DNA of 64,000 nt from Thalia democratica (taxonomy: Eukaryota). The notes beneath the pieces are model-generated. The model was not told the origin of the DNA and did not search any database. It worked only from the letters and a program-made list of their open reading frames with translations. Position numbers and translations under genes: made by a program. Location: NCBI GenBank assembly GCA_965202585.1, contig CBDBBG010000038.1, positions 1-64,000 of the forward strand. Direction: 5' to 3'. The first letter of the stretch is position 1. Every line of letters begins with the position of its first letter. This document shows positions 1-64,000 of this stretch, piece after piece.

Positions 1-319
1 TGACCTATCAATTTTACATTGTTGTACGTTTCTTCATTAGCAAACCAAAATGTATTTTTAAAAGTGAATAGTTGTTATGTTTCGCGATAAAAATCCACGA
101 ATTTCAAAAATGAATTTTGTTATGTTATTTAAATAAGTTTATAATTTAGCTTTGGTTGCAGTGCAGTTTGTACTTTGTTTTATTTTAAATAAGATTTTTT
201 TTTTGACATTAAACAAACAATATTTAATTCTAGTAAGTACGTCTCTTTTTTAAACAGTGCTCTAAGTAGACTAATTGATTCATTATAATAATATTCAATA
301 TAATTCATTATGATAATAA

Positions 320-438
320 GTTTTTATACTATTTAACACATTATCTTACCTTAACCTTAACTTTAAATTAAAAATAGACCCAAAAAAGTGTACTTTTAAA
401 AACCAGGAAAAAATTTGCCAACAGTATTTGGTAACCCT
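320..438 (+). mobile_element. 3' fragment of the CAGGGTTGCCA-type MITE (counterpart at ~37625..37742)
   Basis: tactatttaacaca...aaaaatagacccaaaaaagtgtacttttaaaaacc...tttgg(t/c)aaccct resembles the right half and right TIR of the element at 23025..23424. Confidence 0.65.
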
Positions 439-1424
439 ATTTTATGCTATAAACTAGTGTTTTAAATATAAAACTAATATTTTTGATTAAAGGGAAAGAA
501 AATTAAACACATTGAAACTGTAAAGTAAGTTGAACTAAAACTAGATAACACTTAACTAATTTTAAGTTGAATTTCTCGAATATGTGATTGCTTTTGTGTT
601 AACAATATAAGTATATATTTCGAAACGCTACTTTTAATTTTGATGCTTTCAAATTTCTTAGTTTTTACTTATGTAATTAAATAACCAACATATCAAGATA
701 GCAAGTTAATCTCAAAATAAACGTTCTCTAAGGTAAATCTATGGTAAATTTTTACAGCTTCAGCTTAAAAGTTCAACGTTAGTAAAATAGAAATAATAAT
801 TTAATATAAAAGCAAGTACTAACTAAATTTTTGAATAAAAGCAAAACTAAATGAACACTTAATTGAATGATAATTTTAAACCATTTGTATTTTTGCTGTC
901 ATTTTTAAATTTTGTGATGCGCTAAGTTGCAAACTAAGATTTTTAAAGAGTTTCTAACCTATAACCGTTCATAAAATTAGTGTTTGACAAAAGTGTGCAC
1001 ATTGAGCAGTAAACTTTGAGAAACCAACTTTAAACCACTTTATTTCTGTTTAATTTTGTATCAAACCGTTTCTGAAATTATAAAATTACTGAAGTATTTC
1101 TAGAGTATCGAGTTCTTAATTTGTTAAACCTAAATTCTTCGTATGTTTTTTAGCTTTAAAGTTAATATCAAAAGTAAAAGAACAAAAACGTTATGTGTTA
1201 TTATTAAAATTTTATTTATAAATCTTTTGTTATCCGATTTTTATTTATTTTTCAATCCAGTTTTGTACCTCAAGTCGTGCTTGTGGCCTCCTTTTCCTGA
1301 CGCATCTTGTTAGTGTTATTTTACCCATAAAAACAGAACATACTATTAACAGACGAACAATTTTATAATTTTACGAAATAGAAACTAAAACTATTTATTA
1401 TATTTAAAATGTGTAATTTCATAG

Positions 1425-1537
1425 GTGATCATGAAGAATGACCGAGAAGACGAAAAAAGGACCCGAGAACCAGAGGCGAAGTAATTAAGAGATACTGAAA
1501 ATTTGTTCCTACGTCATAGTGTTTCTTACTTTAATAG
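1425..1537 (+). pseudogene. Candidate 113-nt exon of an unidentified gene, carrying a nonsense codon in copy A
   Basis: Bounded by ttcatag| and AG|gtgaat. The copy-B counterpart (38729..38841) is open: VIMKNDREDAKRTREPEAKQLRDTANLFLRHSVSYFNR. Copy A has CAA>TAA at 1482-1484. No homology recognised. Confidence 0.3.
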
Positions 1538-3214
1538 GTGAATATTGTTTGTTTTCATTTATAAATTATAGTTATAGTTGTTAAAATTAGTTGTATTTTA
1601 ATATTTAAGCATACATTTCAATGTAATTCAGTATAATACAAGTCAAAAGGTAAAATACATTTTAAAGTAAAGTTTTTTACCATTATTACGTCATTGAATT
1701 ATTTGGAATGAAGCAGGACCTGACCACAAGGATAGCCTAAACCAGAGGTCGCAGTGAAATTAAAAAAAAAAAACGTTGTCGCGGTCCACACTTAATTAAA
1801 AAATTTAAAAAACAAAAATGGGATAAAATATACTATGATAAAGCACTCGTAAATAGTTTTATTATGAACATTCAAGTTCTTTTATTTAAAGTAGTGCTTA
1901 ATGTTATCCGCCATTGAAACTGTCGCTCTACAAACGAAATTTGATTAAATGTTTAGTTATACATAAAAGTTAAGTGAGCTATCAATTAATTAGCTTCACA
2001 TGGCGTCAGGTACAAATATGTTGATACTCCTTAAACTTAATTCCTTAATACTCAATAAAAATTAAAAACCGCAGTCATATTATTCCTGGGCAAAATTATG
2101 AGTTAACAGTAGCTTTAAAAGGTCCTAACAGTTCAAAAGAAAAACTTATGGAGTATTTGTTACATGTCGTTTTGTTGTAGTAGAAAATTGTAAAAGTTTA
2201 AATTACTGTAAACATACATATACACAACTGAATATTTATTTATATTATTTCGAACATAACCTTTAGAGTTGTACAACTCAGTACTGTTGACTAAAAAATT
2301 TATTTAAGCTTTTTATTTTATAGGTGTTTCGTACTTTTATAAACTAAAAATACATACTCAGCTTGAATATATTTAATTATATCATTAGTTGTTTAAAAAC
2401 ACAGTAGTAATAAAATTAAAGTTTGCTTTACATTGTTAAGCTTATTAACTGTACCACAAATTTCAAGTAATTTATTTTTTGATACGCAAAGTTTATGGTA
2501 ATTTTTAGCTTTGATGATGTTGTTAAAAATATTTTTTTGTTGAGAGTTACTTTTATTATTTACTTTAAACTTAGAGATTAAAACAAATACAATAATCAAA
2601 CTTACTATCGAATTTGTAACAACTCAATGAGTAAAAAATGTATTATGTTTATAAAGTTTTCAAAATAGTATAGTTATTAATAAAACTTTAAGTACTTGCT
2701 ATTCTTTAAAATAAAATATTAAAGTCAAAAACAAAAATAGTGTTGAAGTAAACTTATAAACTGCAGTAATTGTTATAAACGAAATTACAAAATGTTAAAA
2801 GTTAAATGTTATTAAACTTATATTAATACTTGATCTTTGAAAAATAATAGTTTATCTTAACTTAGATTTAAAAGTTGTGCAATATTTATATTCTATACAA
2901 CATTAATTAAACAATTTAAAATTTGAGTTTTTATTCTACACAGTGTTTAATGCGTAATGCAATGATCACGAACTAAAAACTGTTTAAAGTAAGACTGACA
3001 AAGCTATATATACTAAATTATATAAGTCTGTTAAATTGACAAAAATTTCAAAGTCTTAATAACGAATTGAATAACTACTACAGAGCTATCATTCAAGTTA
3101 TTATGAGTGTTAAATTAATTTTTTATACAAAAAACTTATTGGATACAGCTTACAATGAAATGAAAATACAAAATACCAATACGATATAAACACAAGCATA
3201 AATGCAACAAACTT

Positions 3215-4920
3215 AGAAAATGGTAAAATATGCAATTACGGACACGAAAATGTTATGATTTTAGATATTTAGCGAAGTATCTACATTTACCAATTAACTC
3301 AGTTCTGGAGTTGAGAGGAGTTTTTGTCAGCGATCGCTATATCCAATTTTTCAATATTAAACAGAGTGCATATTTTGCTCGGTTTGCGTTGATTAATTTT
3401 ATGCATTATCTTCCATTTAACATTGTTCTTAATCATATCTTCATTGAACTTAGCGGCGTGAAAAAATGAGCTGAATTTTGTGGATTCTTTCAGATTTTAA
3501 TTTCTGCAGCTATGTATATTTTCGTTGTATCTTGTTTTAAAGTTTTTTGCAGTTTCCAAAATAATGCGGTTCTTTGTTATCATATGAGACAGTAGCTTTG
3601 TATATGAAACGTCTGGAAAGGCATTTACCTTCCACTGGGCATGAGATTCTAATTCTACAATTGAAACTTGTTTCATTTTTCTTTTTGTTTTTACTTTCCT
3701 CTATGATTTTAGACTTGATTTGCTGATTTCGGATTCTATGTTGGGCATACATGAATAACCTATTTTGATTGCCTCTCTGTTGAGAATTTTATATATATTT
3801 GTGTTTAGGGAAATGCTTATCTACTAATTTAATTTTTTTTTCCCTATTTTGGTCTTTAATGTTGCTCTAAAAGGAAGGTTGTAGTATAACACTTGTTTTT
3901 TTTCTTTTTCTATCGCCCCTACCATCATTATGATTTGAGTATTCTAAAACTTTATTAAAACCACTGTTTTTTAACGCTTTCTCGTATGATTTCTTGTAAT
4001 TATCAGACATAGTCTTGTTTTTTGATAAATCAAATAGTATATTTTGTTTCATATTAGTTGGCTCTCTTTTGACGCTTGGTTAGATTTTATATTTATGTTT
4101 TTTTTCTTTAGCGTTTGGTTTTCTGTGGGGATGATATATTATTCTGTAGATCAAGTAATACATCCAGGAAGTCTATGTTACTGCTGTCTAATTCAATCTT
4201 ATTTTTTAAGTTTTGTTCAGAGAAAACCGCTCTAATTTCTTTTCTTGTCTTTTCTATGACTCTTTTTGATCGCTTTTTAATTTTAGAAATTCCATCATCG
4301 CGCTACTACTCGAAGTTATCTTTAGATAAAAATTAGTTTAGGTTATTCAATAGGAACAAAACGATTAACTTGCAAACTTCAGCGCCATGGTAGCTTCCCA
4401 TCGGAACGTCAAATAGGTCTTCTTTTGCATTCTTTTTGATCCAAACTTCGTTGACATGCCTGAGAACTGTCTTGCACAAGTGTAGTATAGTACAGTGCTT
4501 CTGAAATGGGGTTCCGCGGAACCCTAGGGTTCCGTGACGCTTCTCAGGGGTTCCGCGAAGCCTTTCGAAATTTAAAAAAGAACATTAATTTAATTAAACA
4601 TTTTATGTAAAATTAAAATTAGGGGTTCCGCGGAAAAGTTGAACTTTGGAAAAGGGTTCCGCCACTAGAAAAAGGTTCAGAAGCACTGGTATAGTATATA
4701 TGTCTGAGTATGTTATTTTCATTTATTTTTTTGCAAGTTCGATCGATTTTTTTAGTAACAGATTATTCGAGATACTTGGGTAGGATTCTTCTATATTAAA
4801 TTTTATAAACGTGTAACTACTCTTGTTGTTGATTTTATTAAACCATTTTATAACATTATCAATTTTTATCAATTGCTGTAACTTAGTTTTTTTCTTTAAC
4901 TTTAATCTAAATTCTTAACA
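3215..4920 (-). mobile_element. Degenerate, 5'-truncated Penelope-like retroelement (RT + GIY-YIG endonuclease), copy A
   Basis: Minus-strand fragments: FIKFNIEESYPSIS, DLFDVPMGSYHGAEVC and RDDG (RT); YEKALKNSGF (linker); CPVEGKCL..IYKATV..YFG (GIY-YIG). Many stops and frameshifts; interrupted by a MITE at 4493..4688. Ends approximate. Confidence 0.88.
4493..4688. mobile_element. 196-bp hAT-type MITE inserted in the Penelope-like RT
   Basis: Perfect 13-bp TIR CAGTGCTTCTGAA/TTCAGAAGCACTG and perfect 8-bp TSD GTATAGTA (4485-4492, 4689-4696). Empty site in copy B near 42620. Internal GGGTTCCGC repeats. Confidence 0.95.
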
Positions 4921-5171
4921 ATAATTTTATATTATAAACAATCAAATAGTAAGTTAAACGCTTGTGCAGCAGCAAACAATTAATGTATATGTTATAATAC
5001 ACAACATAAAGGTAATTTTAAAGTAAATAAGATAACTGGTCACTCTTCTTAACATTCTTAAAACTATTGAAAAAATCAAAGACTTATATTATATACTATA
5101 ACTTTTACTAACAACTTAAAAAGGACTTGGTAATTTGAAACCCTAGGTGATTTAAAATTTTTACATTTATT

Positions 5172-5850
5172 TTTGTGCAAAAAAAAAACGATGCTCACCT
5201 TTTATAACTTAAGACGAACTTTCTATAAAAAATAAATAGTCATTCTTATGGAAAAAATTAGAAAATTTTGACTCTCTTGAGGTAGCTTACTTAGTAATTT
5301 TTGATAAAAAAAAAGACCTTTCGTCTTTCGACGAAAAGCCTTTAGAAAAAAAAAAGGGAGAAAATGAAAAAAAAAATGGCGCAAAAAAGCCCCCGACGAG
5401 CCGCGGCCGCGGCTCGTCGGGGGCTTTTTTGCGCCATTTTTTTTTTCATTTTCTCCCTTTTTCTCTACCAACCGTTCCTTTAACCTCACATTTTTTTCTC
5501 AATCCCCAATTTTTGAAAAAGCAATCCTCCCCCGCTTACTTATAATTGTTTTTTCGAAGCTCCTGCTTCACTTTCAAAATATTTCGCTTCTACTCACCTC
5601 TAACTTTTATAGCGACTATGAGAATAAGCCGCTTTTTCACATGTACTATTTTGAGTGCTTCGCCTTCGCATTTTCTAATATTTCGCCTACTCCGCTTCAG
5701 TCGCCCCGGCCGTAGCTTCACCTCTAGAAATGCTTTAGTTAGTATCACTCAAACGTACTTTTAACTGGGCTGAATCATGTCAGAGCTCGTTCATATACTG
5801 CTACGCCTTCTGAGAGAGCGGCTTCTTTGCTCAACGGCTTTTAAATTAAG
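5172..5850 (-). mobile_element. Truncated copy of an unclassified hairpin/palindrome element (partner of 44487..45643)
   Basis: Shares ordered blocks with 44487..45200: atgctcacctt, gactctcttg, gtctttcgac, the long palindrome, gcttcagtcgccccggcc, acctctagaaatgcttta and tgggctgaatcat.tcagagctcgtt. Spacers are divergent. The minus-strand 5' half is missing. Confidence 0.7.
5351..5462. repeat. 112-bp perfect loop-less palindrome (56-bp arms)
   Basis: Arms checked base by base: aaaaagggagaaaatgaaaaaaaaaatggcgcaaaaaagcccccgacgagccgcgg followed by its exact reverse complement. Centre 5406/5407. Confidence 0.98.
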
Positions 5851-6066
5851 ATTATGTATATTAACCTAATTAAAAACTACATTTATTTTAACAAAACACT
5901 AATGCGCATCTATTTTTGAATTTTGTTTTTTTAAATTTTTCTATACTTGTTTTTCAGCTAAACGAGGTTGTATAAACAAAGTAAAACAAAAAAATTGTGT
6001 AATTTCTTATGTAACCAACAAAGTTGTACAAACAGACAAGTAACAAACAACCTTTTTACGTTTCAG

Positions 6067-9000
6067 TCTGCCAAGGTGTACCGTCGTTCGACGGAGCAAC
6101 GACCCACATCGTCCACCAGCGGCAGCCCCAACTGTCCAGTTTCGTCTACGGCGACGTGCTGACGTTTTCCTGCGACGGCCACAAACGGTTTCTTCCTTCC
6201 AACCCGTCGCTGACTTGCCAGGAAAACGGAAGGTGGGGACCCGACACGCTGATTGGCTGCGTTGAAGGTAAGAAAAAATCCCCAAAAGTATGAGTACAAT
6301 CTAATTTGACTTTTTTTTTTACAGATGACGTGTGCCCGTCTCCACCGCAAATCGCCTTTTCCTCGCACCACGACTACTACAGGCCTCCTACTCCGGCAAA
6401 CTCTACCGACTCGATGTGGCTTCCGGAAACGATCCTGCATTACGAATGCAACGATCAGTACCCGATAACCGTTCCCGACGACTTCTTCGGGGCGAAATGC
6501 ACCAGCAGCGGCGCGTGGGTGGGCGTGTATGGAAAATACCATCCTTCGCATGAAAAACCTCACGATATTAAAATGGACGACAAGAAGTTCAAGGAAAAGT
6601 TTGGAAAATGCGTCACTGGTATTTTTAATTTGTAATGTTTAGTCAACCTTTTTGTGTTTATAATTCACTTGAAGTAAGCTAGTAGCAGTTTATAGTTTTT
6701 TAGTTAGAAATTACGTTCGAAAAGGTACATGATGTCAATTTCAAGTTATTTTGATTTAAAAACTAAACTGCTACCACCAGTATCTTTGAAATATGTTGTT
6801 CCTAGGTTAACAATTACCACTTCTAATTAAGTTTTTAGCAAGCCTTTATGTTTCCAATTTTAGTTTGTTAAAACTTTTTTTTTACAATTGTCTATATTGA
6901 CCCATGTACGACTCTGTTCTCGGCATGCTTTTTAGAAATTGCGTGGGATTTTTAAAAGGTTTATAAAATAAATTTATTTTAAAAATGCAAAATTTATTTC
7001 AGAGTGTGAGTTTCCCGATCCACATAACTCAATAAAAACTGTGCTAAAATATCTTGAAGTCAATGCGTCATACTCCATACCTTCAGTCGTCAGGTACACC
7101 TGTAACGAGGGTTACCATTGGACGCGGGTGGCAGTTGTGAGCTGTCGCCACCAAGATATTCAAGATAAAGGTCCTTTCGGAAGATTAAACACGCTGCTTG
7201 GATTCTGTGCACCCGGTTAGCTTCTTTTAGTTTCAAAGATAAATTTTTGTAAACAAATTACAAAACAACTGAATGTTTTAAATTAACAACCGTAAGTATT
7301 TATCTTTTCTGTTTTTTAATATGTCGAATAATTTAGTTTTGTTAAAGCCTTTCAGCGCAAAGTATTGCTACTGAAGTTTGTACATAAGTTTAAGGTAAAA
7401 TAAAAAATTACTAATAACTTTTAGCTTGCCCGCCACTCCCATTTTTAATACGAAACGGGGTTAAGCGAGTTATTAGGCAACCGAATCGAAGGAGCTTGGT
7501 TTCCTTCTCGACAACCATACACTACTTTTGCAACCAAGGATTCACTCCGACTTTTGTAAACAGCCGATACAGTTGCAACTACGCTGGGAGCTGGCAAAAT
7601 TCAGAGCTGAACCCTAGGTGTTTGAGGCGTAAGTTGTAACAATATTGATAAGTGTTTGTTTATCAGTCCACCTACTATTTGACTTTAAGGCTGCCCTAAC
7701 CTGCAAAACGATCCGTACGGAAGTCTTGAAGCATCTGTACAAGCTCGGACTAATTTCTATCTGGCCGGTGACCGAGTTGAACTAAGCTGTGATGATGACT
7801 ACGTGTTGAGCTCAGACTTAACAGCTTCAAGTACAACTTTGTCCTGCCTGTCAAACGGAAGGTGGAATTACGAAAAAATACCGGTTTGTATTAAAAGTGA
7901 GTTACGCTAATCAAAAGCTTTTATTCTTATTCTGTTGAACTTTCATTTATGTAAGAAAAAAATTTAAGACGTTCTTTTATTTTGACACCTACACTTGTTT
8001 CAGAAGTTTTTAAGCACTAAAATTAGTGACCTAACAAGTTTAGTTGATTCGTTTTTTCATTAGTTTAAATGCATTTAAACTAATTTTATCTAAAATATAC
8101 TTCTTTTTTATTCAATTTGTTTATTTTAAGGATGTGACGACCCTCCTCGAGGCGACTTTCTAAATTCCACGATAAAGTTCAGTCACGCGCAAGGAGAATA
8201 CTGGTCGTACACCGTAGTGGAGTACGTATGCAAGGAAAAACACACTTTTAAATATCCCGATGAGGACGGGACTCGCACTTGTGAAGGAGACGCAAACTGG
8301 AGCGATGACTCCCCTCCTGAGTGTGCTCCCGGTTAATAAATGATAAAAATATTATCACTATCCCAACAAATACTTTTAGTTATATTTAAATCTGTGTGTA
8401 AGGAATAACAAATAAACTACACTTAACAGAATGTGAAACTCCTCCAGCCGTTGAAGGCTCAACAATTAATATTTTAAACGACTCATTTATTGAATACGAA
8501 TGTTTAGACGGTTATCACATTGACAACGAGTCGAACAGCGTTTTCGAGTGCAGGCTCGGTCCTGTTTGGTTTCCCTTGGAAACTCCTGTCTGTCTAAAAG
8601 GTAAATAAATACCAGTTTTCACTACAAACTGTTTGTTAGACAAATTTCAAGCGTATAAAAAGATCCTCTCAGGCTCAAATCAATTTCCTACTCTAAAATT
8701 TTTTAACGGACTGTTTTTAAGTGTCTTGAAATGTTATCAAATTTATTACGAGTTTATCTTTTCTAGAATGCAACAGCATACCCGTGTACGATAAAACGTT
8801 GCCCGCTGTTGTTACAAAGAATGTTTCAAGGGAGGGCAAGCTTATAACCGGATCATCGTTGAATTTCAGCTGTCAACCAAACTACGGCCTGATCAACTCG
8901 ATATCGAGTTGTGGCCTCGACGGCAGATGGACGCCCGAGATCACGTGTGTTCGAGGTATGTATATTTGCACGTGAAAAAATAAATTAAAAACAACTCATT

Positions 9001-12000
9001 TTTTTGTTTTTAAAGATTGCGGGAATCCAGACGAGATCGACAACGGATCTTTCCTGGTCAACGAAGAGTCGGATGAGTATCCTGAAGGTGAAGAGGAACT
9101 GTACAGCAGCAAGTATCCGCACCAGGTGACTTATTCTTGCAACCCGTTTCACTCGACGGTTCCCGGAAGCGAGATGGTGTTGAAATGCTCGAATACCAGC
9201 TTCACGTTTGAACCTGAGTTGCCGGTCTGCTTGCCAGGTGACCAAGTCGTATACAAATGTTTAAGCTCATGATTTGTACTAAATTTTATTAAAAGTTTTA
9301 ATCGGTTTTTTAAAGTTTTAATGTTTCAATTTATTTTAAAACCACAGAGTGTTCAACCCCGCCAACCAACAATTATTCCACGTTTGATTTTTTCATGAGC
9401 ACTCACCGTGTCTACCTACCGCCGAACAGAATAAAGTACACTTGCGAAGCCGGCTACAGAACTTTGCCTTCAGGTCTCAGCGTGCTGCAGTGCGGTGATG
9501 ACGGGGAATGGACATTTGATGATTTCAAAAGCTGCTACACTGGTTAGATTGTTGACTAGGTTTATTTTGATGGCTTAAAAGTTAAAGTAAAACGGTCAGT
9601 TAAAAATATTGCTTAAGTAGTTATAGTATATTTTTATTCTACTAAAAGGTGATTACAAAACTTAATATTATACTGCTTTAGTAATAATAAAAACATTTTT
9701 AAACAACGTTTTTGTAATTGGAACTATAAAAGATTACTTTAATTACATTGCGTTTTAAAAAAGTATATTTCTAAAAGCTTTAATACGTCATTCACAATAC
9801 TTTGAGCAGAGTGTAAACTTTTTTCATAAGTTTTTATATTTAAATAATACTAAACAAATTTAAAACAGTTAAGCAAAAATTACGGAAAAATATACAAATA
9901 CTAATTAAAGTACATTAGTATAACTTTTTCCACAACTTTAATAGAAACAGAATGCAATTCTGCGCCCCCACAATTAGACAATGCAACTCAGCATTTCAAA
10001 TGGCAGTATGAAGGGGTGCATCTTCCAGGCACGCAAGTCAATTATGTTTGCCAGAACGGCTTCATGATGGCCCCGCAGTTTTTCCAGGGATTTGAATGCA
10101 GCGAAAATTCGTTAGAATACGACATTCCTCTCACAACCAGAGAGTCGTTTACTTCTGGTGCTTGCTATCCGGGTTAGGTTTCAGAATATATATATATTAA
10201 TTAAAACTTCTTTTTTGCTTTTTTATTTTGTTTTTAAGTTTTTTCCCATTTTGAATTAACAAAATTAACTGGAAATCTTCAGACTGTGGCGACTGGCCAG
10301 ACATCCCGAATGGCAAACGGTTCACTGCGGATTCACAGTTTCTATCGGACTTGGTAGGAGAAAGACACGTTTTGATAATTTCATCCAACTATTTGTGCAA
10401 CACAGGATATCTTTACACGAGCGCAAATAGCCTTGTAACATGCACTGATTCCTCAAAACCACTAGATGTTAAAAGTTGCTCTAGAGGTAATATTTTGTTT
10501 ATAACTATTTATGAACAAAAACATAAACGTAACTAAAATTAAAAAAATAATATTTAAAAATCTAAACAAAGTTGAAAAGTGTATGTATTCCAGAATGTAA
10601 AAGTTTGCCAATTACAAGTATGGACTTTGCAACCGTCGAATATTACAAAAGGCCAAGGACAGATATTAATGTGGGAGGAACAGAATTCAGATTTGTTTGC
10701 GACCAAGGGTACTTCCTCGTGGACCGTCCTGGCTCGTTGCGTGTGAGCTGTGAAAAGCTACGCGACGGTTTTCAAGAAGATCTAGGAATATGCGGAGTCA
10801 TTGGTTTCAGGTGTGATCTTAATGGTATCTGGCACTCTTTGGAAAGATCGCGCTGCATTACAAGTAAATTTAACGTACCACTTTGAATTAAACACTAGTA
10901 TTTTTTGCATCAAACTAATTGGCGTGTTTAGTAGTTGAGTGAAACGTGTTTAATGAATTTAATTTAGGTTGTCTGACACCACCAAGCGACGATTTGGCAA
11001 CTTGGAAAATTACCAGCACATATTGGGAAGGAAGACTGTTCACCGACACGGTTGTAGAGTACACTTGTCCTGAAACCCACACGCTGACCAACTTCACTGA
11101 TTCAACTCGTATATGTGGAAGAGACGGAAGTTGGAGCGATCCTGTTGCACCCAGCTGTATCCCTAGTAATATTCGTTATTATTTTTAGTGAACTCTAGTT
11201 TCCAGAGCTTTAGCTTATAGTTTTACCTCATTAAATAATTTTAAAGTAACGTGTTACAATACACATAAAACTATTTTTCTTAGCTGTTAAATCTCACGTA
11301 CGATGAAAATAAAAGTTTATGAACACTTTGGACACGCTACCAAAGTAAATTCTAAGGAGTGATATAGCTAACGTGTACTAAGTAATGATAATTATTGAGT
11401 ATTTAATTTTCAGTTTTAAACCTTTATACTATCAATACTTCTTATGACAATCACTTCTGCATTAAAACATACATATGGGAAATCAACTACTTTTTTTTGT
11501 AAAACTTACTAATTTACGCAGCTTAATGAGTTTAAGGACGTCTGCTTAAGTTTTGTGTTCAATTTAGCTAACTTTAAGTCTTTTGCATAAAAATTTGGCT
11601 TTTAGATGGAAGACAATATATCAAAAAAACTTAATTACTGTTTACAAAAAGTTTGCCTTCTTTGGCAACAAATATAACTGTACCAAATATTGATTAGTTA
11701 TAAAAGTTTTGAAAATTTCAACAAATTTCAGTTTGCGAACTGTTGCCAACTTCCATCGAGAACGGTCAATTCCACCAGTTGACCGATCAGCATGCCAGCA
11801 TGAAAGATGTAGAAGGAACAAGGAAGAGTTACGTTTGCGACGAAGGCTACCACCTGCTCATATCCTCTTACTTTCCAGCTTCTTTTACATTCCACTGCAA
11901 CCAACAAGTACCTCCGAATGCTGTGCAGTGGAATGAAGTCAGTTCTGGGAGCCAAGTGGCAAAACCGTTGTGCATTAAAAGTTGGTGTTTTTTTATTAAA

Positions 12001-14774
12001 CGTTGTATATGAAAAGCAATATACGCCTTATTGATAAAAAATTTTCAGGACAATGTAAAGCGTATCAAATAATAACGGATGCTCATTCGTACGATGAGGC
12101 AGTTGAAAAGTGCGACAATTTGTCTGCAGACCTTCTTGGACCAACCCTTGACGATGTAGATTATGAAAAGTTTGTTTTAAAACACTTTGCTAACCCTACT
12201 ACTTTTCTAGTTACGTTTTATAAAAAGAAAAAATTGCATTCAAAACGGTGATTGTTTATTTTCTATAACATTAAAAATGTAAACTTATACAACAGGTATT
12301 TGAAGGCTATAACTCAGCACATGAGTGATGAAAACTTCGAGTACACTTACATCTACGGAAAGCCAGAATTGAGCGACACCTTTTTAAACTGGTGTTCAGG
12401 CTTCCCAAAACCTTCCGCCTCTTCGATCTGCTATTTCATCCGCACAAACGACTTCTGCGTTGTTAATTTAGACTGTGAAAGCAAACGGCCGATTGTATGC
12501 GAAGTTGACCGCTTCGAGCTTAGGCCAAGAGAAGAGTCAAACTCATACCAGTTTGCCGACGATGCTTGCAGATCGGTAGAAGGTACCCTGATGTCTACGA
12601 CTTTTTTCATCCCTGCTTATATGCCGTAAGTACTTTAGAGAAGTTATCTTTGTTTTTCTTGTTATTTGCATTGACAAATTTCGGTACTTGAATAGTAGAA
12701 AACGGTAAGTTAAAACATTTTCAAACTGAAATGTTTATTTTTATTAAAGTTCACCTGAGTTGACAAGTCGAGCAAAAATAATAATAAGCCGTATTTTGAA
12801 AATAGTTATATGAACATCTTTAAAATTTTACCACATTCATAGAGAACAATAATAAAAAACAAGGGTTTATGTTGTCACAAAAACATTTTCTCAGGTCAAA
12901 ATAGTTTTGCTAAACTTTTAAAAACTATACAAATAACTAATTTCTAGAGGTAACATTAAGCACTTAAAATCTACATGTATTATACTATACCCAAATTACA
13001 GTCGAATAAAGAAGATCATAGACACATTACCAGGAAGCAAGATGTGGACTGGTTTGCAGCGGCCCGGGTCCGATTATTCCGCAAACGACTTCGTCACCCT
13101 GCCCGACGGTAAAAGAATTCTGATATCTCAAATATCGCAGTTCTGCCGGCGCGAACCCGACAACTTCCAAAGCATTCAGCATTGCGTGGACTACAACCGA
13201 GATCGCGGCTGTTTGAGCGACTTCGGGTGCTACCAATCCTACCAGGCTTCAATCTGCGAAATTGCCGTCTGCTCAGCTCGAGACGCCAAAGTGCCAAATC
13301 TTCCTTACACGAGATGCAGCAGAGGAAGCTGGTACGTTTCAGCTGACAGATCAGAACGACTTGTCTGTTACGCAGGTACAACAACTGTTTCAAATATCGT
13401 TTTAGTATTTTTTACTATCAATTTTGATTCTTCAGATGTTCAGCATTTGTTTTCAGACTTGTATACTACAGTAGAATTATTTTAAGACTAAAAAACATGT
13501 TACTATGTAAATTTTTCTATATCGTTTTTCAACTTAATGTTTTTTAATTTCCGTAATTACTTAAATGACAACTTATAATTTTTTATAATTTAGTACAATT
13601 TAGTAAATATATACACGTTTTCGTAAGTTAATTAGGATAAAAGTAAAGTTAAAAGTTGCTTAAAGCTTTCATGAGTTCATTCATGAGTTTAAAACTTAGA
13701 AAATATATTCAAATAGATAAGTATTGCTACCTAAGCTAAAATAAAAGTCAAACTGAATTAAGACTCAAGTAACAAATTGTATGAGTTTTGTCTACAATTA
13801 TTTGTAATTGGACTATAAATGCAAGAAAATAAGTACCGTTTTGAACTAAAATTATAATAACAGTATAATAAGTGTATTTGCCACAAGCTCATATCAAGTG
13901 CTTTATATAAGCAGTTAAAAGCTTATGATAAAAATTACGCACAAATTCTGCTTGGCTTTTTCAATAAAGACTTTAAGCATGTAGCATTCTGTTTGTACAT
14001 TTGTAGACAAACTACTTATCTAAAAAGAGATTAACTGATCCTTCTTTATATACAATTCATCAACGAAATTACTTTATAAAACAGGATTTGACATCAAACT
14101 GACAACGGAAAAAGGAAGTTGGGAAGAAACAAGAGACATGTGCGAAGATATGGGAGGTCAACTGGTCCACAACACTTTGAAGAGATACGTTGGAAAACTT
14201 CGTACATCGTATAAGGAGTAAGTAGCTAAAGAATTTACTCAAGTTAAGTTGTGTATTGCTACTGAGCAAGTGTAATGAACAAGTTTTTAAAATTTGGTAT
14301 TATCCATTCAAGCTCATTAGATTGATTATTTTTATAAATCTTTTGATAAAACGTGTTTTGGACGTGGAATAAAACATGACACTTTAAATTTTTTTTTACC
14401 ATTTCAAAATCTCATTGAGCATAAGTTTTTTCTACAATAATAAAATCTTAAATTAAATATTGAAAAATAAAAATTTTGAAATTTTTCACTTATTCAGTTT
14501 GGTGGAAGAAGCGATTGACAGCAACGATGTTTGGATCGGATGCCAGCGGGCCAAGGACAAAACTTTGAACAGCGAGTTCCAACTGTTGAACGGCGAATAT
14601 TTGTTCGCTTCCCGCGCAAACCCGTTTGAACAGCTGCTCTACTATTGGTCGGCTTCAGTGCCACGTGACACCGAGCTCGATCAAGCCGTTGTCATAAGGC
14701 ACGAGAAAAAAGCGCTCGAAAACTTGCCCAAGTCACAAGAACTTTACGGGCTTTGTGAAATTGGACATTATTGA
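6067..14774 (+). CDS. Multi-exon gene, copy A: 15 Sushi/CCP modules + 3 C-type-lectin-like domains, no C-terminal TM segment, 5' end uncertain
   Basis: Manually spliced GT-AG exons forming one open frame: 6067-6267, 6325-6618, 7003-7215, 7425-7628, 7690-7896, 8131-8331, 8430-8600, 8767-8955, 9016-9237, 9348-9542, 9951-10172, 10283-10486, 10594-10863, 10968-11165, 11732-11980 (one CCP each, C-x-x-P...Y-x-C-x-x-G...C...W...C, all phase 1-1). Lectin exons follow at 12049-12169, 12296-12625, 13002-13375, 14085-14217 and 14498-14774 (A..C......L, W.G, C....C.......CE patterns). A possible 9-nt micro-exon lies at 5958-5966. Confidence 0.92.
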
Positions 14775-17700
14775 TTTATTCTGTTTTTATTTTTTCTATA
14801 AGTTAGTTTTTTCTATAAAATTCAAGCTTGTATCAAATGATTTCTTCTAAAATTGTATAAGATTAAAATTTTAAATTTAGATTTTATAACGATATTTATC
14901 GTTTATATTTTGTCTAGTAGTATGTTTGATATATTAAGATATGGATAATTCAACAAATTAGAAATATTCTTTTTTATTAAGCTTTGCATTTTGTTAAACT
15001 CCCGAAAACTAAATTTTATTTGTCAAACTTTCAAGTATTGGATTATAACAATTTTATAATTGTGTACTTTGAAAAGTTTCACTTGAAATAAAACTTGTTT
15101 TTTTACTTCGTTGTTTACTTATTATATTTTAGTTTTAAAGGTTTGATTTATAATACTAAAGTTATGGAGTGTATAAAGCAAAATTATATTTTTTAAATAA
15201 TCATAAGTATTTCAAGTTTCTAATATAAACTATAAGCAAATATAAGACTTAAAATAGTTTTCTTAAGGACGCTACAGTTTAAAATAAAAAAGACTATTTT
15301 TTATAATCAAATTTACCCAAGGTAAGTATTAAATTTTAATATATGTTTCTTAACATTTTTAAGCTACTTAAAAATGTAGCAGTAAGTAAAGTTTTTGTCT
15401 TAGAAAAACAAAAAAGACCTTGTGAGTAATTTTTGTGACAGTTTGTTTTAACTATGACTTAGCATGTTTAAAAATATCACGAAGCAGCAAATATATATAT
15501 AAATGTAATGAATAAAAACATAAAAAATTAATTGATCTTTTAGGTCAAAAAAAAGCTATGCTGTTTTCTTTAGTCTTAATAAAAAGTGTAATATGTAAAA
15601 AAGCAAAAAAAAAAACTTAAGACTTTTTTAAATTGAATAAAAAATAAAAGTTTCTCTAAATTTATTCGAAACGTTTTGAACTTTATAAATAATAGAAGAG
15701 TAGAAAAATAAGTTGACTTTTAAGATCATGAAATTATTTTTTAATGTTTTGATATAATCGAAACAAAAAACTTATTATCTATAAAGCAAAAATAAACGTT
15801 TAAAATGTTTTTTTAACTGAATACGAACCTTAGGCTCAACTCCTTTATATTATCTCAAAAATGTGTTTAATTTTATAAAGAATACCCATGTAATAAAAAT
15901 AGATGGGCTCTTATATACAAAAAAATGTAGTTTTTGTTTAATCTTAAAAAAATTTATTATACCTATGAAGTTAGATTATTAAGTTTGTTATCTAAACTTT
16001 TTATAAATCATAAGCTCAATTAAGTTTTTTTGAAACGTGTTTATTTTTATAAATATAAACAATTAAAAAATAGTTGAACTTTAGGTCACAAAGTTTTTTT
16101 TGATTACTCTATCTAAAAAAATTTGGTACTGAAAAACCAAGAAGTTTGAGCAAGATCTTGTTTGTTAAAATTGAAAAAAATTATAAGTGTAACAGATTAA
16201 ATTAAAACTGAGTAAAAGTTAAAAAAAAGTTTTCAAAATGCACGAATATCTAAAAGCTTCTCTTTCCCACTATAATAATATTAAAAGTTGTTTATACTCC
16301 ACCAAGTCGAAAACTACTTAATTTTGTTATAAAATCATGTAAGCTTTTCCTTTTAAAATATAGTTTTACAAAAAAAAATGTTTTTTTATTTTAAGAAAAC
16401 TAATATATCTTTTAAATATTGAAAAATATAAAATACTCGATATGACAACATTCAAGAAAAAAAAATAAATAAATTCATCAATTTTGTTGTCTACAAAATG
16501 TTGAATTGAATTAACAAAATCTTAATTAATGTTTAAAAAAAAGTAAATTTAAACTTATTAATGAAAATATAAGTAATCAAACTAAATAGTAACGCTAAAA
16601 AAAATAAGGAATTTTTCTTACTATGACGAAATATACCGATTGAATAAGCAATTAGCAAGGCCTTATAATCGTTCTACATAATGAAAATATGACAAACAAT
16701 GTTGTCTGCTGTTTTTTTTTTACTTTGAAGTATTTCAAACAACTCATATTGATATTATGAATATTCTTGCAGTACGTTGTAAAAAAGTAGAACGAAAAAT
16801 ATAAATTTGTAAAACTTTACATCGGAAAGCTACGAGAATTAGAATATGGTGTATGTCTAGCTTTTAATGATTTAGTTTCTTAAACTTAGATCGTACATCT
16901 TAGAAAATAATTTAGTTAGTGGAACGTCATATACAATGTTTTTTCTAACAAAAATGCCAGCACGGACCAAAAGTTATTTGATTTCGAAGGAAGAGTTCCA
17001 GAATTAGTTTACTATACCGCCTCAAACCTACGTGAACATAACGTTTTAATAAAAAAAATGTTTTAGATTTAAAACTCTTTATTTCTGGAAATCTAGCAAT
17101 TCTGCTGGAAAGAATTATTTAAGCTTCCCGCCAAATTCTTGCGATTCAAAACGAATATTTACAATCTAAATACTTTAACAAACGCCGACACGTATTAAGA
17201 AAAAAAGAATACTGAGGATTACCTAAGAAGTTCATTGTAACTTTTATAAGATTCATATACAAACTAGTTTTTAAAAAACGACATTTTATTTTTTCGTAAG
17301 ATAAAATAGAAAAACGACTTTTAAGATAGTTATTGAAAAAACTTTTGTCAAATTATATTTATGAGTTATGTGAAAAAAAACATTTATTTTAAGTTTCTAA
17401 CTAAGTTTCGAAAAATAACTGTTAGTATGTTAAATAATGGTTTCAACTGCTGAGCTGACTTTAATAACAAGTTTAGTTGGGTTACAAGTTGTTGAATATT
17501 TTATAACATTTTTTTTTATTACAACGATTATTTTCAGGGAAAAAAAAACTTTTCATTAGTTTTTATATTTTACACTTCAAATTTTATGCTTACTTTGCAA
17601 ATTTTAAGTTGTAACCCAAGACACATTTTACCCAATCTGATTTTTTTCTATAGAAAGTATATTATATTCTTTTTAGTCATTAAAAAACAACAAATTAAAA

Positions 17701-18182
17701 ACTAAAATAAGCGATAGTTTTATAAAACTTATAAATTTTTAAGTTTATTGAAAACGATACAGAAATTGACATTCGGTAATATAGTCAAGGGAACTGATTT
17801 ATGCTTAAATCTTTAAAAATATCAAAGAATTAAATTAATTAATAAACTCTAAAATTTCTTATACTGTTGATAAATGATTAGAAGAATATCTACACAAGTG
17901 ACTTGTTGCATTTGCATAAATATTCTGAGTAACTTTTTATTTCTTTTATAACTGTGTTTCTAAAAGTTGGTATAATAGCTTTTAAGAATTTATTTTACTG
18001 TATAAGTGCTGGTTAAATTTTTTTGTTAAACGTGTTTAAAATGGAATTTCTATAACTTTTTTTTCGGGTAAATCTCAACGCTTATAACATAAAAAAAGTA
18101 TTCAAACTAACAAAGTCATAAAAATAAGTTCATAAAAAAATAAACACAAAACTGTTAAATATTTTTAACAAAATTTATTTTT

Positions 18183-18998
18183 TCACCATTCCTTTATGTT
18201 CTTTTCCGAAGAAACGATTTCACCGTTCGGGGACTCCACCCCGGCTGGAAGCGTCGCCAGGTAAACCGGGGCTTCGGCGCCCTGATCGGGCGTCCTCGAG
18301 GCCTTCTCCCCGCCTAAGTCCGTCTTCACCCACCCGGGGCACACCGCGTTGATTATGACGTCACTACCCTTCAGCTTCCTGGCCCACACGAAGGTGAGCG
18401 CGGACATGCCGACCTTGGAAATTCCGTACGGCTGCTCCAGGAACCCGTCCTCCTTGCAAGTCCCCCTCCGGCAGCTCTCGACGAACTCCTCCATCTTCCC
18501 CGTCAGCTCCTCCTCCGTCAGCGTCTCCCTCCTGAAGAACTTTTGGTTCTCCTCGCTCAACTGCTTGAGGTACATGATGTTCAAAGTGCTGGACACGTTG
18601 ACGATCCTGCCACCCTTCCTCACAATAGGAAACAGGATCCTGCTGATGTCGACGGTTCCAGTGTAGTTCGTCCTCACGCAGTCCTCCGCCTTTTTCACTA
18701 GCGGCGTCGCGTCGGTCGAGTTGTACGCGATGCCCGCGTTGTTCACGATGACGTCGATGCCCCCGTACTGTGACGTCATGAAGCTTTTGAGCCGCTCGAT
18801 GCTCTTGACGTCGCAAACGTCCAATTCGTGGAACTGGGGGTAGAGTCCCTCTCTCTCAAGGGTCTTCACCGCCTCCCTGCCGCGCTGCTCGTTCCTGGAC
18901 AGAATGAAGACGTCCCCGTCGAACTTCTGGCATGGCCCCCTGACGATGGCGAGCCCGATGCCCTTGTTGGAACCCGTTACTATGGCAACATTTGTCAT
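18183..18998 (-). CDS. CBR1: Carbonyl reductase [NADPH] 1-like SDR, intronless, 271 aa, copy A
   Basis: MTNVAIVTGSNKGIG (TGxxxGIG), VNNAGIA, IVNVSS, catalytic YGISK, VCPGWVKTDLG and C-terminal ..EW are collinear with metazoan CBR1. The real start is Met at 18998; the AT-rich upstream part of the listed ORF is not coding-like. AATAAA lies just after the stop. The symbol denotes family-level similarity. Confidence 0.93.
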   Translation of the reverse strand: MTNVAIVTGSNKGIGLAIVRGPCQKFDGDVFILSRNEQRGREAVKTLEREGLYPQFHELDVCDVKSIERLKSFMTSQYGGIDVIVNNAGIAYNSTDATPLVKKAEDCVRTNYTGTVDISRILFPIVRKGGRIVNVSSTLNIMYLKQLSEENQKFFRRETLTEEELTGKMEEFVESCRRGTCKEDGFLEQPYGISKVGMSALTFVWARKLKGSDVIINAVCPGWVKTDLGGEKASRTPDQGAEAPVYLATLPAGVESPNGEIVSSEKNIKEW

Positions 18999-20398
18999 AA
19001 TTTTCTCGTGTTTAAAATTTATCTGTCTTAATTTAATTTTTTTGATATTACATTTATTAATAATAATATTTTCATTATTATCATAGTATGTAATACTAAA
19101 TACTTTTAAAAAAAGAAAAGCAAAGTACATGTTGGAAAAATATATTATTTAACATGTTTTACTAACTAGTATGCTAATTAAATGTTTTATACTATTGCTT
19201 CAAAAAGGAACAAAATTTTCAAAAGTACTGTGAATAGTCAGTTTGACTGTTAAAATATTACATCATATAACTTTTTTATGTAAAGTTACTAATTTTCGCG
19301 CGAATGAAAGTTACTATGAATAAAAATTTGTGCATAAAGCATTGAGTCCAATAAACGTGTAAATAAGTGTTTATACTTAACACATACTATTTATTTAAAT
19401 ATGTAAAATTTTGAAATTTATGCTACAACAAAAAAGAGTTGTTTTATTTTTGTATTAAATATAAATATTAAAACAGTTGTAAATAATTTTGAGATTTGTT
19501 CAGCATAGTTAGTTTGTTTTCAGGCAAAATTGTAATCTAACTGAATTTGTAAGTAATATATGTATTTAATAAAACTTTTTACGAACCGTCTCAATTTTAC
19601 ACACAAAACACTTTGAAAGGTCTTCTGTTTATTTATATAAACATTGTAAATCGTGTTTGAAAAATAAACTACGAACTGATGGTAAAACTAACTAAGTTAA
19701 TTAAGTTTGAATTTTGAACAAAAAAAGCTTAGTTTACTTAACTTAAAAACTTGTAAGTCACTTTCATGTATATTTGTTTACAACTATTGTCAATATATAA
19801 AAATGAAAAGGCAGCACTTGTTGGTTATAAGTAAATAACTTAAAACCAGTGAATGTTGGTGGATCATAAACTAAATGTTATGTTTAGTCTTGCTGTCTGA
19901 AGCCAGATTGTCAGTCAGACTTTTCTATACGCTTTACATTAAGACGGGCCAACACTCTAGGGTTTTTCAAATATATAGTTTTATCATTTATGTTAACTTT
20001 GCGTAACAAAACACAAACTAATTTTTTACTAAAGTAAAGTATTATTAAAAGCTTGTAAACTGGACACTATTTAAATTTGAAAAGTAGATACAAATAAATA
20101 AAAATCAGAGTCAATACGCTCAACGATTTAATTATAAAAAATTGATTTACTTTTTGTAACTAAAAAAATATTCACTTAACTAGTCTAAACGGCAAGTGCA
20201 AAATAAATAAGTTGTGAAATTGCCTAGCTAACCAACTTTCGGTTATAAACGAAATAAAAACAAGCAAGTCGATTAAATTAATGTTTCATCTTTTACTGAT
20301 TCTAAAGAAATTTCTGTTGTAATTAAAAGGTTTTTTTTTTTATCAAAAATTTCTTCACAATTTTCCAACACAAACTACTATACAAATGTTGAAAAATA

Positions 20399-20469
20399 CG
20401 CCACCGGCTGGACTCGATCTCGGTCCACCCGAATGGGAATTTTCGTTTTAACCACTCGACCATCAAGGT
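20399..20469 (-). pseudogene. tRNA-derived SINE head or tRNA pseudogene, copy A
   Basis: Minus strand has A-box-like TGGTCGAGTGG and B-box-like GATCGAGTCC at tRNA-like spacing and ends GGTGGC. The anticodon arm does not fold. Confidence 0.55.
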
Positions 20470-23024
20470 TGTTTTAATTAAATCTTGTAACGATTATATA
20501 CTTAATTTTTATCATCATGTTATGAATATTTGTTACTTTACTATCACATAAAACCCATTAGATAATGAACAATTTTCTCTGATACAAGGAGATTTTTTCA
20601 AATAAGAACTCTTATTTTGTGAAATAAAGCGACATTAAAAAAAAAGTATTTAAGCACAGACTAAACTCCTCTAAGTTAAGCCAGTTAATGTTATTCTTTT
20701 GAAAACTTAATACACATATTTACAATAGGAATTTTTGTATACAATTATTTTTTTTGTTTACAATCATATTCTAAACTGAGAAAACAAAATACTTAATTTT
20801 TATAGTATAAAATAAAAGCCGAAAAAGTGGTTGATGGCTACAGCGAACAAACAACTTTGTGGTTATTGCAATATAAACATATTAATTGAAATACATACTG
20901 AAATATGGAATTACAAGTAAAAACTAAACAGATACTTATTAGTATAACAATTATAATAATATACAGTGTAATTGTTGCTCGACACTTCTTTTACAAATAG
21001 TTAAAGAACATCTTTCTTCAAGTGTTAATTAATAGAATTCTGTCATAAAATTACATTAGCCAATTCACTAACAGTATAAATAACATATAAGTATGTAAAC
21101 TTTCTTTCATTTCAAAATTATTTGTTATGATTCTATTAACAATAATATGAATGTGTTGAAAGCTAAGTTTAGTAGGTTTATCTTAGTTATGGTAATGAAA
21201 ACTTTATTTTAAGGTAGTTATAAAGTTGAATTTTTTAAAAAACTAAACTTATACTTCTTAAACTTATACTTTTCAAAACTTCATACTGAAAAAAAAAGTT
21301 TTGTACAGATGAACTAAAGCTTTGTCAAAGGTTAATAGACTAAAACAGAAACGATTTACTACTTGCGATTTTTTAAAAGCTGAAAATTAGCTTAAGTTAT
21401 GTAGTAAAAACAGTTTGATATAAGTAATTTTTCTTTGATAAAGTTGTTTTTTACCTTGAGACAAATACTTCTAAACAAATAGATAACTTTAAGTGTAAAA
21501 CCAGTACTTAATCAAAAATAAATCAATAGATTTATTCATTTTATTGAATTTTTTTTGAAAACTTGTAATCTAAAATTTAATAAAAATATCAACTTTCATT
21601 GCTTCAAGTTCTTGAACTTTTTGTATTAAACAATTAATCAGCTTGAATTCATACTATATTATTTACAAAATAAAGTAATTTATTTTAGGCAAGTGATACA
21701 GAGTCAATTTTTTAATAATACAGATTATTTTATTTTATTTAATGTTTGAGCAATGTTTTTGTAATATTGATTTTCATAAGGACAATATACTTGTTTTGCA
21801 ATAAACTTAAAACTTTTATAATGTTTGGAAATCTCCTTTGAAAATATTTTTCCGTGGTGAAATAAAAAATTAAAACTAGTCTAATGTTATTTTTTCTTAA
21901 AAATAAATTGCTTTTTAAGCTTATCAATGGAAGAATTTTTTTTAAGAAAGTTTTTAAAGTGAAAATATTGTTAAAAAATATTTTCAAAAAGTTCTATACA
22001 ATAGTAAGTAACTTAAAAAAAACTTATAATGAAAATGCAGTTTGTAAGCTATTAAATAAACTAAGCAAGGAAAAATATGTCTCAAACAATATTATATAAA
22101 TAACAAAACTTTCAATCTTAAGTAATGTTGTACTTTACTAAACTTATTTACCTAGTAACTTTAATTTTTGTTTTAGAACTTTATCGTAAAAGAGATATTG
22201 TTTTAAATAAATTACAAATGAATTAACATTAATGTTAATCAAATATTTTAAACTCTACTTACAAGGAAAATGATTGTAAAAAACTTTTTGATTTTTTTTT
22301 TGTGTTTTGACATTAAAAAATATTTGTAAAATATTTTTGCTGTGTATTAGTAAAAACCGTTAGCTTAAACAACTTTGTTTAACTATTTAATTAAAAATCT
22401 AGAGCATCAATTAAAAACTAAATGTCACAAAGCTAATTTTTTCGTAAAAAATATGTAAAAACTTTTAATGCTCGTTTTGACCTAAAACTACGAAAAAAAT
22501 CGTTTAAAAGGGTGTGATTTTTTTGAAATTTATATTTCTTTATCTTTTTTAATATTAATTTTAGAGTAGAGTATTAGCTATCGTTATTATTATTATCGTT
22601 ATTTTAAGATAAAAAATATTTTACCTTATAGTAAATAAGATTCATACCAAAGATAGTTATACAATGTTATTTAACTTCTAAATTTATAGTTGTTTGAATT
22701 AAGATAACTCAGTTTTAAGAAATATTCTGTTAATTTTCAAAATACTTTTTGATTACGAGAATCTAATAAAAAAAAAACAAAGATTTTATAGTGTAAGCTT
22801 TACGCGGTTAAACTTTACAGATTCGATTTCATTTTAACATTTTTATAAAAAATGAATTAAGTCTCTACTAAATAGTTTTTTGGACCTGGTTTGAAATTGT
22901 AAAGTTTTAAAATTCTGAAGTTGACTCAAGCTTGACAAAGATAAACACAAGTTTGTAAACATTTGGAGGGAAAATTTATAAGAACTGAAGAAACAGGTTT
23001 GTAATTTTATATTATTTATATTTA

Positions 23025-23424
23025 CAGGGTTGCAACTTTACCTGAAAACCTGGAATTTGACAATTTAGGCAACAAAACCTAGAATTAGAGAATTTTTGAA
23101 AAAGTCCTGGAATTTTGAACAAAAATCACTAAAAAACCTGGAATTTTAAACAATTTTTACATGTTAAATAGAAAAATTTTGATTTGACAGAAAAAATTCT
23201 ACCTTATAAAAAAAAGTTTTTTGTCATTATCAAAATTTTTTTTATTAAAAAGAACATTTAAATTAGCTTTACCATATCTTTGCAATATTTTTATACTATT
23301 TAACACATTTTTCACCTCAAACTTAATTTTAAACTAAAAATAGACCCTAAAATGTGTACTTTTAAAAAACTGAAAGAAATTTTGAAAACCTGGAAAGAAT
23401 TTTGAAAAAAAAGTGGCAACCCTG
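23025..23424. mobile_element. 400-bp MITE with CAGGGTTGC(A/C)ACTT TIRs
   Basis: CAGGGTTGCAACTT ... AAGTGGCAACCCTG (13/14 inverted match) with internal AAACCTGGAATTTT repeats. No clean TSD. Decayed relatives occur in every 1.8-kb array unit (first at ~27281..27617) and at 320..438. Confidence 0.85.
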
Positions 23425-23989
23425 AGTTTAAAAAAAATGGTCATGCTTAGCTTTAGGTGAGAACCTTTAGTTCAATATACAGGAAATTCTCAGCTTTATT
23501 TTCAATGATATTCAATTTTATTTTGAAATTTATTCGTATTAACTATTTATATTACTGAATGTAATTTTACCTGGCATTTTTGGTGACTTTTCAACAAAGC
23601 AACTTTTCTAATAACAAGGTTTTTGTATTCTTTTTTGTACTCTAATAACAAAAATTTTATTAAAGTTAGTTTTAATTAAACATCAAAATCAACTTTTTCT
23701 GTGAAATAATTGGTAGTTACCTGGCATGATGTTGCATTAATATCGAACTGAATCTATATATTGAAAATAACCATAGTTTTAGGCTAAATATGACATTTCA
23801 TAAAAAATAGAAAATAAAATCAAACTTCTTATTTTTCATAAAGTAATAAAACTTGATTATGCTATGATGCTATGAGCATGATATTGCTATGATTTAACAT
23901 TATAAATCAATCATATCAATACAATGTTTATTTATTATATCACTATAAATCTATAAAAAGAATTGACTAAATGTTTAGTTTTATTAGTT

Positions 23990-26400
23990 TATTAGAAACA
24001 TATTTTATTCTACTTATGTATTTATAAAGCTTGGTTAAAATAAAGTATCTTTTAAGAATATACTAAGCTTTAAACATAGTTTTCAGCCTAAAGTTATGGT
24101 TAAAATGAACATTGAAATTAATCTAATTTCAGTTTGATATTGGTGCGACAGTAGTTAGTTACTAAATATTTTTACCTATTTTAAATTCCAAATATTATGA
24201 TTTTTTAAAGTATACAAGATTATTTAAAAGTATTTTTACAGTTTTCACCTTTAAGTACATAAATTTTCAAGTTTATGATAATCTCAGGCTGAATCATAAA
24301 GATATTGAGTAAAATTTTTCAGGCTAGTTAAAACATTTTTGATAGTGTTTGCTTACATATTTGTAGTAGAATTACATTATCTTTTTATTAATATAGCATT
24401 GTTTAAAAAAACATCTTTTATTTTAGATTTAAAGTTATATAAAAAAAGACAAGAAAAATTTAAAACATAGTTCTAAAAAGCCAGTGGCCATCCTATTAAG
24501 ACATAAATTTCAGACATTAAAGGGTTAAAACATTTTGTCATTAGGTTATTTTTAGTAGCTCTTCTCATTATATAGTTTTTATGATAAGTTTTTAATTTTA
24601 AACAATATATTAATATTATCAATTGGTTAATATTAAAACTACTGCAAATCCACTGCTCTAATACCATTTATGACTAATAATTTAAACAAATTTATTACTA
24701 TATAATTTTAGACTTAAAATAAAGGTTGATGACAATATTAATATTTATATAAGTTAAAAAAAAAGGTATAATAGGATAATGTAATTACATAGAGTTGCAC
24801 TGTTGTTTTGTATTTTGTTTTTATTACCTAGGATGATTTCCACCAATATCAAGCTGAAATTGTATTGTATTCGATGTCTTTTTAAAACAATTTTAGAATA
24901 AGAATTTATATTTTATACATACAAAAATCAATTAAACTTATTTATCATAAACTAATAAAACTGAAATATTTGATCACTTTTATTTATAATGTAAAGCGAT
25001 TATATAAATGAATTAGTTTATTTCGATTACAATAATACTGTGATATAAAATCCATTAAATATTTTAGTATGTAATTAATTTAATTATTTCTCTTTAATAA
25101 TGTAACTAGTTTAAAACAAAGTATCTTTTTAGATTAAACATAATAGGCTTAAAACATTGATATTTAGCTTAAAAGTGTGGTAAAATAGTTATCGAATATA
25201 GTATAATTTCAGCTTGATATTAGTGCGACATCACCCTAGGTCAGGGGTTGGCAGGTCAAAAAAGGAACGTTTTTTATGTGATTTGAAAAACACTTTTAAA
25301 CAAAATTTTTTGAATATTAAAAATTTAGGCGATAGATAATCTTTTAAAGATAACACTGAAATTTAATTTTTGTTTTTTGAGAATATTAATATATCAAACT
25401 AGTTGAAAAAAAAAAGTTTAATGCGGATCGCGGACCGCAGTTTGCCAACCCCTGCCCTAGATAGTTACTCATATTTATAGTAGAATTGCATTATCTTTTT
25501 ATTAATATAGTACTGTTTAAAAAACAATTTAGTTTTAGATTTAAAGTTATATAAAAATGACAAGAGAAGTTTTAAAATCCTGGCAGAAAGTCTAAAAATT
25601 TAAAAGATAGTTCTGTAAAGTTAGTTGCAATCCTGTTTAGACATAAATTTGGATTTTATTTGTCATTAGGTTATTTTAGGTATCTCTTTTCATTATACAG
25701 TTTTTATGATAAGTTTCTAATTTTAAACAATATAATAATATTATCAGTTGGTTAATGACAAAACTACTGCAGATCCACTGCTCTAATACCATTTATGACT
25801 AATAATTTAAACAAATTTATTACTATATAATTTTGGACTTTAAATAAAGGTTGATGACAGTATTAATATTTAAATAAGTTGAAAAAAAAGGAATAAAAGG
25901 ATAATGTAATTACATAGAGTTGCACTGTTGTTTTGTATTTTGTTTTTATCTGTCTTTACTAGTTTTGGTAATTACCTAGGATGATGTCCACCAATATCAA
26001 GCTAAATTTATATTAAATTCGATGTCTTTTTTAACTATAATTTTAACATAAAAGTTTCTACTATATATACACAAAAGTATAATTTAATTTATTTATTATC
26101 AACTAATAAAACTAAAGTATTTGATCTTTTTTATTTACAATATCAAGCGATTATATAAATGAAATAATTTGTATCAATTAAGATATTGTAAAATGAAATC
26201 GATTAAATATTTAAGTATGTAATAATTTATTATTATTCATACTATTAATTTTTGTAGCCAGTTTGAAACAAAGTATCTTTTTAAATTAAACATAACAGGT
26301 TTAAAACATTGATTTTTAGCTTAAAAATGTGGTTAAAAAAACGTTGAATATAGTATATATTTCAGCTTGATATTGGTGCAACATCATCCTAGGTAGTTAC
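23990..26400 (+). repeat. Diverged direct repeat, ~1.1-kb period, ~2.3 copies
   Basis: aaagtatcttttt...cag(t/c)ttgatatt(g/a)gtgc.aca recurs at ~24040, ~25100 and ~26270. gtagaatt.cattatctttttattaatatag recurs at ~24364 and ~25481. Confidence 0.85.
25242..25454. mobile_element. 213-bp hAT-type MITE
   Basis: Perfect 12-bp TIR CAGGGGTTGGCA/TGCCAACCCCTG and 8-bp TSD CCCTAGGT/CCCTAGAT (7/8). The neighbouring repeat unit shows the empty site (tcctaggtagttac near 26390). Confidence 0.9.
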
Positions 26401-26489
26401 CCTAATTTCATTTTACTAATTTTAAAAATTGAAAGGAATATTTAAGATTTGTTAGAATAAATTAAAAAAATTTAATTAGTTGCTTTAAA

Positions 26490-29400
26490 AAAACTCAAAA
26501 TGAAAGTGTAAATCTGTGCCAACAAGGTATTTGAAATTTAGTTACATAGATTACTATATTTGTGTTTTAAATGATTTTTTTTTAGTTGAGAAAACATAAT
26601 GACACGTACAGAAGTTTTAAAAGTAATTTGCTGATTGGAAATAGGACCAGTAAAAATTCATTTTGAACGAATTTATATTATTGCCATTGTGTACTAATGG
26701 TTAAATAAATTGTTCGTACAGAATGGCTCAAGTAAAACACCTTAATACTAACAGCCTTAAGGAATTGAGCAGTGCTTTTTGGAATCAGTTATATTCATGA
26801 ATGAAGACGATGAAGCACTTTCGGACGCATTCGAGATAATTCACCCTGAAAATGTTGTACCAGGATGCGAAAGAGCGTCGCTGTACATTTACGGTAGGAT
26901 TGGTTAAATACAGAACTTTCCATTAATTTTTAGACAAATTACTTATTTTAAAAAATTATATAGTATGGTCTATTACAAAAGATAACTCTTTATAGTTTTA
27001 AATATATAAATCAAAGTTAACCATTATAACTATTCTGAAATAAGTTAATAACTAATACATTAAAAACATATAATTAAATTACCAGACAAATTAATTAGTT
27101 TTGTATAATTATTTATATTTTGGTTGTTTACAAAAAACTTTTGTTCGCTTTTTCGATTAGTTTTTCTCAATAAAGCAGCAGTATTTTACTGAGTACAGCT
27201 TGATACTTTTTATCTACCTTGCTCTTTATTTCTTTTAACGTTTGTTATTGCTTGTAATCAAGTACTCTCAAATCTACTTACAGGTTTGCCACTTTATCTG
27301 ATAATATAAAAAAACCTGGAGTTTTGAAGAAAAATCACCAAAAAACATGGAATTTTAAACAATTTTTACATGTTATGTCGAAAATTCTTGATATGACGCA
27401 AAAAAATTATCATATAGATTTTTTTTTGGTCATCATCAAATTTAAAAACACATTTAAAGTAGCTTAACCGTATGTTTTCAATGTTTTTATACTATTTAAC
27501 ACAGTTTTTACCTTAAACTCAATTTTAAACTAAAGATAAACCCAAAAATGTGCACTGTTAAAAACCTGGAGGAAATTCTGAAAACCTGGATATTTTGTTT
27601 TAAATAACTGATAACTCGGTACTAACTAACTATTAACTCATCAAGATCCGCCTTTACTGCGTTGTTAAACTAAGATGGTTTTTATATCGTTAGTGATTGT
27701 TTCAAAATTTATTTGTTAAGAAAAAGCCGTTTGCTTATTGATAATGTCAATAAATGATGAAAACTTTGTGAGTAAAGAGTTTAGTTTGTAACTTGTTAGA
27801 CAGTTTATTTCTGAGCTCTAAAGCTTTTTTGATTGAACAAAATTATTTAACTGTCTGAAATTATAATATCTGGAATTTGTTCTGACCCCGGATTTACGGC
27901 TTACTTGAATTTATACATCTATTTTAAGGTATAAATGGTTTAGTTAAATACATTTTTGTGACGTCATAATTCAGATTACTTCCTCAGTTTTCGATATCAG
28001 TCGCTTTCTTTTTTGGACTTGTATCTTTTTTATGGTGTCATATTAACGGTGTTGTTTTTGAGAAAAACTCAAATTATTTTTATTCTATCTTTCAGAAAAC
28101 TCGAAAATGTAAATAATCAAGAATAAGTTTTTGAATAATTCAGTAGTTACACTGGTTTTTGCATTTTTAAACATTTGTCTGTGTTTTTTAATTAACTGTA
28201 ATTGATTATACATACAAGACACGGCTTTATTACATTTTATAAAAATAAGTTTTCTAATTAAAAAAAAATCAAAATGGAAGAATAAATCTGTGTCAACAAG
28301 GTATTTGAGATTTAGTTACATAGATTACTATATTTGTGTTTTAAATGATTTTTTTTAGTTGAGAAAACATAATGACACGTACAGAAGTTTTAAAAGTAAT
28401 TTGCTGATTGGAAATAGGACCAGTAAAAATTCATTTTGAACGAATTTATATTATTGCCATTGTGTACTAATGGTTTAATAAATTGTGTATACAATCTGGC
28501 TTAAGTAAAACACCTTAATACTAACAGCCTGAAGGAATTGAGCAGTGCTTTTTGGAATCAGTTATATTCATGAATGAAGACGATGAAGCACTTTCGGACG
28601 CATTCGAGATAATTTACCCTGAAAATGTTGTACCAGGATGCGAAAGAGCGTCGCTGTTCATTAACGGTAGGATTGGTTAAATACAGAACTTTCTATTAAT
28701 TTTTAGACAAATTAATTTTTAATTAACGTCTAAAACATTAAAATAATATATTATTTAGTATAACCTATTACAAAAGATAATTGTTTATAGTTTTAAATAT
28801 ATAAATCAATGTTAACCATTATAACTATTCTGAAATAAGTTAATAAAAAATACATTAAAAACATATAATTAAATTACCACACTAGATAGTTTTGTATAAT
28901 TATTTATCTTTTGGTTGTTTACAAAAATCTTTTGTTCGCTTTTCGATTAGTTTTTCTCAATAAAGCAGCAGTATTTTACTGAGTACAGCTTGATACTTTT
29001 TATCTATCTTGCTCAATATTTCTTTTTAACGTTTGTTATTGCTTGTAATCAAGTACTCTCAAATCTACTTACAGGTTTGCCACTTAGTCTGATAATATAG
29101 AAAAACCTGGGATTTTGAAGAAAAATCACCAAAAAAACATGAAATTTTAAACAATTTTTACATGTTATGTCGAAAAATCTAGATATGACGCAAAAAAATT
29201 ATCATATAAATAATTTTTTGGTCATCATCAAAAATTTCCATTCAAAATCACATTTAAAGTAGCTTAACCGTTATTTTCAATGTTTTTATACTTATTAACA
29301 AAGTTTTTACGTTAAACTCAATTTTAAACTTAAAATAGACCGAAAAATGTGCACTGTTAAAAACCTGGAGGAAATTCTGAAAACCTGGATATTTTGTTTT

Positions 29401-32400
29401 AAATAACTGATAACTCTGTACTAACTAACTATTAACTCATCAAGATCCGCCTTTACTGCGTTGTTAAACTAAGATGGTTTTTATATCGTTAGTGATTGTT
29501 TCAAAATTTATTCGTTAAGAAAAAGCCGTTTGCTCATTGATAATGTCAATAAATGATGAAAACTTTGTGAGTAAAGAGTTTAGTTTGTAACTTGTTAGAC
29601 AGTTTATTTCTGAGCTCTAAAGCTTTTTTGATTGAACAAAATTATTTAACTGTCTGAAATTATAATATCTGGAATTTGTTCTGACCCCGGATTTACGGCT
29701 TACTTGAATTTATACATCTATTTTAAGGTATAAATGGTTTAGTTAAATACATTTTTGTGACGTCATAATTCAGATTACTTCCTCAGTTTTCGATATCAGT
29801 CGCTTTCTTTTTTGGACTTGTATCTTTTTTATGGTGTCATATTAACGGTGTTGTTTTTGAGAAAAACTCAAATTATTTTTATTCTATCTTTCAGAAAACT
29901 CGAAAATGTAAATAATCAAGAATAAGTTTTTGAATAATTCAGTAATTACACTGGTTTTTGCATTTTTAAACATTTGTCTGTGTTTTTTAATCAACTGTAA
30001 TTGATTATACATACAAGACACGGCTTAATTACATTTTATAAAAATAAGTTTTCTAATTAAAAAAAATCAAAATTGAAGAATAAATCTGTGTCAACAAGGT
30101 ATTTGAGATTTAGTTACATAGATTACTATATTTGTGTTTTAAATGATTTTTTTTAGTTGAGAAAACATAATGACAGGTACAGAAGTTTTAAAAGTAATTT
30201 GCTGATTGGAAATAGGACCAGTAAAAATTTATTTTGAACTAATTTATATTATTGACATTGTGTACTAATGGTTTAATAAATTGTGTCTACAATCTGGCTC
30301 AAGTAAAACACCTTAATACTAACAGCCTGAAGGAATTGAGCAGTGCTTTTTGGAATCAGTTATATTCATGAATGAAGACGATGAAGCACTTTCGGATGCA
30401 TTCGAGATAATTCACTTTGAAAACGTTGTACCAGGATCCGAAAGAGCGTCGCTGTACATTTACGGTAGGATTGGTTAAATACAGAACTTACCATTAGTTT
30501 TTAGACAAATTACTTATTTAAATAACGTCTAAAACATTAAAATAATATATTATTTAGTATAACCTATTACAAAAGATATTTGTTTATAGTTTTAAATATA
30601 TAAATCAAAGTTAACCATTAAAACTATTCTGAAATAAGTTAATAAAACATACATTGAAAACATATAAATAAATTACCACACAAGATAGTTTTGTATAGTT
30701 ATTTATTTTTTGGTTTTTTACAAAAATCTTTTGTTCGTTTTTTCGATTAGTTGTTCTCAATATAGCAGCAGTATTTTAATGAGTACAGCTTGATAACTTT
30801 TTATCTATCTTGCTCAATATTTCATTTTAACGTTTGTTATTGCTTGTAATTAAGTACTCTCAAATCTACTTACAGGTTTGCCTGTTTATCTGATAATATA
30901 GAAAAACCTGGAATTTTGAAGAAAAATCACCAAAAAACCTGAAATTTTAAACAATTTTTACATGTTATGTCGAAAATTCTTGATATGACTCAATAAAATT
31001 ATAATTTTTTAATAAATAAATAAATAATAAATAAATAATAAATAATAAATAATTTTTTAGTCATCATCAAAAATTTCCATTCAAAATCACATTTAAAGTA
31101 GCTTAACCGTTATTTTCAATGTTTTTATACTTATTAACAAAGTTTTTACGTTAAACTCAAATTTAAACTTAAAATAGACCGAAAAATGTGCACTGTTAAA
31201 AACCTGGAGGAAATTCTGAAAACCTGGATATTTTGTTTTAAATAACTGATAACTCTGTACTAACTAACTATTAACTCATCAAGATCCGCCTTTACTGCGT
31301 TGTTAAACTAAGATGGTTTTTATATCGTTAGTGATTGTTTAAAAATTTGTTCTTTAAGAAAAAGTCTTTTGTTACACTGATAATGTCAAAAAATGATGAA
31401 AATATTGTGAGTAAATAGTTTAGTTTGTATTTTGTTAGACAGTTTATTTCTGAGCTCTAAAGCTTTTTTGATTTAACTGTTAGAAATTATAATATCTGGA
31501 ATTTGTTCTGACCCCGGATTTACGGCTTACTTGAATTTCTACATCTATTTTAAGGTATTATTGGTTTAGTTAAATACATTTATGTGATGTCATAGTTCAG
31601 AATACTTCCTCAGTTTTCGATATCAGTCGCTTTCTTTTTGGGACTTGTATCTTTTTTATGGTGTCATATTAACGGTGTTGTTTTGAGAAAAACTCAAATT
31701 ATTTTCATTCTATATTTCAGAAAACTCGAATATGTAAATAATCAAGAATAAGTTTTTGAATAATTCAGTAGTTAAACTGGTTTTTGCATTTTTAAACATT
31801 TGTCTGTCTTTTTTAGTCAACTGTAATTGATTAGACATACACGACACGGCATAATTACATTTATAAACATTAGTTCTGTAATTTAAAAAAAATCAAAATG
31901 GAAGAATAAATCTGTGTCAACAAGGTATTTGAAATTTAGCATGATTTTTTTAGTTTAGAAAACATAATAACACGTACAGAAGTTTTAAAAGTAATTTAAT
32001 GATTAGAAATTAATCATTTTGAACGAATTTGTATTATTGCCATTGTGTACTAATGGTTTAATAAATTGTGTGTACAATCTGGCTCAAGTAAAACACCTTA
32101 ATACTAACAGCCTGAAGGAATTGAGCAGTGCTTTTTGGAATCAGTTATATTCATGAATGAAGACGATGAAGCACTTTCGGACGCATTCGAGATAATTTAC
32201 CCTAAAAATGTTGTACCATGATGCGAAAGAGCGTCACTGTACATTTACGGTAGGATTGGTTAAATACAGAACTTTCCATTAATTTTTAGACAAATAACTT
32301 ATTTAAAAAAATATAATATAGTGTGGTCTATTACAAAAGATAACTCTATATAGTTTTAAATATATAAACCAAATTTAACCATTATAACTATCCTGAAATA

Positions 32401-35400
32401 AGTTAATAAAAAATACGTTAAAAACATATAAATCAAATTACCACACTAGATAGTTTTGTACAATTATTTATTCTTGGTTGTAAACAAAAAACTTTTGTTC
32501 GCTTTTTCGATTAGTTTTTCTCAATAAAGCAGCAGTATTTTACTGAGTACAGCTTGGTACTTTTTATCTATCTTGCTCAATATTTCATTTTAACGTTTGT
32601 TATTGCTTGTAATCAAGTACTCTCAAATCTACTTACAGGTTTGCCACTTTATCTGATAATATAGAAAAACCTGGAATTTTGAAGAAAAATCACCAAAAAA
32701 CCTGGAATTTTAAACAATTTTTACATGTTATGTCGAAAAATCTTGATATAACGCAAAAAAATTATCATATAGAATTTTTTTTGGTCATCATCAAAATTAA
32801 AAACACATTTAAAGTAGCTTAACCGTATGTTTTCAATGTTTTTATATATTTAACGCAGTTTTTACCTTAAATTCTATTTAAAACTAAAAATAGACCGAAA
32901 CATGTGTACTTTTCAAAACTTGGAGGAAATTCTGAAAACCTGGATATTTTTTTTTTAAATGACTGATAGCTCTGTACTAACTAACTAATAGCTCATCAAG
33001 ATCCGCCTTTACTGCGTTGTTAAACTAAGATGGTTTTTATATCGTTAGTGATTGTTTAAAAATTTTTCTTTAAGAAAAAGCCGTTTGTTCATTGATAATG
33101 TCAATAAATTATAAAAACTTTGTGAGTAAATAGTTTGGTTTGTATTTTTTTAGACAGTTTATTTCTGAGCTCTAAAGCTTTTTTGATTGAACAAAATTAT
33201 TAAACTGTCTGAAATTATAATATCTGGAATTTGTTCTGACCCCGGATTTACGGCTTACTTGAATTTCTACATCTATTTTAAGGTATTATTGGTTTAGTTA
33301 AATACATTTTTGTGATTTAATAGTTCAGAATACTTCCTCAGTTTTCGATATCAGTCGCTTTCCTTTTGGGACTTGTATCTTTTTTATGGTGTCATATTAA
33401 CGGTGTTGTTTTTGAGAAAAACTCAAATTATTTTCATTCTATATTTCAGAAAACTCGAAAATGTAAATAATCAAGAATAAGTTTTTGAATAATTCAGTAG
33501 TTAAACTGGTTTTTGCATTTTTAAACATTTGTCTGTCTTTTTTAGTCAACTGTTTTTGATTATACATACACGACACGGCATAATTACATTTTATAAACAT
33601 TAGTTCTGTAATTAAAAAAAAAATCAAAATGGAAGAATAAATCTGTGTCAACAAGGTATTTGAAATTTAGCATGATTTTTTTAGTTTAGAAAACATAATA
33701 ACACGTACAGAAATTTTAAAAGTAATTTAATGATTAGAAATTAATCATTTTGAACGAATTTGTATTATTGCCATTGTGTACTAATGATTTAATAAATTGT
33801 GTGTACAATCTGGCTCAAGTAAAACACCTTAATACTAACAGCCTGAAGGAATTGAGCAGTGCTTTTTGGAATCAGTTATATTCATGAATGAAGACGATGA
33901 AGCACTTTCGGACGCATTCGAGATAATTTACCCTGAAAATGTTGTACCAGGATCCGAAAGAGTGTCGCTGTACATTTACGGTAGGATTGGTTAAATACAG
34001 AACTTTCCATTAAATTTTAGACAAATAACTTATTTAAATAACGTTTAAAACATTGAAATAGTATATTATTTAGTATAACCTATTATAAAAGCTAATTGTT
34101 TATAGTTTTAAATATATAAACCAAATTTAACCATTATAACTATCCTGAAATAGGTTAATAAAAAATACATTAAAAACATATAAATCAAATTACCACACTA
34201 GATAGTTTTGTATAATTATTAATTTTTTGGTTGTAAACAAAAAACTTTTGTTCGCTTTTTCGATTAGTTTTTCTCAATAAAGCAGCAATATTTTACTGAG
34301 TACAGCTTGGTACTTTTTATCTATCTTGCTCAATATTTCATTTTAACGTTTGTTATTGCTTGTAATCAAGTACTCTCAAATCTACTTACAGGTTTGCCAC
34401 TTTATCTGATAATATAGAAAAACCTGTAATTTTGAAGAAAAATCACCAAAAAACCTGGAATTTTAAACAATTTTTACATGTTATGTCGAAAAATCTTGAT
34501 ATAACGCAAAAAAATTATCATATAGAATTTTTTTTGGTCATCATCAAAATTAAAAACACATTTAAAGTAGCTTAACCGTATGTTTTCAATGTTTTTATAT
34601 ATTTAACGCAGTTTTTACCTTAAATTCTATTTAAAACTAAAAATAGACCGAAACATGTGTACTTTTCAAAACTTGGAGGAAATTCTGAAAACCTGGATAT
34701 ATTATTTTAAATGACTGATAGCTCTGTACTAACTAACTATTAGCTCATCAAGATCCGCCTTAACTGCGTTGTTAAACTAATATGGTTTTTATATCGTTAG
34801 TGATTGTTTCAAAATTTTTCTTTAAGAAAAAGCCGTTTGTTCATTGATAATGTCAATAAATGATGAAAACTTTGTGAGTAAATAGTTTGGTTTGTATTTT
34901 ATTAGACAGTTTATTTCTGAGCTCTAAAGCTTTTTTGATTGAACAAAATTATTAAACTGTCTGAAATTATAATATCTGGAATTTGTTCTGACCCCGGATT
35001 TACGGCTTACTTGAATTTCTACATCTATTTTAAGGTATTATTGGTTTAGTTAAATACATTTTTGTGATGTCATAGTTCAGAATACTTCCTCAGTTTTCGA
35101 TATCAGTCGCTTTCTTTTTGGGACTTGTATCTTTTTTATGGTGTCATATTAACTGTGTTGTATTTGAGAAAAACTCAAATTATTTTCATTCTATATTTCA
35201 GAAAACTCGAAAATGTAAATAATCAAGAATAAGTTTTTGAATAATTCATTAGTTAAACTGGTTTTTGCATTTTTAAACATTTGTCTGTCTTTTTTAGTCA
35301 ACTGTAATTGATTATACATACACGACACGGCATAATTACATTTTATAAACATTAGTTCTGTAATTAAAAAAAAATCAAAATGGAAGAATAAATCTGTGTC

Positions 35401-36905
35401 AACAAGGTATTTGAAATTTAGCTTGATTTTTTTAGTTTAGAAAACATAATAACACGTACAGAAGTTTTAAAAGTAATTTAATGATTAGGAATTAATCATT
35501 TTGAACGAATTTGTATTATTGCCATTGTGTACTAATGATTTAATAAATTATGTGTACAATCTGGCTCAAGTAAAACACCTTAATACTAACAGCCTGAAGG
35601 AATTGAGCAGTGCTTTTTGGAATCAGTTATATTCATGAATGAAGACGATGAAGCACTTTCGGACGCATTCGAGATAATTTACCCTGAAAATGTTGTACCA
35701 GGATGCGAAAGAGCGTCGCTGTACATTTACGGTAGGATTGGTTAAATACAGAACTTTCCATTAACTTTTAGACAAATTACTTATTTAAATAACGTTTAAA
35801 ACATTAAAATAATATATTATTTAGTATAACCTATTACAAAAGATAATTGTTTTAGTTTTAAATATATAAACCAAAGCTAACCATTATAACTATTCTAAAA
35901 TAAGTTAATAACGAATACATTAAAAACATATAAATTAAATTACCACACTAGATTGTTTTGTATAGTTATATATTTTTTGGTTGTTTACGAAAAACTTTTG
36001 TTCGCTTTTTTGATTAGCTTTGCTCAATAAAACAGCAGTATTTTATTGATTACAGCTTGATACTTTTTATCTACCTTACTCTTTATTTCTTTTTAACATT
36101 TGTTATTGCTTGTAATCAAGTACTCTCAAATCTACTTACAGAGTTGCCATTTTACCCGGAATTTTGAATAAAAATCACTAAAAAACCTGAAATTTTAATT
36201 AATTTTTACATGTTAAGTAGAAATATTTATCATATGAATAATGTTTTGGTCATCATCAAATTTTTTTATTCATAAACACATTTAAAGTAGTTTTATAGTA
36301 TATTTTCAATGTTTTTATACTATTTAACACAGTGTTTTACCTTAAACTCAATTTAAAACTAAAGATAGACCGAAACATGTGTACTTTTCAAAACTTGGAG
36401 GAAATTCTGAAAACCTGGATATATTATTTTAAATGACTGATAGCTCTGTACTAACTAACTATTAGCTCATCAAGATCCGCCTTTAATGCGTTGTTAAACT
36501 AAGATGGTTTTTATATCGTTAGTGATTGTTTCAAAATTTATTCTTTAAGAAAAAGCCGTTTGCTCATTAATAATGTCAATAAATGATGAAAACTTTGTGA
36601 GTAAATAGTTTGGTTTGTATTTTATTAGACAGTTTATTTCTGAGCTCTAAAGCTTTTTTGACGGAACAAAATTATTTAACTGTCTGAAAGAATAATAACA
36701 GAAATTTGTTCTGATCCCGGATTTACGGCTTACTTGAATTTCTTTATCTAATTTAAGGTATCATTGGTTTAGTTAAATACATTTTTGTGACGTCATAATT
36801 CAGAATACTTCTTCAGTTTTTGATATCTATAGTTTTCTTTTTTGGTTTTAAATCTTTTCTAAGATGTCGTTTTAATGGTGTTGATTTTTAGAAAAAATTA
36901 TTTTC
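26490..36905 (+). repeat. Tandem array, ~1.73-1.83-kb unit, 5 full units plus a nearly complete sixth
   Basis: The marker aatctgtg recurs at 26511, 28285, 30083, 31909, 33640 and 35391 (periods 1774, 1798, 1826, 1731, 1751). Each unit has an exon-like block and a decayed MITE. Unit 3 also has an (AATA/AATAA)n tract near 31010-31050. Confidence 0.97.
28528..28666 (+). other. 139-nt exon-like core of the array unit (also 26755-26893, 30326-30464, 32111-32249, 33842-33980, 35593-35731)
   Basis: Flanked by tactaacag| and G|gtagga in all six units. The phase-0 frame reads PEGIEQCFLESVIFMNEDDEALSDAFEIIYPENVVPGCERASL[Y/F]I[Y/N]G. It is open in units 2, 3, 5 and 6 and has stops in units 1 (TAA) and 4 (TGA). 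No family recognised. Confidence 0.5.
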
Positions 36906-38974
36906 TTTTTCAGGATGAATGTGAATTTTTATTCAATATCCTTATTTTTCTACGTTTAATTTTCGATAATATATCCCTTTTTCTACAGTATTTGTTTTTA
37001 ACGTAGTAATTTAGTTCAAGTTTTTTATTATAGAACCAACTAACACGTTTGATGTACTTTTAGTTAATATTGGTGATGAAAAAAACTTTTGTTACTCAAG
37101 TTTTTGTAGTTTTATATGGTTGTCTGAACTCAGTGAATACCGCTTGTTCTGTATTTATTTCCTTTCAACAACAACAAATAATATTTCTCTATTGTATTTG
37201 GTTAGAATCTTTTACAGAACCTTGAAATTGATCTTTATTTGACTTTTGTTCTTCTTAAAATTATTTTATATAGTTGTAAATTTATGCAAAGCTGGTTTGT
37301 GTTGACCTATCAATTTTACATTTTTGTACGTTTCTTCATTAGCAAACCAAAATGTATTTTTAATTAAGTTAATAGTTGTTATGTTTCGCGATAAAAATCC
37401 ACGAATTTCAAAAATGAATTTTGTTATGTTATTTAAATAAGTTTATAATTTAGCTTTGGTTGCAGTGCAGTTTGTACTTTGCTTTATTTTAAATAATATT
37501 TTTTTTTTGACATTAAACAAACAATATTTAATTCTAGTAAGTACGTCTCTTTTTTAAACAGTGCTCTAAGTAGACTAATTGATTCATTATAATAATATTC
37601 AATATAATTCATTATGATAATAAGTTTTTATACTATTTAACACATTATCTTACCTTAACCTTAACTTTAAATTAAAAATAGACCCAAAAAAGTGTACTTT
37701 TAAAAACCAGGAAAAAATTTGCCAACAGTATTTGGCAACCCTATTTTATGCTATAAACTAGTGTTTTAAATATAAAACTAATATTTTTGATTAAAGGGAA
37801 AGAAAATTAAACACATTGAAACTGTAAAGTAAGTTGAACTAAAACTAGATAACACTTAACTAATTTTAAGTTGAATTTCTCGAATATGTGATTGCTTTTG
37901 TGTTAACAATATAAGTATATATTTCGAAACGCTACTTTTAATTTTGATGCTTTCAAATTTCTTAGTTTTTACTTATGTAATTAAATAACCAACATATCAA
38001 GATAGCAAGTTAATCTCAAAATAAACATTCTCTAAGGTAAATCTATGGTAAATTTTTACAGCTTCAGCTTAAAAGTTCAACGTTAGTAAAATAGAAATAA
38101 TAATTTAATATAAAAGCAAGTACTAACTAAATTTTTGAATAAAAGCAAAACTAAATGAACACTTAATTGAATGAAAATTTTAAACCATTTGTATTTTTGC
38201 TGTCATTTTTAAATTTTGTGATGCGCTAAGTTGCAAACTAAGATTTTTAAAGAGTTTCTAACCTATAACCGTTCATAAAATTAGTGTTTGACAAAAGTGT
38301 GCACATTGAGCAGTAAACTTTGAGAAACCAACTTTAAACTACTTTATTTTTGTTTAATTTTGTATCAAACCGTTTCTGAAATTATAAAATTACTGAAGTA
38401 TTTCTAGAGTATCGAGTTCTTAATTTGTTAAACCTAAATTCTTCGTATATTTTTTAGCTTTAAAGTTAATATCAAAAGTAAAAGAACAAAAACGTTATGT
38501 GTTATCATTAAAATTTTATTTATAAATCTTTTGTTATCCGATTTTTATTTATTTTTCATTCCAGTTTTGTACCTCAAGTCGTGCTTGTGGCCTCCTTTTC
38601 CTGACGCATCTTGTTAGTGTTATTTTACCCATAAAAACAGAACATACTATTAACAGACGAACAATTTTATAATTTTACGAAATAGAAACTAAAACTATTT
38701 ATTATATTTAAAATGTGTAATTTCATAGGTGATTATGAAGAATGACCGAGAAGACGCAAAAAGGACCCGAGAACCAGAGGCGAAGCAATTAAGAGATACT
38801 GCAAATTTGTTCCTACGTCATAGTGTTTCTTACTTTAATAGGTGAATATTGTTTGTTTTAGTTTATAATTTATAGTTATAGTTGTTAAAATTAATTGTAT
38901 TTTAATATTTAAGCATACATTTCAATGTAATTCAGTATAATACAAGTCAAAAGGTAAAATACATTTTAAAGTAA

Positions 38975-40220
38975 AGTTTTTTACCATTATTACGTCATTA
39001 AATTATTTGGAATGAAGCAGGACCTGACCACAAGGATAGCCTAAACCAGAGGTCGCAGTGAAATTAAAAAAAAAATGTTGTCCACACTTAATTAAAAAAT
39101 TATAAAAACAAAAATGGGATAAAATATACTATGATAAAGCACTCGTAAATAGTTTTATTATGAACATTCAAGTTCTTTTGTTTTAAAGTAGTGCTTAATT
39201 TTATCTGCTATTGAAACTGTCGCTCTACAAACGAAATTTGATTAAATGTTTAGTTATACATAAAAGTTAAGTGAGCTATCAATTAATTAGCTTCACGTGC
39301 AAATCTGATGATACTCCTTTAACTTAATAGCTTAATACTCAATAAGAATTAAAAACCGCAGTCATATCATTCCAGGGCAAAACTAGTTTTTTACTATTAT
39401 TACGTCATTAAATTATTTGGAATGAAGCAGGACCGGACCACAATGGTAGCCTAAACCAGAGGTCGCAGTCAAATTAAAAAAAAACGTTGTCGCGGTCCAC
39501 ACTTAATTAAAAAATTTAAAAAACAAAAATGGGATAAAATATACTATGATAAAGCACTCGTAAATAGTTTTATTATGAACATTCAAGTTCTTTTGTTTTA
39601 AAGTAGTGCTTAATTTTATCTGCTATTGAAACTGTCGCTCTACAAACGAAATTTGATTAAATGTTTAGTTATACATAAAAGTTAAGTGAGCTATCAATTA
39701 ATTAGCTTCACGTGCAAATCTGATGATACTCCTTTAACTTAATAGCTTAATACTCAATAAGAATTAAAAACCGCAGTCATATCATTCCAGGGCAAAACTA
39801 GTTTTTTACTATTATTACGTCATTAAATTATTTGGAATGAAGCAGGACCGGACCACAATGGTAGCCTAAACCAGAGGTCGCAGTCAAATTAAAAAAAAAC
39901 GTTGTCGCGGTCCACACTTAATTAAAAAATTTAAAAAACAAAAATGGGATAAAATATACTATGATAAAGCACTCGTAAATAGTTTTATTATGAACATTCA
40001 AGTTCTTTTATTTAAAGTAGTGCTTAATGTTATCCGCCATTGAAACTGTCGCTCTACAAACGAAATTTGATTAAATGTTTAGTTATACATAAAAGTTAAG
40101 TAAGCTATCAATTAATTAGCTTCACATGGCGTCAGGTACAAATATGTTGATACTCCTTAAACTTAATTCCTTAATACTCAATAAAAATTAAAAACCGCAG
40201 TCATATTATTCCAGGGCAAA
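38975..40220 (+). repeat. Tandem triplication of a ~410-415-bp segment that is single in copy A (~1672..2095)
   Basis: attattacgtcatt...gaagcaggacc...ccagaggtcgcag...ccagggcaaaa starts at ~38982, ~39392 and ~39807. Confidence 0.95.
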
Positions 40221-41374
40221 ATTATGAGTTAACAGTAGCTTTAAAAGGTCCTTACAGTTCAAAAGAAAAACTTATGGAATATTTGTTACATGTCGTTTTG
40301 TTGTAGTAGAAAAATGTAAAAGTTTAAATTACTGTGTACATCATATACACAGCTGAATATTTATTTATATTATTTCGAACATAACCTTTAGAGTTGTACA
40401 ACTCAGTACTGTTGACTAAAAAGTTTATTTAAGCTTTTTATTTTATAGGTGTTTCGTACTTTTATAAACTAAAAATACATACTCAGCTTGAATACATTTA
40501 ATTATATCATTAATTGTTTAAAAACACAGTAGTAATAAAATTAAAGTTTGCTTTACAGTGTTAAGCTTATTAACTGTACCACAAATTTAAAGTAATTTAT
40601 TTTTTGATACGCAAAGTTTATGGTAATTTTTAGCTTTGATGATGTTGTTAAAAATAGTTTTTTGTTGAGAGTTACTTTTATTATTTACTTTAAACTTAGA
40701 GATTAAAACAAATACAATAGTCAAACTTACTATCGAATTTGTAACAACTCAATGAGTAAAAAATATATTATGTTTATAAAGTTTTCAAAATAGTATAGTT
40801 ATTAATGAAACTTTAATTATTTGCTATTTTTTAAAATAAAATATTAAAGTCAAAAGCAAAAATAGTGTTGAAGTAAACTTATAAACTGCAGTAATTGTTA
40901 TAAACGAAATTACAAAATGTTAAAAGTTAAATGTTATTAAATTTATATTAATACGTGATCTTTGAAAAATAATACTTTATCTTAACTTTGATTTAAAAGT
41001 TGCGCAACATTTATATTCTAAACAACATTAATTAAACAATTTAAAGTTTGAGTTTTTATTCTACACAGTGTTTAATGCGTAATGCAATGATCACTAACTA
41101 AAAACTGTTTAAAGTAAGACTGACAAAGCTATATATACTAAATTATATAAGTCTGTTAAATTGACAAAAATTTCAAAGTCTAAATAACGAATTGAATAAC
41201 TACTATAGAGCTATCATTCAAGTTATTATGAGGGTTAAATTATTTTTTTATACAAAAAACTTATTGGATATAGCATACAATGAAATAAAAATATAAAATA
41301 CCAATACGATATAAACACAAGCATAAATGCAACAAACTTAGAAAATGGTAAAATGTGCAATTACGGACATGAAA

Positions 41375-42850
41375 ATGTTATGAATTTAGATATTTAGCGA
41401 AGTGTCTACATTTACCAATAAACTCAGTTCTGGAGTTGAGAGAGGAGTTTTTGTCAGCGATCGCTATTTCCAATTTTTCAATATTACACAGAAAGCATAT
41501 TCTGCTCGGTTTGCGTTGATTAATTTTATGCATTATCTTCCATTTAATATTGTTCTTAATCATATCTTCATTGAACTTAGCGGCGTGAAAAAATGAGCTG
41601 AATTCTGTGGTTTCTTTCAGATTTTAATTTCTGCAGCTTTGCATATTTTCGTTGTATCTTGTTTTAAAGTTTTTTGCAGTGGATCCAATATAATGCTGTT
41701 CTTTGTTATTATATGTGACAGTAGCTTTGTATATGACACGTCTGGAAAGGCATTTACCTTCCACTGGGCATGAGGTTATATTTCTACAATTGCAAGTTGT
41801 TTCATTTTTCTTCTGTTTTTTTTACTTTCCTCTATGATTTTGAGATTTGATTCGGTGATTTCGGATTATTAATGGACATACATGAATAACTTATTTTGAT
41901 TGTCTTTCTGTTAAGAATTTTATTTATCCGTTTTTAGGTTTACACTTATCTACTAATTTAAGAAGGTTTTAATATTTTGGTCTTTAATGTTGCCCTAAAA
42001 GGGGGGTTGTAGTATTTCATTTCCTTTTTTCTTCTTTTTCTACCGGCCGTACCATAATTTTGATATAAGTATTCTAAGACTTTGTTAAAGTCACTGTTTT
42101 TTAACGCCTTCTCGTATGATTCCTTGTAATTATTAGACATAGTCTTGTTTTTTGATAAAGCAGATAATATATTTTGTATCATATTATGTAATTCTCTTTT
42201 GACGCTTGGTGGATGGTTAGAGTTTATATTTATGTTTTTTTTTTCTTTAGCGTTGGGTTTTCTGTGTAGATGATATATCATTCTGTATATCAAGTAATAC
42301 ATCCAGTAAGTCTATCTTAATGCTGTCTAATTCGATATTGTTTTTTTAATTTTTTCAGAGAAAACCGCTCTAATATCTTTTCTTGTCTTTACTATGGTTC
42401 TTTTTATCGCTTTTTAATTATCAAAAGTCCATCATCGCGGTACAACTCGAAGTTATCTTTAGATAAAAATTGGTTTGAGTTATTCAATAGGAACGAAACG
42501 ATTAACTCGCAAACTTCAGCGCCATGGTTGCTTCCCATCGGAACGTCAAATAGGTCTTCTTTTGCATTCTTTTTGATCCAAACTTCGTTGACATGTCTGA
42601 GAACTACCTTGCATGAGTGTAGTATAGTATCTATGTTTGAGTTTTTTATTTTCATATATTTCTTTGCAAATTCGATAGATGTTTTTTAGTAAAAGATTTT
42701 TCGAGATACTTGGGTAGGATTCTTCTTTATTAAATTTTATAAACGTGTAACTACTCTTGTTGTTCATTTTATTTAACTATTTTATAGCATTATCAGTTTT
42801 TTTCCATTGCTGTAACTTAGTTTTTTCTTTAACTATATTCTAAATTATTA
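41375..42850 (-). mobile_element. Degenerate Penelope-like retroelement, copy B
   Basis: ORF fragments DLFDVPMGSNHGAEVCELIV..LYRDDGL (RT), NINSNHPP, YEKALKNSDF, and CFLCNIEKLEI..LNSRTEFIGKCRH (GIY-YIG C-terminus). Lacks the hAT MITE. Ends approximate. Confidence 0.9.
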
Positions 42851-44486
42851 ACAATAATTTTATATTCTAAACAACCAAATAGTATGTTAGACGCTTCTGC
42901 TTCAGCAAACAATCAATGTATATGTTATAATACACAACATGAAGGTAATTTTAAAGTAAATAAGATTACTGGTCACTCTTCTTAACCTTCTTAAAACTAT
43001 TGAAAAAATCAACGACCTTATGTAAACACAAAAAATATTTTGTTTACGCTTTTCAATTAAAATTTACTGCTTTTGGTTTGAAGTTAAATATGTGTACAAA
43101 GTGTTTACCTTCTTCTTTTTATTTAAAATTTTAATGCTTGCCTAAGCTTACCAATTTTCTGCTTTAAGATTCTATTTTGATAAAAAAAATTGTTTTGTAG
43201 TAACAACTGTGCCAGAAGTTTTTAAACAATGGACATTAATTGAATTTAAGGATGTTTATTAAAATCATGTCCACTAACTTTAACAACTAACTATAACTCG
43301 TAACAGTTTATACTGAAAAAACTCTATTTATTAAAAATAAGTAAAGTATTTCAACTAAAACATTAAAAGACTTTAAATTAAAACAAAAATGATAAAATAC
43401 AAGCGTTTAAAATTGTTTTAGTATTAATAAAAATACAATGATCTAGCCTACTATCGGTTTGTAATAATAAAATAAAAGAAAGATAATGTATAAGAAGTTG
43501 GTTAATTTTTTTAGCTCTTAGTACAACTTGAATTACTTGCTATTCAAAAAAGTATATGTTAAACTAGAAAAGTAAGGTTTAACATGTTTTTTAGCAGAGT
43601 ACTGCATATACTCACATAAAACTTAAATTAGGGACTAAAATGATGATTATAAATTAAAATGTTAGAAAGCTTAAATAATATTTAAGTATTCTTCCAATAT
43701 ACATTAAAAACGTTTTAGCATTTAAACATGTAAACTTATTACAAGCTAGTTGTAAATTTAATACATTATTAATTTTCTAAGTAACCACATACTTATGTTG
43801 TAAAAGCAAACAATTAATTTACACGTTTTGTAAAAGAATAAGAAAATATTTTAACTGCCTATAACATAACTTAATTGCGTTTAATGACTAGTCACTGTTA
43901 AAAACTGTTCAGAAAAAAGATTATATTATATAAAATATACTAAAAGAAAAGATACCTTTTGTCCATGTCATTAATAAAATAGTCTTTGGTTGAAAGTTTG
44001 ATTTTTGTTTTACTTGGTGTCCAGTTTTGTTCACTTTTTTAAAACCATAATGCTTGCCTAAGCTTAAAAATTTTCTATTACAATTATTTGTTTTAATTAA
44101 ATTAAGCATTTTGTAACAAAAACTCACATATTGGTGAAATTAATAAAACTATAAATTTTTCTTACAAAAATAACTATTACTTCATCTTTAAGCTTAAGAA
44201 AAAAATTTTATAAAAAAAAAATTTCCACATAATAAATACATTCAACATATTAAAATAAGTCTAGTATTGTAACTTAAAATATCAAGTTAATAAATCAAAA
44301 ATCCAAAGATGAAAGTAGGTTTTGAAACATGTAAAATTTTCATTTTATATGTATCAAAGTAATCAAACCTTACTACCATCTTTCTTTTGATTGTATCTTA
44401 TACGAATAAAAATCTGATTTATTATAAGTATCAAAAATAAACAACATTATACTAATAAGGCTATTGATAATTTTGTCAAACAAAAT

Positions 44487-45643
44487 TTGGGCAAAAAACT
44501 ATGCTCACCTTTCGGCGCAACCGCTCAAAATCTAGGGTATAACTTAAATAAAAAAACAGTCATTTACTAAGGGAGACTCTCTTGGGCAAGCTAAAAAAAT
44601 TGGCAAAAAAAAAGGACGTTTGTCTTTCGACAAACGCCCTTGAAATATAATGTTAAAGCCTGAAAAAATTTTGGTAAATAAAAAGGCGAACGTCTTTCGA
44701 CGAACGCCATTGGAAAAAAAAATATTGAAAAAAAATGGGAAAATTTTGGAGCAAAAAAAGGCCCCGAAGCCGCCGCGGCGGCTTCGGGGCCTTTTTTTGC
44801 TCCAAAATTTTCCCATTTTTTTTCAATATTTTCTATCAAACTCTCTCACATTTATAAAATTCATTTTCAACTAATTTTCCAAAAAAACAGCCCTCCCCTT
44901 TTGCTGTAATTTTTTTCTCAAAGCTTCTGCTTCGTTCGCAAAACTCTTCGCTGCACATGAGCTCTGATCGGTAAAGCGACCGTGAGATTCAGTCGCTTTT
45001 TTACTTGTTACATTTTGAGTGCTTTACCATTCGCCATTTCTAGTACCTCGCCTTCTCTGCTTCAGTCGCCCCGGCCAAACCTTTACCTCTAGAAATGCTT
45101 TAATCACCTCATTTCGCACTCGTTCTTTTACTTGGGCTGAATCATATCAGAGCTCGTTTACTGACTGCTACTTCTTGCGAGAGCTTTTACATGGCTTTCT
45201 TCGGACGGTTTCTGCCATTCCTCTCGCTTTACCTTTACTTCTTGCGAGAGCCCGGCTTTTACATGGCTTTCTTCGGACGGTACCTGCCATTCCTCTCGCT
45301 TCACCTTCCCTCGCTACTTATTCAATCAGGTCTGCTATACGACTTCTAACCGCCCAGCTGCGGTCTTTTCACGCCAGCTCAAGTCGACGGCCACGTCGAC
45401 TCAAGCTATATGCCTGCAAAAACACTAACACACAACCCGCCTTCACCACGCCTACCCGCTTAGACGTCTAGGGATTTATTCATTACAGCTTTACATTGTA
45501 AAATCCCTAAGCTGACTAGGTCGTCAGCTCGCTTTCTGGCACACTACAAGTGCCTCTCTTAATAGTGTAACATTAAGCATACGCGTATGATGCCGAAATG
45601 ATCGTGTTGAAAAATTTGGCTACCCCAAGAGAGTCAAAATTTT
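44487..45643 (-). mobile_element. Unclassified ~1.15-kb hairpin-rich element, more complete copy (Helentron/HINE-like hypothesis)
   Basis: Inverted 17-bp motifs at 44575-44591 and 45619-45635 (15/17). Also a 114-bp palindrome, three C-GAAA-G hairpins on the minus strand, a 67-72-bp tandem duplication (45170-45307) and dense hairpins at 45376-45589. No convincing ORF. Confidence 0.6.
44719..44832. repeat. 114-bp perfect loop-less palindrome (57-bp arms)
   Basis: aaaatattgaaaaaaaatgggaaaattttggagcaaaaaaaggccccgaagccgccg followed by its exact reverse complement. Centre 44775/44776. Confidence 0.98.
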
Positions 45644-46534
45644 TCTTTCTTTCATAACATTACATTTTTACTTATATGTATTACTTATTACTTAACTTAT
45701 ATGTGTTGCTTATATTACTTAACTTATATGTGTTGCTCTTTATATTATCATGTTAACCAACTACACTATACACATATATAAGGACACTAAGAGGTACGCA
45801 TTTGCGTAAAGTACGCACTTACATTAATAATGAGTTAATTTATTAAGTATAAATGTGAAAGTTTTTGCCTTTTTCAAACTTAAATAATGTGTAACTATAT
45901 ATTATCTTTACTTTATAGCCAAGTACAGTTTTATTTTCACTTAAACAGCTATGACGTTTTAGTTGTAACAAAAATGGTTCATTTGCATTGCTAGCTGTTT
46001 TAAATATTACAAAGTTACATAAATAAGAAGTTTTTTTTTTAAATTAAAACTGAACAAAGATTTTTTATCACATATACATGTTCCTCCTTATAACAAACTT
46101 AATAACTACATGTGCTTTTATACAACTAACAAGTTTCTAATATAAAATTTTGTTTTATTAATATTTTATTATCTATTAATTAAAAATTAATATTTTATTA
46201 TCTATATGATTTGATTCTTTTAATTTATTTTAATAACATTTTTGAATGTGTGATTATTTTTGAAATTATTATTGTCACTCAGAAAAATTAAAAAAATAAA
46301 TCCTAAAGCTTGTTAGCATTTTCATATTAAATAACTTAAATTTCATAACTTAAAACGTATAAGTTTTCTTATTAATAATTAATTACAAAAGTTGTAAACT
46401 GACTATTTCAATTAAGAAAACATAACCAAACCAGTTTATAAATGATGTATTTTTTTATTAAAAATAAAATTTTGACATGTTATTACTTACTTGTGCTTTG
46501 TGTCATGTTATTCTTATCATCTTCAACAGGGAAA

Positions 46535-46630
46535 ATGTCCATATTCAATTTGCGTCCTCACTGCGGGGAAGCGGGTCCGGCTCACCGCCTTGTGACCGGT
46601 TTCGTGCTGGACGAAAACATCAGTACTTCT
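46535..46630 (+). other. Candidate first coding exon of the CCP-lectin gene (copy B only)
   Basis: Isolated GC-rich block, ATG...TCT|gttaag (96 nt, phase 0), compatible with the phase-0 start of the 43-nt exon 47074-47116 (LSVLHLISCFSAKR). The peptide is a poor signal peptide, so the assignment is tentative. Confidence 0.3.
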
Positions 46631-47073
46631 GTTAAGAAAAGTTTGCCCTGTTTGTATGTATATTGTATAATATTATCAGTGAACTTTCATAAATATTGCT
46701 GAATTCTACAAATAAAAACAGTTGTGTATTGTTGACATTTTTTTAATTTTCTTTAATGTTAAATATTTTAAAACGATTACTCATCTAAAACATGTGGATT
46801 TATAATCTTTTCATTGGATAAAACATAATGAAAGTAGTTGCTTCCTTTTGTTAATAAGTAATTTAATTTTTGTATTTTACCCTAAAAAGAATTCAGAGAG
46901 AGCTCTTTTTTATTTTTATTTTTATTTTTATACGAATTTCATTCAATTATTAAGATTATGTATATTAACCTATATAAAAACTACATTTATTTTAACAAAA
47001 CACTAATGCGCATCTATTTTTAAACTTTGTTTTAATTTTTGTTTTATTTAATTTTTCTGTACATGTTTTTCAG

Positions 47074-50000
47074 CTTTCTGTTTTGCATCTGATCAGCTGT
47101 TTTTCAGCAAAACGAGGTTATATAACTAATGTTACCAACAAAGTTGTACAAACAGACAAGTAACAAACAGCCTTTTTACGTTTCAGTCTGCCAAGGTGTA
47201 CCGTCGTTCGACGGAGCAACGACCCACATCGTCCACCAGCGGCAGCCCCAACTGTCCAGTTTCGTCTACGGCGACGTGCTGACGTTTTCCTGCGACGGCC
47301 ACAAACGGTTTCTTCCTTCCAACCCGTCGCTGACTTGCCAGGAAAACGGAAGGTGGGGACCCGACACGCTGATTGGCTGCGTTGAAGGTAAGAAAAAATC
47401 CCCAAAAGTATGAGTACAATCTAATTTGACTTTTTTTTTTACAGATGACGTGTGCCCGTCTCCACCGCAAATCGCCTTTTCCTCGCACCACGACTACTAC
47501 AGGCCTCCGACTCCGGCAAACTCTACCGACTCGATGTGGCTTCCGGAAACGATCCTGCGTTACGAATGCAACGATCAGTACCCGATAACCGTTCCCGACG
47601 ACTTCTTCGGGGCGAAATGCACCAGCAGCGGCGCGTGGGTGGGCGCGTATGGAAAATACCATCCTTCGCATGAAAAACCTCACGATATTAAAATGGTCGA
47701 CAAGAAGTTCAAGGAAAAGTTTGGAAAATGCGTCACTGGTATTTTTAATTTTTAATGTTTAGTCAACCTTTTTGTGTTTATAATTCACTTGAAGTAAGCT
47801 AGTAGCAGTTTATAGTTTTTTAGTTAGAAATTACGTTCGAAAAGGTACATGATGTCAATTTCAAGTTATTTTGATTTAAAAACTAAACTGCTACCACCAG
47901 TACCTTTGAAATATGTTGTTCCTAGGTTAACAATTACCACTTCTAATTAAGTTTTTAGCAAGCCTTTATGTTTTCAATTTTAGTTTGTTAAAACTTTTTT
48001 TTTACAATTGTCTATATTAACCTATGTACGACTCTGTTTTCGGCATGCTTTTTAGAAATTGCGTGGGATTTTTAAAAGGTTTAAAAAATAAGTTTATTTA
48101 ATAAATGCAAAATTTATTTCAGAGTGTGAGTTTCCCGATCCACATAACTCAATAAAAACTGTGCTAAAATATCTTGAAGTCAATGCGTCATACTCCATAC
48201 CTTCAGTCGTCAGGTACACCTGTAACGAGGGTTACCATTGGACGCGGGTGGCAGTTGTGAGCTGTCGCCACCAAGATATTCAAGATAAAGGTCCTTTCGG
48301 AAGATTAAACACGCCGCTTGGATTCTGTGCACCCGGTTAGCTTCATTTAGTTTCAAAGATAAATTTTTGTAAACAAATTATAAAACAACTAGTTGTTTTT
48401 AAATTAACAACCGTAAGTATTTATCTTTTTTGATTTTTTGATATGTCGAATAGTTTAAGTATTGTTAAATCCTTTCAGCGCAAAGTATTGCTACTGAAGT
48501 TTGTACATGAGTTTAAGGTAAAATTGAAAATTACTAATAATTCTTAGCTTGCCCGCCACTCCCATTTTTAATACGAAACGGCGTTAAGCGAGTTATTAGG
48601 CAACCGAATCGAAGGAGCTTGGTTTCCTTCTCGACAACCATACACTACTTTTGCAACCAAGGATTCACTCCGACTTTTGTAAACAGCCGATACAGTTGCA
48701 ACTACGCTGGGAGCTGGCAAAATTCAGAGCTGAACCCTAGGTGTTTGAGGCGTAAGTTGTAACAATATTGATAAGTGTTTGTTTATCAGTCCACCTACTA
48801 TTTGACTTTAAGGCTGCCCTAACCTGCAAAACGATCCGTACGGAAGTCTTGAAGCATCTGTACAAGCTCGGACTAATTTCTATCTGGCCGGTGACCGAGT
48901 TGAACTAAGCTGTGATGATGACTACGTGTTGAGCTCAGACTTAACAGCTTCAAGTACAACTTTGTCCTGCCTGTCAAACGGAAGGTGGAATTACGAAAAA
49001 ATACCGGTTTGTATTAAAAGTGAGTTACGCTAATCAAAAGCTTTTATTCTTATTCTGTTGAACTTTCATTTATGTAAGAAAAAAATTTAAGACGTTCTTT
49101 TATTTTGACACCTACACTTGTTTCAGAAGTTTTTAAGCACTAAAATTAGTGACCTAACAAGTTTAGTTGATTCGTTTTTTCATTAGTTTAAATGCATTTA
49201 AACTAATTTATTAACTTAATTTTATCTACAATATACTTCTTTTCTACTCAATTTGTTTATTTTAAGGATGTGACGACCCTCCTCGAGGCGACTTTCTAAA
49301 TTCCACGATAAAGTTCAGTCACGCGCAAGGAGAATACTGGTCGTACACCGTAGTGGAGTACGTATGCAAGGAAAAACACACTTTTAAATATCCCGATGAG
49401 GACGGGACTCGCACTTGTGAAGGAGACGCAAACTGGAGCGATGACTCCCCTCCTGAGTGTGCTCCCGGTTAATAAATGATGAAAATATTATCACTATCCC
49501 AACAAATACTTTTAGTTATATTTAAATCTGTGTGTAAGAAATAACAAATAAACTACACTTAACAGAATGTGAAACTCCTCCAGCCGTTGAAGGCTCAACA
49601 ATTAATATTTTAAACGACTCATTTATTGAATACGAATGTTTAGACGGTTATCACATTGACAACGAGTCGAACAGCGTTTTCGAGTGCAGGCTCGGTCCTG
49701 TTTGGTTTCCCTTGGAAACTCCTGTCTGTCTAAAAGGTAAATAAATACCAGTTTTTACTGCAAACTGTTTGTTAGACAAATTTCAAGCGTCTAAAAAGAT
49801 CCTCTCAGGCTCAAATCAATTTCCTACTCTAAAATTTTTTAACGGACTATTTTTAAGTGTCTTGAAATGTTATCAAATTTATTACGAGTTTATCTTTTCT
49901 AGAATGCAACAGCATACCCGTGTACGATAAAACGTTGCCCGCTGTTGTTACAAAGAATGTTTCAAGGGAGGGCAAGCTTATAACCGGATCATCGTTGAAT

Positions 50001-53000
50001 TTCAGCTGTCAACCAAACTACGGCCTGATCAACTCGATATCGAGTTGTGGCCTCGACGGCAGATGGACGCCCGAGATCACGTGTGTTCGAGGTATGTATA
50101 TTTGCACGTGAAAAAATAAATTAAAAACAACTCATTTTTTTGTTTTTAAAGATTGCGGGAATCCAGACGAGATCGACAACGGATCTTTCCTGGTCAACGA
50201 AGAGTCGGATGAGTATCCTGAAGGTGAAGAGGAACTGTACAGCAGCAAGTATCCGCACCAGGTGACTTATTCTTGCAACCCGTTTCACTCGACGGTTCCC
50301 GGAAGCGAGATGGTGTTGAAATGCTCGAATACCAGCTTCACGTTTGAACCTGAGTTGCCGGTCTGCTTGCCAGGTGACCAAGTCGTATACAAATGTTTAA
50401 GCTCATGATTTGTACTAAATTTTATTAAAAGTTTTAATCGGTTTTTTAAAGTTTTAATGTTTCAATTTATTTTAAAACCACAGAGTGTTCAACCCCGCCA
50501 ACCAACAATTATTCCACGTTTGATTTTTTCATGAGCACTCACCGTGTCTACCTACCGCCGAACAGAATAAAGTACACTTGCGAAGCCGGCTACAGAACTT
50601 TGCCTTCAGGTCTCAGCGTGCTGCAGTGCGGTGATGACGGGGAATGGACATTTGATGATTTCAAAAGCTGCTACACTGGTTAGATTGTTGACTAGGTTTA
50701 TTTTGATGGCTTAAAAGTTAAAGTAAAACGGTCAGTTAAAAATATTGCTTAAGTAGTTATAGTATATTTTTATTCTACTAAAAGGTGATTACAAAACTTA
50801 ATATTATACTGCTTTAGTAATAATAAAAACATTTTTAAACAACGTTTTTGTAATTGGAACTATAAAAGATTACTTTAATTACATTGCGTTTTAAAAAAGT
50901 ATATTTCTAAAAGCTTTAATACGTCATTCACAATACTTTGAGCAGAGTGTAAACTTTTTTCATAAGTTTTTATATTTAAATAATACTAAACAAATTTAAA
51001 ACAGTTAAGCAAAAATTACGGAAAAAATACACAAATACTAATTAAAGTACATTAGTATAACTTTTTCCACAACTTTAATAGAAACAGAATGCAATTCTGC
51101 GCCCCCACAATTAGACAATGCAACTCAGCATTTCAAATGGCAGTATGAAGGGGTGCATCTTCCAGGCACGCAAGTCAATTATGTTTGCCAGAACGGCTTC
51201 ATCATGGCCCCGCAGTTTTTTCAGGGATTTGAATGCAGCGAAAATTCGTTAGAATACGACATTCCTCTCACAACCAGAGAGTCGTTTACTTCTGGTGCTT
51301 GCTATCCGGGTTAGGTTTCAGAATATATATATATTAATTAAAACTTCTTTTTTGCTTTTTTATTTTGTTTTTAAGTTTTTTCCCATTTTGAATTAACAAA
51401 ATTAACTGGAAATCTTCAGACTGTGGCGACTGGCCAGACATCCCGAATGGCAAACGGTTCACTGCGGATTCACAGTTTCTATCGGACTTGGTAGGAGAAA
51501 GACACGTTTTGATAATTTCATCCAACTATTTGTGCAACACAGGATATCTTTACACGAGCGCAAATAGCCTTGTAACATGCACTGATTCCTCAAAACCACT
51601 AGATGTTAAAAGTTGCTCTAGAGGTAATATTTTGTTTATAACTATTTATGAACAAAAACATAAACGTAACTAAAATTAAAAAAATAATATTTAAAAATCT
51701 AAACAAAGTTGAAAAGTGTATGTATTCCAGAATGTAAAAGTTTGCCAATTACAAGTATGGACTTTGCAACCGTCGAATATTACAAAAGGCCAAGGACAGA
51801 CATTAATGTGGGAGGAACAGAATTCAGATTTGTTTGCGACCAAGGGTACTTCCTCGTGGACCGTCCTGGCTCGTTGCGTGTGAGCTGTGAAAAGCTACGC
51901 GACGGTTTTCAAGAAGATCTAGGAATATGCGGAGTCATTGGTTTCAGGTGTGATCTTAATGGTATCTGGCACTCTTTGGAAAGATCGCGCTGCATTACAA
52001 GTAAATTTAACGTACTACTTTGAATTAAACACTAGTATTTTTTGCATCAAACTAGTTGGCATGTTTAGTAGTTGAGTGAAACGTGTTTAATGAATTTAAT
52101 TTAGGTTGTCTGACACCACCAAGCGACGATTTGGCAACTTGGAAAATTACCAGCACATATTGGGAAGGAAGACTGTTCACCGACACGGTTGTAGAGTACA
52201 CTTGTCCTGAAACCCACACGCTGACTAACTTCACTGATTCAACTCGTATATGTGGAAGAGACGGAAGTTGGAGCGATCCTGTTGCACCCAGCTGTATCCC
52301 TAGTAATATTCGTTATTATTTTTAGTGAACTCTAGTTTCCAGAGCTTATAGTTTTACCTCATTAAATACTTTTAAAGTAACGTGTTACAATACACATAAA
52401 ACTATTTTTCTTAGCTGTTAAATCTCACGTACGATGAAAATAAAAGTTTATGAACACTTTGGACACGCTACCAAAGTAAATTCTAAGGAGTGATATAGCT
52501 AACGTGTACTAAGTAATGATAATTATTGAGTATTTAATTTTCAGTTTTAAACCTTTATACTATCAATACTTCTTATGACAATCACTTCTGCATTAAAACA
52601 TACATATGGGAAATCAACTACTTTTTTTTGTAAAACTTACTAATTTACGCAGCTTAATGAGTTTAAGGACGTCTGCTTAAGTTTTGTGTTCAATTTAGCT
52701 AACTTTAAGTCTTTTGCATAAAAATTTGGCTTTTAGATGGAAGACAATATATCAAAAAAACTTAATTACTGTTTACAAAAAGTTTGCCTTCTTTGGCAAC
52801 AAATATAACTGTACCAAATATTGATTAGTTATAAAAGTTTTGAAAATTTCAACAAATTTCAGTTTGCGAACTGTTGCCAACTTCCATCGAGAACGGTCAA
52901 TTCCACCAGTTGACCGATCAGCATGCCAGCATGAAAGATGTAGAAGGAACAAGGAAGAGTTACGTTTGCGACGAAGGCTACCACCTGCTCATATCCTCTT

Positions 53001-55907
53001 ACTTTCCAGCTTCTTTTACATTCCACTGCAACCAACAAGTACCTCCGAATGCTGTGCAGTGGAATGAAGTCAGTTCTGGGAGCCAAGTGGCAAAACCGTT
53101 GTGCATTAAAAGTTGGTGTTTTTTTATTAAACGTTGTATATGAAAAGCAATATACGCCTTATTGATAAAAAATTTTCAGGACAATGTAAAGCGTATCAAA
53201 TAATAACGGATGCTCATTCGTACGATGAGGCAGTTGAAAGGTGCGACAATTTATCTGCAGACCTTCTTGGACCAACCCTTGACGATGTAGATTATGAAAA
53301 GTTTGTTTTAAAACACTTTGCTAACCCTACTACTTTTCTAGTTACGTTTTATAAAAAGAAAAAATTGCATTCAAAACGGTGATTGTTTATTTTCTATAAC
53401 ATTAAAAATGTAAACTTATACAACAGGTATTTGAAGGCTATAACTCAGCACATGAGTGATGAAAACTTCGAGTACACTTACATCTACGGAAAGCCAGAAT
53501 TGAGCGACACCTTTTTAAACTGGTGTTCAGGCTTCCCAAAACCTTCCGCCTCTTCGATCTGCTATTTCATCCGCACAAACGGCTTCTGCGTTGTTAATTT
53601 AGACTGTGAAAGCAAACGGCCGATTGTATGCGAAGTTGACCGCTTCGAGCTTAGGCCAAGAGAAGAGTCAAACTCATACCAGTTTGCCGACGATGCTTGC
53701 AGATCGGTAGAAGGTACCCTGATGTCTACGACTTTTTTCATCCCTGCTTATATGCCGTAAGTACTTTAGAGAAGTTATCTTTGTTTTTCTTGTTATTTGC
53801 ATTGACAAATTTCGGTACTTGAATAGTAGAAAACGGTAAGTTAAAACATTTTCAAACTGAAATGTTTATTTTTATTAAAGTTCACCTGAGTTGACAAGCC
53901 GAGCAAAAATAATAATAAGCCGTATTTTGAAAATAGTTATGTGAACATCTTTAAAATTTTACCACATTCATAGAGAACAATAATAAAAAACAAGGGTTTA
54001 TGTTGTCACAAAAACATTTTCTCAGGTCAAAATAGTTTTGCTAAACTTTTAAAAACTATACAAATAACTAATTTCTAGAGGTAACATTAAGCACTTAAAA
54101 TCTACATGTATTATACTATACCCAAATTACAGTCGAATAAAGAAGATCATAGACACATTACCAGGAAGCAAGATGTGGACTGGTTTGCAGCGACCCGGAT
54201 CCGATTATTCCGCAAACGACTTCGTCACCCTGCCCGACGGTAAAAGAATTCTGATATCTCAAATATCGCAGTTCTGCCGGCGCGAACCCGACAACTTCCA
54301 AAGCATTCAGCATTGCGTGGACTACAACCGAGATCGCGGCTGTTTGAGCGACTTCGGGTGCTACCAATCCTACCAGGCTTCAATCTGCGAAATTGCCGTC
54401 TGCTCAGCTCGAGACGCCAAAGTGCCAAATCTTCCTTACACGAGATGCAGCAGAGGAAGCTGGTACGTTTCAGCTGACAGATCAGAACGACTTGTCTGTT
54501 ACGCAGGTACAACAACTGTTTCAAATATCGTTTTAGTATTTTTTACTATCAATTTTGATTCTTCAGATGTTCAGCATTTGTTTTCAGACTTGTATACTAC
54601 AGTAGAATTATTTTAAGACTAAAAAACATGTTACTATGTAAATTTTTCTATATCGTTTTTCAACTTAATGTTTTTAAATTTCCGTAATTACTTAAATGAC
54701 AACTTATAATTTTTTATAATTTAGTACAATTTAGTAAATATATACACGTTTTCGTAAGTTAATTAGGATAAAAGTAAAGTTAAAAGTTGCTTAAAGCTTT
54801 CATGAGTTCATTCATGAGTTTAAAACTTAGAAAATATATTCAAATAGATAAGTATTGCTACCTAAGCTAAAATAAAAGTCAAACTGAATTAAGACTCAAG
54901 TAACAAATTGTATGAGTTTTGTCTACAATTATTTGTAATTGGACTATAAATGCAAGAAAAATAAGTACCGTTTTGAACTAAAATTATAATAACAGTATAA
55001 TAAGTGTATTTGCCACAAGCTCATATCAAGTGCTTTATATAAGTAATTAAAAGCTTATGATAAAAATTACGCACAAATTCTATTCAAAAAAGCCAAGCAA
55101 AGACTTTAAGCATGTAGCATTCTGTTTGTACATTTGTAGACAAACTACTTATTCAAAAAGAGATGAACTGATCCTTCTCTATATACAATTCATCAACGAC
55201 ATTACTTTATAAAACAGGATTTGACATCAAACTGACAACGGAAAAAGGAAGTTGGGAAGAAACAAGAGACATGTGCGAAGATATGGGAGGTCAACTGGTC
55301 CACAACACTTTGAAGAGATACGTTGGAAGACTTCGTACATCGTATAAGGAGTAAGTAGCTAAAGAATTTACTCAAGTTAAGTTGTGTATTGCTACTGAGC
55401 AAGTATAATGAACAAGTTTTTAAAATTTGGTATTATCCATTCAAGCTCATTAGATTGATTATTTTTATAAATCTTTTGATAAAACGTGTTTTGGACGTGG
55501 AATAAAACATGACACTTTAAATTTTTTTTTACCATTTCAAAATCTCATTGAGCATAAGTTTTTTCTACATTAATAAAATCTTAAATTAAATATTAAATAA
55601 TAAAAATTTTGAAATTTTTCACTTATTCAGTTTGGTGGAAGAAGCGATTGACAGCAACGATGTTTGGATCGGATGCCAGCGGGCCAAGGACAAAACTTTG
55701 AACAGCGAGTTCCAACTGTTGAACGGCGAATATTTGTTCGCTTCCCGCGCAAACCCGTTTGAACAGCTGCTCTACTATTGGTCGGCTTCAGTGCCACGTG
55801 ACACCGAGCTCGATCAAGCCGTTGTCATAAGGCACGAGAAAAAAGCGCTCGAAAAATTGCCCAAGTCACAAGAACTTTACGGGCTTTGTGAAATTGGACA
55901 TTATTGA
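47074..55907 (+). CDS. Multi-exon gene, copy B: 15 CCP + 3 C-type-lectin-like domains, probably secreted
   Basis: Same exon set as copy A, shifted by 41120-41133 (first CCP exon 47187-47387, stop 55907). It adds a 43-nt exon at 47074-47116 encoding a hydrophobic signal-peptide-like end, in frame with CCP1. About 17 exonic substitutions versus copy A were found by eye; no stops. Confidence 0.92.
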
Positions 55908-58900
55908 TTTATTCTGTTTTTATTTTTTTTATAAGTTAGTTTTTTCTATAAAATTCAAACTTGTATCAAATGATTTCTTCTAAAATTGTATAAGATTTAA
56001 ATTTTAAATTTAGATTTTATAACGATATTTATCGTTTATTTTTTGTCTAGTAGTATGTTTGATATATTAAGATATGGATAATTCAACAAATTAGAAATGT
56101 TCTGTTTTATTATATTTCAATTTTATTAAGCTTTGCATTTTGTTAAACTCCCGAAAACTAAATTTTATTTGTCAAACTTTCAAGTATTGGATTATAACAA
56201 TTTTATTATTGTGTACTTTGAAAAGTTTCACTTGAAACAAAAGTTGTTTTTTTACTTCGTTGTTTACTTATTATACTTTAGTTTTAAAGGTTTGATTTAT
56301 AATACTAAAGTTGTGGAGTGTATTAAGTAAAATTATATTTTTTAAATAATCATAAGTATTTCAAGTTTCTAATATAAACTATAAGCAAATATAAGACTTA
56401 AAATAGTTTTCTTAAGGACGCTACAGTTTAAAATAAAAAAGACAATTTTTTATAATCAAATTTACCCAAGGTAAGTATTAAATTTTAATATATGTTTCTT
56501 AACATTTTTAAGCTACTTAAAAATGTAGCAGTAAGTAAAGTTTTTGTATTAGAAAAACAAAAAAGACCTTGTGAGTAATTTTTGTGATAGTTTGTTTTAA
56601 CTATGACTTAGCATGTTTAAAAATATCACGAAGCAGCAAATATGTATAAATGTAATGAATAAAAACATAAAAAATTAATTGATCTTTTAGGTCAAAAAAA
56701 AGCTATGCTGTTTTCTTTAGTCTTAATAAAAAGTGTAATATGTAAAAAATCAAAAAAAAAAACTTAAGACTTTTTTAAATTGAATAAAAAATAAAAGTTT
56801 CTCTAAATTTATTCGAAACGTTTTGAACTTTATAAATAATAGAAAAGTAGAAAAATAAGTTGACTTTTAAGATCATGAAATTATTTTTTAATGTTTTGAT
56901 ATAATCGAAACAAAAAACTTATTATCTATAAAGCAAAAATAAACGTTTAAAATGTTTTTTTAACTGAATACGAACCTTAGGCTCAACTCCTTTATATTAT
57001 CTCAAAAATGTGTTTAATATTATAAAGAATACCCATGTAATAAAAATAGATGGGCTCTTATATACAAAAAAATGTAGTTTTTGTTTAATCTTAATAAAAA
57101 TTATTATACCTATGAAGTTAGATTATAATTTTTTTATCTAAACTTTTTATAAATCATAAGCTCAATTAAGTTTTTTTGAAACGTGTTTATTTTTATAAAT
57201 ATTATCAATTAAAAAATAGTTGAACTTTAGGTCACAAAGTTTTTTTTGATTACTCTATCTAAAAAAATTTGGTACTGAAAAACCAAGAAGTTTGAGCAAG
57301 ATCTTTTTTGTTAAAATTGAAAAAAGTTATAAGTGTAACAGATTAAATTAAAACTGAGTAAAAGTTAAAAAAAAGTTTTCAAAATGCACAAATATCTAAA
57401 AGCTTCTCTTTCCCACTATAATAATATTAAAAGTTGTTTATACTCCACCAAGTCGAAAACTATTTAAATTTGTTATAAAATCATGTAAACTTTTCCTTTT
57501 AAAATATAGTTTTACAAAAAAAAATGTTTTTTTATTTTAAGAAAATTAATATATCTTTTAAATATTGAAAAATATAAAATACTCGATATGACAACATGCA
57601 AGAAAAAAAAAAAAATAAATTCATCAATTTTGTTGTCTTCAAAATGTTGAATTGAATTAACAAAGTCTTAATTAATGTTTAAAAAAAGAAAATTTAAACT
57701 TATTTATGAAAATATAAGTAATCAAACTAAATAGTAACGCTAAAAAAAATAAGGAATTTTTCTTACTATGACGAAATATACCGATTGAATAAGCAATTAG
57801 CAAGGCCTTATAATCGTTCTACATAATGAAAATATGACAAACAATGTTGTCTGCTGTTTTTTTTTTTTTACTTTGAAGTATTTCAAACAACTCATATTGA
57901 TATTATGAATATTCTTGCGGTACGTTGTAAAAAAGTAGAACGAAAAATATATATTTGTAAAACTTTACATCGGAAAGCTACGAGAATTAGAATATGGTGT
58001 ATGTCTAGCTTTTAATGATTTAGTTTCTTAAACTTAGATCGTACATCTTAGAAAATAATTTAGTTAGTGGAACGTCATATACAATGTTTTTTCTAACAAA
58101 AATGCCAGCACGGACCAAAAGTTGTTTGATTTCGAAGGAAGAGTTCCAGAATTAGTTTACTATACCGCCTCAAATCTACTTGAACATAACGTTTTAAAAA
58201 AAAAATGTTTTAGATTTAAAACTCTTTATTTCTGGAAATCTAGCAATTCTGCTGGAAAGAATTATTTAAGCTTCCCGCCAAATTCTTGCGATTCAAAACG
58301 AATATTTACAATCTAAATACTTTAACAAACGCCGACACGTATTAAGAAAAAAAAGAATACTGAGGATTAACTAAGAAGTTCATTGTAACTTTTATAATAT
58401 TCATATACAAACTAGTTTTTAAAAAACGACATATTATTTTTTCGTAATATAAAATAGAAAAACGACTTTTAAGATAGTTATTGAAAAAACTTTTATCAAA
58501 ATATATTTATGAGTTATGTGAAAAAAAAAACATTTATTTTAAGCTTCTAAGTTTCGAAAAATAACTGTTACATGTTAATTAATGGTTTCAACTGCTGAGC
58601 TGATTTTAGTAACAAGTTTAGTTGGGTTACAAGTTGTTGAATATGTTATAACATTTTTTTATATTACAACGATTATTTTCAGGGAAAAAAAAACTTTTCA
58701 TTAGTTTTTATAATTTTACACTTGAAATTTTATGCTTACTTTGCAAATTTTAAGTTGTAACCCAAGACACATTTTACCCAATCTGATTTTTTTCTATAGA
58801 AAGTATATTATACTCTTTTTAGTCATTAAAAAACAATAAATTAAAAACCAAAATAAGTGATAGTTTTATAAAACTTATAAGTTTTTTAGTTTATTGAAAA

Positions 58901-59328
58901 CGATACAGAAATTGACATTCGGTAATATAGTCAAGGGAACTGATTTATGCTTAAATCTTTAAAAATATCAAAGAATTAAATTAATTAATAAACTCTAAAA
59001 ATTTTTATACTGTAGATAAATGATTAGAAGAATATCTACATAAGTGACTTGTTGCATTTGCATAAATAATGTGAGTAACTTTTTAACTTTTTTATAACTC
59101 TATTTCTAAAAGTTGGCATAATAGCTTTTAAAAAGTTATTTTACTGTATTAGTGCTGATTAAATGTTTTTGTTAAACGTGTTTTAAAAAGAATTTCTATA
59201 TTTTTTTTTTGGGTAGATCTCAGCACTTATAACAAAAGAAAAAGTATTCAAACTAACAATGTCATAAATATCACTTCATTTCAATTTTAACACAAAACTG
59301 TTAAATATTTTTAACAAAATTTATTTTT

Positions 59329-60144
59329 TCACCATTCCTTTATGTTCTTTTCCGAAGAAACGAATTCACCGTTCGGGGACTCCACCCCGGCCGGAAGCGT
59401 CGCCAGGTAAACGGGGGCTTCGGCGCCCTGATCGGGCGTCCTCGAGGCCTTATCCCCGCCCAAGTCCGTCTTCACCCATCCGGGGCACACCGCGTTGATT
59501 ATGACGTCACTACCCTTCAGCTTCCTGGCCCACACGAAGGTGAGCGCGGACATGCCGACCTTGGACATTCCGTACGGCTGCTCCACGAACCCGTCCTCCT
59601 TGCAAGTCCCCCTCCGGCAGCTCTCGACGAACTCCTCCATCTTCCCCGTCAGCTCCTCCTCCGTCAGCGTCTCCCTTCTGAAGAACTTTTGGTTCTCCTC
59701 GCTCAACTGCTTGAGGTACATGATGCTCAAAGTGCTGGACACGTTGACGATCCTGCCACCCTTCCTCACAATAGGAAACAGGATCCTGCTGATGTCGACG
59801 GTTCCAGTGTAGTTCGTCCTCACGCAGTCCTCCGCCTTTTTCACTAGCGGCGTCGCGTCGGTCGAGTTGTACGCGATGCCCGCGTTGTTCACGATGACGT
59901 CGATGCCCCCGTATTGTGACGTCATGAAGCTTTTGAGCCGCTCGATGCTCTTGACGTCGCAAACGTCCAATTCGTGGAACTGGGGGTAGAGTCCCTCTCT
60001 CTCAAGGGTCTTCACCGCCTCCCTGCCGCGCTGCTCGTTCCTGGACAGAATGAAGACGTCCCCGTCGAACTTCTGGCACAGCCCCCTGACGATGGCGAGC
60101 CCGATGCCCTTGTTGGAACCCGTTACTATGGCAACATTTGTCAT
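59329..60144 (-). CDS. CBR1: Carbonyl reductase [NADPH] 1-like SDR, intronless, 271 aa, copy B
   Basis: TGSNKGIG, AIVRGLCQ, NNAG, YGMSK, CPGWVKTD and NGEFVS all match the CBR1 consensus. 816-nt CDS from Met at 60144. Confidence 0.94.
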   Translation of the reverse strand: MTNVAIVTGSNKGIGLAIVRGLCQKFDGDVFILSRNEQRGREAVKTLEREGLYPQFHELDVCDVKSIERLKSFMTSQYGGIDVIVNNAGIAYNSTDATPLVKKAEDCVRTNYTGTVDISRILFPIVRKGGRIVNVSSTLSIMYLKQLSEENQKFFRRETLTEEELTGKMEEFVESCRRGTCKEDGFVEQPYGMSKVGMSALTFVWARKLKGSDVIINAVCPGWVKTDLGGDKASRTPDQGAEAPVYLATLPAGVESPNGEFVSSEKNIKEW

Positions 60145-61547
60145 AAATTTCTCGTGTTTAAAATTTATCTTTCTTAATTTAAAATTTTTAGATATTACAT
60201 TTATTAATAATAATATTTTCATTTATTTATCATAGTATATAATACTAAATACTTTTAAAAAAAAGAAAAGCAAAGTACATGTTGGAAAAATATATTATTT
60301 AACATGTTTTACTAACTAGTATTCTAATTAAATATTTTATACTATTGTTTCAAAAAGGAACAAAATTTTCAAAAGTACTGTGAATAGTCAGTTTGACTGT
60401 TAAAATATTACATCATATAACTTTTTTATGTAAAGTTACTAATTTTCGCGCAAATGAAAGTTACTATGAATAAAAATTTGTGCATAAAGCATTGAGTCCA
60501 ATAAACGTGTAAATAAGTGTTTATACTTAACACATACTATTTATTTAAATATGTAAAATTGTGAAATTTAAGTTACAACAAAAAAGGGTTGTTTTATTTT
60601 TGTATTAAATATAAATATTAAAACAGTTGTAAATAATTTTGAGATTTGTTCAGCATAGTTAGTTTGTTTTCAGGCAAAATTGTAATCTAACTGAATTTGT
60701 AAGTAATATATGTATTTAATAAAACTTTTTACGAACCGTCTCAATTTTACACACAAAACACTTTGAAAGGTCTTCTGTTTATTTATATAAACATTGTAAA
60801 TCGTGTTTGAAAAATTAACTACGAACTGATGGTAAAACTAACTAAGTTAATTAAGTTTGAATTTAAACAAAAAAAGCTTAGTTTACTTAACTTAAAAACT
60901 TGTAAGTCACTTTCATGTATATTTGTTTACAACTACTGTCAATACATGAAAATGAAAAGGCAGCACTTGTTGGTTATAAGTAAATAACTTAAAACCAGTG
61001 AATTTTGGTGGATCATAAACTAAATGTTCTGTTTAGTCTTGCTGTCTGAAGCCAGATTGTCAGTCAGACTTTTCTATACGCTTTACATTAAGACGGGCCA
61101 ACACTCTAGGGTTTTTCAAATATATAGTTTTATCATTTATGTTAACTTTGCGTAACAAAACACAAACTAATTTTTTACTAAAGTAAAGTATTATTAAAAG
61201 CTTGTAAACTAGACACTATTTAAATTTGAAAAGTAGATACAAATAAATAAAAATCAGAATCAATACGCTCAACGATTTAATTATAAAAAATTGATTTACT
61301 TTTTTGTAACTAAAAAAATATTCACTTTACTAGTCTAAACGGCAAGTGCAAAATAAATAAGTTGTGAAGCTGCCTAGCTAACCAACTTTCGGTTATAAAC
61401 GAAATAAAAACAAGCAAGTCGAGTAAATTAATGTTACATCTTTTACTGATTCTAAAGAACTTTCTGTTGTAATTAAAAGGTTTTTTTTTAATAAAAAATT
61501 TCTTCACAATTTTCCAACACAAACTACCATGCAAATGTAAAAAAATA

Positions 61548-61618
61548 TGCCACCAGCTGGATTCGATCCCGGTACACTCGAATGGTGATTTTCGTTTTAA
61601 CCACTCGACCATCATGGT
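61548..61618 (-). pseudogene. tRNA-derived SINE head or tRNA pseudogene, copy B
   Basis: Minus strand CCATGATGGTCGAGTGGTTAA...GGGATCGAATCCAGCTGGTGGCA contains A and B boxes but no foldable anticodon arm. Confidence 0.55.
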
Positions 61619-64000
61619 TGATTTAATTAACTCTTGTAACGATTATATACTTAGTTTTTATCATCATGTTATGAATATTTGTTGCTTTACCATCACATAA
61701 AACCCATTAGAAAATGAACAATTTTCTCTGATACAAGAGATTTTTTCAAATAAATACTCTTATTTTGTGAAATAAAGCGACATTAAAAAAAAATAAAGTA
61801 TTTAAGCACAGACTAAACTCCTCTTAGTTAAGCCAGTTAATGTTATTCTTTTGAAAACTTAATATACGTGTTTACAATAAGAAGTTTTGTATACAATTAT
61901 ATTTTTTGTTTACAATCATATTCTAAACTGAGAAAACAAAATACTTAATTTTTATAGTATAAAATAAAAGCCGAAAAAGTGGTTGATGGCTACAGCGAAC
62001 AAACAACTTTGTGGTTGTTGCAATATAAACATAACAATTGAAATACATACTGAAATATGGAATTACAAGTAAAAAATAAACAGATACTTATTAGTATAAC
62101 AATTATAATAATATACAGTGTAATTGTTGCTCGACACTTCTTTTACAAATAGTCAAAGAACATCTTTCTTCAAGTGTTAATTAATAGAATTCTGTCTTAA
62201 AATTACATTAGCAAATTCACTAACAGTATAAATAGCATATAAGAATGTAAACTTTCTTTAATTTCAAAATTGTTTGTTATGATTCTATTAACAATAATAT
62301 GAATGTGTTGAAAACTAAGTTTAGTAGGTTTATCTTAGTTATGGTAATGAAAACTTTATTTTAAGGTAATTATAAAATTGAATTCTTTAAAAAAATAAAC
62401 TTATACTTTTCAAAACTTCATAGTGAAAAAAAAAAGTTTTTTACAGATGAACTAAAGCTTTGTCAAAGGTTAATAGACTAAAACAGAAACGATTTACTAC
62501 TTGCGATTTTTTAAAAGCTGAAAATTAGCTTAAGTTATGTAGTAAAAACAGTTTGATATAAGTAATTTTACTTTGATAAAGTTGTTTTTTACCTTGAGAC
62601 AAATACTTCTAAACAAATAGATAACTTTAAGTGTAAAACCAGTAATTAATCAAAAATAAAACAAAAGCTTTATTCATTTTATTGAGTTTTTTTTTTGAAA
62701 ACTTGTAATCTAAAATTTAATAAAAATATCAACTTTCTTTGCTTTAAGTTCTTGAACTTTTTCTTTTAAACAATTAATCAGCTTGAATTCATACTATATT
62801 ATTTACAAAATAAAGTAATTTATTTTAGGCAAGTGATACAGAGTCAATTTTTTAATAACACAGCTTTTTTCGTTTTATTTTATTTCATGTTTGAGCAATG
62901 TTTTGTAATATTGATTTTCGTAAGGACTTGTTTTGCAATAAACTTAAAACTTTTATAATGTATGGAAATCTCCTTTGAAAATATTTTTCCGTGGTGAATT
63001 TAAAAATTAAAACTAGTCTAATGTTTTTTTTTTTAAAATAAATTGCTTTTTAAGCTTATCAGTGGAAGAATTTTTTTAAGAAAGTTGTTAAAGTGAAAAT
63101 GTTGTTAAAAAATACTTTCAAAAAATTCTCTACAATAGTAAGTAACTTAAAAAAAACTTATAATGAAAATGCAGTTTGTAAGCTATTAAATAAACTAAGC
63201 AAGGAAAAATATGTCTTAAACAATATTATAATAATAACTATATTTTTTAATCTTAAGTATTGTTGTACTTTACTAAACTTATTTAACTAGTAACTATTAC
63301 TTTTTGTTTTAGAACTTTATCGTAAAAAAGATATTGTTTTAAATAAATTACAAATGAATTAACATTAATGTTAATCAAATATTTTAAACTCTACTTACAA
63401 GGAAAATGATTTTAAAGAACTTTTTGAAAGTTTTTTTTTGTTTTTTGACTTTGAAAATGATTGTAAATTATTTTTGCTGTGTATAAGTAAAAACCGTTAG
63501 CTTAAACAACTTTGTTTAACTATTTAATTACAAATCTAGAATATCAATTAAAAACTAAATGCCACAAGGCTAATTTTTTCGTAAAAAATATGTAAAATCT
63601 TTAAATGCTCGTTTTGACCTAAAACTATGAAAAAAATCGTTTAAAAGGGTGTGCTTTTTTTAAATTTATATTTCTTTATCTTTTTTAATATTAATTTTAG
63701 AGTAGAATATTAGGTTATCGTCATTATTATATTTATCGTTATATTAAGAAAAAAAATATTTTACCTTATAGTAAATAAGATTCATACCAAAGATAGTTAT
63801 ACAGTGTTAATTAACTTCTAAATTTATAGTTGTTTGAATTAAGATACGATAACTCAGTTTTAAGAAATATTCTGTTAATTTATAAAATACTTTAAGATTA
63901 CGAGAATCTAATAAAAAAACAAAGATTTTATAGTGTAAGCTTTACGCGGTTAAACTTTACAGATTCTATTTCATTTTAACATTTTTATAAAAAATGAATT

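Follow-up and report, generated by a model that had tools for sequence, protein, structure and literature searches.

A family of perfect loop-less palindromes in an rDNA-like cassette of Thalia democratica: mirrored changes point to upkeep of symmetry by arm-to-arm templating

Introduction

The ampliconic palindromes of sex chromosomes and the inverted repeats of plastid genomes have arms that measure kilobases to megabases, contain spacers and are maintained by homologous recombination. Far shorter symmetric structures are found among the bidirectional intrinsic terminators of bacteria, in which a GC-rich stem is preceded by an A-tract and followed by a T-tract. A hairpin and T-rich arrangement also follows the 25S rRNA of yeast, where termination by Pol I includes the cleavage by RNase III of a hairpin directly behind the large-subunit rRNA. 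The protelomerase telRL sites, the concatemer junctions of poxviruses and the terminal palindromes of parvoviruses are loop-less or nearly so, are ~50–150 bp long and are regenerated from one arm.

Palindromes that are long and lack a loop are considered unstable, and it has long been asked how a stem can remain perfect in the face of random mutation. Template switching is able both to create perfect hairpins and to maintain them (PMC8794818, PMC5453318), and in yeast it is stimulated by high transcription (PMC3820800). The human PATRRs are near-perfect AT-rich palindromes of hundreds of base pairs that extrude cruciforms; they differ in symmetry from allele to allele and show deletions at the centre, which is also the site of breakage (PMC1851657, PMC3197554, PMC4940405).

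Here, we describe a family of loop-less palindromes in an animal genome, that of T. democratica, starting from two members in a stretch of 64 000 nucleotides (positions 1–64 000 of contig CBDBBG010000038.1, here C47, assembly GCA_965202585.1), which is referred to below as the window. The assembly comprises 801 Mb in 1833 contigs, some of which are of chromosome scale.

Sampling and scoring of family members

An 18-nt motif of the cassette body was used as a marker of the family. It has 120 exact matches, on contigs C1 to C7 and on smaller contigs, and these mostly stand in arrays with a spacing of ~20–45 kb. A total of 108 family loci were fetched, and 99 motif-carrying copies were scored for symmetry. 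Symmetry was counted in each copy outwards from the centre rather than from the MAFFT alignment, because the gaps in the alignment are asymmetric and the centre of one type stands a column out of register.

Two palindromes in the window

A direct scan for arms of at least 14 nt identified exactly two palindromes in the window, and a repeat search agreed. They occupy equivalent points of a ~41 kb tandem duplication (Table 1) and lie between genes of a large tandem array. An earlier note on this DNA had described them as a pair of perfect palindromes that have diverged from one another, and this description holds: both are symmetric, their centres differ in the way that was reported and the arms of type A and type B are 69% identical (43 of 62 aligned columns). 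The flanks adjoining the two palindromes are 72% and 67% identical, close to the value for the arms. The type A palindrome of the window recurs letter for letter on contig C5, and that of type B recurs letter for letter on contigs C5 and C173.

In type A an 18-bp GC-rich core is flanked by A6/T6, then by a short GC block and A10/T10. In both palindromes the 18-bp core bears T6–7 on each strand, with further T-runs beyond, so the proposal that the structure would read as a hairpin plus oligo-T in both directions is borne out at the level of its GC core and T-tracts. As a single strand each palindrome folds at about −68 to −72 kcal/mol, compared with about −21 kcal/mol for shuffled sequences (z of about −15). 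A simple terminator scanner omits both palindromes because it requires a loop of 3–8 nt. No match to Rfam at gathering scores was obtained in the window; the sub-threshold matches on the palindrome, which include models of plant miRNA precursors, are hairpin-shaped only.

Table 1. Features of the two cassette copies in the window, in order of position.
Feature	Position	Strand	Remarks
28S rRNA patch at the R2/I-PpoI site	5270..5286	+	17/17 identical to own 28S
GAAA-tetraloop hairpin followed by T-run, terminator-like	5315..5340	-	Resembles hairpin just after real 28S, E ~1e-4
Perfect loop-less palindrome, type A	5351..5462	no strand	56-nt arms, 0 mismatches
Conserved GC-richer cassette body, copy 1, truncated	5463..5845	-	Family 18-nt motif at 5694-5711
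GAAA-tetraloop hairpin module 2, copy 2, followed by T-run	44612..44641	-	
GAAA-tetraloop hairpin module 1, copy 2, followed by T-run	44685..44708	-	
Perfect loop-less palindrome, type B, homologue of type A	44719..44832	no strand	57-nt arms, 0 mismatches
Cassette body, copy 2, from promoter-like piece to palindrome	44833..45553	-	
Promoter- or 5' ETS-like piece	45554..45611	-	81% identical to real rDNA, 59 aligned positions
Second 28S patch, opposite orientation, just upstream of promoter-like piece	45619..45635	-	One base different

The family across the genome

Within 50 nt of the centre on each arm, 74 of the 99 scored copies are perfect and nine have exactly one mismatch. The palindrome is deleted, disrupted or lost in 16 of the 99, several of the deletions being symmetric about the centre, which agrees with the expected instability of long palindromes. 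The marker motif lies to the right of the palindrome, ~287 nt away from its centre, and wherever the palindrome is present in the sampled copies this distance is 265–287 nt. The sequences on its two sides are conserved in all copies but differ from each other, and where the fetched flanks reach far enough the palindrome travels with large array units. Among the sampled loci, no palindrome was found outside the context of the cassette, and no solo palindromes with target duplications were seen at unrelated sites.

The perfect arms are 52–60 nt in length across the family, and in every type they stop at one and the same position of the alignment. The arm end is an inherited boundary, at which the complementarity of the flanks stops, and the fixed span of ~56 nt that had been put forward for the copying mechanism does not agree with these lengths. 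An outer mismatch at position 53 is common to ~26 copies of one array and has remained uncorrected, so correction is not fast at the edge of the palindrome.

Mirrored changes

The perfect palindromes comprise 18 distinct haplotypes. A minimum spanning tree that joins them requires no fewer than 57 mirrored changes, of which 22 are transversions, 11 are transitions and 24 are indels, and all of which are present on both arms. Many of the 24 mirrored indels fall in A/T runs. Mirrored differences are also seen between neighbouring units of single arrays (the C5 and C6 arrays). Across the family the copies diverge by ~20–30%, each staying almost perfectly symmetric, and the two arms of a copy differ by only ~0.2% (nine mismatches in ~4150 paired positions). 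Between copies, the divergence of the arms follows that of the flanks, with values for arm and flank in successive bins of 0.097 and 0.131, 0.189 and 0.180, and 0.215 and 0.222.

The mode of change was compared with that of the adjoining GAAA hairpin, which served as a control, in the same 15 representatives. The inner 40 pairs of the palindrome contain no G·U pair and change almost only on both sides, whereas the control hairpin has 21 G·U and seven broken cells among 195. In copy L003, the left arm is that of one haplotype and the right arm that of the adjacent haplotype, and the copy itself stands between these two in the array. A caught intermediate and a central crossover are the two possible readings. 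In the small sample of single-mismatch copies in which the changed arm is readable, it is the left arm in four and the right arm in three, and one copy is a hybrid.

Such a pattern could in principle result from selection only, if the stem is required either in the RNA of both strands or as a DNA site that has to be symmetric, each mirrored pair then arising by independent compensatory mutations with no templating. The greater conservation of the palindrome relative to its flanks within arrays (see below) is in line with this explanation, as is the ordinary RNA-type covariation of the neighbouring hairpins, and the absence of G·U pairs matches the ban on wobble that would apply if both strands must fold. 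The relative numbers of changes are the reverse of what it predicts, however. At ~0.2 changes per site, the chance of an independent complementary hit at the mirrored site is a few percent, so single mismatches should far outnumber mirrored pairs, and nine were observed against at least 57. A route through wobble pairs would favour transitions; the transversions exceed the transitions two to one and make up two thirds of the mirrored substitutions. The 24 indels among the 57 mirrored changes, in A/T runs, also count against selection only. Arms that diverge as fast as their flanks at depth are likewise unexpected for a slow two-step compensation under selection. Because the lack of wobble could equally stem from selection on both strands, the weight of the argument is placed on the mirrored transversions, the indels and the rates. 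Independent compensatory mutation cannot produce this pattern, and arm-to-arm templated copying is needed. Selection as the sole cause is unlikely, if slightly less so than the other alternatives considered below. The earlier suggestion that symmetry is templated from one arm is thus upheld by the mirrored transversions and indels and by an arm divergence that tracks that of the flanks.

Constraint within arrays

Within one array of 24 copies, none of 104 palindrome sites is variable, compared with 208 of 2632 sites in the flanks. In the other arrays, 2.6% of palindrome sites and 6.1% of flank sites are variable. Unbiased copying between arms would alone predict the rate of the flanks, so there must be a further influence, either purifying selection or a bias towards restoration. 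Hypermutation near the palindrome was considered as a cause of the divergence between types A and B and was rejected, as variation within arrays is not raised there and is if anything lower.

The cassette and its likeness to rDNA

The palindrome stands at the terminator end of a cassette of ~1.1 kb that is rDNA-like and non-coding. On the minus strand the order of parts is a 28S patch, a promoter-like piece, the body, the palindrome, one to four modules of a GAAA hairpin with a T-run, and an inverted 28S patch. The G·U pairs of the GAAA modules work on the minus strand only.

The real rDNA unit is located on C141 (L109, L113 and L114) and measures 15.8 kb, with two 5S genes in its spacer. Directly after its 28S gene there is a 14-bp GAAA-tetraloop hairpin with T9, followed by three 13-bp hairpin/T-run repeats. 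The first of these hairpins is matched in the same orientation by a profile of the cassette (nhmmer, E ~1e-4), and the promoter-like piece matches positions 7812–7869 of C141, ~470–530 nt upstream of the 18S gene (E = 4.6e-6). As judged from the sequence, the layout after the real 28S is like that of an intrinsic terminator and suggests that rDNA-type units may end in hairpin/T-tract modules.

The order found in the real terminator, with a stem, a T-run, a short GC block and a second T-run, recurs in the palindrome and is mirrored onto the other side, so that a hairpin with a T-tract is found on both strands; its shape would fit that of a bidirectional hairpin/T-tract terminator. The arm also bears a weak resemblance to the reverse complement of the real terminator tail (E = 0.056). 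A palindrome with arms of at least 14 nt is absent from 12.4 kb of the real rDNA spacer, and the idea that the palindrome is part of that spacer was therefore rejected; it is specific to the dispersed cassettes. Derivation of the arm from a GAAA module was also considered and dropped, since on reading the alignment the similarity is found in one cassette type only.

The same stem could have another function, namely as an RNA hairpin of 56 bp that gives rise to small RNAs by dicing (an hpRNA- or miRNA-like source) instead of acting as a terminator, its symmetry being kept in the manner that we favour below. A perfect duplex of 56 bp with no loop would suit Dicer or RNase III ideally, and the cleavage by yeast RNase III after the large-subunit rRNA provides a parallel. 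We nevertheless consider this reading unlikely: no Rfam family reaches its threshold and the weaker matches to plant miRNA precursors reflect only a long hairpin, the stem consists mostly of A–U pairs outside the core, and the T-tracts on both sides together with the stacked hairpin/T-run modules fit termination better.

Several further observations concern the cassette itself. Exact or near-exact 17-nt copies of 28S sequence border it in inverted orientation. The 28S of this genome reads TTGAGG at the R2/I-PpoI/Pokey site (L109:2617-2633), where TTAAGG would be expected. In L069 (708-758; C1 ~41.90 Mb) there is a second perfect palindrome with 25-nt arms and a 1-nt spacer, which consists of two inverted 28S patches with their T/A runs and is apparently a new inverted duplication within the cassette. 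The cassette body contains a hairpin of 13–14 bp (L051:290-321, L052:284-315, L090:36-67 and others), which in L051 lies ~545 nt away from the centre of the palindrome. The three haplotypes of this hairpin are all fully paired and differ by stem changes that are mirrored. Relative to the other units, copy 1 of the window is missing ~1.7 kb (at 5845, compared with 45265-46949), and with it the promoter-like piece and the 28S patch next to that piece. The cassette of copy 1 is thus truncated, yet the palindrome is still perfect.

Array units and their exchange

The window is sparsely coding, with only seven ORFs of at least 150 aa, among which Pfam identified a short-chain dehydrogenase and gave weak Sushi and C-type-lectin matches. 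Spliced exons on the plus strand from ~6063 read as Sushi domains from their sequence, the Pfam match being weak, with a still weaker C-type-lectin-like match. The intronless dehydrogenase ORFs (18183-19130 on the minus strand, 315 aa; 59329-60222 on the minus strand, 297 aa) occur once per array unit amid AT-rich non-coding stretches. Tandem repeats are also present inside the array unit, with six copies of ~1.77 kb (26528-36833) and three to four copies of ~415 bp (39062-40190). The window contains no tRNA genes. An origin from a bacterium, a phage or an organelle was considered and rejected in view of the 801-Mb genome, the spliced exons and the lack of tRNA genes and Rfam matches. A GC-richer block of 8 kb at 6–14 kb was considered as rRNA and rejected; it has no Rfam match and contains the plus-strand exons.

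Cassettes of types A and B are 73% identical and alternate in one array on C5 (65.70–66.12 Mb), the units of which are otherwise 91–98% identical. Along the cassette (window 43021-45700), the identity to a neighbouring unit of the C5 array climbs from 76% to 92% and then to 98%, the last step lying just beyond the 28S patch. The divergence of A and B inside units that are otherwise 91–98% alike indicates that the cassette segment has its own history, by ectopic conversion or by movement. The steps in identity suggest ectopic conversion tracts that may end near the 28S patch.

This separate history leaves some room, if little, for a process driven by breaks. One such process would be a programmed self-renewal, in which the palindrome is regularly cut at the centre or extruded and is rebuilt from one arm via a hairpin-capped intermediate, driving the exchange or amplification of cassettes between arrays, in parallel with Pol I-type units that have an intrinsic-like termination. 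The cutting could be performed by, for example, a structure-specific nuclease, or could be connected with the bordering 28S-site patches. We regard this as a speculative reading with little probability.

A related explanation, which the earlier note had put forward, is that one arm is rebuilt through a hairpin-ended or rolling-hairpin intermediate each time that the element is copied during mobilization, with a span set by the machinery. The interspersion of types A and B in an array of otherwise closely alike units would be accounted for in this way, as would the concentration of palindrome change between arrays rather than within them. The position and the surroundings of the palindrome speak against it. 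It keeps its constant distance from the marker motif and moves with the array units, it lies inside the cassette and never at an end of it, and its arms of variable length have inherited boundaries. Both flanks are homologous across arrays, and no target duplication flanking the palindrome was found. ORFs and Pfam reveal no gene for a replication initiator, resolvase, protelomerase, Rep/NS1 or transposase in the 64-kb window. Moreover, the mirrored differences between neighbouring units of the C5 and C6 arrays are differences between units born of segmental duplication, not of replication of the element. Regeneration by mobilization is accordingly improbable.

Traces of a DNA hairpin

Five copies (L007, L008, L067, L090 and L093) have deletions that are symmetric about the centre of the palindrome. 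The ends of these deletions are self-complementary repeats (CCGCGG, GC, AT, GAATTC and an A/T run), as expected from a polymerase skipping across the base of a hairpin. The composite copy L003, the 25-nt-arm palindrome of L069 and the mirrored changes of the body hairpin are read as further traces of this kind.

In two further places an insertion of 650 bp is found exactly at the centre (L010:851-1500, C47 ~103730-104379; and L009, C423), although the sites at ~104 kb of C47 and on C423 may be one region that was assembled twice. The palindromic octamer GCGGCCGC is duplicated, with one copy on each side of the insertion. The 650-bp piece was considered as the interior of a palindrome element and rejected in favour of a secondary insertion with its own 8-bp duplication. 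A subfamily with 650 bp between its arms might otherwise recall a foldback or MITE-type transposon that has lost its interior, so that its two terminal inverted repeats now meet head to head. This origin is very improbable, as the insertion has its own target duplication and occurs in two sampled places only, and the palindrome itself is always inside the cassette with no flanking target duplication.

That assembly or polishing made the arms symmetric is very unlikely: reads lying wholly inside the palindrome could be placed in either orientation and so blur asymmetric sites, but the 18 perfect haplotypes are each consistent within their array on seven chromosome-scale and several small contigs, the flanks are unique and differ on the two sides, both window palindromes recur letter for letter on other contigs, and the presence of copies with a single asymmetric mismatch means that the assembly does not force symmetry.

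Maintenance of the palindrome

We consider it probable that the palindrome is an inherited part of the cassette and a putative two-way terminator, the symmetry of which is kept by arm-to-arm templating at the level of DNA together with purifying selection. This explanation builds on the observed family, its mirrored changes, its context and the footprints of a DNA hairpin. The palindrome would be a fixed component, passed on with a dispersed rDNA-like non-coding cassette in array units of ~20–45 kb.

For the molecular route of arm-to-arm copying, we infer the following. When one arm mutates, the palindrome, once single-stranded, would snap back during replication or on a strand exposed by transcription. 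The nascent strand may then copy the opposite arm, by a template switch of the kind known as quasi-palindrome correction, or repair may act on the stem of the hairpin. The outcome would be that the change is either erased or mirrored. Purifying selection for pairing of the stem on both strands would add to the upkeep of symmetry. The function that we infer is that of a bidirectional transcription stop, or of a hairpin for 3'-end processing, that would end the mini-unit.

The ~100 copies with mirrored changes, together with the few caught intermediates and the deletions at the hairpin base, form a natural series in an animal germ line. The series allows arm-to-arm templating to be weighed against selection, with the adjoining RNA-selected hairpins as an internal control.

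Comparison with known systems

The hairpin telomeres are a parallel in size and in regeneration from one arm. They are situated at genome ends or junctions, and a dedicated enzyme is encoded nearby. The palindrome described here is internal, its two flanks are unrelated and there is no such gene in the window. PATRRs are few, are without known function and are not known for histories of mirrored substitution; in contrast, the present palindromes have a core rich in GC, always occupy the same place in a conserved cassette and are, within arrays, more conserved than their flanks.

In the gene conversion of large palindromes, the arms evolve in concert and the divergence between copies or species is far above that between arms, as is also found here. 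The arms in the present family are only 52–60 nt long and have no spacer, and are below the usual length for recombination. With intrinsic terminators the palindrome shares a hairpin plus oligo-U reading on both strands, and it adjoins modules like those that follow the 28S of the same genome. It differs from the bacterial terminators in belonging to an animal genome and in a stem that runs ~35 nt past the core into A/T tracts, and the likeness is one of sequence.

The closest mechanism is quasi-palindrome correction, or short template switching (the Ripley model; PMC5453318, PMC8794818, PMC3820800), in which one event copies an arm onto the other arm, as is proposed here. Events of this class leave perfect stems, 'compensatory' changes of several bases that pass through no wobble intermediate, and arms of extended identity; they are stimulated by transcription and depend on the direction of replication. 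The palindromes show both mirrored complementary changes without wobble and divergence between lineages with identity within copies. The earlier note had seen in them a candidate for an undescribed system, a claim that goes too far given that template switching at quasi-palindromes is already known to perfect and maintain hairpins (PMC8794818, PMC5453318, PMC3820800). The described cases are mostly short looped stems of a few to tens of base pairs and single events, whereas the present case is a 112-bp loop-less family with dozens of mirrored events over ~100 paralogous copies in one animal genome.
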